Virus record (IMG/VR): IMGVR_UViG_3300042731_002921
Span: 1-64,000 of that record
Source of the DNA: a virus
Taxonomy: Duplodnaviria; Caudoviricetes
DNA: 64,000 bases
Strand: one strand, 5' to 3'
How positions within the stretch are numbered: position 1 is the first letter of the stretch; every line of letters starts with the position of its first letter. Position numbers and translations under genes: made by a program. This document shows, in pieces, positions 1 to 64,000 of this stretch. The notes under the pieces were generated by a model. The model made no database searches, was not told the DNA's origin, and worked only from the letters and a program-made list of their open reading frames with translations.

Positions 1-298
1 TGAAGCTGCTCTTGCTATGCAAAGAGAAGATATTATTGCTGATTTAGAAGAAGCTTATGGTAGTGAAGCTAAGAGTATTATAGCATTACAAGAAGAACTT
101 TGGGCTTTACAAGATGCTAACGCTATTCTATCAGCAGAAAGAGAATTAGAAATTCAAATACTTGAAGCTCAAGGTAACACTGAAGCTGCTCTTGCTATGC
201 AAAGAGAAGATATTATTGCTGATTTAGAAGAAGCTTATGGTAGTGAAGCTGATAGCATTATAGCATTACAAGAAGAACTTTGGGCTTTACAAGATGCT
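1..298 (+). repeat. 180-bp-period tandem repeat inside the tape-measure ORF
   Basis: Positions 1-118 recur almost identically at 181-298 (AMQREDIIADLEEAYGSEA...LWALQDA). Confidence 0.95.
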
Positions 299-1498
299 AC
301 TGAAGCATTAGAAGAAGCCGAAGCAGAAAGAGAATCCGCAGCCCAAAATTACCTATCAGCATTAGAAGATGAATTAGCAATACTTGAAGGTAATTTAGAT
401 GATGCTAAAGGTGTATATTTAGATTTACTTAATGATGAATTAAATGCACAAGAAGAACTTGCATCTTCTTTAGAATCAGCAATAGAGAATATACAAGATT
501 TTAGAAAAGAATTAGAATTTAACTATGACTTAGAGGAACCTTTAGATATTCAAGCAAGTTTATTAAAAGAACAAACTGAGATTATTGAAGGTATACTAAG
601 TGGTGATGTTGATTCTGTTTCAGATTTAATTTCTATTTCTAAAGATTATTTAGATGTTACTAAAGGTCTAAGTAAATCTGAAACAGATTATGCAATTGAA
701 GTAGCTAAAACTAATATTAAAATGTCAAATGTTGAAGATTCTTTAAGCGATCAATTAACAGAAGCTGAACAACAAATTGAGTTATTTAGCAGTTTAATAG
801 ATGAAGTTAATGGTGTTTCCAATGATATATTGAGTCTCGAAGAAGCTGAAGCTGCTTATCAAGATGCAAAAACAGAGTTAGATAATAACTGGTATACGGA
901 TGAGATTGAGATGCTTAATGATTTACTTTATAGTAATGAGGGACTTGAAGAACTTTTAGCAGATTTTATTACTTGGAATATAGCAGCTATTGAAGCTGGT
1001 GGTGAAGGTGCTGCTGGATTTGAAGAAGAAACATCATATGCACAAAGCCTCGCTGATGCTGCTGAAATTTATTATAATATAGAATTAGGGACTGCTCCTG
1101 GCCTTGATATTTTTGAAGCAATGCAATTAATTGGTGTTCTTAATGCAGATATCTTAAGAGAAGAAATCGGGTATACTGGTGATGTTGAGGAATTAAAAGA
1201 AAGATTTGGTTTTGCTACTGGTGGTAGCTTTGAAGTACAAGGTGAATCAGGTAGAGATGCATTAGCATTGCCAGGGTTAAGAGTAACTGCTGGTGAAATT
1301 GTTAATATCTCAAGACCTGATACTATGGATAGTTTATCATCAGCAATAAATTATTTATTAGAAGAATTAAAAAATCTTCGATCTGATCAGAGAGCGCAGG
1401 CTCTTGCTATTGTTAGGTTGCTACAGGATATAGATGACAACACTGATTATTTAGAATTATGGGATGAGATAGGTATGCCCCAGGAGCAAACTGCATGA
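17..1498 (+). CDS. C-terminal part of probable tail tape-measure protein (begins upstream of the window)
   Basis: Ala/Glu/Leu-rich helical sequence with 60-aa repeats; C-terminal GFATGG motif common in tape measures; stop overlaps the ATG of the next tail gene. Confidence 0.6.
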   Translation: MQREDIIADLEEAYGSEAKSIIALQEELWALQDANAILSAERELEIQILEAQGNTEAALAMQREDIIADLEEAYGSEADSIIALQEELWALQDATEALEEAEAERESAAQNYLSALEDELAILEGNLDDAKGVYLDLLNDELNAQEELASSLESAIENIQDFRKELEFNYDLEEPLDIQASLLKEQTEIIEGILSGDVDSVSDLISISKDYLDVTKGLSKSETDYAIEVAKTNIKMSNVEDSLSDQLTEAEQQIELFSSLIDEVNGVSNDILSLEEAEAAYQDAKTELDNNWYTDEIEMLNDLLYSNEGLEELLADFITWNIAAIEAGGEGAAGFEEETSYAQSLADAAEIYYNIELGTAPGLDIFEAMQLIGVLNADILREEIGYTGDVEELKERFGFATGGSFEVQGESGRDALALPGLRVTAGEIVNISRPDTMDSLSSAINYLLEELKNLRSDQRAQALAIVRLLQDIDDNTDYLELWDEIGMPQEQTA

Positions 1499-2556
1499 AA
1501 TTAATTATTCCAACTACAATAACTGATGCTTATTTTACATCTACTAATGTAGATGAAACTATAAGTACACTATGGAGTTCTGGTTCTACATACGCAGATG
1601 GGGATTTTGTTTATCTTGCTACAGGTACTCAAAGAGATATCTATGAATCACTTCAAGATAGTAATACAAATAAAAATCCTGCGACAGAAACTGACTGGTG
1701 GGTTTTTAGATCAACTACGTATGATGAATACTCAGCAGTTGCAACTTATGCAGAAGATGATATTGTAATTGATGCAACTGCACATAAAGTATACCAATCA
1801 TTGCAGGGGAGTAATACTGGTAATGCTTTAACTGATATTCTTTGGTGGATAGAAATAAGCAGTACAAATCCATGGAAAGCTTTTGATGCTAAAATAAATA
1901 GTCAAACTGAGAGGACAGGTTCTATCTATTATGAATTGGAACCAGGTATTATAGAAGGAATTTCTTTTTTCAATGTAGATGCTAATTCTATTGATATTGT
2001 CTTAACTGACCCAACTGAAGGGGAAGTTTATAACGAAACAATTGATTTAATTAACACAGAAAATGTATTCGATGGTTATTCTTATTGTTTTGCTCCTATT
2101 CTTACTACAGACACTACATTTAAAACGGATATACCGCCTTATGGTTCTGCAACATTAGAAATAACAATAAGTGCTGCATCTGATTCTGAAATTGTAAAAA
2201 TTGGGGAGATTGTTTTAGGTAGAATGTTACAATTCGGTGAATCAGTAGAGTATGGCGCTAATTTTCAAATAAAAGATTTTAGTATAAAAACTCAAGATGA
2301 TTTTGGGAATTATACAATAACTGAAAGATCATATTCAAATAAAATTAATTATAATTTAGTAGTTGAGAATGAACTCATATCTTATTTAAAACAGATATTA
2401 GAGGATTATAGAGCCACACCTTTAGTGTGTATACCAACTGAAGCTGAGTTTGTAAGTTCACCATTAGTCACTTATGGGTACTATAAAGATGCTAAAACTT
2501 CGATAGATTATTTTACGCATTCTATTTTAACAATTACATGGGAAGGTTTGATATAA
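1495..2556 (+). CDS. Tail tip/distal tail-like protein with two small carbohydrate-binding-like repeats
   Basis: Directly follows the tape measure; duplicated W/YxxxxTYxxxDxV...YxSLQxSNT...WW modules (CBM5/12-like). Confidence 0.5.
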   Translation: MKLIIPTTITDAYFTSTNVDETISTLWSSGSTYADGDFVYLATGTQRDIYESLQDSNTNKNPATETDWWVFRSTTYDEYSAVATYAEDDIVIDATAHKVYQSLQGSNTGNALTDILWWIEISSTNPWKAFDAKINSQTERTGSIYYELEPGIIEGISFFNVDANSIDIVLTDPTEGEVYNETIDLINTENVFDGYSYCFAPILTTDTTFKTDIPPYGSATLEITISAASDSEIVKIGEIVLGRMLQFGESVEYGANFQIKDFSIKTQDDFGNYTITERSYSNKINYNLVVENELISYLKQILEDYRATPLVCIPTEAEFVSSPLVTYGYYKDAKTSIDYFTHSILTITWEGLI

Positions 2557-3323
2557 TGACTATTACAACGGATCTTGAACCTGTACCTTCAAGGCAAAGT
2601 CCAAGTACTTTTTCAGAAAGAATGGATACATGGTTAGGTAAAATATCAACATGGACATCAGAAGCCAATTCTACTGCAAGTGATGTTAATACTGATGCAG
2701 CTAATGCAAGTACATCAGCGTCTAATGCTGCTTCTTCAGAAACCAATGCACAAGCTGCACAAACCGCAGCAGAGAGCGCAAGTAATGCAACATCATGGTC
2801 AAGTGTAACTACTTATGATGCTGGTGATGTTGTATATGGTACTGACTCAAGATCATACAGATCATCTCAAGATAGTAATACGAATCATAATCCAGTTGGT
2901 GATGATGGAACTTGGTGGGTTTTACTTGGTGGAATACAGAATGGTGACCCATTGGATATGCAAGATTCATTACTTACAAGACCAAAATTAAAAGACTATT
3001 CTGAAGTAATTAATGTATTAGGTGATCTCGCAGGAGGAACTGATGATATTGATTTAGAGGATGGTAATGTTGTAACTGCTACTGTTTCAACAGCAACGCA
3101 AACATTTACTTTTAGTAATCCAGCAGCTACTGGGAGTAATTGTGGTTTTACTCTGTTCCTTACAAATGGAGGGTCACAGACGATCAATTGGCCTGCAAGT
3201 GTTGATTGGGTAGATGCAACTGCACCTACTCTAACAGCAGCAGGTATTGATGTTCTTGTTTTCACAACTAATGACGCTGGAACTACTTGGTATGGCTTTG
3301 TTGTTGGATTGGATGTGAAATAA
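2556..3323 (+). CDS. Tail fibre/tail accessory protein
   Basis: TAATG coupling to the previous gene; Ala/Ser-rich coiled segment, a third CBM-like module, and a C-terminal WPASVDW...APTLT...WYG domain typical of tail proteins. Confidence 0.55.
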   Translation: MTITTDLEPVPSRQSPSTFSERMDTWLGKISTWTSEANSTASDVNTDAANASTSASNAASSETNAQAAQTAAESASNATSWSSVTTYDAGDVVYGTDSRSYRSSQDSNTNHNPVGDDGTWWVLLGGIQNGDPLDMQDSLLTRPKLKDYSEVINVLGDLAGGTDDIDLEDGNVVTATVSTATQTFTFSNPAATGSNCGFTLFLTNGGSQTINWPASVDWVDATAPTLTAAGIDVLVFTTNDAGTTWYGFVVGLDVK

Positions 3324-5410
3324 TGACAATACTAACTAAAATGCTAATGGCAGCAGCAGGGCATGAGACTGAAATCTTACCTGAAGCAATTGATTTTGAT
3401 GGAACTAATGATTATTTGAGTCGTTCGAGTGATCTGGTTGGAAATACCGATTCAAAGACTTTTACTTTTAGTTGTTTTTTATATATATTCAGTGAGGCTA
3501 ATTCAACATGGGTGTACTCCACTGGGGAGGTAGGTAGTATCACATCTGAGTTTGCTATAAATTTTGAGTCTGCCATTTCTGGTATACGTATATTTGGTGG
3601 TAATAATAGGAATGTATTAGAGGTTCTTTACTCTGGGGTAACTAAGAATGTATTAAATTACGGTTGGAATCATTTACTTTTCTCGTATGATATGTCAAAT
3701 ACATCTTTAAGATCATTCTATCTAAATGATTCTTTAATTTCTACTGTAAGTTATTTAACATACACTAATAATGTAATACCTTTTACAAATAGTAATCATA
3801 GAATAGGAAATTATACTTATAGTGACAGTTATGAAAAATTTAAAGGCCGTTTCGCTCATGTCTTCCTCGACTATACATACCGTGACCTTTCAATAGAAGA
3901 TAACCGCAGACTATTCATAACTGATGATCTGAAACCAGCAAATGCATCAATATTAGCAGCGCTAAACCCTATTCTTTATATGCAAATGACCGATCCTGAT
4001 ACGGCTCATGTGAACAGCGGGACTGGTGGTGATTTTACTTTAAATGGTACTATTGCATTGAGTGAGAGAGGACCTAATCAGGATAATTGTGTGATGTCAG
4101 ATATGGATTCTTCAGCAGATTATTTATCAAAAACTGCTTTTATTCCAGATGGTAAAGTTTTCACTTGCTCATTCACATTAAGACCCACAACTAATTCATC
4201 AGAGGTTATAAAAGTCGGAAATCTTGATATTGATTTTTCAAGTGGAATTTTAAGAATAATATCAAGTGGAGTTTTAAATTTGCAGTCAACAAGCATTGTT
4301 GCATATGCTGGTAGAAATATAAGTGTTCAAATTTCTGTAGATATGTCTAATTCTTATGTTGTTATTGTCGATGGAGAGCAAATTACGATGACTCAGACAA
4401 CATATGTTGATAGCAATCTTGGATTAAACGGCGTTGTGGATATTGGCAAGTATGTTAATGGTACATTAGGAGAGATTTACTTTGATAATGTTTACTTAAA
4501 TTTATTAACAAATAATATATTTCTAACTAACAGCAATAAACCAAAGCCTGTTCGTCAAGTCTTAGATAAAACAGGAAACACTCCTTTGATTGCAATGCCT
4601 ATTGAAGCTTCTAATGCTGGATTAAATTTAGGAACTGGGGGGGATTTCACAGTCAATTCTGGACCTTATGTTGGTGCGAGAGGTGGGAGTGAGTTTTGGG
4701 CAAGGAGTGCAAAGTTTGATGGGAGCACGGGGTATTTAAATCGTTCAAGTTTGATAGGGATTTCTAATAGTAAATATATCAGTCTTGTTCTTTTTGTATC
4801 TCTCGACGCTTTGGGGTCATTTCGGAGATTATTTTGCATTAGTGGGAGTGGGAGCAGATATATAGATTTGTATGTAAATACATCTAATCAAGTTCAATTT
4901 ACTGCATCAACATATGATACGTCTTGGCATTCAGTAGGTCAAAACACTATATCCACAGCCCTCCCGTCTGCTAATACATATTATCCAATATTCCTATCTA
5001 TTGCTAATGAGTCTTCTTTTTCTGGATATTTTTCAGCGAATGGTGTTGAGGATACAACTTTTATAGCTACGGATATTTTAGATACAGCTATTGCTTTAAC
5101 AAACATGACAGGTAGTACAATCGCAGCTACTGAAACCCCAAGTCATTATGTTGATGGTAATCTTGGGTTTTTCTACTTCACAACAGACTACATAGACTTC
5201 TCAGACGAATCAAACCGCCTATTATTCGTAGATGCTCTTGGATATCCAACAGATTTACAAAAGAAAATTGATGATGGTGAAGTGCCAGAACCATTAATTT
5301 ACATGCCTTTTGATGATCCAGACGATCTTGGAAAGAATAATGGAACTGGCGGGGATTTCACAGTTAACGGAACAGTTACAGTTGGATCAGATGTTGATCC
5401 TAATGCATAG
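3323..5410 (+). CDS. Putative receptor-binding/tail fibre protein with repeated LamG (ConA)-like domains
   Basis: TAATG coupling; repeated FDGxxxYLxR starts and three GTGGDFTxN module ends; followed by a tail-fibre chaperone. Confidence 0.6.
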   Translation: MTILTKMLMAAAGHETEILPEAIDFDGTNDYLSRSSDLVGNTDSKTFTFSCFLYIFSEANSTWVYSTGEVGSITSEFAINFESAISGIRIFGGNNRNVLEVLYSGVTKNVLNYGWNHLLFSYDMSNTSLRSFYLNDSLISTVSYLTYTNNVIPFTNSNHRIGNYTYSDSYEKFKGRFAHVFLDYTYRDLSIEDNRRLFITDDLKPANASILAALNPILYMQMTDPDTAHVNSGTGGDFTLNGTIALSERGPNQDNCVMSDMDSSADYLSKTAFIPDGKVFTCSFTLRPTTNSSEVIKVGNLDIDFSSGILRIISSGVLNLQSTSIVAYAGRNISVQISVDMSNSYVVIVDGEQITMTQTTYVDSNLGLNGVVDIGKYVNGTLGEIYFDNVYLNLLTNNIFLTNSNKPKPVRQVLDKTGNTPLIAMPIEASNAGLNLGTGGDFTVNSGPYVGARGGSEFWARSAKFDGSTGYLNRSSLIGISNSKYISLVLFVSLDALGSFRRLFCISGSGSRYIDLYVNTSNQVQFTASTYDTSWHSVGQNTISTALPSANTYYPIFLSIANESSFSGYFSANGVEDTTFIATDILDTAIALTNMTGSTIAATETPSHYVDGNLGFFYFTTDYIDFSDESNRLLFVDALGYPTDLQKKIDDGEVPEPLIYMPFDDPDDLGKNNGTGGDFTVNGTVTVGSDVDPNA

Positions 5411-5420
5411 GAGATAAGAA

Positions 5421-6002
5421 ATGTCTTGGTATATCATAGCAGAAGACAGGAAAATTTCAGTTAAGGGACTTAGAAAATTTGTATTCCCATCAACACTTCC
5501 AGCGGTGATTAAGCCTGAAAATGTAATTGGTTTTGGTGTAGTTTGGTGTATTGAAAATTCGAAACCTGAATGTACAATAATTCAGAAAGTTATTGATTCA
5601 GGAGTTCAATTGATTGATGATGAATATCAACAAACTTGGGAAATTGTTGATAAGACAGAGCAAGAACTTGAAGCTTTAAAAAATCAAAGATTATCAGAAC
5701 TTGCGGCTTTACGCTATGAACATGAAACAGCAGGAATAACAGTTAACGGAGCAAATATAAAAACTGACAGGGAATCGCAAGCAATGATCACCGGAGCTTT
5801 TAATAGCATTCAGATATCTCCTTCGGTTGTTATAGATTGGAAATGTGAAAATGAATGGATTCAGCTTGATTATGATTCAATTGCTTTTATTGCTAAATCA
5901 GTTGGTGCACATGTCCAGGCTTGTTTTACACGCGAAAAAGAATTGGCAGCGTTGATTGATATTGACGTTGAAACTGATATCACAACAGGATGGCCTACAT
6001 AA
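5421..6002 (+). CDS. DUF4376-family tail fibre assembly-like protein
   Basis: LAALRYEHETAGITVNG..IKTDRESQ..ITGA...WK..N.W...HVQACF.RE signature. Confidence 0.8.
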   Translation: MSWYIIAEDRKISVKGLRKFVFPSTLPAVIKPENVIGFGVVWCIENSKPECTIIQKVIDSGVQLIDDEYQQTWEIVDKTEQELEALKNQRLSELAALRYEHETAGITVNGANIKTDRESQAMITGAFNSIQISPSVVIDWKCENEWIQLDYDSIAFIAKSVGAHVQACFTREKELAALIDIDVETDITTGWPT

Positions 6003-6022
6003 ATTTAAATCATGGAGTATTT

Positions 6023-7435
6023 ATGAAAAAATATATAGTTAGAGTAGATAATACAAGTGTAAGAGAAAATCTCATAAAAGTTTTTGAGAAAGTAGGTAAA
6101 CCAAGGGCATTTTTAAAAACTCTTATTGTGTCTACAAATAAGTCAAAAAGTATGTTGCAAAAATTTCCTGGTGTTATTTCTGTAGAAGATGATGAAAAGA
6201 TATATTTTTCTGATACCCAAGAAGACCCACCTAATTGGGCATTACCAGTTGTATGTAATGATACTAATAACTACATATATGATAAAACAGGTAAAAATGT
6301 AGATATCTATATAGTTGATAAAGGTGTCTTAGAAGGCCATGAAGAATTTAGAGATTCTAACGGTAATAGTAGAGTAGAAACAATTTATTCTCAGACGGGT
6401 AGTGATGTTCTATATACGGAGTATCATGGAACTGCATGTGCATCTCAAGCTGCTGGTAACACATGTGGTGTAGCTAAAGAAGCAAATATATTAAATGTAT
6501 GTGTGTGGTTTGATAATACATCTTATGTACTAAAAGCATTAGATAGATTATTGGAGCATCATTTAGCAAAAACAAATGGAAACCCTTCAATTGTAAGTAT
6601 GAGTTTTGGGTCTACTAACACTGAGTTTCTTAAAGATGAAATTCAAGAATTAGTAAATAATGGAATTATTTGTGTTGCAAGCGCACATAATTTTAACCAA
6701 GAATTTAGTACAGCACCTGCTTGTCATAGTCATGTAATATCAGTTGGGGCTACTGATCAAAATAATACAATAACTTCTTTTTCTAATTATGGACCTACGA
6801 TAGATATACTATCACCAGGATATGGGAATTTATGCGCTGATCTTGACGGTTATAATTATTCAAGCTATGGATATTACTATGGCACAAGTTTTTCTTGCCC
6901 ATTAGTAGCAGGTGTGTTGGCATTGATTGCAGAAGGAAGAAGTATAAGGAATATTGTTGATGTTGAGATAGTGACATCTATTTTATTGAATCATGCAAGA
7001 CAAGAAGCAATCATTACACAAGAGAAAGAAGGAACAACAAAGAGATTACTGTATAGCTTAGTCCCAACGGATTATTATAGGGTATTTTTATCAGAGAATG
7101 AAAAAAATGTAAATATTACTGATAGCGGTATTAAAATATACGGAAGTAGCGGAAATGAGAGTATTAATGTTTTTCCTGATGTTGTTGGTGTCCGTGTATG
7201 TGGATTTATTGAAGAAGCATTTTTTCATTTCCCTATTACAAATTACAAGTTTTTACAGAGAATGAAAACACTATTTATATATTATAATGACCTATTAGTT
7301 ATTGATATTCCAATAGAAAATGAATTGAAGTTGATATTTGATAAACAGTATTTAGCTAAATTAATTGATAATAGGATCTACATTGGTGATGAAATCGTAT
7401 CTATAATAAAGCCAGAAGCATTACAAGGAATATAG
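6023..7435 (+). CDS. Subtilisin-like S8 serine peptidase with N-terminal prodomain and extra C-terminal domain
   Basis: Catalytic triad motifs YIVDKG, YHGTACAS and GTSFSCPLVAG; SNYG motif. Confidence 0.9.
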   Translation: MKKYIVRVDNTSVRENLIKVFEKVGKPRAFLKTLIVSTNKSKSMLQKFPGVISVEDDEKIYFSDTQEDPPNWALPVVCNDTNNYIYDKTGKNVDIYIVDKGVLEGHEEFRDSNGNSRVETIYSQTGSDVLYTEYHGTACASQAAGNTCGVAKEANILNVCVWFDNTSYVLKALDRLLEHHLAKTNGNPSIVSMSFGSTNTEFLKDEIQELVNNGIICVASAHNFNQEFSTAPACHSHVISVGATDQNNTITSFSNYGPTIDILSPGYGNLCADLDGYNYSSYGYYYGTSFSCPLVAGVLALIAEGRSIRNIVDVEIVTSILLNHARQEAIITQEKEGTTKRLLYSLVPTDYYRVFLSENEKNVNITDSGIKIYGSSGNESINVFPDVVGVRVCGFIEEAFFHFPITNYKFLQRMKTLFIYYNDLLVIDIPIENELKLIFDKQYLAKLIDNRIYIGDEIVSIIKPEALQGI

Positions 7436-7846
7436 ATGTATTTACCTAAATATTTTTCATTAAATGAATGTTTCCCTCCTGATTTTCCTAAATCGTGGAA
7501 GTATTTTGATGAGCGTATTTTAATATCTGCTGATAAATTAAGAGAGACTTTTGGTGCATTATGGTGCAATGGAAATGGATTAACTCAGTGTGGATTTAGA
7601 ACTAACGGATCAGTAACTTCACAGCACAGATTTGGGAGAGCATTGGATCTTCATTCTAATAAATATAGTTCAGAAGAAATGAGAAAGTACATTATTAGAA
7701 ATAGAGAAATGTTTCCTTATATAAAGTTTTTAGAACTTTCTGTTAGTTGGCTGCATATTGACTGTAGAAACTCTGCTTTTCAGTTATGGTGCAAAAAGCG
7801 TGGTTTTATCTCAGAAGATATCTACCTAACAACAGGAGATATATAA
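7436..7846 (+). CDS. Peptidase M15-family protein, candidate endolysin
   Basis: GFR...SQHRFGRALD...WLHID zinc-ligand pattern. Confidence 0.8.
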   Translation: MYLPKYFSLNECFPPDFPKSWKYFDERILISADKLRETFGALWCNGNGLTQCGFRTNGSVTSQHRFGRALDLHSNKYSSEEMRKYIIRNREMFPYIKFLELSVSWLHIDCRNSAFQLWCKKRGFISEDIYLTTGDI

Positions 7847-7918
7847 CTCTGTTGACAAATCTGCTTTATGTATTAATATTTTACAACAATACTAATTATT
7901 TTAATATAAAGGAGAGTT

Positions 7919-8638
7919 ATGTCAAAAAGAGTAAAGGTTTGTGTAAAAACAAATCAATCTGAGTATTATGTTTGGAGTAACATGAAAAACAGATGTCTGA
8001 ACAAGAAAAGTGATGATTATAAATATTATGGTGGACGTGGTATTTATATCTACAGTCAGTGGTTATCTTTTAAAAACTTTTATAAAGATATGGGTGTCAG
8101 GCCATCACACAAGCATCAATTAGATAGGATTGATAATAATGGCCCTTATGCTCCTTGGAATTGTAGATGGGCTACAAGAAAACAAAACATGAGAAACACA
8201 AGTAGAAACCATTTAATTACTTTCCAAAATAAAACACAAACAATGGTTGAGTGGTCAGAAGATACTGGTATTACATATACAACATTGAGAGCAAGAATTC
8301 GTAACGGTTGGTCATCAGAGGACGCTCTTACAACACCAATAGGTGAGACTATTGTAAATAGAAGAAAGAATAATATAAACTTTACTATTGAAGATTACCC
8401 TGATATCACAGGGGTTACATTTCGTAAAAGTCGGTGGTCTTGGGTAGCATGACTCGCTGTTGATGGTAAAATGACATATCTTGGCAGTTCTACAGATTTT
8501 AACAAAGCTGTATTTATTAGGTATACAGCAGAAGTTAATAATAATTGCGTACAAGTAGGAGAGAAATCCGCATATGTTTATTTAAAAACCAAAAATCTTC
8601 TTGATGATGAATTTGATTTAAAAACAGGAAATAGATAA
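7919..8638 (+). pseudogene. HNH-AP2 homing endonuclease interrupted by an in-frame TGA at 8450-8452
   Basis: HNH (LDRIDNNGPYAPWNCRWAT); the frame stays open for 61 codons past the TGA, completes the AP2 domain and ends in TAA overlapping the next ATG. Confidence 0.8.
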
Positions 8639-9204
8639 TGGATAAAAAGCTCTATAAAATAGCTATTGAATTTTTAAAGAAATCCTATACTAATCATATT
8701 AAGTCAAACAATACTACTCAATGGAGTTCTTATACAACTTATTATAACAAACAGAAATTACAGGTTTTAGCAATACCTGGAACTAATGAAGCCCTTGATT
8801 GGTTCTGGAATTGTTTACTATTACAAAAAGATAGTGTTAAATTAGGATCTTATATAAGTGCTAAAAGAATCCTAAGTGGTTTTATAAGAACACCAGATAC
8901 TCCTTTACTTATCTCATGCCATTCAAAGTCAGGACCAACTGGTATTTATTTACAAGAATTATTAAATGCTGAGTATTGTATTGCTTTTTGTCCAGCCAGA
9001 GGGTTCAAAGATGAAAAAGAGAATTTAAATACAGTAATGTTTATTGATAAAGATGATGTTGTTCCTAAAATCGGATGGAGTATATTTAAACATAGAAAAT
9101 GTAAAACTATCTATTTACCTGATGATAAAGAAGTTTTGGATATTAAAGGAATAGTGAACGATCATCTATTAGATCATATGGAGGAGTTCATAGAAAAAAT
9201 ATAA
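8638..9204 (+). CDS. Class-3 lipase-like alpha/beta hydrolase
   Basis: LAIPGTN..DW, CHSKSG nucleophile elbow (variant of GHSLGG), IAFCPAR and DDVVP motifs in lipase-3 order. Confidence 0.65.
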   Translation: MDKKLYKIAIEFLKKSYTNHIKSNNTTQWSSYTTYYNKQKLQVLAIPGTNEALDWFWNCLLLQKDSVKLGSYISAKRILSGFIRTPDTPLLISCHSKSGPTGIYLQELLNAEYCIAFCPARGFKDEKENLNTVMFIDKDDVVPKIGWSIFKHRKCKTIYLPDDKEVLDIKGIVNDHLLDHMEEFIEKI

Positions 9205-9209
9205 AATAG

Positions 9210-9237
9210 TTGACATTCTAAAAATTAGTGTTACTAT
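9210..9237 (+). promoter_or_regulatory. sigma70-type promoter for the HTH gene
   Basis: TTGACA-N16-TACTAT upstream of the AGGAG RBS. Confidence 0.6.
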
Positions 9238-9290
9238 TATTCCTTGTATATTAATTTATGCAGGGAATTTTTATTTTAGGAGACTATGCC

Positions 9291-10058
9291 ATGAATGAAA
9301 TACTAATACCTTCTCAAACTTTTAATGAGCCTTTTAATAAAGTTCTGAATAAGATTGATGGTGTAATAACAAAGACAGAAAGAAAGCTTCTTATTCTTTT
9401 TGAAGGCTATTGCTACAAAGATGGCCTTATATTTCCAAAGCAAAAGACAATAGCTTATAAGCTTGGTATCTCTAAAAGACAGGTTATTCGTGTTATTAAA
9501 TCATTACAGGACAAGATGTTCATTAAGGTTAATCCATCTAATCTTTTGGATCGTCATCTATATGGAAAGGGCAATTCTTATCATCTTTTAGATCATTCTG
9601 TGTACCAAGATTCTAAAAAAATATTGTCTTCAATGTCACATGAAATGTCATCTGAAACAGGTGATGTATCCTTTATAGAAAATAAATTAATTAAACATAA
9701 GAGCGGTTCAGATTTTGATATTGTTGAGTTTTTAAAAAAGAATCAAACCAAACATCATCAAGCTATCATTGATGCTTTGAATGCTTTAACTGCAAGATGG
9801 CCTTCAATTAAAAATCCTATGAATTATGCAAATAAGATTATTTCTGTTCAGTCTGGAAACTATAATGCTTCTGATTATGAACAACAAGCAGCTCAAGAAA
9901 CTAAAGAAATAAACGCAGGATATGTTAAAATAGTCCAAGAAATCGGTTTTGACCTTGAGTCTATAGATAGACATCAGAAAGAAGAAACAACGCAAGAAAT
10001 AGCTAAAAGACTTAATGATCAACGCAACAAGATTTTTGAAATGTTTGGTAAAGATTAG
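9291..10058 (+). CDS. Winged-helix HTH protein, replication-initiator-like
   Basis: FPKQKTIAYKLGISKRQVIRVIKSLQDKMFI helix-turn-helix followed by a wing (GKGNSYHL). Confidence 0.6.
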   Translation: MNEILIPSQTFNEPFNKVLNKIDGVITKTERKLLILFEGYCYKDGLIFPKQKTIAYKLGISKRQVIRVIKSLQDKMFIKVNPSNLLDRHLYGKGNSYHLLDHSVYQDSKKILSSMSHEMSSETGDVSFIENKLIKHKSGSDFDIVEFLKKNQTKHHQAIIDALNALTARWPSIKNPMNYANKIISVQSGNYNASDYEQQAAQETKEINAGYVKIVQEIGFDLESIDRHQKEETTQEIAKRLNDQRNKIFEMFGKD

Positions 10059-10060
10059 TA

Positions 10061-10089
10061 TTGACTTCTGTTAAATATTTTTATACTAT
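10061..10089 (+). promoter_or_regulatory. sigma70-type promoter at the start of the replication region
   Basis: TTGACT-N17-TACTAT. Confidence 0.65.
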
Positions 10090-11019
10090 AATGTAGTTTT
10101 AACTTATTATTAGTGAGGTGTTTAGATGCATTCTTTTGAAGTTAGTAATAGACATGAATTGTTGAATAGGTTCAGTACAAGTACTTATTTTACATTTTGT
10201 TCTAAAAGACTTGTAACTCTGATAAAAAGTAAAATGATAAAAGGTGAGTGGTTATATAATTATTTCTCTATTAATTATTATGACTACTGTGTAAAGGGAT
10301 ACAAAGGTGTTCTTATCTCAACTACAGGTCTTATTTTATTTATTAAAGAATAACAAATAGTTTATTATAATTATAAGGAGTTGTTATGACTGATTTTGTA
10401 AAAGGACAGAAAGTGATATGTATAGATGATTCAAGGCTTAATTTCATTAATAAAGGAAGCATTTATGAAGTATCAAATGTGTCAAAACATACATTGCGGT
10501 TCAAAGGTGTATCTTCTTGGTATAGTTACTGTTAATCTAAAACATGATTACCCAGATTATGTTACTTTGTATACTTATTATGAGGATTTAATATGAATAA
10601 CATTCTTAATTTTATTATTCTCTTTGAGTTGTTTATCTTGTTGTTCTTGTGGTTTATATATTATTACCCAGAATGGGCATGGAATTTTATTAATGAGTGT
10701 GATTGGTATGTCAGGCTGATTAGTGCTTTAATTTGTTATTACACTTTAGGTAAAAGTTCATCATTGACTTGGACAAAAGAAGATGGTGAAATTGTTAAAC
10801 AGATTTTTATAGGATACTAAATGAGTAAAAAATTTTACGCAGTTAATAGAAATACTGGAAACAAATGGAAACCAAACCACCGAGGTAATTGTCTTGGGAT
10901 GTACGATAGTGGTTATCTTGCAGAGGTTGATGAATCAGATCCTTACACGGTTGTAATAACAAAACTTGACACAAAAGTATGGAGAAAAGTTGTTAAAGAG
11001 AATATGAAAAGGATTGTTA

Positions 11020-12012
11020 ATGAGTACTCATGAGCCTAACAGTAAAATCCTTGTAGTTGATGGAGATACTCCAATTTTTCGTTTCGCATTGGCTTTAGAG
11101 AAGAAATACATAGAAGCCTCATACAAGAAAAGTCCTTGGGTTATTGAATTAGATAATATAACCCAATTCAAAGGAGGTAAACTGAAAGGTAAAGAAGTCC
11201 AAGGTGAGTTACACAAAATGAACAAAAGTTCTGAAATAGAACTCACTATGGATGATTTTAATATAAAACATAAAGTAAGATTAATTAATGCTAAAAGTGA
11301 TGAATCAAGATTAGAAATAGGCAAAAGAAATGCCAGGAATTATATATCTGATCTTTATCAGATCCCTTGGGTAAAAGAAATTAAATACTGTCTTAGCTCA
11401 AAGAATAATTTCAGGAAAAACATAGATAAGAATTATAAAAGCTCAAGAGGTAAGAAGCCGTTGTTGTTGAATGACTTAAAATCGTGGTTTGAAAAGGAAT
11501 TCAAAAGTATAATTACAATTATTGACGGATTAGAAGCAGATGATCTTTTAGGAATTATGGGGAATTGGAGCAGGAATTATTTTAAAGATCCAAAAGATTC
11601 AGACATTGTTCTTTGTGGTTACGACAAAGACCTATTGCAAATCTATAATAACTATTTTTTCAATTTCGATCACAGAGAAGATGGTATCTTTTGGATTAAT
11701 GAATTAGATGGGCAAAGGAATTTATGCCATCAGATATTGACAGGTGATACCACAGATGATATAAAAGGACTTGAAGGTATCTCAGATGAAATTAAAGAAA
11801 GGTTCTGTGTAAGATTAGGTGGATGTGGTAAAGGTAAAGCAGAGAAGATTTTATCTGATTGTTGTACAGTAGAATGCTTATACGAACGTGTTGAGTGGTG
11901 TTATATGTCTTACTATCAAGATGATTACAAAGACCATTTAAACAAGCAATTTAAGCTTGTTAAGCTATTAGAAAATAAGGATAAGATAGAAGATTTCCCA
12001 TTTACGAGATAA
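11020..12012 (+). CDS. 5'-3' exonuclease / RNase H (T7 gp6, T5 D15-like flap nuclease family)
   Basis: VVDGD, NFRK..YK..R, LEADD, DKDL and GDTTDDIKG acidic motifs. Confidence 0.9.
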   Translation: MSTHEPNSKILVVDGDTPIFRFALALEKKYIEASYKKSPWVIELDNITQFKGGKLKGKEVQGELHKMNKSSEIELTMDDFNIKHKVRLINAKSDESRLEIGKRNARNYISDLYQIPWVKEIKYCLSSKNNFRKNIDKNYKSSRGKKPLLLNDLKSWFEKEFKSIITIIDGLEADDLLGIMGNWSRNYFKDPKDSDIVLCGYDKDLLQIYNNYFFNFDHREDGIFWINELDGQRNLCHQILTGDTTDDIKGLEGISDEIKERFCVRLGGCGKGKAEKILSDCCTVECLYERVEWCYMSYYQDDYKDHLNKQFKLVKLLENKDKIEDFPFTR

Positions 12013-13036
12013 AGGAGTAATAATGCATAAGTTTGTAATTAAGATTTATGAAGAACTAAGTGAAAAAGAACTATCAAAATAGCAAGAGTGGTTGATGATT
12101 TAATGGATGATAATAGAATGGATTATTGTTTTATAGAAGTTATGGTGGAAGAAAATGGATGAGCAATGGGTAGAATTTCCTGGTGGTAAGATAAAGTTCA
12201 ATGACAATGCCTTTAGAGATTTAATTGTAGATTGGGAAGGTATATATGATAGTGATGTGGAAGAAATTAAAGATAGGTCTAAATTATATGAAGTTTTAGA
12301 TGACTTGCCTGATTTTGAAGTATTTCTCAAAGTAACATATAATTTATTGAAATTTGAATAAAGGAGAAATTATGACATTAAAAGAGAAAATTGAAGCGTA
12401 TATTGAATCATTAGAAGAATGGAGAGATAACACATACGAGGAAGAAGTTATAGACCTTGCTGAGTATTCTATTGAAGTTTTAAAAGAAATTATTAAAGAA
12501 GTTTATGCTGATTATTAAGGAGAGAATATGGAAAAGATACTAAAAACACTTAATCGGATTCAGACATCAACAGAAATTGCCATAGCTTTTTCTGAAGGTG
12601 AAGATTCAGAAGACCAAAAGAAATATATTCTTGAGAATACTTTATGTTTAATTGAAGATGATATTAAATGGTACAGAGAAGGAGAATAATATGAATTTTG
12701 ATAAGTATAAGAATAATTTACCTTATCCAGAAAGAGTGTTTTTAAAATGTCCTGGTTGTGGTATTTCTTTCAGAGAAAATGATAAGTTTTGTTCTCAATG
12801 TGGCGAAGATATTTTGTCTTATTACACAGGTGCTAAAAATGCGTACAATAAGCTTAGAGATGAGTACAATGTAAAAAATAAAGAGCTGTATGAAGAATTT
12901 AAGAAAGATGCTCTGGACGAAGTTGGTCTAAGTAATCATAAGAATAGAGATAAAATCTTTGATTTTGCTTGGAAGCATGGACATTCAGCAGGATTTTATG
13001 ATGTCTATTTTTGGTTAGAAGAACTTTCTGAGTTAT

Positions 13037-13660
13037 TTGAGGATTGATATGATAGTAATAGGTGATGTTCACGGTGAATATAAAACATTGTTAAGTTTAC
13101 TTGATATCTTACCACAAACACAAGAAATTTGTTTTATTGGTGATTTAATAGATAGAGGGCCACAATCAAAAGAAGTAGTTGGATTAGTAAGAACAAAGGG
13201 TTGGTATTCAGTATTAGGTAATCATGAAGACATGGCAACTGATCCCTCGATGGTTGATACTTGGATTTATAACGGTGGTTGGCATACAATACAATCGTAC
13301 TGTGATAAAGACGAAGGGTTCAATTATGATACAGTTGATAATTTCAGAAACCACGATGATATAAAATGGATGCATGAGTTGCCACTCACTATTCAATACA
13401 AAGATTTTTTAATTTCGCATTCCTATTGTTATAACGGTGATGGAACACCAAATAGTGATATATTATGGGGTCGTAGTTTTGAAGACGATTGCTGTACACT
13501 TATTAATATCTTTGGACATACTCCTGTAAAAGAAGCTAAGAAAATTCATAATAAGCACTGGAATATTGATACTGGATGTACTTTCGGAGGTAAGCTTTCA
13601 GCTATTGACTTAGATACAGAGAAGATATATAGTGTTAATAAAGTAAAGGATGAAGTATGA
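13037..13660 (+). CDS. Metallophosphoesterase (Ser/Thr protein phosphatase-like)
   Basis: GDVHG, GDLIDRG, GNHE, GHT and IDTG motifs. Confidence 0.9.
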   Translation: MRIDMIVIGDVHGEYKTLLSLLDILPQTQEICFIGDLIDRGPQSKEVVGLVRTKGWYSVLGNHEDMATDPSMVDTWIYNGGWHTIQSYCDKDEGFNYDTVDNFRNHDDIKWMHELPLTIQYKDFLISHSYCYNGDGTPNSDILWGRSFEDDCCTLINIFGHTPVKEAKKIHNKHWNIDTGCTFGGKLSAIDLDTEKIYSVNKVKDEV

Positions 13661-13799
13661 TACCATGGACACAAATACAAAGAGACAGACTTGATGAATT
13701 AAAAGAGAGTCACTGTATGGTTTATGGATATAATCTTGTATGGTTTAATTATTGGGTATTCAATCAAAGGTTTATTAGATGTTTGAATAGGAGACTAAA

Positions 13800-14168
13800 A
13801 TGAAAAAAGAAGACTTATACAAAATAATAATTGCAGGAAGTAGATCATTTAACGATTTGGAGATGATGTATATGACCTGTGATTATTACTTCAAAGATAG
13901 ATATCCTGATATTGAAATTATTAGTGGACATGCAAAAGGTGCTGATAAATTTGGTGAGAAGTACGCAAAAGAAAATGATTTAAAATTAACTATTTTTAAA
14001 GCTGATTGGAGTAAGTATGGAAAAAGTGCTGGCTATAGAAGAAATGTAGAGATGGGTAATTACGCAGATGCTGGTATTATATTTTGGGATGGAATATCAA
14101 AAGGGTCCATGCATATGGTTAACATTCTCAAAGGTCTTGATAAACCTTATAGACTTATTAGGCGTTAA
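13800..14168 (+). CDS. SLOG-family (YspA/DUF2493-like) protein
   Basis: IIIAGSRSF...ISGHAKGAD...ADW..YGKSAG..RN..M...FWDG.SKG. Confidence 0.85.
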   Translation: MKKEDLYKIIIAGSRSFNDLEMMYMTCDYYFKDRYPDIEIISGHAKGADKFGEKYAKENDLKLTIFKADWSKYGKSAGYRRNVEMGNYADAGIIFWDGISKGSMHMVNILKGLDKPYRLIRR

Positions 14169-14177
14169 GGTGCTGAT

Positions 14178-16724
14178 ATGACTCTATATATAGGAGATTG
14201 TGAAGCTAATGGTCTTTATGATGCAGTAACAAAGTTCCATTGTATTTGTTTTAGTCCTTCTGATAACAATAAATTTTATATCTTCTGTGATCTTGAAGAA
14301 TTATCAAAGTACAATCAAGATCAATTTGTATCAAAAGATACAGAACCATTATTCTTCCCAATAAATGATTATGTTAAGTTATTAGATAGTCCTAAAACAA
14401 CTGGAATTTGTATTCATAATTTATTTAAATATGATTTACCAGTATTTGAAAAGTTAAGTGGTATTAGTTATAACTACAATAGTATTAATAATAGGAGATT
14501 GAAGTTAGTTGATTCTTTGGTTTTAAGTCAGTATTTAAAACCTGACAGGATTCAGCCAGAAGGGTGTAAGGGAAAGCACGGACTTGAAGCATGGGGCGTA
14601 AGATTAGGTATAAAAAAACCGCAAGTTGAAGATTGGTCAAATCAACCACTTAATGTTTATATCAATCGTGTGATTGAGGATGTAAAAATTAATAAAGCTG
14701 TTTACTTTGCTCTTATTAAAGAAGCTAATAATGTTGCTATTAGCACACCAAATACAAAAGGGGATTGGGAGATGCCTCTAAGGATGGGGCATAAGAATTT
14801 TTATTTAATCGGGAGACAAGAACAAAATGGAGTTGTTTTTGATGAAGAATACGGATGGTATCTTCTTGATGAATTAGATAAAGAAATGAAAGCAATGGAA
14901 GATGAACTTAATCCGAGATTCGGTGAAAGAGAAGTACCTGAAAGTAATCAACTTAAATTTCCAGTGAGAATATTCAAAAAAGCTTTTGATTATAAAAAAC
15001 CATATAATCCATCAGGTGGGTTAAAAAAACAAGTAGTTGATTATTTGAATACTATTAATATTTCTACTGATGATCAAGAAGAATATATAAAGAGTATGTG
15101 CGAGGTTAAAGAGGTTGATGGTGTAAAAATTAATTATAATAATATTGCTGACCTTTTACCAAAAACACATGATTTATTGACACAATATAGTATCAATTAT
15201 TGTTTGAAATTGGGGATAGAAGATAAGCAACAACAATTAGATGAAATTAATAGAGTAGTTAGTGGTGGTGAGGTCAAAAAGCTTACTGAACCAATTGGCT
15301 TAAAAGATACTCAAGCGGTTAAAGAATTTCTTGTAAAAGAAGGCTGGAAACCTACGCTGTGGAATTTTAGGAATGTTTTAACTCACCCAAAAACAAAACA
15401 AAAACTCTCAGCAGAAGAAACAAGAAATAAAGTTATTAAATATATTGATGAATTCAAAGATCATGTGTATTGGCCTTTTATATTAATCGAGCTTGGATAT
15501 TCACCAAAGAGTAAAGTAGATCCTTATACTGAATCTTTTATTAAGAAGTGTATTAAGAACGGTAGAAATCTTTTGTCTTCACCTATGTACAAAGACCAAA
15601 ATGGTATTAGGTGTCCTAATCTTAAAGAACTCACTGGTGATACCTCAAAGAAGATCATTAGATATCTTTCTTTAAAACATAGACGATCTATGCTAAAATC
15701 AAAAGATCCAAAGAAAAAAGATACTCATGGTCTTCTGAATAATAAAAGACTGAAAATAGATGGTAGAATTTCTGCTGGTGTACTTGGATTAGCAGCTTCT
15801 AATAGGAAAAGACATTCAGGTGTTGTTAATATACCTAAACCAAAGAAAGAAGTTGTTTATGGTATAGAGATGCGTAGGCTTTTTAAAGCACCATCTAAGT
15901 GGTGGAATATAGGTGCTGATGCAGCATCAATAGAAGCACTTGTAGCTTCTCATTGGACAATTCCATTTGATGGTGGAGAGTACTCTAAGAGTGTTTTAAC
16001 AGGAAAATTTCACGATGATAATGCAATAACTTACTCAAAGATTGCTGGAAGAGAAATAACACGAAGTTCAGGGAAGAACATCACATATGCTCTTTTGTAT
16101 GGTGCAAGTGCCAAGAAGATAGCCCGTATGATGAGTATTCATATTGATGTAGCTAATGAAGTTGTTGATGGGTTCTGGGAGTTAAATGTAGGACTAAAGG
16201 GCATCAGGGATGCTATCACAGAGTATTGGAAATTAACCAATAAGAAGTATATTATTGGTTTAGATGGAAGAAAGCTATTTTCAAGATCACAACACAGTTT
16301 GATTAATTTACTCTTCCAAAATTCGGGAGCTATTTTATTTGATTTTGCTCTTTGTTATTGGGATGACAAATGCACTGAAGAAAATCTTAGTGTTCAAAGA
16401 TGGGCAGAAGTACATGATGAATTACAGTTTTATCAAAAGAAAGAAGAAGTTCAGATTTATACTTTTGATTCTACTCCTGAATGGGATTTACCACTAAAAG
16501 ATGATAAACCGAATAGAAAAGCAGACCCATTAAAACCGAAACAATTAAGAGATGGGAAGCTTTATTCTGCACCTAAGTTCAAAGATGGAGTATGGGAGCA
16601 AGCTTATTCAAGAGCAGGTGAATTGTTTGATGAAGGATTCAAAGCAGCAAGTAAATTTTATAATACAAATGTTGATTTTTCTGCTGAGTACATGTGGGGA
16701 AAAGACTGGAGCGAGTGTCATTGA
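14178..16724 (+). CDS. polA: Family A DNA polymerase, T7-like
   Basis: 3'-5' exonuclease DCE and HN...YD motifs; motif A DAASIE, motif B KNITYALLYGA, motif C VHDE. Confidence 0.95.
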   Translation: MTLYIGDCEANGLYDAVTKFHCICFSPSDNNKFYIFCDLEELSKYNQDQFVSKDTEPLFFPINDYVKLLDSPKTTGICIHNLFKYDLPVFEKLSGISYNYNSINNRRLKLVDSLVLSQYLKPDRIQPEGCKGKHGLEAWGVRLGIKKPQVEDWSNQPLNVYINRVIEDVKINKAVYFALIKEANNVAISTPNTKGDWEMPLRMGHKNFYLIGRQEQNGVVFDEEYGWYLLDELDKEMKAMEDELNPRFGEREVPESNQLKFPVRIFKKAFDYKKPYNPSGGLKKQVVDYLNTINISTDDQEEYIKSMCEVKEVDGVKINYNNIADLLPKTHDLLTQYSINYCLKLGIEDKQQQLDEINRVVSGGEVKKLTEPIGLKDTQAVKEFLVKEGWKPTLWNFRNVLTHPKTKQKLSAEETRNKVIKYIDEFKDHVYWPFILIELGYSPKSKVDPYTESFIKKCIKNGRNLLSSPMYKDQNGIRCPNLKELTGDTSKKIIRYLSLKHRRSMLKSKDPKKKDTHGLLNNKRLKIDGRISAGVLGLAASNRKRHSGVVNIPKPKKEVVYGIEMRRLFKAPSKWWNIGADAASIEALVASHWTIPFDGGEYSKSVLTGKFHDDNAITYSKIAGREITRSSGKNITYALLYGASAKKIARMMSIHIDVANEVVDGFWELNVGLKGIRDAITEYWKLTNKKYIIGLDGRKLFSRSQHSLINLLFQNSGAILFDFALCYWDDKCTEENLSVQRWAEVHDELQFYQKKEEVQIYTFDSTPEWDLPLKDDKPNRKADPLKPKQLRDGKLYSAPKFKDGVWEQAYSRAGELFDEGFKAASKFYNTNVDFSAEYMWGKDWSECH

Positions 16725-16969
16725 TAACAAAAAAGGCTATATATGAAAATAAAATCAGAGCCATTCACAGAAGAATACTACAAAAGCTTTAAAGATGTAA
16801 TTCTTTATCATAATAATGAGTTAGGTTACTATGTCTGGAGTATTACAGATGCAAGAAATACTGAGTATTGGGTAAATTCTTTCTGTGAGTTTGAGAAAGC
16901 TATTGACTTATGTAAGAAGTACGATTATAATGTTCTTAAAATTCATCAACAATTAGATAGGAGAACAAA

Positions 16970-18091
16970 ATGAAAATAATAGGTGATAAAAGTAGGCTAA
17001 AGGGTTTGAATGTTAAAATTACACTCAGTGGGGATGCTGGTCAGTGTACTGGTCAGTGGTATTGGGATGGTGAAATTTATAATATAAATCATCTAACTTC
17101 AAGTGGCATTCATGAAGATAGATGTAATGATTATTGGATTGATTATGATGATTGTAAAATCATTCTTGATAATGATTTTTTAAATGAATACAAAAAACAA
17201 AAGATTTCAGTAAATTGTAAAACAGAACAAGAAGCAACAGAGTTTTGTAAGTGGATGCATAATAAAGGGCTTGCGTGGAGAGATGGTGAGCCTTATATTG
17301 GAAATACTTATTGGTTTATGTATGAATCTAAGACTTGTTATAAAGGGAATGGTATGTATGGTCATATTGATTATGATGAAAGAAATGGTTATACAATACT
17401 TTCCTACGAAGACCTTGTTCAAGAAGAAGTAGATTTCATGGAAACAGATGAATTTAATGAGTTTTGTAAGTATTGGAAAGAGAATGATGTATATGTTAAA
17501 TTTGATAACATTCTTGATAAGAAAAGATTCACTAAGAATTTTGATGGGGTATGTCAAGGATCAGAAACAACTTTTTTTAAATATGTCCATTGGGTTAAAT
17601 CAATCAACGAATGGGCACATACTTATATAAAAGAAGATGGGTATAAAACTATAGAGTACAAAGATATTAAAAACTGGAAAGAAATTCTATTAAACAAAGA
17701 GAAAGAAATGGAAAAAGAATACGAAGTTATTGAGCCAATTACTATTAAGAAGATTCTTAATAAGATTGATGGAAATGAGTTTGTTAAGTGGGTTGATGAT
17801 TTCATTAGTGAATTCACAGATACAGAGAATTATACTGATAAGATCATTAACTATGATGATTTTGAAAATTACTATTGTCTTGTAAAAAATGTGGATTGGT
17901 TCATAGAAAATGGATTTATTAAGGAGAAAGAAAAAGAGTTTGAGCCGTTTACTCTTAATCTTGATATTAAAACAGAGGATGAGTTGTTGAATCTTTACCA
18001 TAGGTTTAACAGTAACAAATGTGATAGTATTGCTTGTTACTGTAATTATAAGAAACCATTAACTTTTGATGTGTATTCATTATGGAGGTAA
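16970..18091 (+). CDS. Hypothetical multi-domain phage protein
   Basis: 373-aa ORF with an RBS, coupled to the upstream ORF; no catalytic motif recognised. Confidence 0.6.
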   Translation: MKIIGDKSRLKGLNVKITLSGDAGQCTGQWYWDGEIYNINHLTSSGIHEDRCNDYWIDYDDCKIILDNDFLNEYKKQKISVNCKTEQEATEFCKWMHNKGLAWRDGEPYIGNTYWFMYESKTCYKGNGMYGHIDYDERNGYTILSYEDLVQEEVDFMETDEFNEFCKYWKENDVYVKFDNILDKKRFTKNFDGVCQGSETTFFKYVHWVKSINEWAHTYIKEDGYKTIEYKDIKNWKEILLNKEKEMEKEYEVIEPITIKKILNKIDGNEFVKWVDDFISEFTDTENYTDKIINYDDFENYYCLVKNVDWFIENGFIKEKEKEFEPFTLNLDIKTEDELLNLYHRFNSNKCDSIACYCNYKKPLTFDVYSLWR

Positions 18092-18213
18092 GTCGATAAA
18101 GAAATGTACAGGATTAAAGAATAAATCAAAAATAAAAGAACTCTGGGAGGATTATCAAGCTAAGATCCTCTCAGAGGAATTGGAGGTTATATATATAAAT
18201 TGGAGGTTGTGTA

Positions 18214-18711
18214 ATGTTAACACCACAAGTAATTCAAGCTATTAAAAAGTCTTTCTCAAGGAGTAATTTTACAAAAAATTTTAGAAACAGCAGAGTATTA
18301 AAGAATAAAAAAGGTGTTCGTGGAGGAAAAGTAACAAAATGTGAAGTATGTGGTGCTGAAATACCTATGTATAAAGCACAGATAGATCATATAAAACCAG
18401 TAGTTCCGGTGATGATACCAGGTAAATTTATGAGCTTTATGTATTTCTACAATAGAACTTTTTGTAAAAAGAGTAACCTACAAATCTTATGTCCTGAATG
18501 CCATAATATTAAAAGTAAGGAAGAACTAAGTGAGAGAGTTAAGTGGAGGAAAAGAAAAAAGTATTTGATTTGTCGCAGTGTATATGGGAGTCTAATAAAA
18601 GTTATCCCGATTATAAATATGAAAGATTTTGATGAAGCATGGGAAATTATGAATGTTAGAAGATTAAGAAAAGATGCTGATCTTTTAGCTAAAAAGCTAA
18701 GAAAAATATAA
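18214..18711 (+). CDS. Zn-binding HNH endonuclease
   Basis: CEVCG...IDHIKP...NLQILCPECHNIKS. Confidence 0.85.
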   Translation: MLTPQVIQAIKKSFSRSNFTKNFRNSRVLKNKKGVRGGKVTKCEVCGAEIPMYKAQIDHIKPVVPVMIPGKFMSFMYFYNRTFCKKSNLQILCPECHNIKSKEELSERVKWRKRKKYLICRSVYGSLIKVIPIINMKDFDEAWEIMNVRRLRKDADLLAKKLRKI

Positions 18712-19236
18712 ACAAGAGACTGAAAGTCTTGAAAGGGTTACAATAGTAAATGAAAGAATTAATATTAGCACCAGGATTAAAACAAAGAATAGATGATTCT
18801 ATATTCTATCTTGAGGAGGTACTTAAGTATCAAGAATTAGATAAAACTCTTGATACTGGTACTGAGGTGGCTTATATTAAATCCTCACTTAAAACTTTTA
18901 TTGAGATTAGAGAATTAATTAAATAAGATGAAAAGGATAGCTAAAATGGATAAAAAACAAGATAAAGAATTACAGGATGTAGGTAATGATATTTTTAGGT
19001 CTGTGAATGCTGTTAATGCACTAAATAAAATGAAAGAAAATTTCAAGTTTTATAAAGAACAGATAAGATTATTCCAGAAATTAAGAATGGTAAAGTACAA
19101 AGCTCTTATGGATGAAGGATTTAGTAAAGAACAGGCATTGGATATTATTGAAAAAACAAGGATTTTTGAATAGGTGATACTTTGGCTGGTTATTACAATA
19201 TTAATACACCACTGGTGATTATTATAAGGAGTATAA

Positions 19237-19776
19237 ATGCCGGAAGATAAAAATTTAACACAGAATGAATTGAAAAAGTATCTATCCTATGATAAAAATA
19301 CCAGTATTTTGATCAGGTTAATTGGACAAATCAGGTGGATTAATAAAGAGGCTGGCTGGATTAATGATCAGGGTTATAGATTAATAAATGTAAAAAAATC
19401 TAAGTATAGGGCGCATAGATTAGCTTTTTTATATGTTGAAGGGTATTTACCTGAACATGAAGTCGACCATATAAATAAAATAAGAGATGATAATAGATGG
19501 TGTAACCTTAGGCATACAACACATAAATGTAATTTAAGAAACACAAAAGTACAAATAGATAATAAAACTGGCGTTACAGGTGTTTATTTACCTAAAAATG
19601 GAAATTTATGGATAGCTGCTATTACAGTCGACTCTAAACGTATACATATTGGTTGTTTTAATAAGTTTAGTGATGCTGTTATGGCAAGATGGGAAGCAGA
19701 AAATAAATATAATTTTATTAAATGCCAATCAGATAGCTCTGCTTATAATTATTTAAAAGGTAATGGTTTACTCTAA
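19237..19776 (+). CDS. HNH-AP2 homing endonuclease
   Basis: AHRLAFLY...VDHINKIRDDNRWCNLR plus GVTGV...W.A.I..D.KRIHIG.F; stop overlaps the primase ATG. Confidence 0.9.
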   Translation: MPEDKNLTQNELKKYLSYDKNTSILIRLIGQIRWINKEAGWINDQGYRLINVKKSKYRAHRLAFLYVEGYLPEHEVDHINKIRDDNRWCNLRHTTHKCNLRNTKVQIDNKTGVTGVYLPKNGNLWIAAITVDSKRIHIGCFNKFSDAVMARWEAENKYNFIKCQSDSSAYNYLKGNGLL

Positions 19777-21494
19777 TGTCATCAAATAAATGGACTGAGA
19801 CTTATAGAAAAAAAGGTACGACAATGAAAGAGTATTTTGAAAGAGATGATGATACTATTGAAAAAGTCTATAAAGTATCAACATGGGGGCCATGGCCTGG
19901 TGTTGCGACAGAAGAAACTATGAAGAAATTCAGAGTAAGAGTTAGATACTCTGAACAAACAAGCGAACTTATTGCTATCTACTTTCCTGCATACTGTTCG
20001 GACTGTACTAAAATTGTTGGTTATCAAAAGAAAGATCTAACGATTGATAAAAATAGTAATTATCATTTTGTGAATATAGGTAATATTAATCTTAAAAACC
20101 CAATGTTTTTTCAATCACAAGCAAATCCATCTTCAAATCACGTTTATATTTGTGAAGGACCAAAAGATGCACTTGCATTGTATCAAGTTATTCACGATAA
20201 TACTGAAACTAAATGGAGAAAATTTATACCTCCTATTGTTTCTATTTTGATGGGTGCACCTAATGCTAAGATGAATATCCTTCATAATGAGCATTTTATA
20301 AAACAATATGTTGGCACTTATACTTTTAAAGGTGAGGAAAAGAAAAAAGGTCCGATACTTTGTTTTGATAATGATGAGTCTTCCCCGTATGAAAAGTCAA
20401 TTAAAGGAAAAGAGGCTACAGAAGAATGCGCTATGGCTCTTTCTGACTATTACATTAAAATTCTAAAACATTCAGAAGACATGAATGATATTCATCATTA
20501 TGTTAAGAATGGTAGACAAAAAGAATTATATGAAAAAGCTATTTTCCAATGTATTGAATATAAGCCGAGTACAATAGTTTCATTATATGATGTATTTGAG
20601 CCTGGCGAGTTGAAAAAACCTATAGAAAAAGGTGTACATTTACCATCATATCCGAAACTCATGGAATTACTTTTAGGTGATAGACAGGGTGAACTTACTC
20701 TAATTCTTGCACCAAGTGGTGTAGGAAAGACTCTAATTACTGCTGATATGTTGTATGAGTATATGATTGTCAAAGGTTTTTGTGGTGGTGTGTTTTTAGA
20801 AGAAGATTTAAAGAAAACTTTCCAAAGATTTATAGCGAGAAAGATGCAAATGAGTCTAAGGAATTTTAGATTAGGTTTATATCCTGTAGATGATGAGAAA
20901 TATTTTGAAGCTGAAAAATGGTTAGCAGATCCTTCTAATTTTTTAGCTGTTAAAAATGATGGAAAAATAAAAATATCCGAACTTGAGAACTCAATCAAAC
21001 TCTTTAAAAGGAGATATAATAGAAAGAAAGTCGTAGTTGACCATCTTATGTTAACACAATCAGATAATGAAAAAAAGAGTGATCTAAAACAATTAGATGA
21101 TACTATGGAGAGAATAGCTGGTTTATGTAAACATGAATTGATGTCAGTAAATTTAATTGCTCATATTAATAGAGGCGTTGCTTCAGACAGAAAAAGAGAT
21201 GTTACTGAGCCTACATGGGTAAGAACTTTTAAGGAAGATGCTAGGGGATCAAGTGCTATAGAATGTTTAAGTTATAATGTTATTTGTATAGATATAGAGA
21301 TACTTCCATCTGGAAAGAGAGGACGAGTGCGATTAAGACTTGATAAGAACAGAGAGGGTGGCGATACAGGGATTGCAGATGTTCTTAGCATGGATACAAA
21401 AACAGGTTTAATGGTGAATGCAGAAGATTGGGTATATGATAAAGAGAAAGGTATTATGGTTCCGCCTGATAAAATTCAGAATAATGGGTATTAG
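19776..21494 (+). CDS. Primase-helicase (T7 gp4-like)
   Basis: TOPRIM (ICEG..DAL, FDND), Walker A APSGVGKT, LEE, VDHL, RGS and KNREGG helicase motifs. Confidence 0.95.
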   Translation: MSSNKWTETYRKKGTTMKEYFERDDDTIEKVYKVSTWGPWPGVATEETMKKFRVRVRYSEQTSELIAIYFPAYCSDCTKIVGYQKKDLTIDKNSNYHFVNIGNINLKNPMFFQSQANPSSNHVYICEGPKDALALYQVIHDNTETKWRKFIPPIVSILMGAPNAKMNILHNEHFIKQYVGTYTFKGEEKKKGPILCFDNDESSPYEKSIKGKEATEECAMALSDYYIKILKHSEDMNDIHHYVKNGRQKELYEKAIFQCIEYKPSTIVSLYDVFEPGELKKPIEKGVHLPSYPKLMELLLGDRQGELTLILAPSGVGKTLITADMLYEYMIVKGFCGGVFLEEDLKKTFQRFIARKMQMSLRNFRLGLYPVDDEKYFEAEKWLADPSNFLAVKNDGKIKISELENSIKLFKRRYNRKKVVVDHLMLTQSDNEKKSDLKQLDDTMERIAGLCKHELMSVNLIAHINRGVASDRKRDVTEPTWVRTFKEDARGSSAIECLSYNVICIDIEILPSGKRGRVRLRLDKNREGGDTGIADVLSMDTKTGLMVNAEDWVYDKEKGIMVPPDKIQNNGY

Positions 21495-22954
21495 TTCTTG
21501 ATTATCACAATTAAATATTATATATTAAATTTTAACTTAACAAAGGCTGAAACATGAAGAGATGGAGTAAAAAGCTGAAAATATTAATAGAAGATAAAGA
21601 GGTTGATAAATTTTTAGAAGATATTACTAATGTATGTAAAAAATATAATTTTAGTATTTCTCATGAGGACTTACATGGAAGTTTTATCATCTGTGAATAT
21701 CACGAAGATAATACTAATTGGTTAATGAATGCGGATGTCTATGAAAAATAAACTAAAAACAAAAATAATCAGGTGGCATGATGCAAGACACATGGATTAT
21801 GTTTATATAGAAATGTGTAGCTTGTATTAAAATACAAAATAATGAAATTCAACAGATAGAATTTTATGATTTATTTATTTTAATGGTTGACACTGATGAT
21901 GAACTTATGTTAAAAGAACAAGAAGAATACGGATTCAATCCACATAAACTAATAAGTGAGGAGGAATTGGAATTTAAGTCCTGCAATGACGCAGAAATTT
22001 TAATTTGGGTTTGTTTGCAATAGGAGTATAGAATGAATAAAGAAGTTATTAAGATTGATCATTACGATGAAGAACAAAATGCGTACAAAGCAACTACTGA
22101 TAGGTATGTTTTGAATGGTGTAATTATTCTTGAAGTTAGAAATAATAATACAATGTCTGTAACTGGTGAATATTTAAAATTAGATTATATTGATTATAAA
22201 GTTGTTAAAGTTGTTCATGACCCAATTAATTTAATTACTGAATATACCATTGGTAATGATAACTAAACAAGGGGAATTATTATAATTCAATTTGTGTTTT
22301 AACGGGTGTTTATTTACAATAGGAGAGGATATGAAAAGATTTGCAGTTGGTTATATGAATTTCTTTGATAATGATTTGATTGTTGATGTTGTAGAGGCTG
22401 TTGATTGGTTTGAAGCTATTAAAAAACATAGATCACTACTACAAGAAGCTAATGAATGGTTCTCTGAAATTGAGTCTTTAAAACTTGAGGATGTAAAAGA
22501 CAAATTCTTTAATAACGAAGAATTAATTGATGTAAAAGAGATAATATAAGGAGAAAGCATGGATATCAAAGAGATAATGAAAATTAATGTTGATACGCTT
22601 AGACAAACACAATACGAAGCTCTTAAAAACCATGTTATTGATATACTTGATAAAATTAAATTCTTAATTAAAGATGATGACTTTAATACAATAGAGAAAT
22701 TTTTAGAGTATTCACCAGCATGTGATGGTTATGTGGAAGATAATAATTTTATTGACTTTAGTTATAATGATGAGTATCCTTTGGGTATTAAAGAAGTCAT
22801 AGAAGAATTAAAATCATTTTATAAGTAGGAGAATATATGAAAAGATTTGCTGTAGGCTATATGAACAGAGGACAGAATACTATAATATATAAAGATTGTA
22901 TTAAGAAAATTTGTACAACAATGAATGAAGATAATTAAAACAAGGAGAATTATT

Positions 22955-23638
22955 ATGAGTGAATTTACTATTAATGAAGACAGAACAAAAGGGATGATCA
23001 AGGACGTTGTTTTTGGATATGTAAAACTACAAGGAGGTGCTTTCAAATATCAGTCAACAACAGAGAGAGAATGGGCAGTTGATTGTATTGTTGATAAAAA
23101 TACTGCAAAGTCATATAAAAAAGTATTCCCAAAAAATGTGTATAAAGAGATTGATACCGATGAATTTGAAGATAAATATAGAATTAAACCACCTTTTCTT
23201 GATCAAGATGAACAATTCATTCTTAAGGTAAAAGCTAATGCTAACCTTAGAACTGATATACCAAAAGCTGGCCTTAGAGAAGGTGATGAAATCCCATATG
23301 GATGGAATACAAGACCAAAAGCTTTTGTACCTGTTGAAGGTGGTATCCAAGATATTACCATGGAAAAGCTTATTGCTAATGGTAGTAAAGGTGATGTTTC
23401 AATTAAGATTATTGAGAATTCATATGGTATTTTTCCACAACTTACTGGTATTCTTGTTACTGAGCTTATTGAATATGAACAAAATGTTAATGATTCTGAT
23501 TTCGGTGAGGTTATTGGCGGTTTGAATCCAGGTAATGGTAATATCAAGCAAGTTGCTACTGAGAATGAAGAAGTGGCTTCAAATCCTGGTATTAATGATT
23601 CACCAACGAATGATTACGGAGATGGGATACCATTTTAG
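22955..23638 (+). CDS. ssb: Single-stranded DNA-binding protein (T7 gp2.5-like)
   Basis: NGSKG...LTGILVTELIEYE core and an acidic tail ending in DGIPF. Confidence 0.7.
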   Translation: MSEFTINEDRTKGMIKDVVFGYVKLQGGAFKYQSTTEREWAVDCIVDKNTAKSYKKVFPKNVYKEIDTDEFEDKYRIKPPFLDQDEQFILKVKANANLRTDIPKAGLREGDEIPYGWNTRPKAFVPVEGGIQDITMEKLIANGSKGDVSIKIIENSYGIFPQLTGILVTELIEYEQNVNDSDFGEVIGGLNPGNGNIKQVATENEEVASNPGINDSPTNDYGDGIPF

Positions 23639-23664
23639 TAACTACTTGAAATAATTATTAACAA

Positions 23665-23697
23665 AGCGCACCTCTGAGTCTTAGATTCAAGTGCGCT
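23665..23697 (+). promoter_or_regulatory. Interrupted hairpin downstream of ssb (terminator or RNA processing site)
   Basis: AGCGCAC/GTGCGCT outer stem plus TGAGTC/GATTCA inner stem. Confidence 0.45.
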
Positions 23698-23969
23698 AAA
23701 AGGAGACACATTGCTAAAGACAACAATGGCAATCAAAACAATTAATGAGGCTATTAGTACTTGGGATAAACAAAGAATTAGATTTGAGAATGCTATTATT
23801 GTTCTTCAAGAGAAGATCAAAAGTAATGAAGAGCTAATTGAGAAGAAAAGAGAGAAAGTTGAGGATGAGATCAAGGGTATTGAGGATAGTAATATTACTT
23901 TAGCTGATTACATTACAAAAGCTGATAATTTTAAATCTAATATTGATAAGATGTTTAAAAAGGATTAGC

Positions 23970-24314
23970 ATGGGCAGGATAAAAAACGGATTAAAAATTG
24001 GTGGTATTGGTATTGGTGGGTTTGCAATCTTGCTTTCCGTGATCTTTGGTTGTGGATTATTCAGTTTTGGGTACTATAAATTCTTTGCTCCTAAGTATGC
24101 AAATGTTGAAAGAGAGGTGTTTGAAAATACTAAATCTTTTAATCACGGGAAAGTACAAGATCTTGTAAAGTATTATGAAGAGTACACAAAAGCAAGCATT
24201 GATGAAAAAGAAAGCATCAGGCAACTAATTTTAATGAATTTTGCTAATTTTGATTCAAATAAGATTACAAATTCAGCACTGAAATCATTTCTAATCTCTC
24301 AGAGAGGATACTAA
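23970..24314 (+). CDS. Hypothetical membrane-anchored protein
   Basis: N-terminal hydrophobic helix; RBS; coupled to its neighbours. Confidence 0.6.
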   Translation: MGRIKNGLKIGGIGIGGFAILLSVIFGCGLFSFGYYKFFAPKYANVEREVFENTKSFNHGKVQDLVKYYEEYTKASIDEKESIRQLILMNFANFDSNKITNSALKSFLISQRGY

Positions 24315-24324
24315 GGAGTTTACT

Positions 24325-24864
24325 ATGAAAAAAATTATAACAATTACTTTGGTTAGTCTGATAATGTACTCTACAGCTTATGCATGGGGTACTAAGAAAG
24401 AAAGCTCTGATCTACAGCAATCAAGACAAACAAGAACGCTTCTAAATGAAGCTAATAGGCAAGTTGGACTCCCTAATATTCATAATTTTCAGGAAAGAAA
24501 ACTTATGAAACTCATCTTTGAATTAAGAGATAAGGAGAATGTAATTACATATGCGTATTTGAAATCTGATTATACAGGGAAACTTGTTTTTATTGGTAAG
24601 TGCATTGGTTATGGGATTCCAGTCTCTGCACAGTTTACTAACCCTCAGAGGGTGGTTGATTTTGAAGAAGAGGGTGGTGTGAAGCCAAAATATCAAGATA
24701 CAGGTGAAGTACAGGTTATCCCACAAGCTGATCCAAATGGTCTTTTCATGCCAACAAGTTCAAGTGCTACATGGCTTATGATGATTAATCCTAAAACTAA
24801 TAAACCAAGACCTGTTTACATTGAACCTGAAATTATCGTGAGTCCTTTTGAATTAGTTTATTAG
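24325..24864 (+). CDS. Hypothetical exported protein with signal peptide
   Basis: MKKIITITL... signal-like N-terminus; GYGIP..QFTNP and QADPNGLF motifs I recognise as recurrent in phage proteins. Confidence 0.6.
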   Translation: MKKIITITLVSLIMYSTAYAWGTKKESSDLQQSRQTRTLLNEANRQVGLPNIHNFQERKLMKLIFELRDKENVITYAYLKSDYTGKLVFIGKCIGYGIPVSAQFTNPQRVVDFEEEGGVKPKYQDTGEVQVIPQADPNGLFMPTSSSATWLMMINPKTNKPRPVYIEPEIIVSPFELVY

Positions 24865-24878
24865 AATACAAAAAATCA

Positions 24879-24931
24879 TTGACAGTAAGACAAACCTCCT
24901 GTATAGTTACTCTAAATTATACAGGAGGTTT
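24879..24931 (+). promoter_or_regulatory. sigma70 promoter overlapping a 14-bp perfect inverted repeat (terminator and RBS sequester)
   Basis: TTGACA(24879)-N17-TATAGT; AAACCTCCTGTATA (24892-24905) pairs with TATACAGGAGGTTT (24918-24931). Confidence 0.8.
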
Positions 24932-24936
24932 TTATT

Positions 24937-25335
24937 ATGAAAATACAGTGTCCGATATGCGGTAAATCAGTTAAAGAAGAAGGTTTAGAAGAACACCAAG
25001 CTAATAGCAAAAGATGTTGGAGAGCTAAATATGCTCCACTATTAGATTTACCAGGATCTACAATGGAAATTATTTGTTTATGTGGATGTGGTAGAAAGAA
25101 AACAATTAGAAAAGCTGATTTCAAAAGAGGATGGGGTATGTTCTTCTCAAAGTCTTGTAAAGCTAAATACCAAGAAAGATGCACTGGACAATATAGAGCT
25201 TATTCTAATGGTAATGGTGTATCTCATGCTGCCAAGCGTAGAGGAGAAAATTGTAGTGGTTTATCAAATCAAAAATTTGATAAGATATTTGAAGATATAG
25301 ATCCAGGTTGGGACGCTCATAAGGATTGCTTTTGA
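24937..25335 (+). CDS. Cys-rich Zn-binding hypothetical protein
   Basis: CPICG...H...C and CLCGCG motifs. Confidence 0.6.
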   Translation: MKIQCPICGKSVKEEGLEEHQANSKRCWRAKYAPLLDLPGSTMEIICLCGCGRKKTIRKADFKRGWGMFFSKSCKAKYQERCTGQYRAYSNGNGVSHAAKRRGENCSGLSNQKFDKIFEDIDPGWDAHKDCF

Positions 25336-25558
25336 TATGAGAGATTTTTATAATTTAGAATGTTGTACTAAAAAAGAAAGTTATAAACGGAGAACATTTA
25401 GTAAGAAATTACTCAGAGAGAACAATATAAAATTCTCTGAGATATCTACGGGTTTTGGTTTTAGAAATGATAAAGAATTTTGTGAAAAATATAAAGATAA
25501 ATTAAAATTTAGATTATATAACAACAAAAAAAAAAATAATTTTTAATTAGGAGTTATT

Positions 25559-26083
25559 ATGAACATATTTCTAACACATAAAGACATGAGTATAGTTGCA
25601 CAACATCACGACGATAAACGTCTGAATAAGATGATTATAGAAGCAGCACAGATAGCTTCTACTGCTCTTTGGATTAATAATTGTGATATCGCAGAAACTA
25701 TGTACGCAGAAGGTAAAATCTATCTCCCTACGCATGAGAATCATCCTATTGTTAAATGGTGCTCTTTAGGTTATATGAATTATTGTAGAACTACAGCGTA
25801 TGGGTTAGCTTTATGTTCCGAATATTATTATAGATTTAATAAAAGACACAACACTTTTACGAAGTTATTATCCCTTGTTAAATTACCAATATGGGAATAT
25901 CCATCACAGAGGTTAAATATACAGCAACCCAACTGCACCACTAATCACAAACACATAGAAAATGTCTATGAAGCATATAGACAAGAATTATGTCTTAAAT
26001 GGAGTACTCTTGATAAACATGAACCCAAGTGGACTAAAAGGGATGTTCCTGTGTTTTATAAAGAATATTTAAAAAGGAGATAG
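25559..26083 (+). CDS. Pyrimidine-dimer DNA glycosylase (DenV-like) family protein
   Basis: MNIF...AQ.H.DK...KMIIEAAQ..STA...THENHP..W signature. Confidence 0.75.
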   Translation: MNIFLTHKDMSIVAQHHDDKRLNKMIIEAAQIASTALWINNCDIAETMYAEGKIYLPTHENHPIVKWCSLGYMNYCRTTAYGLALCSEYYYRFNKRHNTFTKLLSLVKLPIWEYPSQRLNIQQPNCTTNHKHIENVYEAYRQELCLKWSTLDKHEPKWTKRDVPVFYKEYLKRR

Positions 26084-28809
26084 TATGAAAACATATACAA
26101 GAGTAATAGTAGAAGAGAATGAAGATATTCCAGAATCAGAAGTCTTCAAGATGTTTGTAAAAGAGATCAATCACTGGCATCAGACTAATGAAATTGATTT
26201 TATGATTACTTCGGATACACCAGGATACATTACAAGATTCTCGTCAATGAACACAGGGGATATAGGCCATAACAATCTACAGGTTATTAGAGATGCTGCA
26301 TGTCTTGAAGTTAATGAGTTTTGGGATAAGTACGAAGATAAATTAAAAGGTAAATGGCACAACAATAAACGTATTATTTTATATTAATTAACTCTTGTTT
26401 TTATGTTAAAATTATGGTACTTCTTATTTAGAAATTAAGATTAAAAGGAGATAATATGAAAAAGAAACCAGAGAAAACAGATTTAGAAATTTGCAGAGAT
26501 AAAATCAAAAGTATCTTAATTGAGTATAATTGTAGACTTACGACTAATGACTGGCATTATGTTTTATTAGAAGATCAAGATACTTATGAAACTATTGGTG
26601 ATATAGATCCTGGGAGGTGATATGAAAGTTGACTGGTTAAAATACGATGATAAATAACACGTTATAGCTTGGTTCCTTCTTGAAGCAATGACAGAGGTAG
26701 GTATTGAGAAATTCGGTGAATTTGATAGTTCTGCTCTTGAAGTAAAGTTCACAGTTAATGATATTAAAATACCTTTTATTAAAGTATTTGAATTTTTAGA
26801 CGATCATGTAAATGATAAAGAAGGTAGACTGTTTGAAGAAGGTAGATTAAAAGCTAAACGTGAAATTTGTGATGAAATTGAGCAGCTTCAAGAGTCTGTT
26901 GCATCTTTAAGCAATCTTCTTAAAAACATTAACGTTTATGAATTAAGGAATGAATAAAATGGAAAATCAAGCGGTTAATTTAAATAAATGTAAATCAGGG
27001 AATAACATAAAAACATTTGAACAAGTTTATGATGAGATTGAAAAATGTGTAAAAAATCTTGAGGTAGAATATGAAGTTGAAGAAGATGGGATAGGTACAT
27101 ATGAGTTCTGGGGAAGCCGTGAGGTGGACTATGGATCTAAATGGATAGAACCAAAAGAATCAGTAATAACGGTTATTGGTGTTGATATTAAAACAGCCAA
27201 TGAGGTTATTAAGTACTCAGATGATAATTATTTTGTGAAATATATAGCAGAGGACAGATTCATTGGAGAAGTGGTTAGTTGTGTTTTCACTGACACTACT
27301 ACTGTTGATTTTTATATCCACTGGGAGGAGAGGAGTGAATTCTAAAGAAATAACAGTTCTTTTGCCTATAAATGTTCCTAACTCTGAATGGTGTATAAAT
27401 ATAAACTTTCATAGCTGGTGCCAATACTATGAAGATGGTTGCTGTAAATTAGGTTTTACCCCAGAAGCAGACGGTTATAATTATAGAAAACCAAACGCCT
27501 GTAAGAAATTAATATGGCAAGAAAACATAATAGAACACAAAATTCTTGACAAAAATATTCTTGTATAGTAACTAAAAAGGAGATAAATATGGAATATAAA
27601 ACAAATAAGATTTACAGAGTTAAGTGTAAAGTAAGTTATACTTTTAATGTGAAAGCTGATGATATATTAGAGTGCATGTACAAAGAGTTTAAAGATAGCA
27701 AAGAGTTCTGTTGGCATACTAATCAACGCAATGATAATTTTGGTTATGCATGGACAAATGAGGGGTTTAAGTATCATTTCACAGAACCACAAGAAGTTAA
27801 AAGCAATGTAAATAGTGATTATTCATTTAAAACAGATAAGATGAATTTGAATCTTCTTTGTGCGGATATTTTAGAAGATGGTGTACCTTGCGCTTACATT
27901 GAGCAAGGTGATAATGCTTACTTTGTTGGTGTTAGTAATCCAGCAATTAAATGGTGGGATACTTTTATCGATAAAGGATTGTATATCACTTATGCAGATA
28001 TTGTTTCTGCATACCAAGTTATTGAAGTGGAAAAATTGGAAGAATCGAAAAATCTTGCGCAGGAACTTTCTAAAAGATACAAGAAATGGCATAAGAATCT
28101 CAGAAGAAAGACTTGTAGGAGATCAAGAACCCTGAAGAAAACTAAAACTTTTAATGTTTGGGCTTATTAGGAGAAGTAAATGATAAAGAAAGAAATAGGT
28201 ATTGTACTTTGTTACTGCTTTGCGGTATGTTGTGTGTTTTCTACTGCTTTTATAATGTATAAGCATACGCAGACTATTAAGATACATAATGAATGTATTG
28301 AACAACTTACGCAACAGGTAATGGAATTAGAGGAATTCAAAAAGAATCAAGGGGTTGTAAATAATAATACATTGCTCGTCTTTAAAAGAGTTGTTGAGAC
28401 AATAGGAGCTATTAATAGGAGATAGGTATGCTAAAATTACAAGATTTCAGAGATGTAGGTTATTCAGTAACTAAATGTGCTATTACAGCAAGAATGGAAG
28501 CAGATACATACAAATGGTTGATACAAAAACCAGTTTATGGAGAATCTGATAAAAAATATTTCATTAATGTATTTGTCTGTGATATTAGACTTTGGGATAT
28601 TTATGATAAAGATAGAATGAATTATATGCCAAGTAGAACTTTAACTATTAAACAATGCTATCAAAAAGATGATTTAACTTTCTGGATTGATATTTGTAAA
28701 AATAAAGAATTTCAAAGTATAGAAGAGATTGAACTTATTTGTGAGGAATTCTTCCAGAATATGTGCTGTAATTATTATGATTAAATCATTAAAATTGGCT
28801 TAAAAATCA

Positions 28810-28841
28810 AGGTATATGATTAGTTAATACTATCATATACC
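28810..28841. repeat. Imperfect palindrome preceding repeat array 1
   Basis: AGGTATATGATTAG/CTATCATATACCT arms with a 6-nt loop. Confidence 0.7.
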
Positions 28842-28888
28842 TCTTCACTTAAATCGCGAAATTTGATATAAAATGAATGGAGCAGCAT

Positions 28889-29021
28889 CTTATTTTTATT
28901 CTTATTTTCTGTAGAGTGTACAGCCTTTTATTTTTATTCTTATTTTCTGTAGAGTGTACAGCCTTTTATTTTTATTCTTATTTTTTGATATGGAGCATCT
29001 TATTTTTTGTCTTATTTTCTG
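28889..29021 (+). repeat. Array of four ~22-bp TTATTTT(T)ATTCTTATTTTCTG units with 12-16-bp linkers
   Basis: Units read directly; the linker TAGAGTGTACAGCC is duplicated exactly. Confidence 0.9.
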
Positions 29022-29142
29022 TAGCGCATAACTGGATTTATTATGCAGAATTTTTTATAAATTAATAATTGCTTATTTAAATAAATTATTATTTGCTAAT
29101 CTAAAAACTTCAAACAGAATAAAAAACTGATTCCACATACTC

Positions 29143-29159
29143 CAGGCACGTTCCTTGCA
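29143..29159 (+). promoter_or_regulatory. sigma54-type -24/-12 motif
   Basis: CAGGCACGTTCCTTGCA: GG-N10-GC with CACG and TTGC. Confidence 0.55.
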
Positions 29160-29387
29160 ATCCTTATTATAAGCAAAAACCACTTCCATAGCCACAGTCA
29201 ATCCCTGACCGTTAACGGACATTCATTAAATACCACCTAATAACCCACTAAGCAAATTAAAAATATAGATAAGAGCTTGAAATAATTGACAAATTTTTAA
29301 ATTTTTTCATATGCCTGGTATTTAGTTGTTGGATTATCTAATAAAATCAGCTATATAAAATAATATGAAAAATACTAAAAAATCATT

Positions 29388-29416
29388 TGACATACTGATT
29401 TCAGAAGTGTATAAAT
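29388..29416 (+). promoter_or_regulatory. sigma70 promoter of the ParB-like gene
   Basis: TTGACA-N17-TATAAA followed by the AGGAGG RBS. Confidence 0.7.
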
Positions 29417-29445
29417 AACCAGAATTAACAAAGGAGGAGTAAAAA

Positions 29446-30276
29446 ATGGCACATGCAATGTCAAAAGTTGAAGGTTATGTAAGTAGGAAAGATTTATTTT
29501 ATGTAAATCCAAGATCAATTGTTGTTGTTGACGGTTTCAATCCAAGGACTGATTTTAGTGGCGAAGAAGAGCTTATTCAATCAATTATCAACGTTGGAGT
29601 TCTTGAAGCGTTAGAAGTTAGAAAAAATAAAGAAAACATCCTTGAACTGGTAGACGGAGAAAGAAGACTACGCGCAACACTCAAAGCAATAGAGCAAGGG
29701 AATGATATAGTTTCTGTTCCTTGCTATCTTGTAAAGCAGAATACAAATGAGATTGACCTATTAGTAAGGGCATTGACAAGAAACACTGGTAAACCCTTAA
29801 CACCTGTTGAGGAGGCAAATTCCTTTCAGAAGCTTATTAATTGGGGTTGGAATGTTGAGAAAGTAGCAAGTTTCATTGGTAGATCAATCCCTTATGTTTA
29901 CAAGCGTCTGGAACTTTGTGCTGCAAGTCCAGAACTTGAGAAAGCAATCAACCAAAAAGAGATTACTCTTAATGAAGCTCGCAAGGTAATCAACAACTCA
30001 GACGGTAAAATTGAAGTCCAGGAAGAACAGATCAAAGAGATTAAGCAGCAAAAAGAAGAAAAAGCATTTGAAAAAGAAGCAATAAAAGAAAAAGTTTACT
30101 GTGAAAGAGTCTTGGATTATATAAAATATAAAAAGGATCTTTCTACGCTTCATAGGAAGTTGCAGGCAGCATTCAAAATCAAAGGGGAATCTATGGATTA
30201 CGCCACTATTTCGGATGAATGCATGAATATGATCAGTCTTTTAGAAGAAATTGCAAATTATCAGGATGGGGTATAA
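29446..30276 (+). CDS. ParB/Srx N-terminal domain protein with HTH
   Basis: NPR..F...L..SI...GVL..L.V...LVDGERRLRA; EEA..FQKL..WG....VA..IGRS..YV. Confidence 0.9.
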   Translation: MAHAMSKVEGYVSRKDLFYVNPRSIVVVDGFNPRTDFSGEEELIQSIINVGVLEALEVRKNKENILELVDGERRLRATLKAIEQGNDIVSVPCYLVKQNTNEIDLLVRALTRNTGKPLTPVEEANSFQKLINWGWNVEKVASFIGRSIPYVYKRLELCAASPELEKAINQKEITLNEARKVINNSDGKIEVQEEQIKEIKQQKEEKAFEKEAIKEKVYCERVLDYIKYKKDLSTLHRKLQAAFKIKGESMDYATISDECMNMISLLEEIANYQDGV

Positions 30277-30922
30277 ATGAAAGTATATCAAAGGATAGCA
30301 CAGCTTATTGAGACTATTAAGGACTGTGAAAAAAATGGAAATAAAAAGTGGTATGAGAGTAATAGTAGAGATTTAAGAGATCTTGAGAATGAGTATTTAC
30401 CACATGGTAATGGTTTTGATAAAAATATAAATGTACACTCAGGAAATTCTAAAAAGTTTATTATTCGTTTTGACTGGCATTGTAAAGCAGATTTGAAAGT
30501 CATAAATGGGAAGATTGCATATAATGGGTGGCTAACGATAGATTGTGAAGTCTCGGCGGATTTAATAAGTGGTTTTAATATTAAACTATCATATTTCAAG
30601 AATGAGTTGCAAAATGATAAAGCCAAAGTCCAAAAGTATAAGCCGTTGATTAATGATTTTCTTTACAACGAATTTAACCATGTTTTAAATCAGGATGTTG
30701 AATAATGAAAAATAGAATAAATAGTTCTTATAAAGTGGTTATGGTAGCGGGTATACTTTCTAAAATTTTTCAATCATCCGTATTTTTAATAACTTGTACG
30801 GTGTTTTGGTACGCAGTATGTAGATGGTTTTTAATCTGAAAAATCTTAAAAATTCACTTGACATCGTAGAATATAAAATATATAAATAAAGAAACTTAAC
30901 CGAAAACACAGGAGAAAACAGA

Positions 30923-31282
30923 ATGGAAAACTTAATCAACAAAATTAAAGATGAAGTAAAAGCAGCACTAATTGAATACATTGAAGATAACTGCGACGCG
31001 ATTGACCAAGAAAAGTTAACTGATGATATGATTAATGAAACATCTTTTAATAATGATCTACCATCCTGGTATGAATCCCCCGCTGAAATGATGAAGGAAA
31101 ACGACAATACTATGTATCGTGAAACAATGAACAACTATATTGACGGCTTATTACGAGATAATCAATACATCTTGATTAACGATGAATTATACAATTCTCA
31201 TGATGTTGAGAACGCTCAGTTTGATTTTTATTCCGAATTATCGGATGAACTTGAATGCTTTATTAATGATATAGAATTTTAA
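30923..31282 (+). CDS. Highly acidic small early protein
   Basis: Has its own TTGACA promoter and RBS; roughly a quarter of residues are D/E. Confidence 0.6.
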   Translation: MENLINKIKDEVKAALIEYIEDNCDAIDQEKLTDDMINETSFNNDLPSWYESPAEMMKENDNTMYRETMNNYIDGLLRDNQYILINDELYNSHDVENAQFDFYSELSDELECFINDIEF

Positions 31283-31288
31283 GGATGG

Positions 31289-31555
31289 TTGGAAATGCAA
31301 GATAAATTGGACGTTATAAAAATGGTGTCAAAATATAGCAGGTTTTTTGGGATAACATTTATAAAAAGTGATGGATCTCTAAGAAAAATGAATTGTAAAC
31401 TCGGCGTAACGAAATATCTCAAAGGTGGTAAAAACACAGTGGCACATAAACCAGAGTTATTGACGGTTTATAGCAGGAACGATAAAAACTACAGAAATGT
31501 AAATATTTTAACAACTATAGAGATTAGAGGTTGTAAACAAACATTTAAATTTTAG
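31289..31555 (+). CDS. SH3 beta-barrel (DUF2693/WYL_2-like) phage protein
   Basis: FFGITFIKSDGSLRKMNCKLGV...YR.VN motif. Confidence 0.65.
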   Translation: MEMQDKLDVIKMVSKYSRFFGITFIKSDGSLRKMNCKLGVTKYLKGGKNTVAHKPELLTVYSRNDKNYRNVNILTTIEIRGCKQTFKF

Positions 31556-31766
31556 AGGTCAAATATGAAATTCTATACAGTAAGAGAAGACATAAGAACC
31601 AAGAGAGCAAAGAAAACCCCAAAAACTTCGGTTGAGCTTTGGACAAAACGTAAAAAATCTTAAAATTTACTTGACAATAAATAACGGGTCTGGTACTCAT
31701 AATATCAGTTGGTAAGTACCGGACCCAAAGAACAACTTAAAATATTTAAACAAAGGACTAAACAAA

Positions 31767-32273
31767 ATGGAAGACTATATCAAACAAGCTAACGATTTTC
31801 TGGAAAAGACAAAAACCGGACTTAAAATTTCCATTGTTCATACTGGTAATTTTTTTGGGGAAAATGATATAAGGGATATCTATAGTTGTACTTTGACAAG
31901 GGGGTTAAAATCATACACTTTTAACTTTGGCCAAAGTATGGCTTACTCTATTCATTACCAGGATAAATGCACAAAAGAGATTTATATGTGCGATGGTACA
32001 AGGGTTGATCATAAGAAAAAGCGTACACGTAATTTTTTAATATCTTGTTGTTATGAATTAAGGGACAGAAGAAAAGCACCCACAAGTTATGATATCCTTT
32101 CTTGCCTTGAAAAATATGATCCTGAATCTTTTAATGATTTCTGTGATAATTACGGGTATGATAATGATAGTATCTCAGCACATAAGATTTATGAATCAGT
32201 AAAGGATCAATATCAAAATCTTTGTGTATTGTTTAATGATGAAGAAATGGATATGCTTGCTGAGATTCAATAA
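31767..32273 (+). CDS. Hypothetical early protein
   Basis: RBS; PTSYDILSCL...FCDNYGYDNDS motif I recognise as recurrent in phage early regions. Confidence 0.6.
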   Translation: MEDYIKQANDFLEKTKTGLKISIVHTGNFFGENDIRDIYSCTLTRGLKSYTFNFGQSMAYSIHYQDKCTKEIYMCDGTRVDHKKKRTRNFLISCCYELRDRRKAPTSYDILSCLEKYDPESFNDFCDNYGYDNDSISAHKIYESVKDQYQNLCVLFNDEEMDMLAEIQ

Positions 32274-32282
32274 GGAGTTAAC

Positions 32283-32459
32283 ATGAAAAAAGAAATAAGA
32301 AAAGTTATCAAAGAAGCAGAACAATCCGGTTGGTATTTAGTAAGAAACAAGAAACATAATGTTTATAAACATGTAAGTAAACCAGGAACAGTAATAGTAT
32401 CAAAATCAACAGTCAATATTAATTCAGCTAAAAGAATTCGTAATAACTTTGGCTTATAA
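32283..32459 (+). CDS. HicA-like mRNA interferase fold protein (58 aa, absent from the ORF track)
   Basis: AAGGAG RBS; MKKEIRKVIKEAEQSGWYLVRNKKHNVYKHVSKPGTVIVS...IRNNFGL matches the HicA GW..R...H..Y.H...G.V.V pattern. Confidence 0.6.
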   Translation: MKKEIRKVIKEAEQSGWYLVRNKKHNVYKHVSKPGTVIVSKSTVNINSAKRIRNNFGL

Positions 32460-34466
32460 GGAGATTATAAAATGAAAGAGAAATCAAATAAACAAAAATG
32501 TATTGAGCAATGGAGATGGTTACGAGATAACCCAGGAAAGAGTAAAATGGAATATTTTAAGGAGGTTTTAGGTTATGACAGCAAGCAACTAAAAGAATGT
32601 GAAGAATTTTGGTTTTGTTTTGCTTGTAAAGAAGTCGCAGACACTTATCAAAACGATTTTGGTTGTGAGTATTGTCCTGTGACTTGGAAAAAAGATCAGA
32701 GCTGCATAGCCCCTTGCGCTGACTTTGATGCACCTTTTAGAAAATGGAGGGATGCGAAGTTAACTGGAAATGAAGGAAAATTACCAAGCTATGCAAATCA
32801 GATAGTTGTATTGATAGAGAATACATGGAAAGAGTAATTAAAATACTGATTGTCTCTACTCTTGTGTTATTAAATAGATATGATTATGTATATAATACAG
32901 GAGTTGAGCAATACAATGAATATAGACAGGGAATCTATATAAAAGATTTGACAAAGATTCCTTCTGATGGTATTGGTTATGTGAATTATGGAATTAAAGC
33001 AAAGGAGACTTTATGATTATAGAACATGAGAATGAGAAATACGAAGTACAGGAGATTACACTACAGGATTTGATTTTAGGTATGTTTGAGAGAAGAGGTT
33101 TGATAAAGCTTATTGATACAGCATCTAAGTATTTAATAGAAGATCTTTCTAAAAAAGGTTGTTCAATTATTCCGATAGTTGATTCTGATCTTATAAGGTG
33201 TTTCAAATTTTCTCCTGAATGGTTTCTTAATAAGGGCTATGCTGTTAAGAAACAAACAAAGCTTGAAGCCGGTATGATTCTTGAAGCAATTGACGAAAAG
33301 AAGACAAAACAATTGTTTGTATCAAAAACAGGAAGAATTGTACTTGGTTGTGGGTGGGTGTATAGTGGAGCATATGATAATAAAACAATAGATGACCTGA
33401 AGACGCTTGAGGATTTAAACAAGTATTCAATTTTTGAATGGGGAGTAAAGGAGTAAAAATGAAAACAGAACAGATCATAAAAGAATTGAAGGATAAAGGT
33501 TTTACATTTCTTTTTAAAGAAGAATTTGACAGACCAAAGCACCAAGACTCTTCACCAAAAGATGATTTTTATGTTTTCTTTAATTATGATAAAGGCATCT
33601 TGGCTTGTTTCGATACCTTTTGGAATAAAGAGGATTTAAACGGAGGTAGTTTATTTTATAATCACACAAGCTTAGTTGAGAAAGGATGTTATAGAGGATA
33701 TTCTTCTGGTAAATACTATTTTTTAGATAGGGATGATGATTACCCAAGCATGTACAAAGACGATAAATTATGTTCATGCCATGATGTTTTCAAAGAAAAA
33801 AGAATTAACTGGTTTGATTCAGGGATAGAGTGGGAAGAATACAGAGAACTATCAAAGGACTACACAAAAAGATACATGGATTTCATGAAAGGGAAAGGGT
33901 ATTCTTATGTGTGGTCAGGGTACGAAGATATAAGAAGCGGTATTTATTTTCATGACGGTGAGTATTTAAAACAGTGGGTTGATAGTGATCTTATTAGAAC
34001 AGTACAGATTTATTTTCATTATCATGACTCAGAATTCGGATGGGAGGATAAAGAAGGAGAAGGATATAAAAGATTATGTAAGTTGCCAGAGAATGTTAAA
34101 CAAAGGATTTTATTTAAGGAAGAATTATGAAATTAGGTGAATATGTAGGGGAGAAGATTGATTGTATTTTGGACAGGTATAATATCAATACCACTGGCAG
34201 CTTTAAAATATTTAATTTTCGGTTAAGGAGAAGAGAACATGGCAAGGATTATCGTTGAAACACCATTAGGAAAGTACATAAGTCTTGAAGTTGATAATAA
34301 AGATATAAAGGCTGTTTATGATAGTATAAAAGATAATGATTTCAAGCTTAACTTTTTAAGTATTAACACAGAACAAGGGGTAATATGTCTTCCCGAAAGT
34401 ATCTTCCAGAATAGTGTTTTTGTCTTTGAATATGACGAAGAATAGTTAATGGTCTTTATAGAATAT

Positions 34467-34497
34467 AAAGGGTAGTTTTTAAGCTACCCTTTTATTT
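34467..34497. terminator. Bidirectional intrinsic terminator between convergent genes
   Basis: AAAGGGTAGT-loop-GCTACCCTTT with A/T tails. Confidence 0.8.
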
Positions 34498-34499
34498 TA

Positions 34500-34898
34500 T
34501 TATAACATACTATTTCTTTTACTTGCTTTGGGGTTATACTGCGAATTTATTCTTTTCCAATATTCATGGTCAGATAGATCATGTAAGTTTTGTTTATTCT
34601 TGTGTTTTTTCTTTTGTTTCCCGTGGTACTTCTTTTTAATCTTTCTTGCTACATTCCACAAGTTTGTTTTGTTTTCTTTTAAGTATTCATGTACTTGTGA
34701 ATGACACTTATCACATAGATAAATTAAATCAGTTAATCTTTCTTTACCGAGTCTTTTATATGTTTTGTGGTGAAGTTGCAAATTTCTTGTTGTTTGGCAG
34801 CAGTAGCACTTATTCGGTAATTTACCTTTCCAGTATCTTTCTTTTACTTTTTCCCAATGACTCGAGTTCAAATATCTTTTGTACTCTTGTTTATTCAT
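34500..34898 (-). CDS. Small Zn-binding HNH endonuclease, inverted relative to its neighbours
   Basis: YLNSSHW...CYCC...LHHKTY..LG.E...DL..LCDKCH..VH. Confidence 0.85.
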   Translation of the reverse strand: MNKQEYKRYLNSSHWEKVKERYWKGKLPNKCYCCQTTRNLQLHHKTYKRLGKERLTDLIYLCDKCHSQVHEYLKENKTNLWNVARKIKKKYHGKQKKKHKNKQNLHDLSDHEYWKRINSQYNPKASKRNSML

Positions 34899-34909
34899 GT
34901 TTCTCCTAT

Positions 34910-35435
34910 AATAAATCAGTTAGCTTACAAATGGTGGATTTTAGGATATAGCTATCCCTCCCCTGTTCTTTAAATAATAAAGAACAAAGAAGGGAGTTAG
35001 CTTACAAACGGAGCCACTTTGAGGCACTTTAAGTTGTGAACTAAAAACTTTTGTATACGCACCGAGTCTGTATCTTATACACGCATGATTAGATTTATAA
35101 TCATTTTGGATTGAGTTTTAAAGATATAACCAAATAACAAAAATTCCCTCTGCATAAGCAACAGGACAGGAGCTGGGTATACCAGAATTCCGGTATGTGT
35201 TAAGTCTTTATTTCAGGTATGATTGCTTCCCTACTTCACCTTAACTCGCCATTCACTTATTTGTATAAGCTGCTCACCTTTTAGGAAATAAAGGGCATTT
35301 TGTAAAGAGTTACGCTAAATCACCAATAATGTACATTGTAAACTCAAGCACTTCTCTTTATGGCAAACCTTAGTTTAGTTTGTATTTTGTATCAGGATTA
35401 CATTAAACCCTAATTATTCATAAAAGAATAACTGG
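34910..35435 (-). ncRNA. Putative structured ~520-nt RNA/leader upstream of the HNH gene
   Basis: Promoter TTGACA at 35466-35461 (-); no ORF of 60 aa or more on this strand; several hairpins; 17-bp direct repeat. Confidence 0.4.
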
Positions 35436-35699
35436 ATATAATATAATACATAAGAATGATTTGTCAAGGCCTGAAGTGAAAATAATTTGTAAATAATTGT
35501 AATTAAAGAAAATAAAAATTAAAAATTTCTTTTTAAGAAAACTGTTGCAATTAAAAAACCTTGTGGTAAGTTAGTTTAACTTGGTACTGTTTTTTTTTTT
35601 TAGTTTTTAGGTTGAAAAATAGAGATCATGAATATATAGGATTTGTGGAAATAACCGAGAATACTATTAAGATGGAAAAATAATTTAATAGGAGGAAAA

Positions 35700-36160
35700 A
35701 TGAATTTTTCAGTAACTAAGAATGGTGTTGAGTTATCAAGTGAACTCTATAATTGGGACGAAAAGACTAAGACTTTTTCAACTAATGAAAATGATTTAGT
35801 TTTGGATTTTAGCGGTATTAATGGTCTAACTTTTAAAACTGGTTCTTATTGTACTTTTAAGACTGGTCCTGGTTGTACTTTTAAAACTTATTCTTATTGT
35901 ACTTTTGATGCTGGTTCTGATTGTACTTTTAAAACTGGTTCTGATTGTACTTTTGATACTGGTTCTAATTGCGTTGTAATAAGGAGAGATATCTTTGAGG
36001 TAATAAAATTAAATAAAGGTAAGCAGATTAAATTAAATGGTTCCAAAATCTCTGGCTTTGAAGAAATAGAACCTAAAAAAAAACTATTACTATTGACGGG
36101 AAAGAAATTGAAATTTCAATAGAAAGTTATGAAGAATTAAGAAGCCAATTATGTAAATAG
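35700..36160 (+). CDS. Octapeptide-repeat (FKTGSxCT) beta-solenoid-like protein, probably frameshifted at A9
   Basis: Six 24-bp repeats at about 35830-35972; the -1 frame after A9 (36075-36083) gives TITIDGKEIEISIESYEELRSQLCK. Confidence 0.65.
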
Positions 36161-36183
36161 TTTAATCCGATAGTTTATTATTT

Positions 36184-36216
36184 AATCCCTTGTTAGAGAT
36201 AGCAAGGGATTTTTTA
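36184..36216 (+). terminator. Intrinsic terminator
   Basis: AATCCCTTGTTA-GAGA-TAGCAAGGGATT followed by a T tract. Confidence 0.85.
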
Positions 36217-36561
36217 TTTGGTATTGTATTAAGCGATGATTTAGGGGGTATTTATTGAGGTTTACTGATTATGAATACTAATAGGTTAGGTTGTATAGAA
36301 TGGCTTTAAAATAGACGATTTTGGTTGATTTAATGGATAGTGTTACATTGTGGTGAGTTAGTACTTATTTCTATTTATTATTTAAGTTTTCATGTGATAT
36401 TCTTTTGGAATGTATTGTGTGTTTGGTGGCTGAGAATACTGTTAAATATGCTTTCTTATGCTTGTGGGGATTATGTGTGGTATGTTTATTGGGTTAGACT
36501 TATCAACTTGTTAAGTTGTCTTTACAACTTACATACCTGGAGGTATGTATAATACATAAAC

Positions 36562-36628
36562 CTTTTATTTTCTTTCTTATTTTCTGTGGAGAATATACGC
36601 AGGGTCTTATTTTGTTTCTTATTTTCTG
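36562..36628 (+). repeat. Second array of TTATTTT..TTCTTATTTTCTG units (2 copies), preceded by the ACATACCT-GG-AGGTATGT palindrome
   Basis: Same unit as the 28.9-kb array. Confidence 0.8.
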
Positions 36629-36764
36629 ATACAATTAAGCTTATTTGGTAATAAATTAATAAGTAATAATTAATCAAAAATACATAAATAAATGCTTATT
36701 AATAAAAATTAATTGATTAAATGCTTATTAATTTAAAATAGATTAACGGTTATTAAGTTAACAA

Positions 36765-36882
36765 ATACTAATATAAGCATTCACTAAACTAACAATCACT
36801 AACTTAGCAGTCGCTAATATAAGTGTTCACTAAACTAACGATCGTTAATTAATGGCCACTAACTTAACAATCACTAATCAAA
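36765..36882 (+). repeat. About eight ~15-bp units with a CACTAA/CGCTAA core
   Basis: e.g. attcactaaactaac, aatcactaacttagc, gttcactaaactaac, ggccactaacttaac. Confidence 0.8.
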
Positions 36883-37066
36883 ATACAAGCGATAACCATG
36901 TCAAAGAGCAACAAGCAATAATCATACCAATAATATCAGACGTTGATATTACATATCAAATCTTATTCTGATAATCATCACATTATACTAAAAAATTAAA
37001 TAGAAGTCAAATAGATTATATCAATAGATTTAGCAGGAAATATTAATAGATCACTCACAAATACCA

Positions 37067-37300
37067 AGCAAATAACGTGCCAACCCTAATAATCCTTCAA
37101 ATCTTTGATTCTATGGACATTTACCAAGTAGGCTTATACTAATACTCAAAAGTTTTAAAACAAGAGATTTGGGCATGTTCTGAGAGTCAATATTTATTAG
37201 AAAACTCTTGACTTTTAATTTGGCATGATACTTGCTAAAGATAATACTTAATAGGATTATATTGAATATAAGCAAGATCCATGCCGGTATATTTCTTGCA
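37067..37300. promoter_or_regulatory. Cluster of four sigma54-type -24/-12 motifs on both strands
   Basis: 37067-83(-) TTGGCACGTTATTTGCT; 37220-36(+) TTGGCATGATACTTGCT; 37271-87(-) CCGGCATGGATCTTGCT; 37284-300(+) CCGGTATATTTCTTGCA. Confidence 0.6.
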
Positions 37301-37330
37301 ATTCCTTATTATATACAGGATAAAAGTTGA

Positions 37331-37426
37331 ATTAATAATTTTTAAAATAATTCATAAAATCGTTTGATATTGATAATTATATGGCGTATAAAGAATTATA
37401 ACTTAAACAAAAGGAGATGCAACATG
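37331..37426 (+). repeat. 96-bp promoter+RBS+ATG cassette, copy 1
   Basis: Identical to 38381-38476 except at 2 nt. Confidence 0.95.
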
Positions 37427-37609
37427 GGAACTGATACAACAAGTGAATACGAGTATCATTGTGAAGTCCAGAATGAAGTACTGAAACGCAAGATTAGGGA
37501 TCATGAAATCGCTTTAGCAATTCTTCCAATCGGATCTTATGAATATAATAGGATTAAAGATTTGATTTTTGGTTGGACAATGAGATTACAAGATAATGAT
37601 AAATCATAA
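37424..37609 (+). CDS. Hypothetical protein (61 aa)
   Basis: AGGAG RBS and ATG at the end of the repeat cassette. Confidence 0.6.
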   Translation: MGTDTTSEYEYHCEVQNEVLKRKIRDHEIALAILPIGSYEYNRIKDLIFGWTMRLQDNDKS

Positions 37610-37649
37610 GTAGTGAAAAACTCACATATAAAAACAAAGGAGAAACAGC

Positions 37650-38339
37650 ATGGAACAACACATAGTTAATTTTTCAGGTGGTAAAGATTCAACTGCAATG
37701 CTTTTGAAAATGATCGAAAAAGGTATGAGAATTGATAGGGTTATTTGTGTTGATACAACCAAAGAATTTCCTGAAATGTATAACCACATCAAGGAAGTTC
37801 AAAAACTTTGCCCTGTTGAAATAGAAATTATTAAAATTGATTTTGATTATTGGTTATCTGAGCATGTGAAAACCAAAGGTAAAAATAAAGGGAAGAAAGG
37901 TTATGGTTGGCCTGATTTTAGAAATAGGTGGTGTACTGCTTTAAAAAGAGATACCGTTAAACGTATTGAGAAAACACTACCTGGCAATACAATTCAGTAT
38001 CACGGTATTGCATTTGATGAGCCAAAAAGACTTGAAAAAAACAAAGGAAGAATAATCAAATATCCTTTAGTTAATTGGAAGATGACTGAAAAAGATTGCC
38101 TTGAATATTGTTATTCTAAGGGTTTACGGTGGGGCGGAGTATATGAAAAGTTTGACAGGGTCTCATGTTATTGTTGCCCATTATCAAGGATAGGTGAACT
38201 CAGAACATTATATAATGAATATCCTGAATTGTGGGATAAAATGAAGGAAATGGATGAAAAATCCTATCGTAAGTTTAGGAGTAATTATACCATTGATGAA
38301 CTCGAGATTAAGTTTGAACAAGAAAACATATTAATATAG
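37650..38339 (+). CDS. Phosphoadenosine phosphosulfate (PAPS) reductase-family / PP-loop protein
   Basis: FSGGKDSTAM PP-loop, DT..EFPE, RWCT..LK, YPL..W and RVSCYCCP. Confidence 0.9.
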   Translation: MEQHIVNFSGGKDSTAMLLKMIEKGMRIDRVICVDTTKEFPEMYNHIKEVQKLCPVEIEIIKIDFDYWLSEHVKTKGKNKGKKGYGWPDFRNRWCTALKRDTVKRIEKTLPGNTIQYHGIAFDEPKRLEKNKGRIIKYPLVNWKMTEKDCLEYCYSKGLRWGGVYEKFDRVSCYCCPLSRIGELRTLYNEYPELWDKMKEMDEKSYRKFRSNYTIDELEIKFEQENILI

Positions 38340-38380
38340 AATAACTTATACCGGATTGCCGTTCTTTTTTAATATCTAAG

Positions 38381-38476
38381 ATTAATAATTTTTAAAATAA
38401 TTCATAAAATCGTTTGACATTGATAATTATACGGCGTATAAAGAATTATAACTTAAACAAAAGGAGATGCAACATG
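38381..38476 (+). repeat. 96-bp promoter+RBS+ATG cassette, copy 2 (carries a perfect TTGACA)
   Basis: TTGACA-N17-TATAAA; duplicate of 37331-37426. Confidence 0.95.
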
Positions 38477-39010
38477 AGCGTATTAACAAGCAGAACAAAA
38501 TGGAACCCTGAATTAGATAAGATGTTAGTATATATGAGAGATACATATGATCTCTCAACAGATGATATGGGCATAGAAAATTTATCAATAGAGAAAAGCT
38601 TACACAAAATGGAGGAAATTGATAGAGAAATGAAAAATTTCTATTTAGAATTAAGCAAAAAACAAGACAATCAGGAAACTGAATATGAAGATGATGGAAT
38701 CGAAGAAATTGAGGGAGAGGAAATTGTGATTGAAGATGAGCAGAAAGAAACTGGCTTGGAAACAAAAAATGAAGTCATGATCAGTACTGTATACAATAAA
38801 GATACCAAAGAGTATGACCTCGTGGAGCATTATTACCCTATCTTTTATCAAGAAATCCCCGCTAAAAACATCAAAGCGCGTTGTGAAAATCTAAACAATA
38901 AATATGGTGTAGGCCTTAAGCCTGCATCAGCTTGGGTTGTGGTTGGCAGTGATTTGCATAAATTCCTTAAAAACCTGTGTATACCAGCTTGGAAACATTG
39001 TATTGATTAG
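38474..39010 (+). CDS. Hypothetical acidic early protein
   Basis: RBS within the repeat; Glu-rich linker. Confidence 0.6.
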   Translation: MSVLTSRTKWNPELDKMLVYMRDTYDLSTDDMGIENLSIEKSLHKMEEIDREMKNFYLELSKKQDNQETEYEDDGIEEIEGEEIVIEDEQKETGLETKNEVMISTVYNKDTKEYDLVEHYYPIFYQEIPAKNIKARCENLNNKYGVGLKPASAWVVVGSDLHKFLKNLCIPAWKHCID

Positions 39011-39044
39011 TTTTAATAGTGTGAAAACAAAGGAGAAAAATAAC

Positions 39045-39728
39045 ATGGAAACATTAAACTTAAATGATGAAATAAATGTGAAGTTCCATCATTTTGAAAG
39101 AGTAAATAATAATCTTTACAAATACAATAAAAAGTATTTTAAGCTTTTTGGTACAAATACCTCATCAAATCATTGTTGGATTGAGAATGCAATAATGGTT
39201 GAATTAATTGATTTGGATACTGCAACCGGTAAATTTGTTTTTGGGACTACATTTTCAAGAATGGGCGTATATTGTGGTGGCGGATCTGTTCAAGCGGGGA
39301 ATGAATTCCTATTTTATGATCCTAATATCCTTAAAAACTTTAATGAAAAAATTATAAGTGAAAAAGAAGAAACTGGCCTGGAAACAATTGAAATAGTAGA
39401 GCATGGCTTAATGATGAGTGATTACTTTCAGGGAACGAATGGAGTATGGCTGAACATCTATCCTGATCACGAAACAACAAAAGGGGAAGCCCTTGAAATG
39501 CTCGATGATGAGATTAATGTATTATATGATCATATTGAGTACACAGCAGAGTATAATGAATTTAGCGGGAACTTGTGGGAGCAGATTGATGATGAAATCA
39601 AAAGAATGAAAGAGTATATCAAAGGTAAAGAAAACGAACTGCTTTGCCCTGGTATTGGACTCTCAGAAGATGAAGACAGCGAACAGCCCGTTTATATCTT
39701 TACAATTGAATTTAAAGGAGAAAAATAA
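39045..39728 (+). CDS. Hypothetical acidic early protein
   Basis: AAGGAG RBS; 227-aa ORF. Confidence 0.6.
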   Translation: METLNLNDEINVKFHHFERVNNNLYKYNKKYFKLFGTNTSSNHCWIENAIMVELIDLDTATGKFVFGTTFSRMGVYCGGGSVQAGNEFLFYDPNILKNFNEKIISEKEETGLETIEIVEHGLMMSDYFQGTNGVWLNIYPDHETTKGEALEMLDDEINVLYDHIEYTAEYNEFSGNLWEQIDDEIKRMKEYIKGKENELLCPGIGLSEDEDSEQPVYIFTIEFKGEK

Positions 39729-40126
39729 TGAACACAAGAACAAACAAACTGGCTTGGAAAATTCGTCGTAATTTAGCAGCTAAAAGAGGCTGTGACGTGA
39801 TGGAGATTAATTGGGGGCATTGTTGGCACAAGGCAGATAGAATCATTGAAGACAGAAAAGAAAAAGCTATTCGTCGGACAGCTAAGAGATACATAGCCTT
39901 GAAATTTCAGAATGACATAGCGTTTCAAAATAACTTTACTCTTGTGACTACTTTAATTTCAGTTGTTTTCACCATTGCTTTTGTCTTGATAGCCTTTGTA
40001 AGTGATATTACAAATGGACAATGTGTTGTTTTTCTTGCATCCGGTATGCTGATATCCACTACAATCCCTATGTTCCTGGTAATAGGAGAATTTATTTCAG
40101 AATGGATTATCGAAAGGAGAGGATAA
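39728..40126 (+). CDS. Hypothetical membrane protein with two C-terminal transmembrane helices
   Basis: TAATG coupling; two hydrophobic segments. Confidence 0.6.
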   Translation: MNTRTNKLAWKIRRNLAAKRGCDVMEINWGHCWHKADRIIEDRKEKAIRRTAKRYIALKFQNDIAFQNNFTLVTTLISVVFTIAFVLIAFVSDITNGQCVVFLASGMLISTTIPMFLVIGEFISEWIIERRG

Positions 40127-40409
40127 TAATGGCTGAATTAATAGAAGAGTTAAAACGGCTCAATCAAGATAATGACACAGCGAAAGAAATCATTGAAATC
40201 ATTGAAGAGGGTAAAGACAATGTCAATTGATCAATTCATAAATGAATACCGCGATTATATCAACATGGTAATGGGGCATAATAGCCTGATAGATGCAGAC
40301 CAAGAAGAGATAGAACTTTGGATTATGAATGATGAAGGGCTTTATACATTGGCTATGAGTGAAGGAGTAGAAGTTTAACAGATAACCTAAAGACAAACCA
40401 CACAAAATA

Positions 40410-40448
40410 GCCCCTGAGAGTGTAAAAGCTTTCAGGGGTTTTCCTTTT
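40410..40448 (+). terminator. Intrinsic terminator ending the + strand early block
   Basis: CCCCTGAGAG-loop-CTTTCAGGGG followed by a T-rich tail. Confidence 0.8.
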
Positions 40449-40535
40449 GATTGATATCTGAACACATGCTCATATGAATGATTGATCAATTAAGTCTATG
40501 TATATATGAACAAATGATCTTATGAGTATATGTAT

Positions 40536-40771
40536 ATATGAACACTTGAACATATGAACTTGAACACTTGAACATTCTTTCATATGAACATCTTCTCATA
40601 TGAGCACTTGAACATATGAGCACTTGAACATATGAACTTGAACACTTGAACATTCTTTCATATGAACATCTTCTCATATGAGCACTTGAACATATGAGCA
40701 CTTGAACATATGAGCACTTGAACATTCTTTCATATGAACATCTTCTCATATGAACACTTGAACATATGAAC
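40536..40771. repeat. Higher-order tandem array built from 8-bp modules
   Basis: ATATGA(A/G)C, ACTTGAAC, ATTCTTTC and ATCTTCTC modules; a 24-mer marker recurs at 40574, 40652 and 40724. Confidence 0.95.
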
Positions 40772-40843
40772 AGATATTTTGGGATTATTGGCCTTTTGAC
40801 ATGGTTATTGCTTGTGCGTTAAGCACATAACTATCTAATTTTA

Positions 40844-41944
40844 CTACATATTATACCTTATTTTTTTATATTTGTTCTTAATATCCCTAATCATAGAATA
40901 TGAAACTCCGTAGTCTTTTTGAATTTTACAAGGCCGTATCCCACAAATCAATAAATTATAAATTTCTTTTTGTATTTTTTCTGGTAATGATGCTCTTCTT
41001 CCAAGACAAGGTAAATCCTTTAACCAAATATCTATACTTCCAGCATTGATACTATATTTTTCTGCCAGTTTCTTCCTACTATATTCACCATTAAGATAAT
41101 CCTCCATTATTTTTCTTTTGTAGTATAATCGCCTAACATCTTCTTTAGATATTTTCCATACAGGTTTTTTCTGTTTAGCTGAAATTCCTTTAAGTAATTT
41201 AGATATTTTATTAGGGTCAATTTTATATTTCTTAGCTAATGTAATTTGTGTTATATGTTCATGTTTCCACTTATAAATTATCCTATCCTTCAAATCATTA
41301 CAAATATGTCTACCTGATTGTTTAGTTAAAAACTTATAAATATTATTATAATCACAGAGTTTTTCATGTGGAAAATTAAGATAAGGTTCTTTTAAGTTAT
41401 GTGATGCAATAACATCAAAAATCTGTGCAGCTTTTTTCTCATTACTGCAAGAACCGTAATATTTACCTTGAAAACGCACATGATACGTGTCTCCTACTTT
41501 AGTGATACCTTTATATTTAACACGACTTTGTTTATAATTAGAATTATTACCTATACTATCACTTCTATCACTATTCTTTTGATTCTGACTCCTTGTAACC
41601 CACCTAAGATTACCAACATAATTGTTCAATCTATTTCTATCTTCATGATCAACAATAGGTAAATCATCAGGATTCTCAATAAAACTCAAAGCCGCAAGCC
41701 TATGTACTCTGTAAGTACCTCTTGCATTCTTATGCGTTAATGTTACATAATGATATTTTGGTTTACCATATAAGGAAAGCTTTACAAATTTGCAATCTAT
41801 AATATTAAAAATTTTTCCGTAATTAGACACTCTGTATTTCTCAGATAAAATATTAGCATCTTTAATACCATGTAAGGGTAGCCATACTTCTTTTATGATC
41901 ATCCATTGTACTCCACTAAAGCGATTCCAATTCTTCCCATTCAA
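40844..41944 (-). CDS. NUMOD4-HNH homing endonuclease with AP2-like and multiple HTH domains
   Basis: YRVSNYG...VHRL.A..FI.NP...VDH.DRNRLNN...NL.WVT...N; C-terminal HTH-like repeats. Confidence 0.9.
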   Translation of the reverse strand: MNGKNWNRFSGVQWMIIKEVWLPLHGIKDANILSEKYRVSNYGKIFNIIDCKFVKLSLYGKPKYHYVTLTHKNARGTYRVHRLAALSFIENPDDLPIVDHEDRNRLNNYVGNLRWVTRSQNQKNSDRSDSIGNNSNYKQSRVKYKGITKVGDTYHVRFQGKYYGSCSNEKKAAQIFDVIASHNLKEPYLNFPHEKLCDYNNIYKFLTKQSGRHICNDLKDRIIYKWKHEHITQITLAKKYKIDPNKISKLLKGISAKQKKPVWKISKEDVRRLYYKRKIMEDYLNGEYSRKKLAEKYSINAGSIDIWLKDLPCLGRRASLPEKIQKEIYNLLICGIRPCKIQKDYGVSYSMIRDIKNKYKKIRYNM

Positions 41945-42517
41945 TCTCCTTGGTCTCTTTTATTTTAACAATCTCAAAGTTATCATCAAAGAATTCAACC
42001 ATAGTTTCTATATTTCTCATTAACTCATCACGAAGATCTTCTCTTATGTAATCCTCGTATCCAAACAAATTTAATAAAGCTTCTATATATTCACCATTTT
42101 CATCATTAGATAAGTTAAAGTATTCCTGTAGTTTATCAATCATAACATTATTCTTTCTCCTGGTAAGGTCTAACATGATACAAAGGACAATCAACAGCAG
42201 TACAATGTTTAATCTCGTATATACTTTCCCCAATGCACTCAAAACAAAAAGCATCAATACAGCACCTTAATGAGTTTTTATTATCTTCCCACCTCTCTTT
42301 CGGGTTCTTTGGATTAGCTTTCTCAACCAACCCGTTCTTTAGTTTTTCTTGATAAGCTTCCCTACCTGCTTTAAGCGCATTCATTACATGTTCAGAAGTC
42401 ATTATATTTCCTTATTAGTTTAATACTAAATTTCAATGTTTAGATCAAGGCACATATAGTTATACCATTTCTATGTGTACCTTGATATTTTATATCTAAA
42501 GTAATATAAGATCCAAT

Positions 42518-42997
42518 CTAACTCTCATAATATTCAACCTCATCAAACCCTTCTTCTTTTGTTGGTTCTTCATATCTTTCTTTCTTTTCTCTATAAACCT
42601 CCCTCCACTTCTGTTCAGAAACATCTCCGTGATTGTTACTTAATCTTCTTTCCACATGAATATCCTCTCCAAGATCAGGAAAGACAATAGCTTTTACAAC
42701 ATAACCAAATTCTTTAGCCTTTGTGATAAAATATTTTCTATCCTCTATTGTTATATTAGTTTCATCAATAATAATATCTTTTACTCCAAGATAAAGTAAA
42801 GATTCAAAAGCAGCTTTGATCATTTTGTCTATTCTTTTTTCAATAAAAAGGTCATAGATATATTCTTTACCAACCTCTGCTGCGAATATCTTTCTTAGTT
42901 CATCTCTGCTAAATTGTGCTATATCACGCTTATCTCTGCACAAAGTACTCTTACCTGCTGCTATCGTACCTACTAAAATAGTTACTGTTTCCATCAC
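42518..42997 (-). CDS. P-loop kinase (polynucleotide kinase/AAA_33-like)
   Basis: ILVGTIAAGKST...SRDELR...IIDETN. Confidence 0.85.
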   Translation of the reverse strand: MMETVTILVGTIAAGKSTLCRDKRDIAQFSRDELRKIFAAEVGKEYIYDLFIEKRIDKMIKAAFESLLYLGVKDIIIDETNITIEDRKYFITKAKEFGYVVKAIVFPDLGEDIHVERRLSNNHGDVSEQKWREVYREKKERYEEPTKEEGFDEVEYYES

Positions 42998-44126
42998 ACA
43001 ACTCCTTTATTTCTTTCTTTTTTATCTTTCTACACTTGACCTTGATAGTTTCTCCTGATTCATGAAGGTTACACCACTCTTCTTGTGTACAATCGTCCTT
43101 ATAATGGAACCTTCCGTGTTTACAATGATTAAGACAATGCTCAGAGAATCCTTGTTGTCTTCTTTTGTCTATTATATTACAAATATATAATTTATCAAGG
43201 TCTGTATTTTTTAAGTTCATTATCTTCTAAAACCTTTATAATTTATTTTCAAATTGTTCATGTAGTCTTTTTTCTAAATGACAAAACAAACAGTCAAAGA
43301 ACTCATAAGAATCAATTTCACCTTCTTCTAATAGTCCTTGTAGACCTTCAAGAGTACATCCAAGAGCTTTAGCCCCTTCTCTATAAGCACAAGGAAAATA
43401 CTCACACAATTGCCCTCTAAGTTCACAAGATGATACTATACCTTCAGATAGCATAATTTCATACACAAGCTTAATTTTATTTTTATCTTTATCAGTGATA
43501 CCCATGACATAACAAATAAAATCTAATTGTTCTTTGTGTCTTTTATTCACAGCAACCTCCTGAAACACTACAAATATTTTTATCTTTCTTTCTTTATCTA
43601 TCCATCAATTCATACTTTTTATTTTATTATCAATAACTTTGCTAAGATACCAAAATAACAATTCTTTTTCATAGTATTCATTAGACTTAATGAACAACTT
43701 ACACCACACTAAAGCAACCTCTAACTGTTCTTTTGTATTACATGAATTAACAACATTACTTATTTTATTTAGACTTTCTTTAAATTCCATTATTTAAAAC
43801 CTTTAAATATACCATTAAAGAGATCAGTATCAAAAATATGGTTATATTTTTCTTTCATCTCATAATAATTATTAATACCATTACTCCTTATGCTATTGCA
43901 ATGCTCACAAACAGGAATGAGTTTTGGTGATATTTTACCTTCTTCTATGATAGCCAAGAACTTACCACAGTACACACAATGTAATTTTTTAGACATTTAG
44001 TTCGTATCCTTCCATGATAAAAATCCCCATAAGTTAAAACCTATAGGGATTCTATTATATTAATTGATTATTGTAAAGTAAAATATTTTTTATCTGCTAC
44101 AATTCCATGAAGCAAGATTTTTGTTA

Positions 44127-44501
44127 TCATAAATTTTCTTTATATTTTGTGTAAGCAATCATTTCAAGGTAATGTTTTGCTTTTCTTAAATCCTCAATGC
44201 CATTTTTCTTATCATGCCTAAAAGTGTACTTAATTACATTAAACTCACATATATCAAGATCATGAACTATACACCACTCAGTTACATCCATAATTCCTGG
44301 TACTTTATAATGAGACCCACCAACTTGTGATTCAAATGGATTTTTCAATTCAAGATCTTTTTTGGTTTCATGTACACAATCTTCATAAATGTTTGATTCA
44401 GCACAATTACAATCATTTACCTTAGTAAATTCTGGAAATGAATGAGATTTACAGCATTTCTTATCTTTTTCCTGTACTTCCAAAGCCACCTCTACTTTCA
44501 T
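44127..44501 (-). CDS. DUF3310-family protein
   Basis: QVGGSHY...NVIKY..R...KNGIEDL.KA.HYL. Confidence 0.85.
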   Translation of the reverse strand: MKVEVALEVQEKDKKCCKSHSFPEFTKVNDCNCAESNIYEDCVHETKKDLELKNPFESQVGGSHYKVPGIMDVTEWCIVHDLDICEFNVIKYTFRHDKKNGIEDLRKAKHYLEMIAYTKYKENL

Positions 44502-44886
44502 TATTAAGAGTTTTTACTTCTTCAAATTCAATCTCTGGCTGAATTTTTTGAATCCTGAATTGGCAAATTTTATCTCCTTTTTTAATCTTATTAATCCCAA
44601 CAGAGTATACTGGTAAATGCCAAATATCATTATCACCAGAGAAACTGTTGTCAATTACACCAATCGAATTAGTCTGTAAGACACCCCATGTTTTAAACGT
44701 ACTACTTCTTGGTGCAAGTAAAGCTTCATAGCCTTCTGGAAGTTCCATAGCAACACCAAGATTGATCATATATTTTGTATTCACATTAAGATCATAATCT
44801 TTGTAAGCAAATAAATCCACCCAATCACCTTTAGAAATCTTCTTTAATCTTGTTGCCCCAGGCAAATATTTAATCTTAATCTTCAT
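44461..44886 (-). CDS. dut: Trimeric dUTPase
   Basis: DWVDL, APRSS, GVID..F.G, QF and RGGFGSTG motifs. Confidence 0.95.
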   Translation of the reverse strand: MKIKIKYLPGATRLKKISKGDWVDLFAYKDYDLNVNTKYMINLGVAMELPEGYEALLAPRSSTFKTWGVLQTNSIGVIDNSFSGDNDIWHLPVYSVGINKIKKGDKICQFRIQKIQPEIEFEEVKTLNNESRGGFGSTGKR

Positions 44887-45068
44887 ATTAACCTCCAAAA
44901 TACTCATCAATAGTTTTATCTCTGTATCCAACTGACTTACACAAAGGAATGATAACTTCTTCGATGAAATCATTCATATCCATATCACTCTTAGCAATAT
45001 ACATACTACCGCCTCTGATTTCTTCTTCTCCTGAAAGATCAGATATTTCCTTCCACGTTAATTCAAAT

Positions 45069-45332
45069 TTATTCATTATTCATCACCTTTTCATATAGTT
45101 CATTAAAGAACTCATTCTTTGCGCGCTCTTCGTCAAACTTACTTTTATACGTCAAAGTAACCATCCTTTTAAAATCACTCTTTGTAACACCAAAAATTTC
45201 TTCTACTGATTTAGCAAGCTCAGTTAGATCAGCTTTAGCATTCTCTTCTGCTGCTTTAAAATCACAACCATCTGTTTCAACGATATTCTTAAGTTCTTTC
45301 TCCTGCTCACTTGTTAAGTTAATTTCAGTCAT
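45069..45332 (-). CDS. T4 DsbA-like double-stranded DNA-binding protein
   Basis: Size and the L.E.AK...E.FGV....F.RMV.L.YK..F.EE....E....LYE.V pattern. Confidence 0.6.
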   Translation of the reverse strand: MTEINLTSEQEKELKNIVETDGCDFKAAEENAKADLTELAKSVEEIFGVTKSDFKRMVTLTYKSKFDEERAKNEFFNELYEKVMNNE

Positions 45333-46547
45333 TATTCTCTCTCCTCGTAATAAATTTCAAGATAATTATTTGTCCATTCTTTTGCCATTTTATCTTTTAC
45401 TTAATCATGTTAAAACAATGAACAACGTTTGATATAAAAGCAAACAACACAACAAAAAACCTAAAATATATTTCCCAACTAAAACTTAATGAATACTCTC
45501 AAGTTATTCTACTTAATTAAAATCTGCACTAAAATATAAGCATTATAACGTGGATCTTTTTGGTTATCAAGGATTATTTTAAAATAATAATATTCTTTCG
45601 TTTAAAATATTAGAGTACTCTCTCATTATATTTAACTGCCTTGTGAGAAGTTCATATTGTTCTGGATGCATAGTTATTGGTTAACCTGCTCCAATAAAAT
45701 TATATAATTTTTTAATTCTATTATCCAATTCTTCCTTTTCTTCTTCAATCATCTTTTGCAAGTCTTTCATATTTTACCCTTTTTATTTGAATAATTCTTT
45801 TAAATAATCTTCCTGTGTTGATTTATTAAATCTTATTGATTTATCACTAAACTTAAAAATAAAATGCTCTCTTAATACATCATTATCTTTAATAAGGTTA
45901 AATACTTTTTCATAACATTCACAACGTTCACATATTCTTTCATGATCTTGAATTCTAATATCCATGTTTGGGTGATCAATAGCTTTTTTGATATACACTA
46001 AAGCTAAAACAGTAGTTCTACCTGTACCCCTGCCGCCTGATATAAGCCACTCAATACTTTTAAAATGCTGCGCTTGGTCTGGCGTTAATTTCATTAATCA
46101 TTCTCCTTATTAATAAATTTTACAATTTTCTCAAGAACTTCTTTTATCATTTTAACTTTATCGACTATAGTTCCCAATTAACCTTTATCAAATTCAATAT
46201 CAAACTATCTTTGATTAATATCATCGTGGCTATTACAATTAAATTGTACTTTCATATTTTCTCTTTTTTCTATATTTAATGTCATTTCTTTTGGCATAAG
46301 CATTTCCTCTTGGATTTATGCACTGTTCCCATTTCTTTGTTATTGAATTAAAGCGAGCTACAGGAATATCTCCATAATCTTTAGTGAAATCCCTATGAAG
46401 TATTCCGTTAACTTTATGAACATGCCAACATTTGCGGTAGATTTCTACAGGAACATCTTCCCAAATAACCAATAGGCCTCCTTATTAATTAGCTCTGCGT
46501 TCACATCAATAATGCAATCTAACATGAACGCAGATGGTTGTCAATAG

Positions 46548-46985
46548 TTATTTTAGCTTAATAATCTCCTGGTTCTTACTCGCGAGTGTAATCCCAAACA
46601 AAGGTTCTTCATAAGACTCAGAATTGCACCTATATTCTCCAACTTTAGCGTAAGAGAGGTACTGTTTGATGTTTTCTGGTATGTCTTTCTCTTGAAATCT
46701 TGTCCATAGCATAATTTTCTTTTTGAATTGGTATAAGTATTTAAGCATTAATTCTAAGGAATTGATGTTATTCAATAAAGGTTCGCCTCCCATAATCCAG
46801 ATATATTTTATCATGTTTGTTGAAAGATATTGTCTGAATTTCTTACCATATGTTGTCCAATCTTCACCTACGTTGAAATTCCAAAGAGACTCGTTATGGC
46901 ATTGAAGACACTTTCCATCACAGCCACTGACAAAGATTGAGAGTGCTTTATTATTAAGATCGTAATCTATACCAGCAATATTCAA
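46548..46985 (-). CDS. nrdG: Anaerobic RNR activating enzyme (radical SAM)
   Basis: FVSGCDGKCLQCHN (CxxxCxxC), GGEP; probable TTG start overlapping the HNH stop. Confidence 0.9.
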   Translation of the reverse strand: MNIAGIDYDLNNKALSIFVSGCDGKCLQCHNESLWNFNVGEDWTTYGKKFRQYLSTNMIKYIWIMGGEPLLNNINSLELMLKYLYQFKKKIMLWTRFQEKDIPENIKQYLSYAKVGEYRCNSESYEEPLFGITLASKNQEIIKLK

Positions 46986-47650
46986 AACGCACCTCTTTCT
47001 ACATGTTTCCATGCTTTATTATTCTTTATGTTTGAAATTATATTATCACCTACACCAAATCTCTTAGCAATTTCTGTTTGTTTTAATTTCTTCTCTGAAA
47101 GCAATCTGAGAATTTCAATAACATCATCCTCATTCAACTTACTGTTGGTTACTTTTGAGCCTTTTTGTCCGCGACCTTTATTTATTATATCATCTATATT
47201 ATCTTGTTGAGTTCCTTTAAATAAATGTTCTGGATTAACACAAGACGGGTTATCACACGTATGACACACAATATCTTCATCTGAGAGAGTATTATCTTTA
47301 TAAGAAAAATAAGAAAATCTATGTGTCAACCAATGTTTATTATATTTTGAATGATTTATTTGCCAATGACCATAACCACTTGTGAGTTTATGTGCATTCC
47401 AATTCCAACACTCAAATGGAGATTTCATTTCAAAATGTTTTTCAAAGTTATCAACAGGGTCTTTTGGTTTATTAGAACATCCACATGTTTTTCTTTTTCC
47501 TAAAACTAAATCTGAAGCATTTGCAAAAGAATATCCTCCACAAGAACATTTACACATCCACTTTGTATGACAATTTTCTTTAGTATCAAGTGGATATAAA
47601 GCTTTTAATTTTCCAAATTGTTTATTTTCAATTGTTTTATATTTATTCAT
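46982..47650 (-). CDS. HNH homing endonuclease between nrdD and nrdG
   Basis: CWNW...GYG...THRFSY...VCHTCDNPSCVNPEHL..GT..DN; N-terminal C.CSCG and C-terminal HTH. Confidence 0.9.
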   Translation of the reverse strand: MNKYKTIENKQFGKLKALYPLDTKENCHTKWMCKCSCGGYSFANASDLVLGKRKTCGCSNKPKDPVDNFEKHFEMKSPFECWNWNAHKLTSGYGHWQINHSKYNKHWLTHRFSYFSYKDNTLSDEDIVCHTCDNPSCVNPEHLFKGTQQDNIDDIINKGRGQKGSKVTNSKLNEDDVIEILRLLSEKKLKQTEIAKRFGVGDNIISNIKNNKAWKHVERGAF

Positions 47651-50600
47651 TACCAACACCTTTATAAAATTGTCTGTGAGGGAAATCTAATGTACGTCTT
47701 ACTTCGTTCCAGTTAGCGACATTTGTGCAGAATCCTACAGTTCGGGTTATGTACCTGTCAACGTTACAACCACAAATTGGACAAACTTCAGCATCAATAA
47801 ATACATGATTATTCTTACACCTCTTCATTACATAATTTACACTCCAATAAACAACTCCACATTTAGCAGCATAATTCATAAGATCAACCATCGTCTGTTT
47901 ATTTTTAATTTCTTCTCCTATATTTATATGGCAGACACAGCCTCCACTGAATTTATTATCAAATTTACCTTGTAAACGTATTCTTTCGAGCATATTCGCT
48001 GTTGTTGTTAATGGAATAAACTGATTACTATAAAGATGATATTTATCTTGATATTTAAGGGTTCTATCCCTTTGTGCTAATTTCACAGCAGAAGATTCAC
48101 TTGGTGTTTGCTCACAAGAATGAGGACTTTTGAATCTCTTTGCCATTTTATCATTTTCTTCATTAATAATATCTAAAAGTTTAATAACAAAATCTTCACC
48201 GTTTTCAGAAGTGATATCATATCCAAGAATTTCAAGAGCTTCATTTAAACCATTCACACCATAAGTACTATATTGTTTTGATAAATCCATATGACCAAGT
48301 GTATATAATGGCATTGCATTGAGTTCAATTCTTTTTTTAATAATATTTCTTTTACAATTATTGATTTTTGCTACTGTTCTCACGGATTCTTTTAGAAGCT
48401 CAATGAATTTTTCATCCTTATTATTATCTTTCAATGCAATATAAGCAAGTCTTGGGAAATTCTGAGTTACTACACCAATACTCCCGATCTTTGTACTTCC
48501 TGCACCAAAACTATTAAAATATTCATTTTCCTTGTCTGATCTCAATCGGCAACATCCTGAAATTACTGAACTTTTTCCATAAAACATATTAATAAAACCA
48601 AATTTCATATTTTGTTCTGCGATATACCCAAGGAAATTTTCATCTTTAATCTTACCATCCTCTACTGTAAAACAGGCAGTAACAATAGGAAATGTCAATT
48701 CAGACCTTTCAAGTTCCTCATTCATCGCTTCGATAAAAAGCTTCTGTACTTTTTTAATCGTATCAATCTTAGGAGATTTCCCATCTGCAAAAATATAATC
48801 CCCTACAAGTTCTTCAAGAAAATAATCATCATATATAGAGACATTGGTGAATGGACTTTGGTTCCCTCTGAATTCCCAATTAAGAGTGTAAATAAAACTT
48901 CTTAGCTTTTCAGAAACATATGTCCAAACCCTCTCTTTCTCGCCATTGAACTCATACCAAATATTAATTTTACCATCATCCCCACATTTTTCATCAGAGC
49001 AATCAAAAATTCTATCTACATAATAACTCGCAACAATAAGTACATCTGCAATACCAGTAGCTCCAAGAGTAGAGTTAGCGCAATATACGATGAACTGTTC
49101 CATTTGTCTGATAAAACTATCAAGACTCTTTGGAGGCTTTACGGTCATTCTTCTGGACATAGTAAGCCCCTCAAGGGCAACATCGTAAGTGCTATAGTTA
49201 AAGCAATTATGGCAATAAACACCGTTGCTTGAAAATCTACCAGTTTCTGTAGTTATGTCATAAACCCATTCACCTTTCCATGGCATTTTTTCAATTTTAT
49301 GAATACCACCGCCTTCAAATCTACCATCAATTTTTCTATTTTTGAAAACGACATCTTTATGTTTATTTGCTTTTACACAATAGTTGCAAAATTCTTCATT
49401 ATTACAGACGAAGGATACCCTGTACATCTGAAGCTTAGATTTAAAAGATTTCTCGGAATGTTGTTTACCTACCAAAGAAGTTCTTATTCTGTTGAAACCA
49501 AGTCTTTCACATAGTGCAGCTACTTGTTGAATTAATGCAAAAGATGTGACTCTAATGTCAATCACACCTGTTAGTTTATTAATTGTTCCATCAGTATCAA
49601 CTATCCCAGCTAATAGAGCTAAAGAAGAATCCTCATCTAAATTGTTACTAAATGTAGGTAGATGTTTATTTTTTGCACCAACACCAATCATATCTGACCA
49701 GTGTGTTTTAGTAAATGGGCCATTAGAAAGACATAGTGTCTTACCACCATTCACAGTTGTATCAAAGTATTTATTAAACTTACTGTAGAAGTGTGACTCT
49801 GCTACATTCTTTTGTGTAAAGCCAATCTGTCTGCCTGTATGGCCATCACCAATCATAGCACCAACTAAATAGGCTAATTCTGGAGTCATATAATCACAAT
49901 CAATAAAAGTATTCTTAGCTTTACGTGCTGTTAAAACAGCAATATCATCTTTTGAAAGGTTCTTTGCTTCTAATCCGTCTTCATAATCTTCTGTTATAAA
50001 CGGGTGGTCTTCAGTGACAGAAAGAATAGACCCTGATTTAGTTTCTATGTTTAAAAGATCAGTATGACTCCTGTGTCTAAGCACTCTTGACATTGGAACG
50101 AAATTCTTACCATCAAAAACTTTAATACCTTGACTAAATAAGTTGATCTCCTCCATATCATCTTTAATATCTACCAAATGAGAATATTTATTAAACAATT
50201 CTTCCATTGTAATCTCACCATTTTCATCAGTCAGAATACTTGTTTGTGGGTGATATGAATATGGACGTGCTACATCAGAAAAATCATTTATGTAAATTTC
50301 ACCAGATATCTGTTTTTCAATAATCTGATTCGCCTCTAAAAGACCATAAGATGTCCTAAGTTGCTTCCAAAGTAAATAATGCGAATTATATTTCTGCAAT
50401 GGTTTTTGAAACTCAAAATTATAATCAATAACACTTCGTCCGCTTATATTACTATTATCATCAACACTAACATCAGCAGTTGTTGTATTATTATTAAAAA
50501 AATCCTTAGAAAACTTATTCAAATCAAGCTGATCACCTATACCATTTTCCGTGAAAACTCTTCTTCCGTATTTAGCCCACAAGTGCATCATCAGAGTGTT

Positions 50601-50657
50601 AAAATCTTCATCCCAACCAATTTTGATATACATTCCATTCTCCTTTAAATTAACCAC
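47643..50657 (-). CDS. nrdD: Class III anaerobic ribonucleotide reductase large subunit (intein-containing)
   Basis: RPY|CF, NQSPFTN, GCCRL, GSIGVVT.N, Zn-finger CPICG and glycyl-radical motif RTVGF. Confidence 0.95.
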   Translation of the reverse strand: MVNLKENGMYIKIGWDEDFNTLMMHLWAKYGRRVFTENGIGDQLDLNKFSKDFFNNNTTTADVSVDDNSNISGRSVIDYNFEFQKPLQKYNSHYLLWKQLRTSYGLLEANQIIEKQISGEIYINDFSDVARPYSYHPQTSILTDENGEITMEELFNKYSHLVDIKDDMEEINLFSQGIKVFDGKNFVPMSRVLRHRSHTDLLNIETKSGSILSVTEDHPFITEDYEDGLEAKNLSKDDIAVLTARKAKNTFIDCDYMTPELAYLVGAMIGDGHTGRQIGFTQKNVAESHFYSKFNKYFDTTVNGGKTLCLSNGPFTKTHWSDMIGVGAKNKHLPTFSNNLDEDSSLALLAGIVDTDGTINKLTGVIDIRVTSFALIQQVAALCERLGFNRIRTSLVGKQHSEKSFKSKLQMYRVSFVCNNEEFCNYCVKANKHKDVVFKNRKIDGRFEGGGIHKIEKMPWKGEWVYDITTETGRFSSNGVYCHNCFNYSTYDVALEGLTMSRRMTVKPPKSLDSFIRQMEQFIVYCANSTLGATGIADVLIVASYYVDRIFDCSDEKCGDDGKINIWYEFNGEKERVWTYVSEKLRSFIYTLNWEFRGNQSPFTNVSIYDDYFLEELVGDYIFADGKSPKIDTIKKVQKLFIEAMNEELERSELTFPIVTACFTVEDGKIKDENFLGYIAEQNMKFGFINMFYGKSSVISGCCRLRSDKENEYFNSFGAGSTKIGSIGVVTQNFPRLAYIALKDNNKDEKFIELLKESVRTVAKINNCKRNIIKKRIELNAMPLYTLGHMDLSKQYSTYGVNGLNEALEILGYDITSENGEDFVIKLLDIINEENDKMAKRFKSPHSCEQTPSESSAVKLAQRDRTLKYQDKYHLYSNQFIPLTTTANMLERIRLQGKFDNKFSGGCVCHINIGEEIKNKQTMVDLMNYAAKCGVVYWSVNYVMKRCKNNHVFIDAEVCPICGCNVDRYITRTVGFCTNVANWNEVRRTLDFPHRQFYKGVGNE
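49206..50258 (-). mobile_element. Intein (351 aa) with LAGLIDADG endonuclease in nrdD
   Basis: Starts SYHPQT, block B VTEDHPF, LVGAMIGDG and LAGIVDTDG motifs, ends VYDITT...CHN before Cys. Confidence 0.92.
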
Positions 50658-51465
50658 TGAAAGAAAATCCTTGCAAGATCATTACAAGGACTCTATTCAT
50701 AATTTATATTAATTAAAATATTTACACTACAAAATCTCTATACTATTTCTTATACCGTTTGTACAGATCTCTATACTGTTGCTTATACCGTTTGTACATA
50801 TCTTCTGTACAACTCCAATCAGCTACAGCAAAATCAAGTTCTTTAATAAAATATTTTATATCTTTGTGTGTACAATCACTTAAAAGTTTATCAATTAATT
50901 TTTTCTTTGTCAATTGTTTTTTATTATCAGTTTTTTCTTTATCATTAAGTTTCTTAATCTCATTCTTCCACAACTTCATATACGAAATATAATTTCTAAA
51001 ATTATAATCAAAACAATCATCAAGGGATTCAAGCTCTTCATTCTCACACCCAACCTTCTCTGTTGAATCCATCCATGATTTATAATACTCAGCCATTTCT
51101 TTATAATATTTAATCATCTTTGCATTCCTTTTCATATATTTCATGTTGTCTTTTATATCATTCGTACATTTTTTCCGTGAATCCCAATATTGGAATGAGC
51201 TATCTATGTCTTTTATTAACCTTATAGTTTGATTTTGGCTTAGTTATCTTACAATATCAAATACAAGATCATCTACGTCATAAACTGTATTGAGTTCAAT
51301 TCTCATACAAACTACTACCTTTATACTCCTCATCTAAAAAATAAATCTCACCTCTCCAAGACGATTCTTTACAGTATCTAATAGCTTCCTCCTTAGAATT
51401 AAATTCTTTAAATTCATAATCAGTAACAGTATGGTAATCGTTGTCGAAAATACATATCTTAAACT

Positions 51466-52548
51466 TCATACAAACATCTCCTTATAATAAGAATATTTCT
51501 TCATAATTTCATCTTTAAAACCACAAGAAAATTTACCCTCCTTGCATAGCCCGTTTCTATATACACAATTCGGTACAAGCATCTTAGCTAAAAGATGATT
51601 CTTCTTCTCTATCTCTTTCTTAATCAAATTCATAATATAAACTGTTTCTTTATGTGAACATAAGCATAATCTCTTTCTTGCGATATTAATAAGAGCTTCT
51701 GCGTTTACAAACATAGTGTGATTGACCGGCGTTAATCTGTGAGGAATATTTTCAACTATATCTGGAAAATTTACGTAGGCATACTCCCCGAAGTATTCTA
51801 AAGCTGCTTTATCATAAGCAATTGCCGCATCTTCTGGTGTAGAAAATACCCCTAAAAAAACAGAATGATCCCCTACATATATACTTGAGTTGTAGCTGTC
51901 ACCTTTTCTTCTAACACCTTTATAAGCAACCTCTTTCCCAACCTCCTGTATTGAATTCATAGCATTTAGTTGCTTAGTACTTGCTCTTAAATTTTCGATT
52001 TTGTCATTCAATGTATTTCTATCGATATGATCCACAATTGGTGGTTTATACCCGTTCAACATCACAAAAACAATAACACTTCTGTACATCTTTTCATTTT
52101 TATATGTAATTACCCAACGGTTTAGACTTTTATTTAAGCCCCCAGATTTGTCACCAATTGAAGCATTTTTTGAATTTGCATGTATTTTCCAATATAATTC
52201 TCCGTCTTTATACTCAAAGATTTCATTTAGTGCTTTTTGCGTGAAACCTTTGTAAGTTAAAGAACTACCAGAATTAATTTCTTTATTAATTCTGTCATCT
52301 CTACTTGTCAAAACAAAATGTTCTACACCTATTTTATGACGTACCATATGAACAGAAACAAAACTTGGTATGTTTTTCATTTCTATACAATACTCATCCT
52401 GCCTCAGAGGACTATGCTCCATCAAATAAGAATTTAAATCAGAAACATTAGAATTAAACCTAACAGTACTATCGAACGCTTTCTTTTTCCAGTGTCTTGA
52501 TTTAGTCTCAGTAACTATAATCTCATAATTATTTCTATCTGCTTTCAA
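51466..52548 (-). CDS. thyX: ThyX-like (flavin-dependent thymidylate synthase) protein with an in-frame HNH-AP2 insertion
   Basis: HSPLR...HMVRHK...SRDDR N-half and H.M.VNA.AL..IARKRLC C-half, separated by about 182 aa of HNH-AP2. Confidence 0.75.
   Translation of the reverse strand: MKADRNNYEIIVTETKSRHWKKKAFDSTVRFNSNVSDLNSYLMEHSPLRQDEYCIEMKNIPSFVSVHMVRHKIGVEHFVLTSRDDRINKEINSGSSLTYKGFTQKALNEIFEYKDGELYWKIHANSKNASIGDKSGGLNKSLNRWVITYKNEKMYRSVIVFVMLNGYKPPIVDHIDRNTLNDKIENLRASTKQLNAMNSIQEVGKEVAYKGVRRKGDSYNSSIYVGDHSVFLGVFSTPEDAAIAYDKAALEYFGEYAYVNFPDIVENIPHRLTPVNHTMFVNAEALINIARKRLCLCSHKETVYIMNLIKKEIEKKNHLLAKMLVPNCVYRNGLCKEGKFSCGFKDEIMKKYSYYKEMFV
51745..52290 (-). mobile_element. In-frame HNH-AP2 homing endonuclease domain with no intein motifs (boundaries approximate)
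   Basis: IFEYKDGELYW...VDHIDRNTLNDKIENLR...YKGV...FLG.FSTPEDAA.AYD.AA..YFGEYA..NFP. Confidence 0.85.
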
Positions 52549-53074
52549 TTTTTCTCCTTTGTAATCTCTACTTTTTCATAGCAAATATCATTAACACAAT
52601 AGCTCTCTTTATTAACTTCAAACAAGTTTAGTCTATCATAAATACCCTTCAGTAGCAACAATTCATAATATTTTTCTTTGTTGTATCTCAATAAATAATT
52701 AAGATGTTCTTCTAAATCTTTGTATTCTTTATACTCCATTAAATAACCTCCGAAGAACACGCGGGACATAAGCACCACTCCATACCGTATTCTTTAACTA
52801 TAAATGGATCATTTCCATACCAACCACAGCCAAAGCACTGGTAGTAATCATCCTCGTACTCATCTTCAAAGTCAACTCTTTCTCTGTTCTCGTAAATATC
52901 CTCTTCCTTACTCATGATTGTGATCTCCATACGACGGCTTGTTATAACTGCCACATCTAGTAATTAGTTTAGCAGGGTTTATTAATTCAATTACAATTCT
53001 TTCTGCAATTTCTTCTTTTGTCTCTTGAAACGTTAAACCACAAGTCCCTTTGTACGTTACTGTTTCACTCATAA

Positions 53075-54871
53075 TTATTCTCCGTAATATTTTTCTTGGT
53101 ATTTAATCCAACTTGATGTTTTATAAATTATTGGATACTTCATCTTAACAAACTTCCAAATTGGCATATTCTCATATCTTCTACAAAGATAATCAAGTGA
53201 AATTTCTATTAAACTGTAATTCCCATCATGGACTTCATTCAATAAGAAAATACCTCTAAATTCATTATTCCCTTGTGGACCTCTATAAATCTCATCCTCA
53301 ATATAAAAAGAGCCACAAACAAGACCCCTGATTACTTTACCATTATTCAGGGATTTAACACCTACTTCATAAGTTTGCTGATGTCCGGCGCAAAAGGAAA
53401 AACCAATCTTATTGAGTCTATTTGTTATTGTACCACCAACAGGGTTACCGCTTAGAGGTAATGTAAAATAATGACTATAAGAAACACCATCAATCTCTAC
53501 AATCTTAAGGAAGTTATGAACATTCCAACCAAAATCTTTGTATTTAAGATCATCAGGACTCATAAGGCCATCAAGTTTAGGATCATTCTCTATTGCTTTA
53601 TTTATTCTACAGTTACCAGAAAAAATTGTTTTATAATTTCTTCTTGTTAGTAATGTCTCATTATCTACAGAGGCACACCACACAATACCGTCATAGTCAA
53701 GTTCTTTTGTTAAAAAATCTTTGGTTCTCGTTTTACACTTTTTGGTAATGTTAACTCTCCAATGACCTTTCCGGTACTCTTTTAATGTTGCTCTAATACC
53801 GTGTAATACACAGGCAATTTGCATATCTTCACAAATTGTCTTTTGTCCATAAAATACTCTACTTTCTGTCATTCTCGTAGGTAAAGTCCCATCACAAAAA
53901 ATCATTACGTCAAGAAATAAATTAAACTGCCTTTTGCTTAATTCAAAAACCCATTCCGGCAATCTTTTATTATTATCAACGCACCATTCTGGTCTTGTCA
54001 TAAAGAATTCATAAGATTTCTGTGGTTTGTTTTTAAGCTTTTTACCACAGACGTGTGTGATACTCCGCTCTCTTGAACTTTCTCTATACTCAACTTCAGA
54101 ATTCTCAATAATTGCTTTAATAGTGTCCTTACCTGATTCAGATTGGTAAAATACTAAACTATTATACTTACCATGATACGAATCAGTTAGTGCAACAGCA
54201 TTGAACTGGATTTGTTCATCAGTTAGTGGATACTCATTTATAATTTCAATCTCGGCTGTATTGTAAATATCACTACAAGTTGAACAATCTTTAGCGAAAG
54301 ATTCTTTTATATTTCCACCAGAAGTTTCCCAAAAGACATTATGTTTTGGAGTTACACATATAGAAACAGTTGACGTTTCATATTCTAAAAGTTTTCCTTT
54401 GTACTCTCTTTTAATGATATTTTTTACTTTTTGCCATTCACCTATTTTCCTTTCTTTGTTGAAAGTATAAACAATTTCTCCGATATTAATTTCTTCAAAT
54501 AGCTTCCAACCATCTTTTGTTAAAACTTCTGTTTTGTCATCATAACATTCATGATTTCCAATTACCAAATGCATCTCAGGTCTATACATCTTATGTTTGT
54601 TTTGTCTTTGTCTTTCATTGTAATCCAGCAATGGCTTACAAAGAATACCCATAGCGTTATGAGCAGAATCAATATCTTTCTTGTATCTTCTCCCTTCAAA
54701 TTGAATTTTACCAAAATCATATTGTGATAGGGAACTCATATCAGCAAAATCACCAAGTTGAACAATTACTTCAGGTCTTTTTTCAACAATGTATTCACCG
54801 CACCAAGCAAGCATATCAGTAGGTGATTCAGGTTTAATTTGTGTATCAGGTACTACAAGATGTCTTCTCAA
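53075..54871 (-). CDS. Phage metallophosphoesterase (intein-containing)
   Basis: VPDTQ, LGDFAD, GNHE, SHY and GHQ motifs. Confidence 0.85.
   Translation of the reverse strand: MRRHLVVPDTQIKPESPTDMLAWCGEYIVEKRPEVIVQLGDFADMSSLSQYDFGKIQFEGRRYKKDIDSAHNAMGILCKPLLDYNERQRQNKHKMYRPEMHLVIGNHECYDDKTEVLTKDGWKLFEEINIGEIVYTFNKERKIGEWQKVKNIIKREYKGKLLEYETSTVSICVTPKHNVFWETSGGNIKESFAKDCSTCSDIYNTAEIEIINEYPLTDEQIQFNAVALTDSYHGKYNSLVFYQSESGKDTIKAIIENSEVEYRESSRERSITHVCGKKLKNKPQKSYEFFMTRPEWCVDNNKRLPEWVFELSKRQFNLFLDVMIFCDGTLPTRMTESRVFYGQKTICEDMQIACVLHGIRATLKEYRKGHWRVNITKKCKTRTKDFLTKELDYDGIVWCASVDNETLLTRRNYKTIFSGNCRINKAIENDPKLDGLMSPDDLKYKDFGWNVHNFLKIVEIDGVSYSHYFTLPLSGNPVGGTITNRLNKIGFSFCAGHQQTYEVGVKSLNNGKVIRGLVCGSFYIEDEIYRGPQGNNEFRGIFLLNEVHDGNYSLIEISLDYLCRRYENMPIWKFVKMKYPIIYKTSSWIKYQEKYYGE
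53612..54547 (-). mobile_element. Intein (312 aa) inserted immediately after the GNHE motif
   Basis: CYDDKTEVLTKDGW start, VTPKHNV block B, degenerate LAGLIDADG motifs, VWC...FSGN|C end. Confidence 0.92.
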
Positions 54872-57427
54872 TTTATCTCCTGAAATTTATTTAATTATAA
54901 TTGAATAATCATACTAAATAACCAAAGCAAAGCAAACATTCCACCAACATAAGCAAATGATTCCGGCCATGATAACTTCATCTTATTCTCCTTAGTTTAC
55001 GCACAAAGCATTATTAAATTTACAACCATATTCATGTGCGCTATAGAACTCACCATCTTCTTTGTTATACTCACCAATAGATGGTGTAAAGTTAACAGAA
55101 TCATATGAATGACCTTCATCATCAGATGAGTAAATACAATCATAATCAAGGATTTTAGGATTCTCTTTAATTAATTCTCTCAAGTGATGATAATATTTAT
55201 GTACTTTCATGTTTAATTTCCATACAATTTAAAACCTGGCTATACAGGTAGAAGACTGATACTCGAAGCGTCCTTCAAGGGATAACTGTAGGCATCCAGT
55301 TCAATGGTCGTAGTGTGTGACACGTTACCCAATCTTTCAGGAACCATCCAGTACAATTAAAGACATAATAATACATTAAACCAAGTTTGTCAATAGCTCC
55401 TAATGAATTTTCCTTCGCTATCAAATTCAAAAATATAATACCTACCATTAAATTCTTTTAATCTTAGCATTCCACACAAAGAATCAGCTATTTCAGAATA
55501 ATTAATACCAACAAAATCAAAAAGATTTCTAAATCTTTCAATATCTGTTTTAGTTTCTTCTCCTGTGATTATATCTATTAGTTCTTTTGTATCTTGTTTT
55601 GAAAAAATATTCTCATTTTTCATTTTTCATAACCCCTTAGTTCTGATACTGTCTTTAAATAAGTCCATGCTGAATCAGAATAATCGCACATGAACTACCA
55701 TATCAGCAACTGGCTTGGAAGCATTAATCGCAAACCTCAACTAATTTATTTTTAAAATTATCTGTTTTCATTATCAATCCTTTAAATTTTATATAGTAAT
55801 TATCCCCAAAATCCCTGTTCCTTAAATTTACCTTCTTTTGTAAAAATTATTTCTGACCAAAAACCATTATGTCCTTTAAATTTATTTGATCTCGTTTCAT
55901 TAGTAAAAAATCAGAATCATTTAATTGCACAAGAGTAACAACATAATAACCATCATCTTCATTAATAGCACAATCAATACCAATAGATTTATATAACTCG
56001 ATGAATCTTTCTAAATCCGTCATTTCTTTTTTTTTTATCCTTAATTCATTTACTTTATCTTCAAGCCAACTACAGTAAGACTGGTTTGTACCACATGTTA
56101 TAACTGGATCATTTTTAATCTCTTTTATATATTCTTCTTCTAAATTATTCATTTAATACTCCTTTTAATCAATATCAACCCCATCAATTAATTCATCAAT
56201 TAAAGCCTCTCTCTCTTTATCAGGTGTGATAATTAAAGAAGGATTTTCAGAAATATATTCGTCTATAAGGCTTATAATTTCTTCATCAGTTGCTTTGTTA
56301 AAGAAATCCTCAATTTCTATCTTCATCTTTTTAAACCATTCGGGTTGTTCTTTTTTGTTCATTTATTTTTCCTTGGTATTTAATCTTAAATTTATTTCTC
56401 CTTTGTTTAAGTTATTTCTTGTTTTTAATAAACTCTGTATACCATTTGACTTTCTTTAAATTTGATTCTAATGTTAAATCAGTTGGATCAATACCTATAC
56501 AAGCCCTGCATATACTCTTAAAACCATATAGTCATTTAGAAATTTCTCAGTTATCTCTATTTCATTTAAATAGTATAAGCCTGGTGCCTCAAAAAATTTA
56601 CTTATAGCTTCTGTATTCATTGAATTAGTTTTTGATGTTTTCATATTAACTCCTTTGTCTAAGTTTTAAGATATCATATTATTATTTAAGCACTGTGCCA
56701 AGAGATATTTACTAAAAAGAATTTACGTTGTATACCATGTCTGTATCTTCTGAGCATACTACTTCAACACAAGAAAGCTCTTCAAAATATCCAGTCCAAA
56801 ATGAAGAATACCTAAAATTCTTTCCTTCATCATCAACGAGTTCCAACACTATAATTCTAAACTCTTCATCCCAAGAAACACCTGGTGGTAGTTGTGTCAT
56901 TGGTTTGGTATAAAGATTTGAATTATCTCTGTAAAATTCATTATGATTTTTAATACATTTTAATGATTCTTTTGCCATACTTAAGCTCTCCCATTCATAT
57001 TCAATAAAAGCTTCTTCATCATATGTACCAAAACTGTTACCTGTTCTATAATTTATTTTAATTCTGTATTTCATTGTATTTCCTTAATATTTAATTTTAA
57101 ACTTATTCTTCCTTTTAATCTTATAGCACGAACTACATACAAAAACAATACCTTTATATATTAATATTATCAAACCAAAGACTATCATAGCAACAATAAT
57201 TGTAAAGAAGAAAGCGATAGCTGCTGGAATTAATTCAATAGGGAAAATCATTTTTATCCTTTACTCAAAGATAATATTAGATAATACCACAATCTCAAAT
57301 ATAGTTACAATCCATACTAAAATAGTTGTAACTTTTCCTTCAACTCCTTCATGAAACCTATCAATGTATATTTCTTTTAGAAAATTCAGTACAATCTTTC
57401 TCTACACCGCACTTAGTGCAAATAAAT

Positions 57428-58711
57428 TTAATCATTAAAAATCTCCAACCACTGACACAGCAGTGTTTTCATCCTATTACTAAAAATCATCACCTTAATT
57501 GGTTTTCCATCCCTAATAGCTGTTCTCCACAAACATTGTAGCATAACAGATAAAGAATATTGCTCATTTTCAAGTTTTGTTCTTTCTGTTAATGCACCAT
57601 AACCTATTTTACTTTTAAGGTATTTAGATACAGTTACATTTCTATAAACATTGTGCATATAAATAATATATGTCTTGCCAGAATAATCATTAGTTGCCTT
57701 ACAATTATATGGTATCCAACAACCATGGTATCCTTTTGGTGTAAGGTGCCTTCCTTTTGTTTTATTAAATTTCTGTGAACTTAAGTTCTTTTTACAAGCA
57801 TAAAGTAACTCATCTGTTGTTATATTATTTCTTTTTAAGTATTTTCCAAGTGTATCTCTCAATGTTACCATGAACTTAGTATTAACATTACTTGAATCCC
57901 AATGAGTAGACGAAAAGTTTGTATTTCTTCTTAGAGCCAAATCTCTTATACTTTTAGGTGGATCAATAAAAGAAATCAAATTCTTAAATTTTTCTTTCAT
58001 CTTGTATTCTTCTAACTCATCCTGATACTCAATTGTATAGTCTATATTATACATCTTGAAAAAAGAACAAAGATCAGAAGACTCGAACATATATGTTAAG
58101 ATAATATATGTGTCAGAAAGACTGAAAAAAGAAATTGGTGTTTCTAAAACAAACAAAAAACGATTATCTTCACCAAAAGAAATAACTCTATTTGAAAGTA
58201 TTATATCTCTGTATTGTCTTATATCTTCATTTACTTTGAAATCCTCATGCATAGGTCCACACCAATAAACTCTTTTTGTTATTGGATCAATAGATGCATA
58301 CTTACTATCATCAAACAACAACTTTCTTTCATCTGTTGTTATTTGCAATGGTTCAATTGTTATAATCTCTTCATCAATTATTATTATGTATCCCTGTCTC
58401 TCTATTTCAGCTTCTATTTCAAGGGTAAATAAATTAAATAATGAGTGGGTTGTAACTATTGACCTCCCATTGCACAACAAGGATAATATGTTTTCTTTTT
58501 TATTTACCATCTTATGTTCTTCATAATCATAATAAGCTTCTGGTTCACAAAAACGCTCATTAGGACAAGAATCAATAAAACGCTGTATCTCTGTTTTTAA
58601 TGGTACAATAACCAACAAAGGTCTTGATCCAAAACTTTTATCATTAATTTCATTAATCATGTTTGTAGTTTTTGAACTACCCATTATACTATCTCTTATT
58701 ATAATACCCAA
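57428..58711 (-). CDS. SF2-like helicase / origin-binding-type replication protein
   Basis: DSIMGSSKT (Walker A variant), IIDE, LTY.F, KATNDY and Q..WRTAIR; AAGGAG RBS before the TTG at 58711. Confidence 0.65.
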   Translation of the reverse strand: MGIIIRDSIMGSSKTTNMINEINDKSFGSRPLLVIVPLKTEIQRFIDSCPNERFCEPEAYYDYEEHKMVNKKENILSLLCNGRSIVTTHSLFNLFTLEIEAEIERQGYIIIIDEEIITIEPLQITTDERKLLFDDSKYASIDPITKRVYWCGPMHEDFKVNEDIRQYRDIILSNRVISFGEDNRFLFVLETPISFFSLSDTYIILTYMFESSDLCSFFKMYNIDYTIEYQDELEEYKMKEKFKNLISFIDPPKSIRDLALRRNTNFSSTHWDSSNVNTKFMVTLRDTLGKYLKRNNITTDELLYACKKNLSSQKFNKTKGRHLTPKGYHGCWIPYNCKATNDYSGKTYIIYMHNVYRNVTVSKYLKSKIGYGALTERTKLENEQYSLSVMLQCLWRTAIRDGKPIKVMIFSNRMKTLLCQWLEIFND

Positions 58712-59092
58712 AGTATAACTCCTTTTGTTAAGTTTATATATATAACAATTATTTACCAAAAGTCAACTAAAATATAATGGAATCCATTTTCCATTTGGGA
58801 CATTTTAAAATCCAAAGCCTTGAAAGCCTTGATATATAAGGCTTTTCACTTATTAAAAATTGTGTTTGCTATAAGAAAAGAAATTCAAAAATAATCAGTA
58901 GTTAAATAAACAAACTTTAAATAAATCTTTTAATTTTTCTTTGGTTATTATAATAATTAAACCAAAGGAAAGTAAAAATAATCTTTAAAGTAACTTATTT
59001 AAGGTTTAGTTTCTATTTTTCTTTTATACCTTGTATTGTTTTTCTTCTAAGTAGTGTCTAATAATTAATACCTATAATCTTTGATTATTCCA

Positions 59093-59530
59093 TTAAAGAA
59101 CACGAGCTTTGTACTTCTTCTCTCTTCTTTGGTTTGGTTTTGTTTCTATTATATCTTTATCATCCCATTTCGCTTTTTTCCTATAAAGCAATGTGCTATA
59201 ACTTATACCTGTTAACTTTACCCAATACTTTAATCCTTCTGTTTTGTTGTTGTAGGTAATAGTGTACTGAATCATATGGTTTCCTGGTTTCTTTGTTGTC
59301 CATTTAACGTTATCTGGTACAAAGCCTTTAGTTGTGTCTATTCTAACAAAGTAATGATCTTTAGGCATTGGCCCTATGTCTTGTTTGAATTTTTCATAAT
59401 CACAGATCCATTCTTTGTGCATACCAACTTCTTGTTCTTTGGTGTAGTTGTTCTTGTTTGGAAGACATCTCCTTTTGATACTCGCCCATAGTTTGTATTC
59501 TGGTTGTTCCTTCTTTGTTTTGTATTTCAT
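59093..59530 (-). CDS. HNH-related protein, probably degenerate
   Basis: W..IKRRC...F..DIG..P......RID..KG..P.N.KW.T and ITYN..T..L..W...TGI; parallels the 7919 HNH. Confidence 0.65.
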   Translation of the reverse strand: MKYKTKKEQPEYKLWASIKRRCLPNKNNYTKEQEVGMHKEWICDYEKFKQDIGPMPKDHYFVRIDTTKGFVPDNVKWTTKKPGNHMIQYTITYNNKTEGLKYWVKLTGISYSTLLYRKKAKWDDKDIIETKPNQRREKKYKARVL

Positions 59531-59651
59531 GCTTTCTCCTTAATATTATTCTGTAAAACTTAATATAAGATAACAATTATTCTGTGTTTGTCAAGTTTTA
59601 CCGAATAATATTAATTGACAAATTATATACCATATATAATATTATTATTTT

Positions 59652-59783
59652 ATGAATACAACAAGAACAGAAACAGGAAGTCTCAGATGTAAGGCTTGTG
59701 GAAAAGAACTTAAAGAATACGAGTACGTCTTGTGTTCTGATTGTGAGAAAGAGGCTGATAAAGTCTACGAAGATGAGACATAA
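59652..59783 (+). CDS. Small Zn-finger protein (43 aa)
   Basis: CKAC...CSDC; first ORF after the divergent TTGACA promoter. Confidence 0.5.
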   Translation: MNTTRTETGSLRCKACGKELKEYEYVLCSDCEKEADKVYEDET

Positions 59784-59792
59784 GGAGAGTTT

Positions 59793-60149
59793 ATGCCAAA
59801 ACCCCCAGGAGCAGGAAAAGAATGGGTAAAAATAAGAAAATTCAACGAGTCTTTTCCTAAATTTATAGGCTGGTTAACTAAGTATCATGAGAAGGCATTA
59901 GATGTACTTGGGGATACTCTTGATAATGAAGAAGCAAGTGTTAATTTAAGACATAGTGCAGCTAAAGAAGTTAACAATATGTATCTTAAATTTCATGATA
60001 AATTAAGAGATGTAAAACCAGAAGATTTTGTTAAAATTGATACTGGTTATCAGAAACATAAGAAAAATGTTCTTGGTAAAAAGAAAGGTAATATTACACC
60101 TTTGATCCAGACTGAGTTCATCCCTGAAGAAAATGATACTGGTACTTAA
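59793..60149 (+). CDS. Hypothetical protein, candidate terminase small subunit
   Basis: Helical 118-aa ORF at the head of the late operon upstream of terL; positional evidence only. Confidence 0.3.
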   Translation: MPKPPGAGKEWVKIRKFNESFPKFIGWLTKYHEKALDVLGDTLDNEEASVNLRHSAAKEVNNMYLKFHDKLRDVKPEDFVKIDTGYQKHKKNVLGKKKGNITPLIQTEFIPEENDTGT

Positions 60150-60195
60150 TGATTTCTGTAAATATGTGGATATAAAGAAAAGATGAGGATACCTA

Positions 60196-60465
60196 ATGGC
60201 TGATACTATTACTGATGTAACATTAACAGGTGATGAATTTCAAGATATATACAATGCGACAAGTATTACTGTAGGTACAAGTATTGCTATTCAGAATAAG
60301 ACTACTTCTATGCTTTTAGTACAATTACAAGCTGATCAACCAGAAGATGACTCTACTGATGGTATCTTAATTGATGATGATGTTTCTGTACCTTATATTG
60401 TTGATTCTAATGAAAATGGCTGTTGGGTTAAAGGTGTTGGTCCAATTAATATTCAAGAATTATAG
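60196..60465 (+). CDS. Small beta-rich virion-like protein
   Basis: Composition and operon position. Confidence 0.45.
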   Translation: MADTITDVTLTGDEFQDIYNATSITVGTSIAIQNKTTSMLLVQLQADQPEDDSTDGILIDDDVSVPYIVDSNENGCWVKGVGPINIQEL

Positions 60466-60473
60466 GAGTTAGA

Positions 60474-60824
60474 ATGGCTATATTACCATATAATATAAGA
60501 CCAACACAAAAATTAGTTAAAGAAGATGCTATAACTGGTGATACTACTCTAACTAATGTTGTTCCTGCTGGTTATCTTTTGCAATATATAATCTTTGAAG
60601 AAACAGCAGGTAATGCTGCTACTATTGATCTTGGCACGACTGATGGCGGTAATGATGTATTCACAGGGCAGATAATAGCTGCAAGTGATATCACAACTGT
60701 TGTTTTAAATAAAGTATTTTCTTTATCTACTACTACATCTTTATATATAAATGATGATCAGGTTGGCAGTGACTGGAATAGTGCAAGTGTTAATGTAACT
60801 ATAGTGTTAAAAAAGGTAATTTAA
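60474..60824 (+). CDS. Putative decoration-type protein, paralogous to the C-terminus of 61828..63471
   Basis: VPAGYLLQYI...IDLGTTDGG versus LPKDYIIDAI...IDIGTTDGG. Confidence 0.5.
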   Translation: MAILPYNIRPTQKLVKEDAITGDTTLTNVVPAGYLLQYIIFEETAGNAATIDLGTTDGGNDVFTGQIIAASDITTVVLNKVFSLSTTTSLYINDDQVGSDWNSASVNVTIVLKKVI

Positions 60825-61435
60825 TGTCTGATTCAAGATATGCTAATGATAGTTTATTAACAAAGAAAATTGATGTTATTAATACATCTTTATATTCTAC
60901 TCCACGACCTGGTGCAATTGAGTATTATGATAATAAATTTTATATAACGAATGTAGGTGTTAGAAAAGTTCTTGATAGATCTGATGACGTACTATTATCA
61001 TCTGTTACTGTTGAAGATACAACAGACGAAACAATTATATATACTGCTGAAATAGGCTCAAATGCATTTGTAGAAGGGAATGTGTTAAAATTAATTGCTA
61101 ATGGTATATTCTCTTCAGTTAGTGCTGCTGACGAAGTTACTATAAGAATAAAAATTGGAGGAGTTACGACTGATACTATTGTATCACCTGCTGCAAACTA
61201 TACAAATGCTTGTTGGTCAATTGATGGTAGAGGTACAATTAGGGCTGTAGGTGTTACAGGTAGCCTTTCATATTATAATAAATTAATGATTGCTGATAAA
61301 AGGGAAACAACATGTGCAGTCGCAACTATTGATACTACTGGATCAAATGATATTAATATTACAGCACAGTGGAATAATGCAAAAGTTGGGAATTCAATAG
61401 TAATAGCACAAGGATTTCTTGAATATAAGAATTAA
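60824..61435 (+). CDS. Beta-rich virion-like protein
   Basis: TAATG coupling; Thr/Ile/Ala-rich jelly-roll-like pattern. Confidence 0.45.
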   Translation: MSDSRYANDSLLTKKIDVINTSLYSTPRPGAIEYYDNKFYITNVGVRKVLDRSDDVLLSSVTVEDTTDETIIYTAEIGSNAFVEGNVLKLIANGIFSSVSAADEVTIRIKIGGVTTDTIVSPAANYTNACWSIDGRGTIRAVGVTGSLSYYNKLMIADKRETTCAVATIDTTGSNDINITAQWNNAKVGNSIVIAQGFLEYKN

Positions 61436-61528
61436 AGGAATATTCAATGTCAAAAACAAACTATACAGGTGATAATTCAAGATCAGTTGCTAAAGTAAAT
61501 ATACAAATATAATTAATAGGGAGATACA

Positions 61529-61819
61529 ATGGCTAAACTTAAGGATATTAAAAATGTAACACTTACTGCTGACTTTCAGGAAGTTACTGTAAGTTCAACT
61601 TTGTATTTTGATGAATACATTGTTAAGACTAATGATCAGACAGATTTTGAAATTAAACTTTTAACTGATGACACTGAAACTTTCATTCATTCCGTGGATG
61701 ATAGTACAGCGCCTTGGATTAACACAGCAAGTAGAAAACATTCATCTGATAGTACATCTCTATTTTTCGTAAAAGGGACTGCTGATAGTATTCTCCAGAT
61801 CGAATTTATTAGGTATTAG
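61529..61819 (+). CDS. Small beta-rich virion-like protein
   Basis: RBS; N-terminus resembles the 60196 ORF (I..VTLT.D.Q). Confidence 0.4.
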   Translation: MAKLKDIKNVTLTADFQEVTVSSTLYFDEYIVKTNDQTDFEIKLLTDDTETFIHSVDDSTAPWINTASRKHSSDSTSLFFVKGTADSILQIEFIRY

Positions 61820-61827
61820 GAGAGAGT

Positions 61828-63471
61828 ATGACACTTGAGATAAGAAAGAAAAAAACAGATATTAAGAAAAGTGGTTTAACAAATGATGTTGATAGTGATC
61901 TTTTTAATATAAAAGATGCTACAGATCCTACTAAAACCATTACTTTTGATTTATCTGGTATAACAACAGGTACAGAGAGGACTATCACAATTCCTGACAG
62001 GGATTTTACTGGTGGTGAATTGTCTACAGATCCATCTCCAGTACTCGCAGCAGATTTAGATGCAGCCGGTTATTATGCTACTGATTTACAGAATACACAG
62101 GATACTCTTGCTACTGAGCCTAAATATCTATTTGACGGGACAAATGATGCTGCTGTAGTTGCTGATAATGCAAGCCTTGATGTTGGTACTGGTGATTTTT
62201 ATATTGCAATGGCTATTAATCCTTATGATGTTACAAGAGAAACTGATTATATTATAAATAAAGAAGCAGCTGGTATTGGATATGGTCTTTATCTTAATGA
62301 AGATGATCTTTATATAAGACTTGATGATGACACAGCAGATGCTTCAGCAATTATTGGGTCTGGTGTATTTAGTAACAATACAGAAGCAATTGTAGTAGTA
62401 AGTTTTGATCGTAGTGGTAATGCTACTGCATATATTAATGGTGCATCAGTTGGTACCGTTGATATTTCTGGATCTGCTCTTACGCTTGATAATGCTGGTG
62501 ATTTGCATATTGGTAATGATTCTGCTGGTACTAATGAATTTTATGGTGAGATAAGGCTTTGTGCTATTGGTAATAAAACTCTTACTGCTACAGAAGCAAA
62601 GAGAATTTCTAATGGTCTTACTACATCTTATGAGTACGCTGGTGCAAGTCAGACTGAATTAATGCCTAATCAAGTTGACAGGGATTTTTCTGGTGCAAGT
62701 GCTTGGGCTAATGTAGACTTCAATTCTTATGATGAGACAGATGATTTAACTGTAACTGCTACTGCTGCTGAACAATATGCAACTCTATTAGCTGCAAGCG
62801 CACCTACTACTATTGGTAAACGTTATAGAATGACTTTTGATGTAGCAAATATTGTTTCTACTTTTACTATACAGAGTTTTGATGGTACTCAGGAAATTGG
62901 AACTGTATCAGCAGATGGTACTACGCAGAATCTTGATTGGACAGCAACAACTACTGGTGGTTATCGTATTGTAGCTGATGCTGATGATTCAAGTGCTGAT
63001 TTTGATAATTTTACACTCACACAACTTGGATGTGTTTTTGAAGTAGATTCTTCTGGTGTTGGTCATAATACTTGGGAGGATATCAATGGTAATGAGCTTC
63101 ATGCTGATGTATCTGGTGCTATTCCTTTTAATCTTCCTGCTAATCATACAGAGAAGTACATCAATCTTGGAATTACTGATGATGTAACTTTTACATTACC
63201 TAAAGATTATATTATTGATGCTATTGCTATTAAATCATCTGGTGCTATTGGTGGTGGAATTGATATTGGTACTACTGATGGTGGTGGTGAGATTGTGACA
63301 GCAGAAACTATTTCTGGTGCTGGTACTGTTCTTGCTACACTTGTAGCTGCTGCTAATTATAATACTACAGGTGCTGATGATACTATTTACATATCTGATG
63401 CTGATGGTACAGGATGGGATGGTGCAACTGCTGGTATTGTTGTAAAGATGTCAAAAGTTGGTTTGAGTTAA
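61828..63471 (+). CDS. Large LamG/ConA-like domain virion protein
   Basis: FDGTND....ADNASLD.G.GDF...IINK...GYGL...Y.NG; C-terminal GTTDGG domain. Confidence 0.6.
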   Translation: MTLEIRKKKTDIKKSGLTNDVDSDLFNIKDATDPTKTITFDLSGITTGTERTITIPDRDFTGGELSTDPSPVLAADLDAAGYYATDLQNTQDTLATEPKYLFDGTNDAAVVADNASLDVGTGDFYIAMAINPYDVTRETDYIINKEAAGIGYGLYLNEDDLYIRLDDDTADASAIIGSGVFSNNTEAIVVVSFDRSGNATAYINGASVGTVDISGSALTLDNAGDLHIGNDSAGTNEFYGEIRLCAIGNKTLTATEAKRISNGLTTSYEYAGASQTELMPNQVDRDFSGASAWANVDFNSYDETDDLTVTATAAEQYATLLAASAPTTIGKRYRMTFDVANIVSTFTIQSFDGTQEIGTVSADGTTQNLDWTATTTGGYRIVADADDSSADFDNFTLTQLGCVFEVDSSGVGHNTWEDINGNELHADVSGAIPFNLPANHTEKYINLGITDDVTFTLPKDYIIDAIAIKSSGAIGGGIDIGTTDGGGEIVTAETISGAGTVLATLVAAANYNTTGADDTIYISDADGTGWDGATAGIVVKMSKVGLS

Positions 63472-63581
63472 AATTAGTATTCACGGGCCGACAAGAGAGA
63501 ATTCATGAGCTTTCTTGAATGAGATTCCTGCCTCCTGTATCTCTTCGGCCCTTCAATTAGATTGGAGATTATTGTAAATAG

Positions 63582-64000
63582 ATGTTTGGTCCTGCAAGTA
63601 AAAGACAAGCAGAGATGCTGAATTCTAATGCTGATTTAACCATCATCGGTGGATCAATGGGCAGTGGTAAAGGGAGTCCTTTGCGTACCCCTGTAATCAC
63701 TCCGTGGGGCGAAAAAAAGATCGGTGATTTAGAAATTGGTACGATTATTTCCGGGCCTGATGGTTCACCACAAAAAGTGATTGGGATACAAGACAAAGAG
63801 ATTCAAGATGTTTTTACTGTGACTATGGATGATGGTAGCTCTTTAGAGACTGATGCTGATCATTTATGGTTAATCCATAAAACAAGGTCACAAAAATCAA
63901 AAACTACTGGTAATTTTCATAGTAGATCTTTTGAGAATAGTTGTCTTATGAATACGTTAGAGTTAAAATCTTTTCTTGATAAAAAACAAGATGCCAATGA
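63582..64000 (+). CDS. terL: Terminase large subunit, 5' part (truncated by the window end, so absent from the ORF track)
   Basis: MFGPASKRQAEML.S.ADLTIIGGSMGSGK Walker A; the frame is open to the window end. Confidence 0.85.
   Translation, partial: MFGPASKRQAEMLNSNADLTIIGGSMGSGKGSPLRTPVITPWGEKKIGDLEIGTIISGPDGSPQKVIGIQDKEIQDVFTVTMDDGSSLETDADHLWLIHKTRSQKSKTTGNFHSRSFENSCLMNTLELKSFLDKKQDAN
63672..64000 (+). mobile_element. Intein N-terminal Hint region starting with Gly, inserted directly after the Walker A Lys
   Basis: GSPLRTPVITPWGEKKIGDLEIG..I.GPDG...V; block B ETDADHLW. Confidence 0.85.

Follow-up and report, generated by a model that had tools for sequence, protein, structure and literature searches.

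A cluster of GG-N10-GC motifs on both strands of the non-coding DNA at positions 37067-37300 of an uncultivated Caudoviricetes phage raises the question of whether these are true sigma-54-type -24/-12 elements and, if so, what reads them and to what end. The stretch analysed here, which we call the window, is the first 64 kb of IMG/VR record IMGVR_UViG_3300042731_002921, a phage genome of 84,387 bp with a GC content of 0.32 and a 69-bp terminal overlap. A sequence-only reading of the window had pointed out four motifs in this cluster and a fifth at 29143, and all five are present at the positions and on the strands that it gave. The box with the top matrix score in the 84-kb genome (21.6 bits), S1 (37067-37083, - strand), points leftward and is a perfect sigma-54-type -24/-12 box. 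S2 (37220-37236, +), also perfect (19.7 bits), is aimed at orf61 and a PAPS-reductase-like gene. S3 (37271-37287, -; 17.2 bits) stands back to back with S4 (37284-37300, +), a weak box (9.2 bits, with GGTAT instead of GGCAC) that is counted as a box only because it is a paralogue of S5 (29143-29159, +; 18.0 bits), which lies upstream of a ParB-like gene. To these we add a weak sixth box, S6 (36914-36930, -; GGTAT, 14.5 bits). All six have GG at -24 and GC at -12 with exactly 10 nt between them; the extended consensus YTGGCACG-N4-TTGCW is matched in full by S1 and S2, missed by S3 and S5 only at the TT before the GG, and matched weakly by S4 and S6. S1 and S2 are divergent and spaced 154 bp apart, and S2 and S3 are face to face, with 33 nt separating their -12 GC dinucleotides. 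The sharing of one CCGG (37284-37287) by S3 and S4, and of a 13-14 nt extension 3' of the -12 element by S4 and S5, had been pointed out earlier, and both are borne out in the sequence.

How far these boxes exceed expectation depends on the stringency of the pattern. The bare GG-N10-GC motif is found 109 times in the window against 80 expected, a mild enrichment that is weak evidence, and the stricter TGGCAY-N6-TGCW is found twice against 0.17 expected, both times in this cluster. With a consensus-derived sigma-54 matrix and a threshold of 17 bits, 4 sites are observed, as against a mean of 0.24 (maximum 2) in 100 first-order Markov simulations. These four, S1, S2, S5 and S3 in descending order, are the best-scoring sites on both strands of the whole 84-kb genome, with the runner-up at 14.6 bits, and they are confined to about 1.5 kb of non-coding DNA in two regions, namely 28785-29445 (region A) and 36553-37423 (region B).

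Both regions are laid out in the same order: T-tract direct repeats, an AT-rich stretch, a box with a conserved AT-rich block (S5, or its weak paralogue S4) and, 110-270 nt past the box and block and immediately before the gene, a sigma-70-type promoter. The T-tract repeats of region A comprise four copies of about 38 bp (28883-29030, +; repeat family D2) that lie 115-260 nt upstream of S5 and are a candidate enhancer; two further copies (36558-36637, +) form the left edge of region B. Their 12-nt T-tract core occurs five times genome-wide, always on the + strand and only at the S5 locus and at 36.57-36.63 kb. The conserved AT-rich block after S5 (29160-29172, +) covers about -11 to +2 of the predicted S5 start, and its paralogue follows S4 at 37301-37314. 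We rejected the S5 block as part of a sigma-70 promoter, for there is no -35 element 16-18 nt from it. A sigma-70-like promoter with TTGACA and a 17-nt spacer (29387-29415, +) directly precedes the ParB-like gene (29446-30276, +; Pfam HTH_ParB and ParB_N, PHROG 1033).

Next to the T-tract copies of region B comes a segment that is free of ORFs on both strands (36640-36878), consisting of an AT-rich stretch and then four copies of a repeat of about 22 nt (36782-36878; repeat family D4). It is followed by a box-like 20-mer with GA replacing GG (36888-36908, -), of which a near-identical inverted copy is found 3.9 kb away (40795-40815, +); these box-like copies, at 36888 and 40797, are probably decayed boxes. 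Just downstream of S1 stands a leftward sigma-70-like promoter that agrees with the consensus at 11 of 12 positions (36982-37010, -), and directly before orf61 (37424-37609, +) a rightward one with a 17-nt spacer (37364-37392, +); orf61 is followed by the PAPS-reductase-like gene (37650-38339, +; Pfam PF01507, PHROG 424), and both genes are downstream of S2 and S4. Thus, S5, S2 and S4 are oriented towards downstream genes at 110-300 nt from the start codons, and S1, S3 and S6 face ORF-free DNA, with the leftward boxes of region B pointing into about 450 nt without an ORF. No terminator-like hairpin is present in 36300-37700, and Rfam yields no credible match in 28-41 kb. A structured non-coding RNA was accordingly rejected, given the lack of an Rfam match and a folding z-score of about -2 on both strands, which is not strand-specific.

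The boxes recur at matching places in four relatives despite diverged flanks. The first of these, G001, is a 59.5-kb IMG/VR contig that has 27 genes in common with this phage (capsid 67%, portal 66% and DNA polymerase 30% identical). Its two best matrix scores both fall inside one 760-bp non-coding region, whose flanks cannot be aligned with the window and in which four direct repeats resembling iterons precede three face-to-face box pairs whose -12 elements are 4-5 nt apart; G001 also has pairs with TTGA replacing TTGC. In the same contig (L021, about 1480-1678, -) a small ORF (about 64 codons), preceded by a strong ribosome-binding site, begins some 35 nt downstream of a perfect box on the - strand and could be a sigma-54-driven gene. 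Two further contigs, L218 (72.7 kb) and L219 (87 kb), were found through the ParB-like protein (68% and 58% identical) and retain the complete region-A layout upstream of ParB, including the T-tract repeats and the sigma-70-like promoter. In a three-way alignment of this phage with L218 and L219, there is no variation in the GG, in the TTGC or in the 12 nt that follow, and the spacer differs. Among all 30-nt windows in the 581 nt upstream of ParB, conservation peaks at the S5 box stretch, with 18 of 30 positions invariant as against 26% overall, and this exceeds the sigma-70 promoter in the same alignment (13 of 29). The fourth relative, L221 (ParB 63% identical), has a region-B orthologue within about 1.4 kb after ParB (1548-2989). 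This 1.4-kb non-coding stretch and region B have the orf61 promoter block in common, and in L221 it contains two divergent, near-identical boxes at a distance of 235 bp, the - strand box matching S1 in position. Across the 16 boxes read in this phage (G000) and the four relatives, the only constant positions are those critical for sigma-54.

More distant searches added little. BLASTN of the region against GenBank gave no phage match, and the DNA polymerase is at most 36% identical to those of cultured phages. ParB and primase queries of IMG/VR gave no relatives, and a capsid alignment added only two 5-kb fragments. The conserved 16-mer of the orf61 promoter gave only chance matches in metagenomes, none homologous to region B or its genes. 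Relatives of the PAPS reductase at 50-64% identity are mostly without upstream boxes, which implies that the boxes are not tied to this gene.

These data bear on the explanation that the boxes are functionless products of chance matches and local duplication in AT-rich non-coding DNA. Such duplication is visible in the paralogy of S4 with S5 and, likewise, of S6 with the copies at 36888 and 40797, and the mild enrichment of the bare motif is in keeping with it. The spacers of S1, S2, S3 and S5 are nevertheless unrelated to one another, the excess of high-scoring sites over the simulations is large, and the retention of boxes in four relatives with diverged flanks contradicts it, making this explanation highly improbable. 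Both the matrix scan against background and the search for conservation in related phages had been proposed as checks in the sequence-only reading, and both come out on the side of the boxes, which, on this comparative evidence, hold up as sites under selection.

Since L221 lacks about 6 kb of small genes that lie between ParB and region B in the window, this interval is a variable cassette zone. Variable DNA between loci, and regulatory modules repeated in the non-coding DNA that separates small early genes, recall the PeSL (promoter-early stem-loop) cassettes of T4-type phages, in which a sigma-70 promoter is combined with a GC-rich terminator hairpin in many copies (PMC2839356). The present system differs in having two loci only, -24/-12 boxes and no such hairpin, and we therefore rejected its identity with PeSL cassettes, which are at most a loose analogue.

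What, then, might read the boxes? To our knowledge, sigma-54 is alone among bacterial sigma factors in needing an ATP-driven activator to start transcription. The whole genome of this phage contains no PF00158 activator, GAFTGA loop, activator-type Walker A motif or sigma-54 DNA-binding domain, which extends to the entire phage the earlier remark that no enhancer-binding protein was recognisable in the window. Likewise, 48 further box-bearing records, of which ten are at least 90% complete, yielded no sigma-54 activator, and 49 such records no sigma-54 DNA-binding domain; a phage-encoded sigma-54 or activator was rejected on these grounds. Binding by ParB, which had been named as an outcome that would speak against sigma-54, is also unlikely. 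G001 has boxes and no ParB homologue, and three ParB-bearing loci of other phages have no box of at least 17 bits in 58 kb; on this basis we rejected ParB as the reader and with it a ParB-parS centromere. Moreover, a single box is not palindromic, unlike the usual parS sites, which are palindromic 14-16-mers.

Similar boxes are widespread in IMG/VR. Searching for two facing boxes with 4-34 nt between them recovers at least 120 loci, as against 18 for a negative control in which each -24/-12 spacer is one base longer. Among the matches listed, the gap between the facing halves shows a sharp peak at TTGC-N4-GCAA, and the 202 non-redundant half-sites have Y before TGG in 79%, R after TGGCAY in 95%, C of the GC in 87% and W after the GC in 78%. 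Thus, even the positions left free in the pattern agree with the sigma-54 consensus, in contigs whose GC content ranges from 0.33 to 0.64 among the matches listed, which argues for a universally conserved reader. In the 49 box-bearing records the single-box pattern occurs about 220 times, as against twice for its reversed control. Genes flanking the face-to-face pairs diverge in 21 of 44 cases, compared with 14.7% of all adjacent gene pairs, and where a pair lies close to the end of the retrieved stretch the neighbouring gene points away in 19 of 22. Unpaired boxes are intergenic in 61%; for 67 of them the next gene has the same orientation and for 34 the opposite one, a moderate bias (66%) that rests on crude gene calls.

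Individual genomes show contrasting arrangements. In a complete 46-kb phage (G017; IMGVR_UViG_3300006916_000082) all 8 perfect boxes are on the - strand inside a - strand gene block, 5 of them read as intergenic at 36-94 nt upstream of gene starts, and there is no activator gene. A complete 94-kb phage with a GC content of 0.56 (G019; IMGVR_UViG_3300002520_000024) has about 20 boxes in 3 kb (16.5-19.6 kb), mostly on one strand and several spaced 50-60 bp apart; tandem layouts of this type look more like binding arrays than promoters. A third record (G007) has eight boxes within 430 bp, about 500 bp from one of its ends. The clusters of these other uncultivated phages resemble those described here in the motif, the non-coding sites, the lack of an activator and the opposite-strand pairs; the present phage differs in that S2 and S3 are 33 nt apart and the remaining boxes are solitary, divergent or back to back. 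In the literature searched, clustered or palindromic sigma-54 boxes are not described for any phage.

Several of these features would also suit operators of a phage DNA-binding protein, such as a regulator, an initiator or a terminase subunit, whose likeness to sigma-54 sites would be due to mimicry or coincidence. The half-elements are similar pentamers about 11 bp apart, as would fit a protein that binds in tandem, and palindromic pairs are typical of operators. S6, the 36888 copy and the inverted 40797 copy share their spacer and the bases that follow, with GA for GG in two of them, and TTGA takes the place of TTGC in some G001 pairs. The clusters also adjoin iteron-like repeats, and the phage encodes a protein (9258-10058, +) with HTH_36 and DnaD_N-like matches that is probably a replication initiator and could bind these repeats. 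Against operators, the site of a phage protein would be expected to drift along with that protein, whereas the full consensus recurs, unspecified positions included, over the whole range of GC contents, and the dependence on the spacer extends to a single base. The 49 records contain no sigma-54 DNA-binding domain, ParB is excluded as the reader, and no protein family is common to the neighbourhoods of the boxes, the largest neighbour cluster being the large terminase at 21 of 120 loci among the matches listed. We accordingly regard operators as quite unlikely. The agreement with a consensus that is universally conserved in bacteria, the single-base spacer dependence and the recurrence across GC contents instead suggest host sigma-54 polymerase as the most economical reader.

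We favour the view that the boxes are real sigma-54-type -24/-12 elements used as enhancer-dependent auxiliary promoters beside the sigma-70 promoters, and we put its probability at about one half. Host sigma-54 (RpoN/SigL) polymerase would be recruited to the two paralogous non-coding loci, at which S5 would serve the ParB-like operon, S2 and S4 would serve the orf61/PAPS-reductase-like operon, and S1, S3 and S6 would drive leftward transcription over the ORF-free repeats and AT-rich DNA, perhaps for origin activation or to produce a non-coding RNA. In this view the T-tract repeats, with AT-rich DNA between them and the box, would be the likely enhancer, and the ATP-driven step would come from an enhancer-binding protein of the host or from a phage factor that has escaped recognition, with the outcome that both operons and the leftward transcription are coupled to a signal. 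The glnAp2 and nifH promoters have the textbook sigma-54 enhancer-promoter layout, and pspA is another enhancer-dependent sigma-54 promoter. Repeat array, AT-rich DNA and box follow one another as in this textbook layout, which supports the promoter reading.

Compared with bacterial sigma-54 (RpoN/SigL) promoters, the phage boxes have the same GG and GC dinucleotides, exact spacing and extended consensus, and S5 has its repeat array and AT-rich DNA at the corresponding place, about -100 to -260. They differ in belonging to a phage without an encoded AAA+ activator, in being clustered, bidirectional and partly overlapping, in each being followed by a good sigma-70 promoter that serves the same gene, and in having a candidate enhancer of direct T-tract repeats rather than the usual inverted repeats. 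Because the boxes stand 110-300 nt upstream and each gene has a good sigma-70 promoter of its own, they would be dispensable for basal expression. The three functions that the sequence-only reading had offered, promoters, a decoy and repression of sigma-70 promoters, cannot be told apart by sequence alone; the comparative data lean towards promoter-like use, as suggested by the orientation of S5, S2 and S4, the repeat array kept in two relatives and the gene context of boxes elsewhere. The chief weaknesses of the promoter reading are the missing activator, without which canonical sigma-54 cannot initiate, the interlocking of S2, S3 and S4, which overlap too closely for simultaneous occupancy, and the ORF-free DNA faced by S1, S3 and S6. 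The tandem 50-60 bp arrays of G019 and the only moderate orientation bias of unpaired boxes also speak against it.

The chief weaknesses just listed also speak for binding without transcription, in which host sigma-54 polymerase, or sigma-54 alone, would dock on the boxes and never be activated, and the boxes would act as a decoy, a roadblock, an insulator or a modulator of sigma-70 transcription. As a decoy, they would titrate sigma-54 while the phage DNA replicates and so shut down stress or defence responses that depend on sigma-54. Closed complexes of sigma-54 holoenzyme are stable even without an activator, and neither this phage nor the 48 other records encodes one. Mutually exclusive boxes, leftward boxes that confront ORF-free DNA, and tandem or palindromic arrays such as those of G019 and G007 are all compatible with docking. 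Four to six boxes are nevertheless few for a sponge, and S5 keeps an enhancer-like layout and a start-site block that a pure decoy would not need. In addition, the G017 boxes lie at promoter distance before genes, and face-to-face pairs are located where the flanking genes diverge. We therefore consider docking alone unlikely for this phage. A broader version, in which phages of many lineages with activator-less box clusters capture or disarm host sigma-54 polymerase by means of a sponge or docking array, or else fire the boxes through a non-AAA+ phage activator, is doubtful and offered tentatively.

For the promoter reading, a single published phage precedent was found in the literature searched, Pseudomonas phage YuA, for which -24/-12 promoter fragments with measured activity are reported (Ceyssens et al. 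2008 as cited in PMC10914365). Its GenBank record (NC_010116) annotates three active fragments with "-24/-12 consensus", and these sites score at most 14.7 bits with our matrix, a poor match to the consensus. YuA, as represented in that citing account, resembles the present phage in encoding no activator and in having reported sigma-54-type promoters alongside sigma-70 promoters. Its fragments occur singly within the late structural region, in contrast to the near-consensus boxes described here, which are clustered in non-coding hubs among early-type genes.

The role of sigma-54 in phage biology is almost unstudied, and conserved boxes of consensus grade in phages without an activator imply one of three things: a switch that responds to a host signal, the trapping of a host factor, or a new route of activation. 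If the boxes are tied to a signal-controlled activator of the host, they would constitute a conditional switch by which some phage genes sense host physiology. If instead a sponge or a non-AAA+ activator proves true, they would represent a new mode of phage-host transcriptional takeover, of which the two loci of this phage would be one instance. The boxes are short, universal in sequence and easy to assay in vitro, so that the 870 bp of region B make a small and convenient test case for a question that concerns hundreds of uncultivated phages.

As regards the host, strong Shine-Dalgarno sites, a GC content of 30% and an anaerobic ribonucleotide reductase suggest a low-GC anaerobe. Two scans of genome contigs with NrdD gave no host match, and a single PAPS reductase with 72% identity carries the name of a Candidatus Cloacimonas MAG, no more than a hint of a link to that group. 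The large subunit of the anaerobic ribonucleotide reductase (47643-50657, -) contains, at residues 134-484, some 350 residues that the 70%-identical G001 protein lacks, an inserted segment that looks like an intein or a homing-endonuclease insertion. A paralogous gene pair (7919-8452, +, and 59093-59530, -), both members of which match one G001 gene, has one member at the divergence point of the gene blocks. An ORF at 35700-36122 contains seven copies of a 24-nt tandem repeat (35781-35995) that give an 8-residue protein repeat. Where the + and - gene blocks converge, repeats of about 16 bp centred on CATATG, among them a long tandem duplication, densely fill the segment 40450-40790, a candidate centromere or origin. 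The two ORF calls that overlap this array (40223-40489 and 40486-40749) are probably spurious. The two inverted 20-mer copies, at 36888 and 40795, flank the block formed by orf61 and the PAPS-reductase-like gene together with the CATATG array.

Follow-up and report, generated by a model that had tools for sequence, protein, structure and literature searches.

The locus studied here raises the question of how a viral gene for a ThyX-like protein can carry a complete HNH-AP2 homing endonuclease within one uninterrupted reading frame. According to the usual view, homing endonuclease genes in coding regions leave the invaded gene functional only with the help of an intron or an intein, or they split it. 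The gene in question lies in a 64,000-nt stretch of viral DNA (hereafter the window), which is part of a complete viral record of 84,387 bp with terminal repeats. An earlier note, made from the sequence alone, had described a single open reading frame of 360 amino acids that reads ThyX N-half, HNH-AP2 and ThyX C-half without a stop codon, and it had left two possibilities: either a surface loop of the enzyme accommodates the nuclease, which would amount to splicing-free homing, or the insert is taken out by an unknown mechanism. The described architecture held, and the comparative data favor the first option. The features of the locus are:

51466 to 52548, minus strand: whole chimeric open reading frame (P0001), 360 aa, TTG start, no internal stop codons
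52554 to 52559, minus strand: Shine-Dalgarno-like AAGGAG, 5 nt 5' of the TTG, read from the sequence
52291 to 52548, minus strand: N-terminal half of the host protein, aa 1–86, ThyX-fold, with the motifs EHSPxR and RHKxGVEHFVxxxRxDR
52237 to 52290, minus strand: N-linker, aa 87–104, with the motif (G)SSxTYKGxT
51940 to 52236, minus strand: HNH_3 nuclease module, aa ~105–203, VDHID...ND.IENLR...QLN, Pfam HNH_3
51766 to 51939, minus strand: AP2 DNA-binding domain, aa ~204–261, weak Pfam AP2 match and structure match
51739 to 51765, minus strand: C-linker, aa 262–270, variable in length and sequence between chimeras
51466 to 51738, minus strand: C-terminal half of the host protein, aa 271–360, with RxxPVNH, NAxALINxxRKRLC and a cluster of four conserved Cys

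The TTG start is backed by N-terminal homology to three related proteins (P0002, L018, and P0008). Assignment of the N-terminal half to the host protein rests on a Pfam Thy1 match, the ThyX fold and DNA homology to the uninterrupted ("empty") allele L018 up to position 52292, and that of the C-terminal half on Thy1 profile positions 147–187, invariant residues and DNA homology to L018 from 51723 on. Thy1 (PF02511) was found in two pieces, with aa 33–77 corresponding to profile positions 36–82 and about aa 275–315 to positions 147–187, and its score of 23.2 bits stays just below the Pfam gathering cut-off of 24.8. HNH_3 was detected at aa 156–197 (E 8e-10), and the AP2 match at aa 209–254 is weak and below the Pfam cut-off in the window protein. 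An AlphaFold2 (AF2) model of the window protein, built on 16 sequences, reached a mean pLDDT of 78.6, with low-pLDDT stretches at aa 82–94, 191–203, and 255–268. All top PDB matches of this model in Foldseek were ThyX (prob 1.0), and its alignment with a solved ThyX by VIA-align (Z 13.1, rmsd 2.8 Å, 140 residues) spans model residues 7 to 328. Consequently, both halves are predicted to contribute to one ThyX fold. Residues ~203–267 of the model match plant AP2 domains (VIA, Z 8.0–8.6).

The boundaries of the insert were determined by alignment with the uninterrupted homologues L018, L003/P0008, BS-TP1 gp15, and FA67 ORF49. By this approach the insert comprises aa 87–270/271, which is ~185 aa (~555 nt), and it is located after R-D-D-R and before R-L-T-P-V-N-H. 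Uninterrupted relatives of 184–201 aa possess a loop of 7–9 residues at this point, and aa 87–270 stand in place of a 7-residue loop that reads GGDDDVD in P0008 and HGDPDAD in L018. P0008 is a protein of 201 aa encoded on a 33-kb viral contig, ORF49 of Clostridium phage FA67 comprises 184 aa, and gp15 of Bacteroides phage BS-TP1 (237 aa, Thy1 27.8 bits) has ~50 extra aa at the insert point. The closest relatives are L018 and L017, both of 184 aa and with 78% identity to the window protein in the best-matching segment. At the DNA level, window and L018 match in two blocks (52561–52292 and 51723–51472), which are separated by 37 nt in L018 versus 568 nt in the window. The neighborhood of L018 resembles that of the window, with a phosphoesterase gene and a homologue of a small CxxC ORF (window 52739–52954) upstream, and NrdD and, apparently, an NrdD activase are found downstream in L018. 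The 598-aa phosphoesterase of the window was considered as an orthologue of the Metallophos genes of L018 and L003, and was rejected as a clear one given only 22–25% identity; no intein-free allele of it is claimed. Free-standing HNH-AP2 proteins of the phages Whisky and EaPF7 align to aa ~105–261 with 36–41% identity, which leaves linkers of ~18 aa on the N-terminal and ~10 aa on the C-terminal side. Both linkers are slightly longer than the about 45 nt and 20 nt given in the earlier note. When metagenomes were scanned with P0001, the hits were HNH relatives throughout, without any close allele, and a blastn search of the locus against phage records gave no match.

Nine more chimeras of 335–373 aa were found (P0002–P0007, P0070, P0132, and P0181), which share 39–62% identity with P0001. 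All ten are open reading frames with the HNH-AP2 insert at the identical point, and both junctions are in frame in the six chimeras for which DNA is available, despite independent indels of 1–5 codons in both linkers. Both P0002 and P0007 were assembled identically in at least four samples each; since their repeat contigs are identical in DNA, no polymorphism data can be obtained from them. Three other candidates for truncated chimeras (P0027, P0032, and P0038) proved to be free-standing HNH-AP2 proteins. At a threshold of E ≤ 1, Pfam detects HNH_3 and Thy1 in ten out of ten chimeras (best Thy1 E-value 6.6e-8) and AP2 in six (best E-value 5.9e-7).

A family alignment of 16 sequences, made up of chimeras and empty alleles, revealed H45, S46, P47, R49, H67, R70, H71, G74, R83, N282, A283, R293, L294, C295, T302, C328, C335, and E337 as invariant, which likewise holds for all ten chimeras. 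Additional host residues are invariant among the ten chimeras (D85, R86, R271, H277, and C342). Within the nuclease, the HNH core (D173, H174, N186, L187, R188, N195, and N198) and the AP2 motifs are invariant in ten of ten, and both match free-standing homing endonucleases. The N-linker motif (G)SSxTYKGxT is common to the chimeras and missing from free-standing relatives, its residues G101 and T103 being invariant in all ten. Furthermore, the chimeras form no long branches in trees of the host parts. As host and nuclease residues are invariant across all ten chimeras, both partners appear to be under purifying selection. With regard to a loss of the ThyX catalytic residues, which the earlier note had named as a possible refutation, the family-invariant residues are kept, and the ThyX motif itself is partly recognizable.

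Is the insert removed by splicing? No intein, Hint or LAGLIDADG family of Pfam was found at E ≤ 1 in any of the ten chimeras, and the identical library does detect Intein_splicing and LAGLIDADG_3 in NrdD, 1 kb away, which provides a positive control. The junctions of the chimeras show no intein signs, with neither a conserved Cys, Ser or Thr at position +1 nor a TxxH or HN motif. The insert starts with I, R, L or M, depending on the chimera, its last linker residues differ as well, and behind it the conserved R271 is followed by variable residues. Since only ~18 and ~10 residues are not part of the nuclease, a Hint domain, which needs about 130 aa or more, does not fit. Group I or II introns were not found by Rfam cmscan of positions 51000–53000 at E ≤ 10, which yielded nothing but two chance-level sRNA matches. 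RNA splicing is moreover disfavored because it would put no constraint on the frame of the 3' junction, which is nevertheless kept despite independent indels. Within the scope of these searches, the absence of a Hint block and of a group I core stated in the earlier note therefore held. There is also no in-frame start before the nuclease at aa 87–113 in the window, none is conserved between chimeras, and no stop codon occurs at either insert junction. Given that the insert lacks its own start, stop and ribosome-binding site, translation should yield the nuclease solely as a domain inside the host protein.

One further element at the 5' junction had been pointed out in the earlier note:

52269 to 52294, minus strand: perfect 10-bp inverted repeat at the 5' junction, resulting from two ATTAAT (Ile-Asn) codon pairs

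Its existence was confirmed, but a role is not supported. It is the sole hairpin of its kind in 64 kb (31% GC), where 10 Markov shuffles gave 1.4 on average, and none of the five other chimeras with DNA has it. Being neither more frequent than expected by chance nor conserved, it was rejected as a functional part and is probably incidental.

What kind of protein carries the nuclease? The host family is ~180–200 aa in size and comprises 1622 representative clusters at E ≤ 1e-3 and 372 viral contigs; nearly all members are uninterrupted. Chimeras account for 1 of the 80 top-scoring viral loci and for 5 of the 150 top-scoring representatives. The family is automatically named 'ThyX family' in the ESM Atlas, and relative to canonical Thy1 it is short of about 45–60 profile positions between the halves. 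The spacing from RxDR to NA(Q/E) amounts to 17–27 aa in 72 of 81 parsed members, to 46–68 aa in two members, which contain additional and apparently helical segments, and to 189–195 aa in the chimeras. This variable spacing, together with the ~50 additional residues of BS-TP1 gp15, indicates that the insertion site is naturally variable. It directly follows the most conserved motif of the family and such a position is a typical target of homing endonucleases and inteins. The ThyX motif reads RHRxxSxxxxSxR. Compared with it, the family consensus RHKxGVEHFVxSxRxDR keeps RH and S-x-R, has Lys for the third Arg, lacks the first Ser and is longer in spacing by one. Searches of PDB sequences gave no ThyX match, neither with a profile of the empty alleles nor with the single protein P0023, and PHROGs contains no family for the empty alleles. 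Matches of phrog_99 and Vibrio phage HNL01 that reach into the ThyX N-half were rejected, as longer HNH proteins simply overhang in these alignments. Roseophage DSS3phi2 encodes a 'putative thymidylate synthase', which was rejected as a reference as well, being unrelated by hhalign and without a PDB match. From sequence and model we infer that the host is a divergent, uncharacterized mini ThyX-fold family and no proven thymidylate synthase; there are no data on flavin binding, dUMP methylation or a tetramer.

Is the insert mobile? The chimeras are scattered over one half of the host tree, with the empty alleles L018, P0008, and P0069 nested between them. In a careful host tree of 23 rows, the starred branches force at least four changes, and the host parts reject a single chimera clade (delta lnL 230, p-AU 5.6e-10). 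As this tree is unrooted, gains and losses cannot be distinguished. All ten inserts fall on one side of a branch that separates them from 14 free-standing relatives (support 65/86, 68% of bootstrap trees). A single origin of the inserts is thus possible, while its support is only moderate. Pairwise comparison gave uncoupled values for some chimeras: P0005 and P0132 share 87% identity in the insert and 69% in the host, within the group P0005/P0006/P0132 the insert is 83–87% and the host 66–71% identical, and for P0001 and P0002 the values are 51% for the insert and 72% for the host. The grouping of P0002 with P0003 that the insert prefers is rejected by the host data (p 0.0002), but this grouping was picked after the trees were known. 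In the reverse test, likewise chosen with the trees at hand, the host topology is not rejected significantly by the insert (p-AU 0.089). Taken over all pairs, the divergence of the host correlates with that of the insert (r 0.80), with a mean pairwise identity of 47% for the insert versus 49% for the host.

Base composition points to a foreign insert in some phages. In three GC-richer phages the GC3 of the insert lies 17–21 points below that of the host halves of its own ORF (38 vs 60, 57 vs 73, and 49 vs 67) and also below that of most neighboring genes, whereas AT-rich phages show no difference. It is possible that a bias specific to nuclease genes partly accounts for these low values. A short contig of the source-sample run might in addition represent an uninterrupted allele, as it shares the following stretch with the window:

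51659 to 51717, minus strand: stretch common to a second contig of that run, 57 of 59 nt identical

This contig of 255 nt (depth 2.6) continues beyond the common stretch and reads ...DDGRWTPTVH directly joined to TMFVNAEAL. It appears to be an empty allele, although the contig is short and shallow and only 30 of its loose letters were visible. The evidence for mobility is therefore indirect: it consists of the patchy distribution, the rejection of a chimera clade, the discordant GC3, the uncoupled divergence and the apparent empty allele, and data on cleavage or homing do not exist.

Architecture, in-frame conservation, patchy distribution and, in some phages, foreign base composition are shown. 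To explain them, we lean by a modest margin toward a splicing-free, in-frame HNH-AP2 homing endonuclease that is made only within its host enzyme and sits in a tolerant surface loop. Since there are no bench data, cleavage, homing, protein size and absence of a spliced product are all inferred, and so would be any enzyme activity. According to this model, the mobile HNH-AP2 would occupy a surface loop that varies and tolerates insertions in a mini ThyX-fold enzyme of phages. This loop lies directly behind RHK...S-x-R-x-D-R, at a point where canonical Thy1 is longer by about 60 profile positions. Both ThyX halves would still fold together, and the nuclease would hang on flexible linkers. During co-infection, the fusion protein might cut or nick uninterrupted alleles at the loop-coding sequence, and recombinational repair would then copy the ~555-nt element into the cut alleles. 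Occupied alleles would be protected because the insert splits the target.

A bolder reading can be envisioned, on which we are evenly divided: the insert may be a bare domain cassette that borrows transcription, translation and stability from the host enzyme and is kept in the mature protein, so that the ThyX-like enzyme would itself be the active homing nuclease, and the cassette might stem from a single origin and have reached diverged alleles of this gene family in phages whose GC content differs widely. The nuclease activity is again inferred.

Four rival explanations were considered. The best surviving one is a domesticated bifunctional fusion, in which the nuclease was captured once, kept for the benefit of the phage and inherited mostly vertically with occasional loss. 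Possible roles would be to degrade DNA of the host or of competitors, or to tether a nucleotide enzyme to DNA. In favor of this scenario, the insert is as conserved as the host (47% vs 49%), and the correlation of r 0.80 would also result if host and insert had long been inherited together vertically and the insert had been lost now and then. All ten chimeras retain an intact nuclease core, and no degenerate copy was found. The inserts are compatible with one origin as well, although this does not exclude homing. However, chimeras are rare (about 1–3% of the family representatives), empty alleles are nested among them with a single clade rejected at p 5.6e-10, the insert has a foreign GC3 in the three GC-richer phages, and the closest relative lacks the insert in a similar neighborhood. 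Thus, we consider domestication unlikely.

Less likely still is a dead host gene, where the insertion would have inactivated the ThyX-like enzyme and the ORF would merely serve as expression vehicle for the nuclease. The insert begins three residues past the equivalent of the S-x-R motif, and in canonical ThyX the adjoining motif forms the substrate loop. Because of this position, a loss of enzyme activity cannot be excluded. The phage may also rely on its host cell for dTMP; neither ThyA nor a second Thy1 gene was found in its complete genome of 84 kb, so that it could possibly do without this function. However, the residues invariant in the 16-sequence alignment, the four Cys included, stay invariant in ten chimeras across 39–62% identity, the C-half is open and conserved even though the nuclease does not need it, and the branch lengths of the host parts are not raised.

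An unrecognized removal of the insert, by a new type of protein or RNA splicing or by programmed bypass, is very unlikely. What speaks for it is only the lack of bench data and the precedent of a phage methylase whose ShiLan insertion has no explanation either (PMC11855218), while the variable junction residues, the absence of splicing families in ten of ten chimeras (Pfam) and of an Rfam match, the lack of hairpin conservation and an insert that is almost entirely nuclease speak against it. The sequencing-run search listed no RNA runs with the stretch and one DNA run only. An assembly artefact or chimeric contig, finally, is all but excluded: although the window is derived from a metagenome and that single DNA run may be its source, a Logan contig of 22,285 nt from an independent assembler shows no difference, no joints and an even depth of ~14x, and nine other chimeras stem from other samples, two of them (P0002 and P0007) recovered identically in at least four samples each, so that the misassembly named by the earlier note as a further possible refutation is unlikely to apply.

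With respect to the opening question, the ten lineages suggest a third option besides splicing and gene splitting, namely in-frame insertion into a loop that tolerates a nuclease of 185 residues, and the family supplies natural occupied and empty alleles for direct testing. If confirmed, searches for mobile nucleases should take in 'domain insertions' that are now annotated as odd fusion proteins, and the chimeras would represent a natural example of a large domain insertion beside an enzyme active-site motif. They may as well offer a plausible picture of how nested nuclease domains originate. Attention is further drawn to a large, uncharacterized viral family with a mini ThyX-fold and a conserved four-Cys cluster.

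No report of a ThyX-like gene with such an insert was found in the literature searched. HNH-AP2 homing endonucleases are described as free-standing in T4-like, T5-like, and ICP1-like phages (Magnani 2004, as cited in PMC10448857). The insert shares with such free-standing proteins (164–184 aa, 36–41% identity) the identical two domains, their order and the D-H...N...NLR...N core. In contrast, they are encoded by separate genes that are located between or next to host genes and have a start, a stop and signals of their own, of which the insert has none, and the SSxTYKGxT motif of the N-linker is specific to the chimeras. The nuclease is consequently an ordinary phage HNH-AP2 homing endonuclease, while its mode of carriage is unusual. 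Canonical ThyX (PF02511; T. maritima and H. pylori structures) resembles the host part in fold (Z 12–13) and in the recognizable RH(K), S-x-R and NA...R segments; the host family differs by its size of ~180–200 aa, a Pfam score at or below the cut-off and the C-terminal four-Cys cluster.

Among published cases, the nearest one that we found concerns a DNA methylase of a mycobacteriophage, which carries the ShiLan domain as a homing insertion; the HNH of this insertion is encoded in another reading frame, and how it is translated is unexplained (PMC11855218). Both cases have in common the in-frame read-through, the lack of a detectable intein or intron, a disjoint, homing-type distribution and a predicted loop-out from the host fold. 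However, the in-frame product of ShiLan is not a nuclease, whereas in the chimera enzyme and nuclease are one polypeptide. In phage Aeh1, nrdA is split by the HNH gene mobE (PMC3045599). There, too, an HNH gene has entered the coding part of a phage gene for nucleotide metabolism, with neither intron nor intein involved, but nrdA consists of two separately translated, reassembling pieces, while the frame of the chimera is continuous. LAGLIDADG genes fused in frame to fungal mitochondrial rps3 represent a further parallel. Inteins with homing endonuclease domains are similar in being selfish, co-translated in-frame insertions beside a conserved active-site motif of a nucleotide-metabolism enzyme; the insert of the chimera differs from them since it has neither a Hint domain nor splice-junction residues nor room for them, and it presumably stays in the mature protein. 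A genuine LAGLIDADG intein resides in NrdD, 1 kb from the chimera.

The mini ThyX-fold gene appears to have been targeted repeatedly by nuclease genes. Besides the chimeras that carry a nuclease in a surface loop, there are family members with HNH-like or other additional domains at the protein ends:

C-terminal extra domain (HNH-like or other): database proteins P0173, P0111, P0074 and P0126
N-terminal extra domain (HNH-like or other): database proteins P0112 and P0149

In P0173, for example, the fused C-terminal end reads NHKDGNKYNN...NLEWVTPQEN. Two uninterrupted members, gp15 of Bacteroides phage BS-TP1 (L001:2950-3663) and P0176, have an apparently helical expansion of about 45-50 aa, which occupies exactly the loop that holds the nuclease in the chimeras.

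The mini ThyX-fold family differs from canonical ThyX in a conserved cluster of four cysteines (RKRLC ... CVYRNGxCxExxxCG), which the canonical enzyme lacks. Judged from sequence alone, it might form a metal or iron-sulfur site. No PHROG corresponds to this family, and sequence comparison with PDB gives no match. In the window's ThyX-like ORF, the cluster comprises:

51466-51666, minus strand: C295, C328, C335 and C342

Within a 7-kb stretch of the window, three selfish-looking insertions were observed, namely the insert of the ThyX-like ORF and those of two further genes:

47643-50657, minus strand: NrdD, anaerobic ribonucleotide reductase, 1004 aa
53075-54871, minus strand: phosphoesterase-like ORF (motifs GDxxD ... 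GNHE), 598 aa

NrdD contains an intein of canonical type with a LAGLIDADG domain (about aa 141-484), whereas NrdD of the related contig L018 comprises 607 aa and is without this intein. The phosphoesterase-like ORF, whose product has no Pfam match at E<=0.001, appears to be split by an insert of about 300 aa. Since this insert starts with a Cys directly after GNHE and ends in ...SGN followed by Cys, it possibly represents an intein, although this is only inferred from the sequence.

Chimera P0181, interrupted at the same site as the window's ThyX-like ORF, lies near genes for a dCMP deaminase, a DNA ligase and a dGTP_diPhyd_N-domain protein (L100:1-6837), and these neighbors thus give a tentative hint toward a nucleotide-pool remodelling module in this phage. 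Two distinct chimeric alleles, P0006 and P0132, originate from a single ENA sample (ERZ22666135); their host parts are 71% identical and their inserts 83%.
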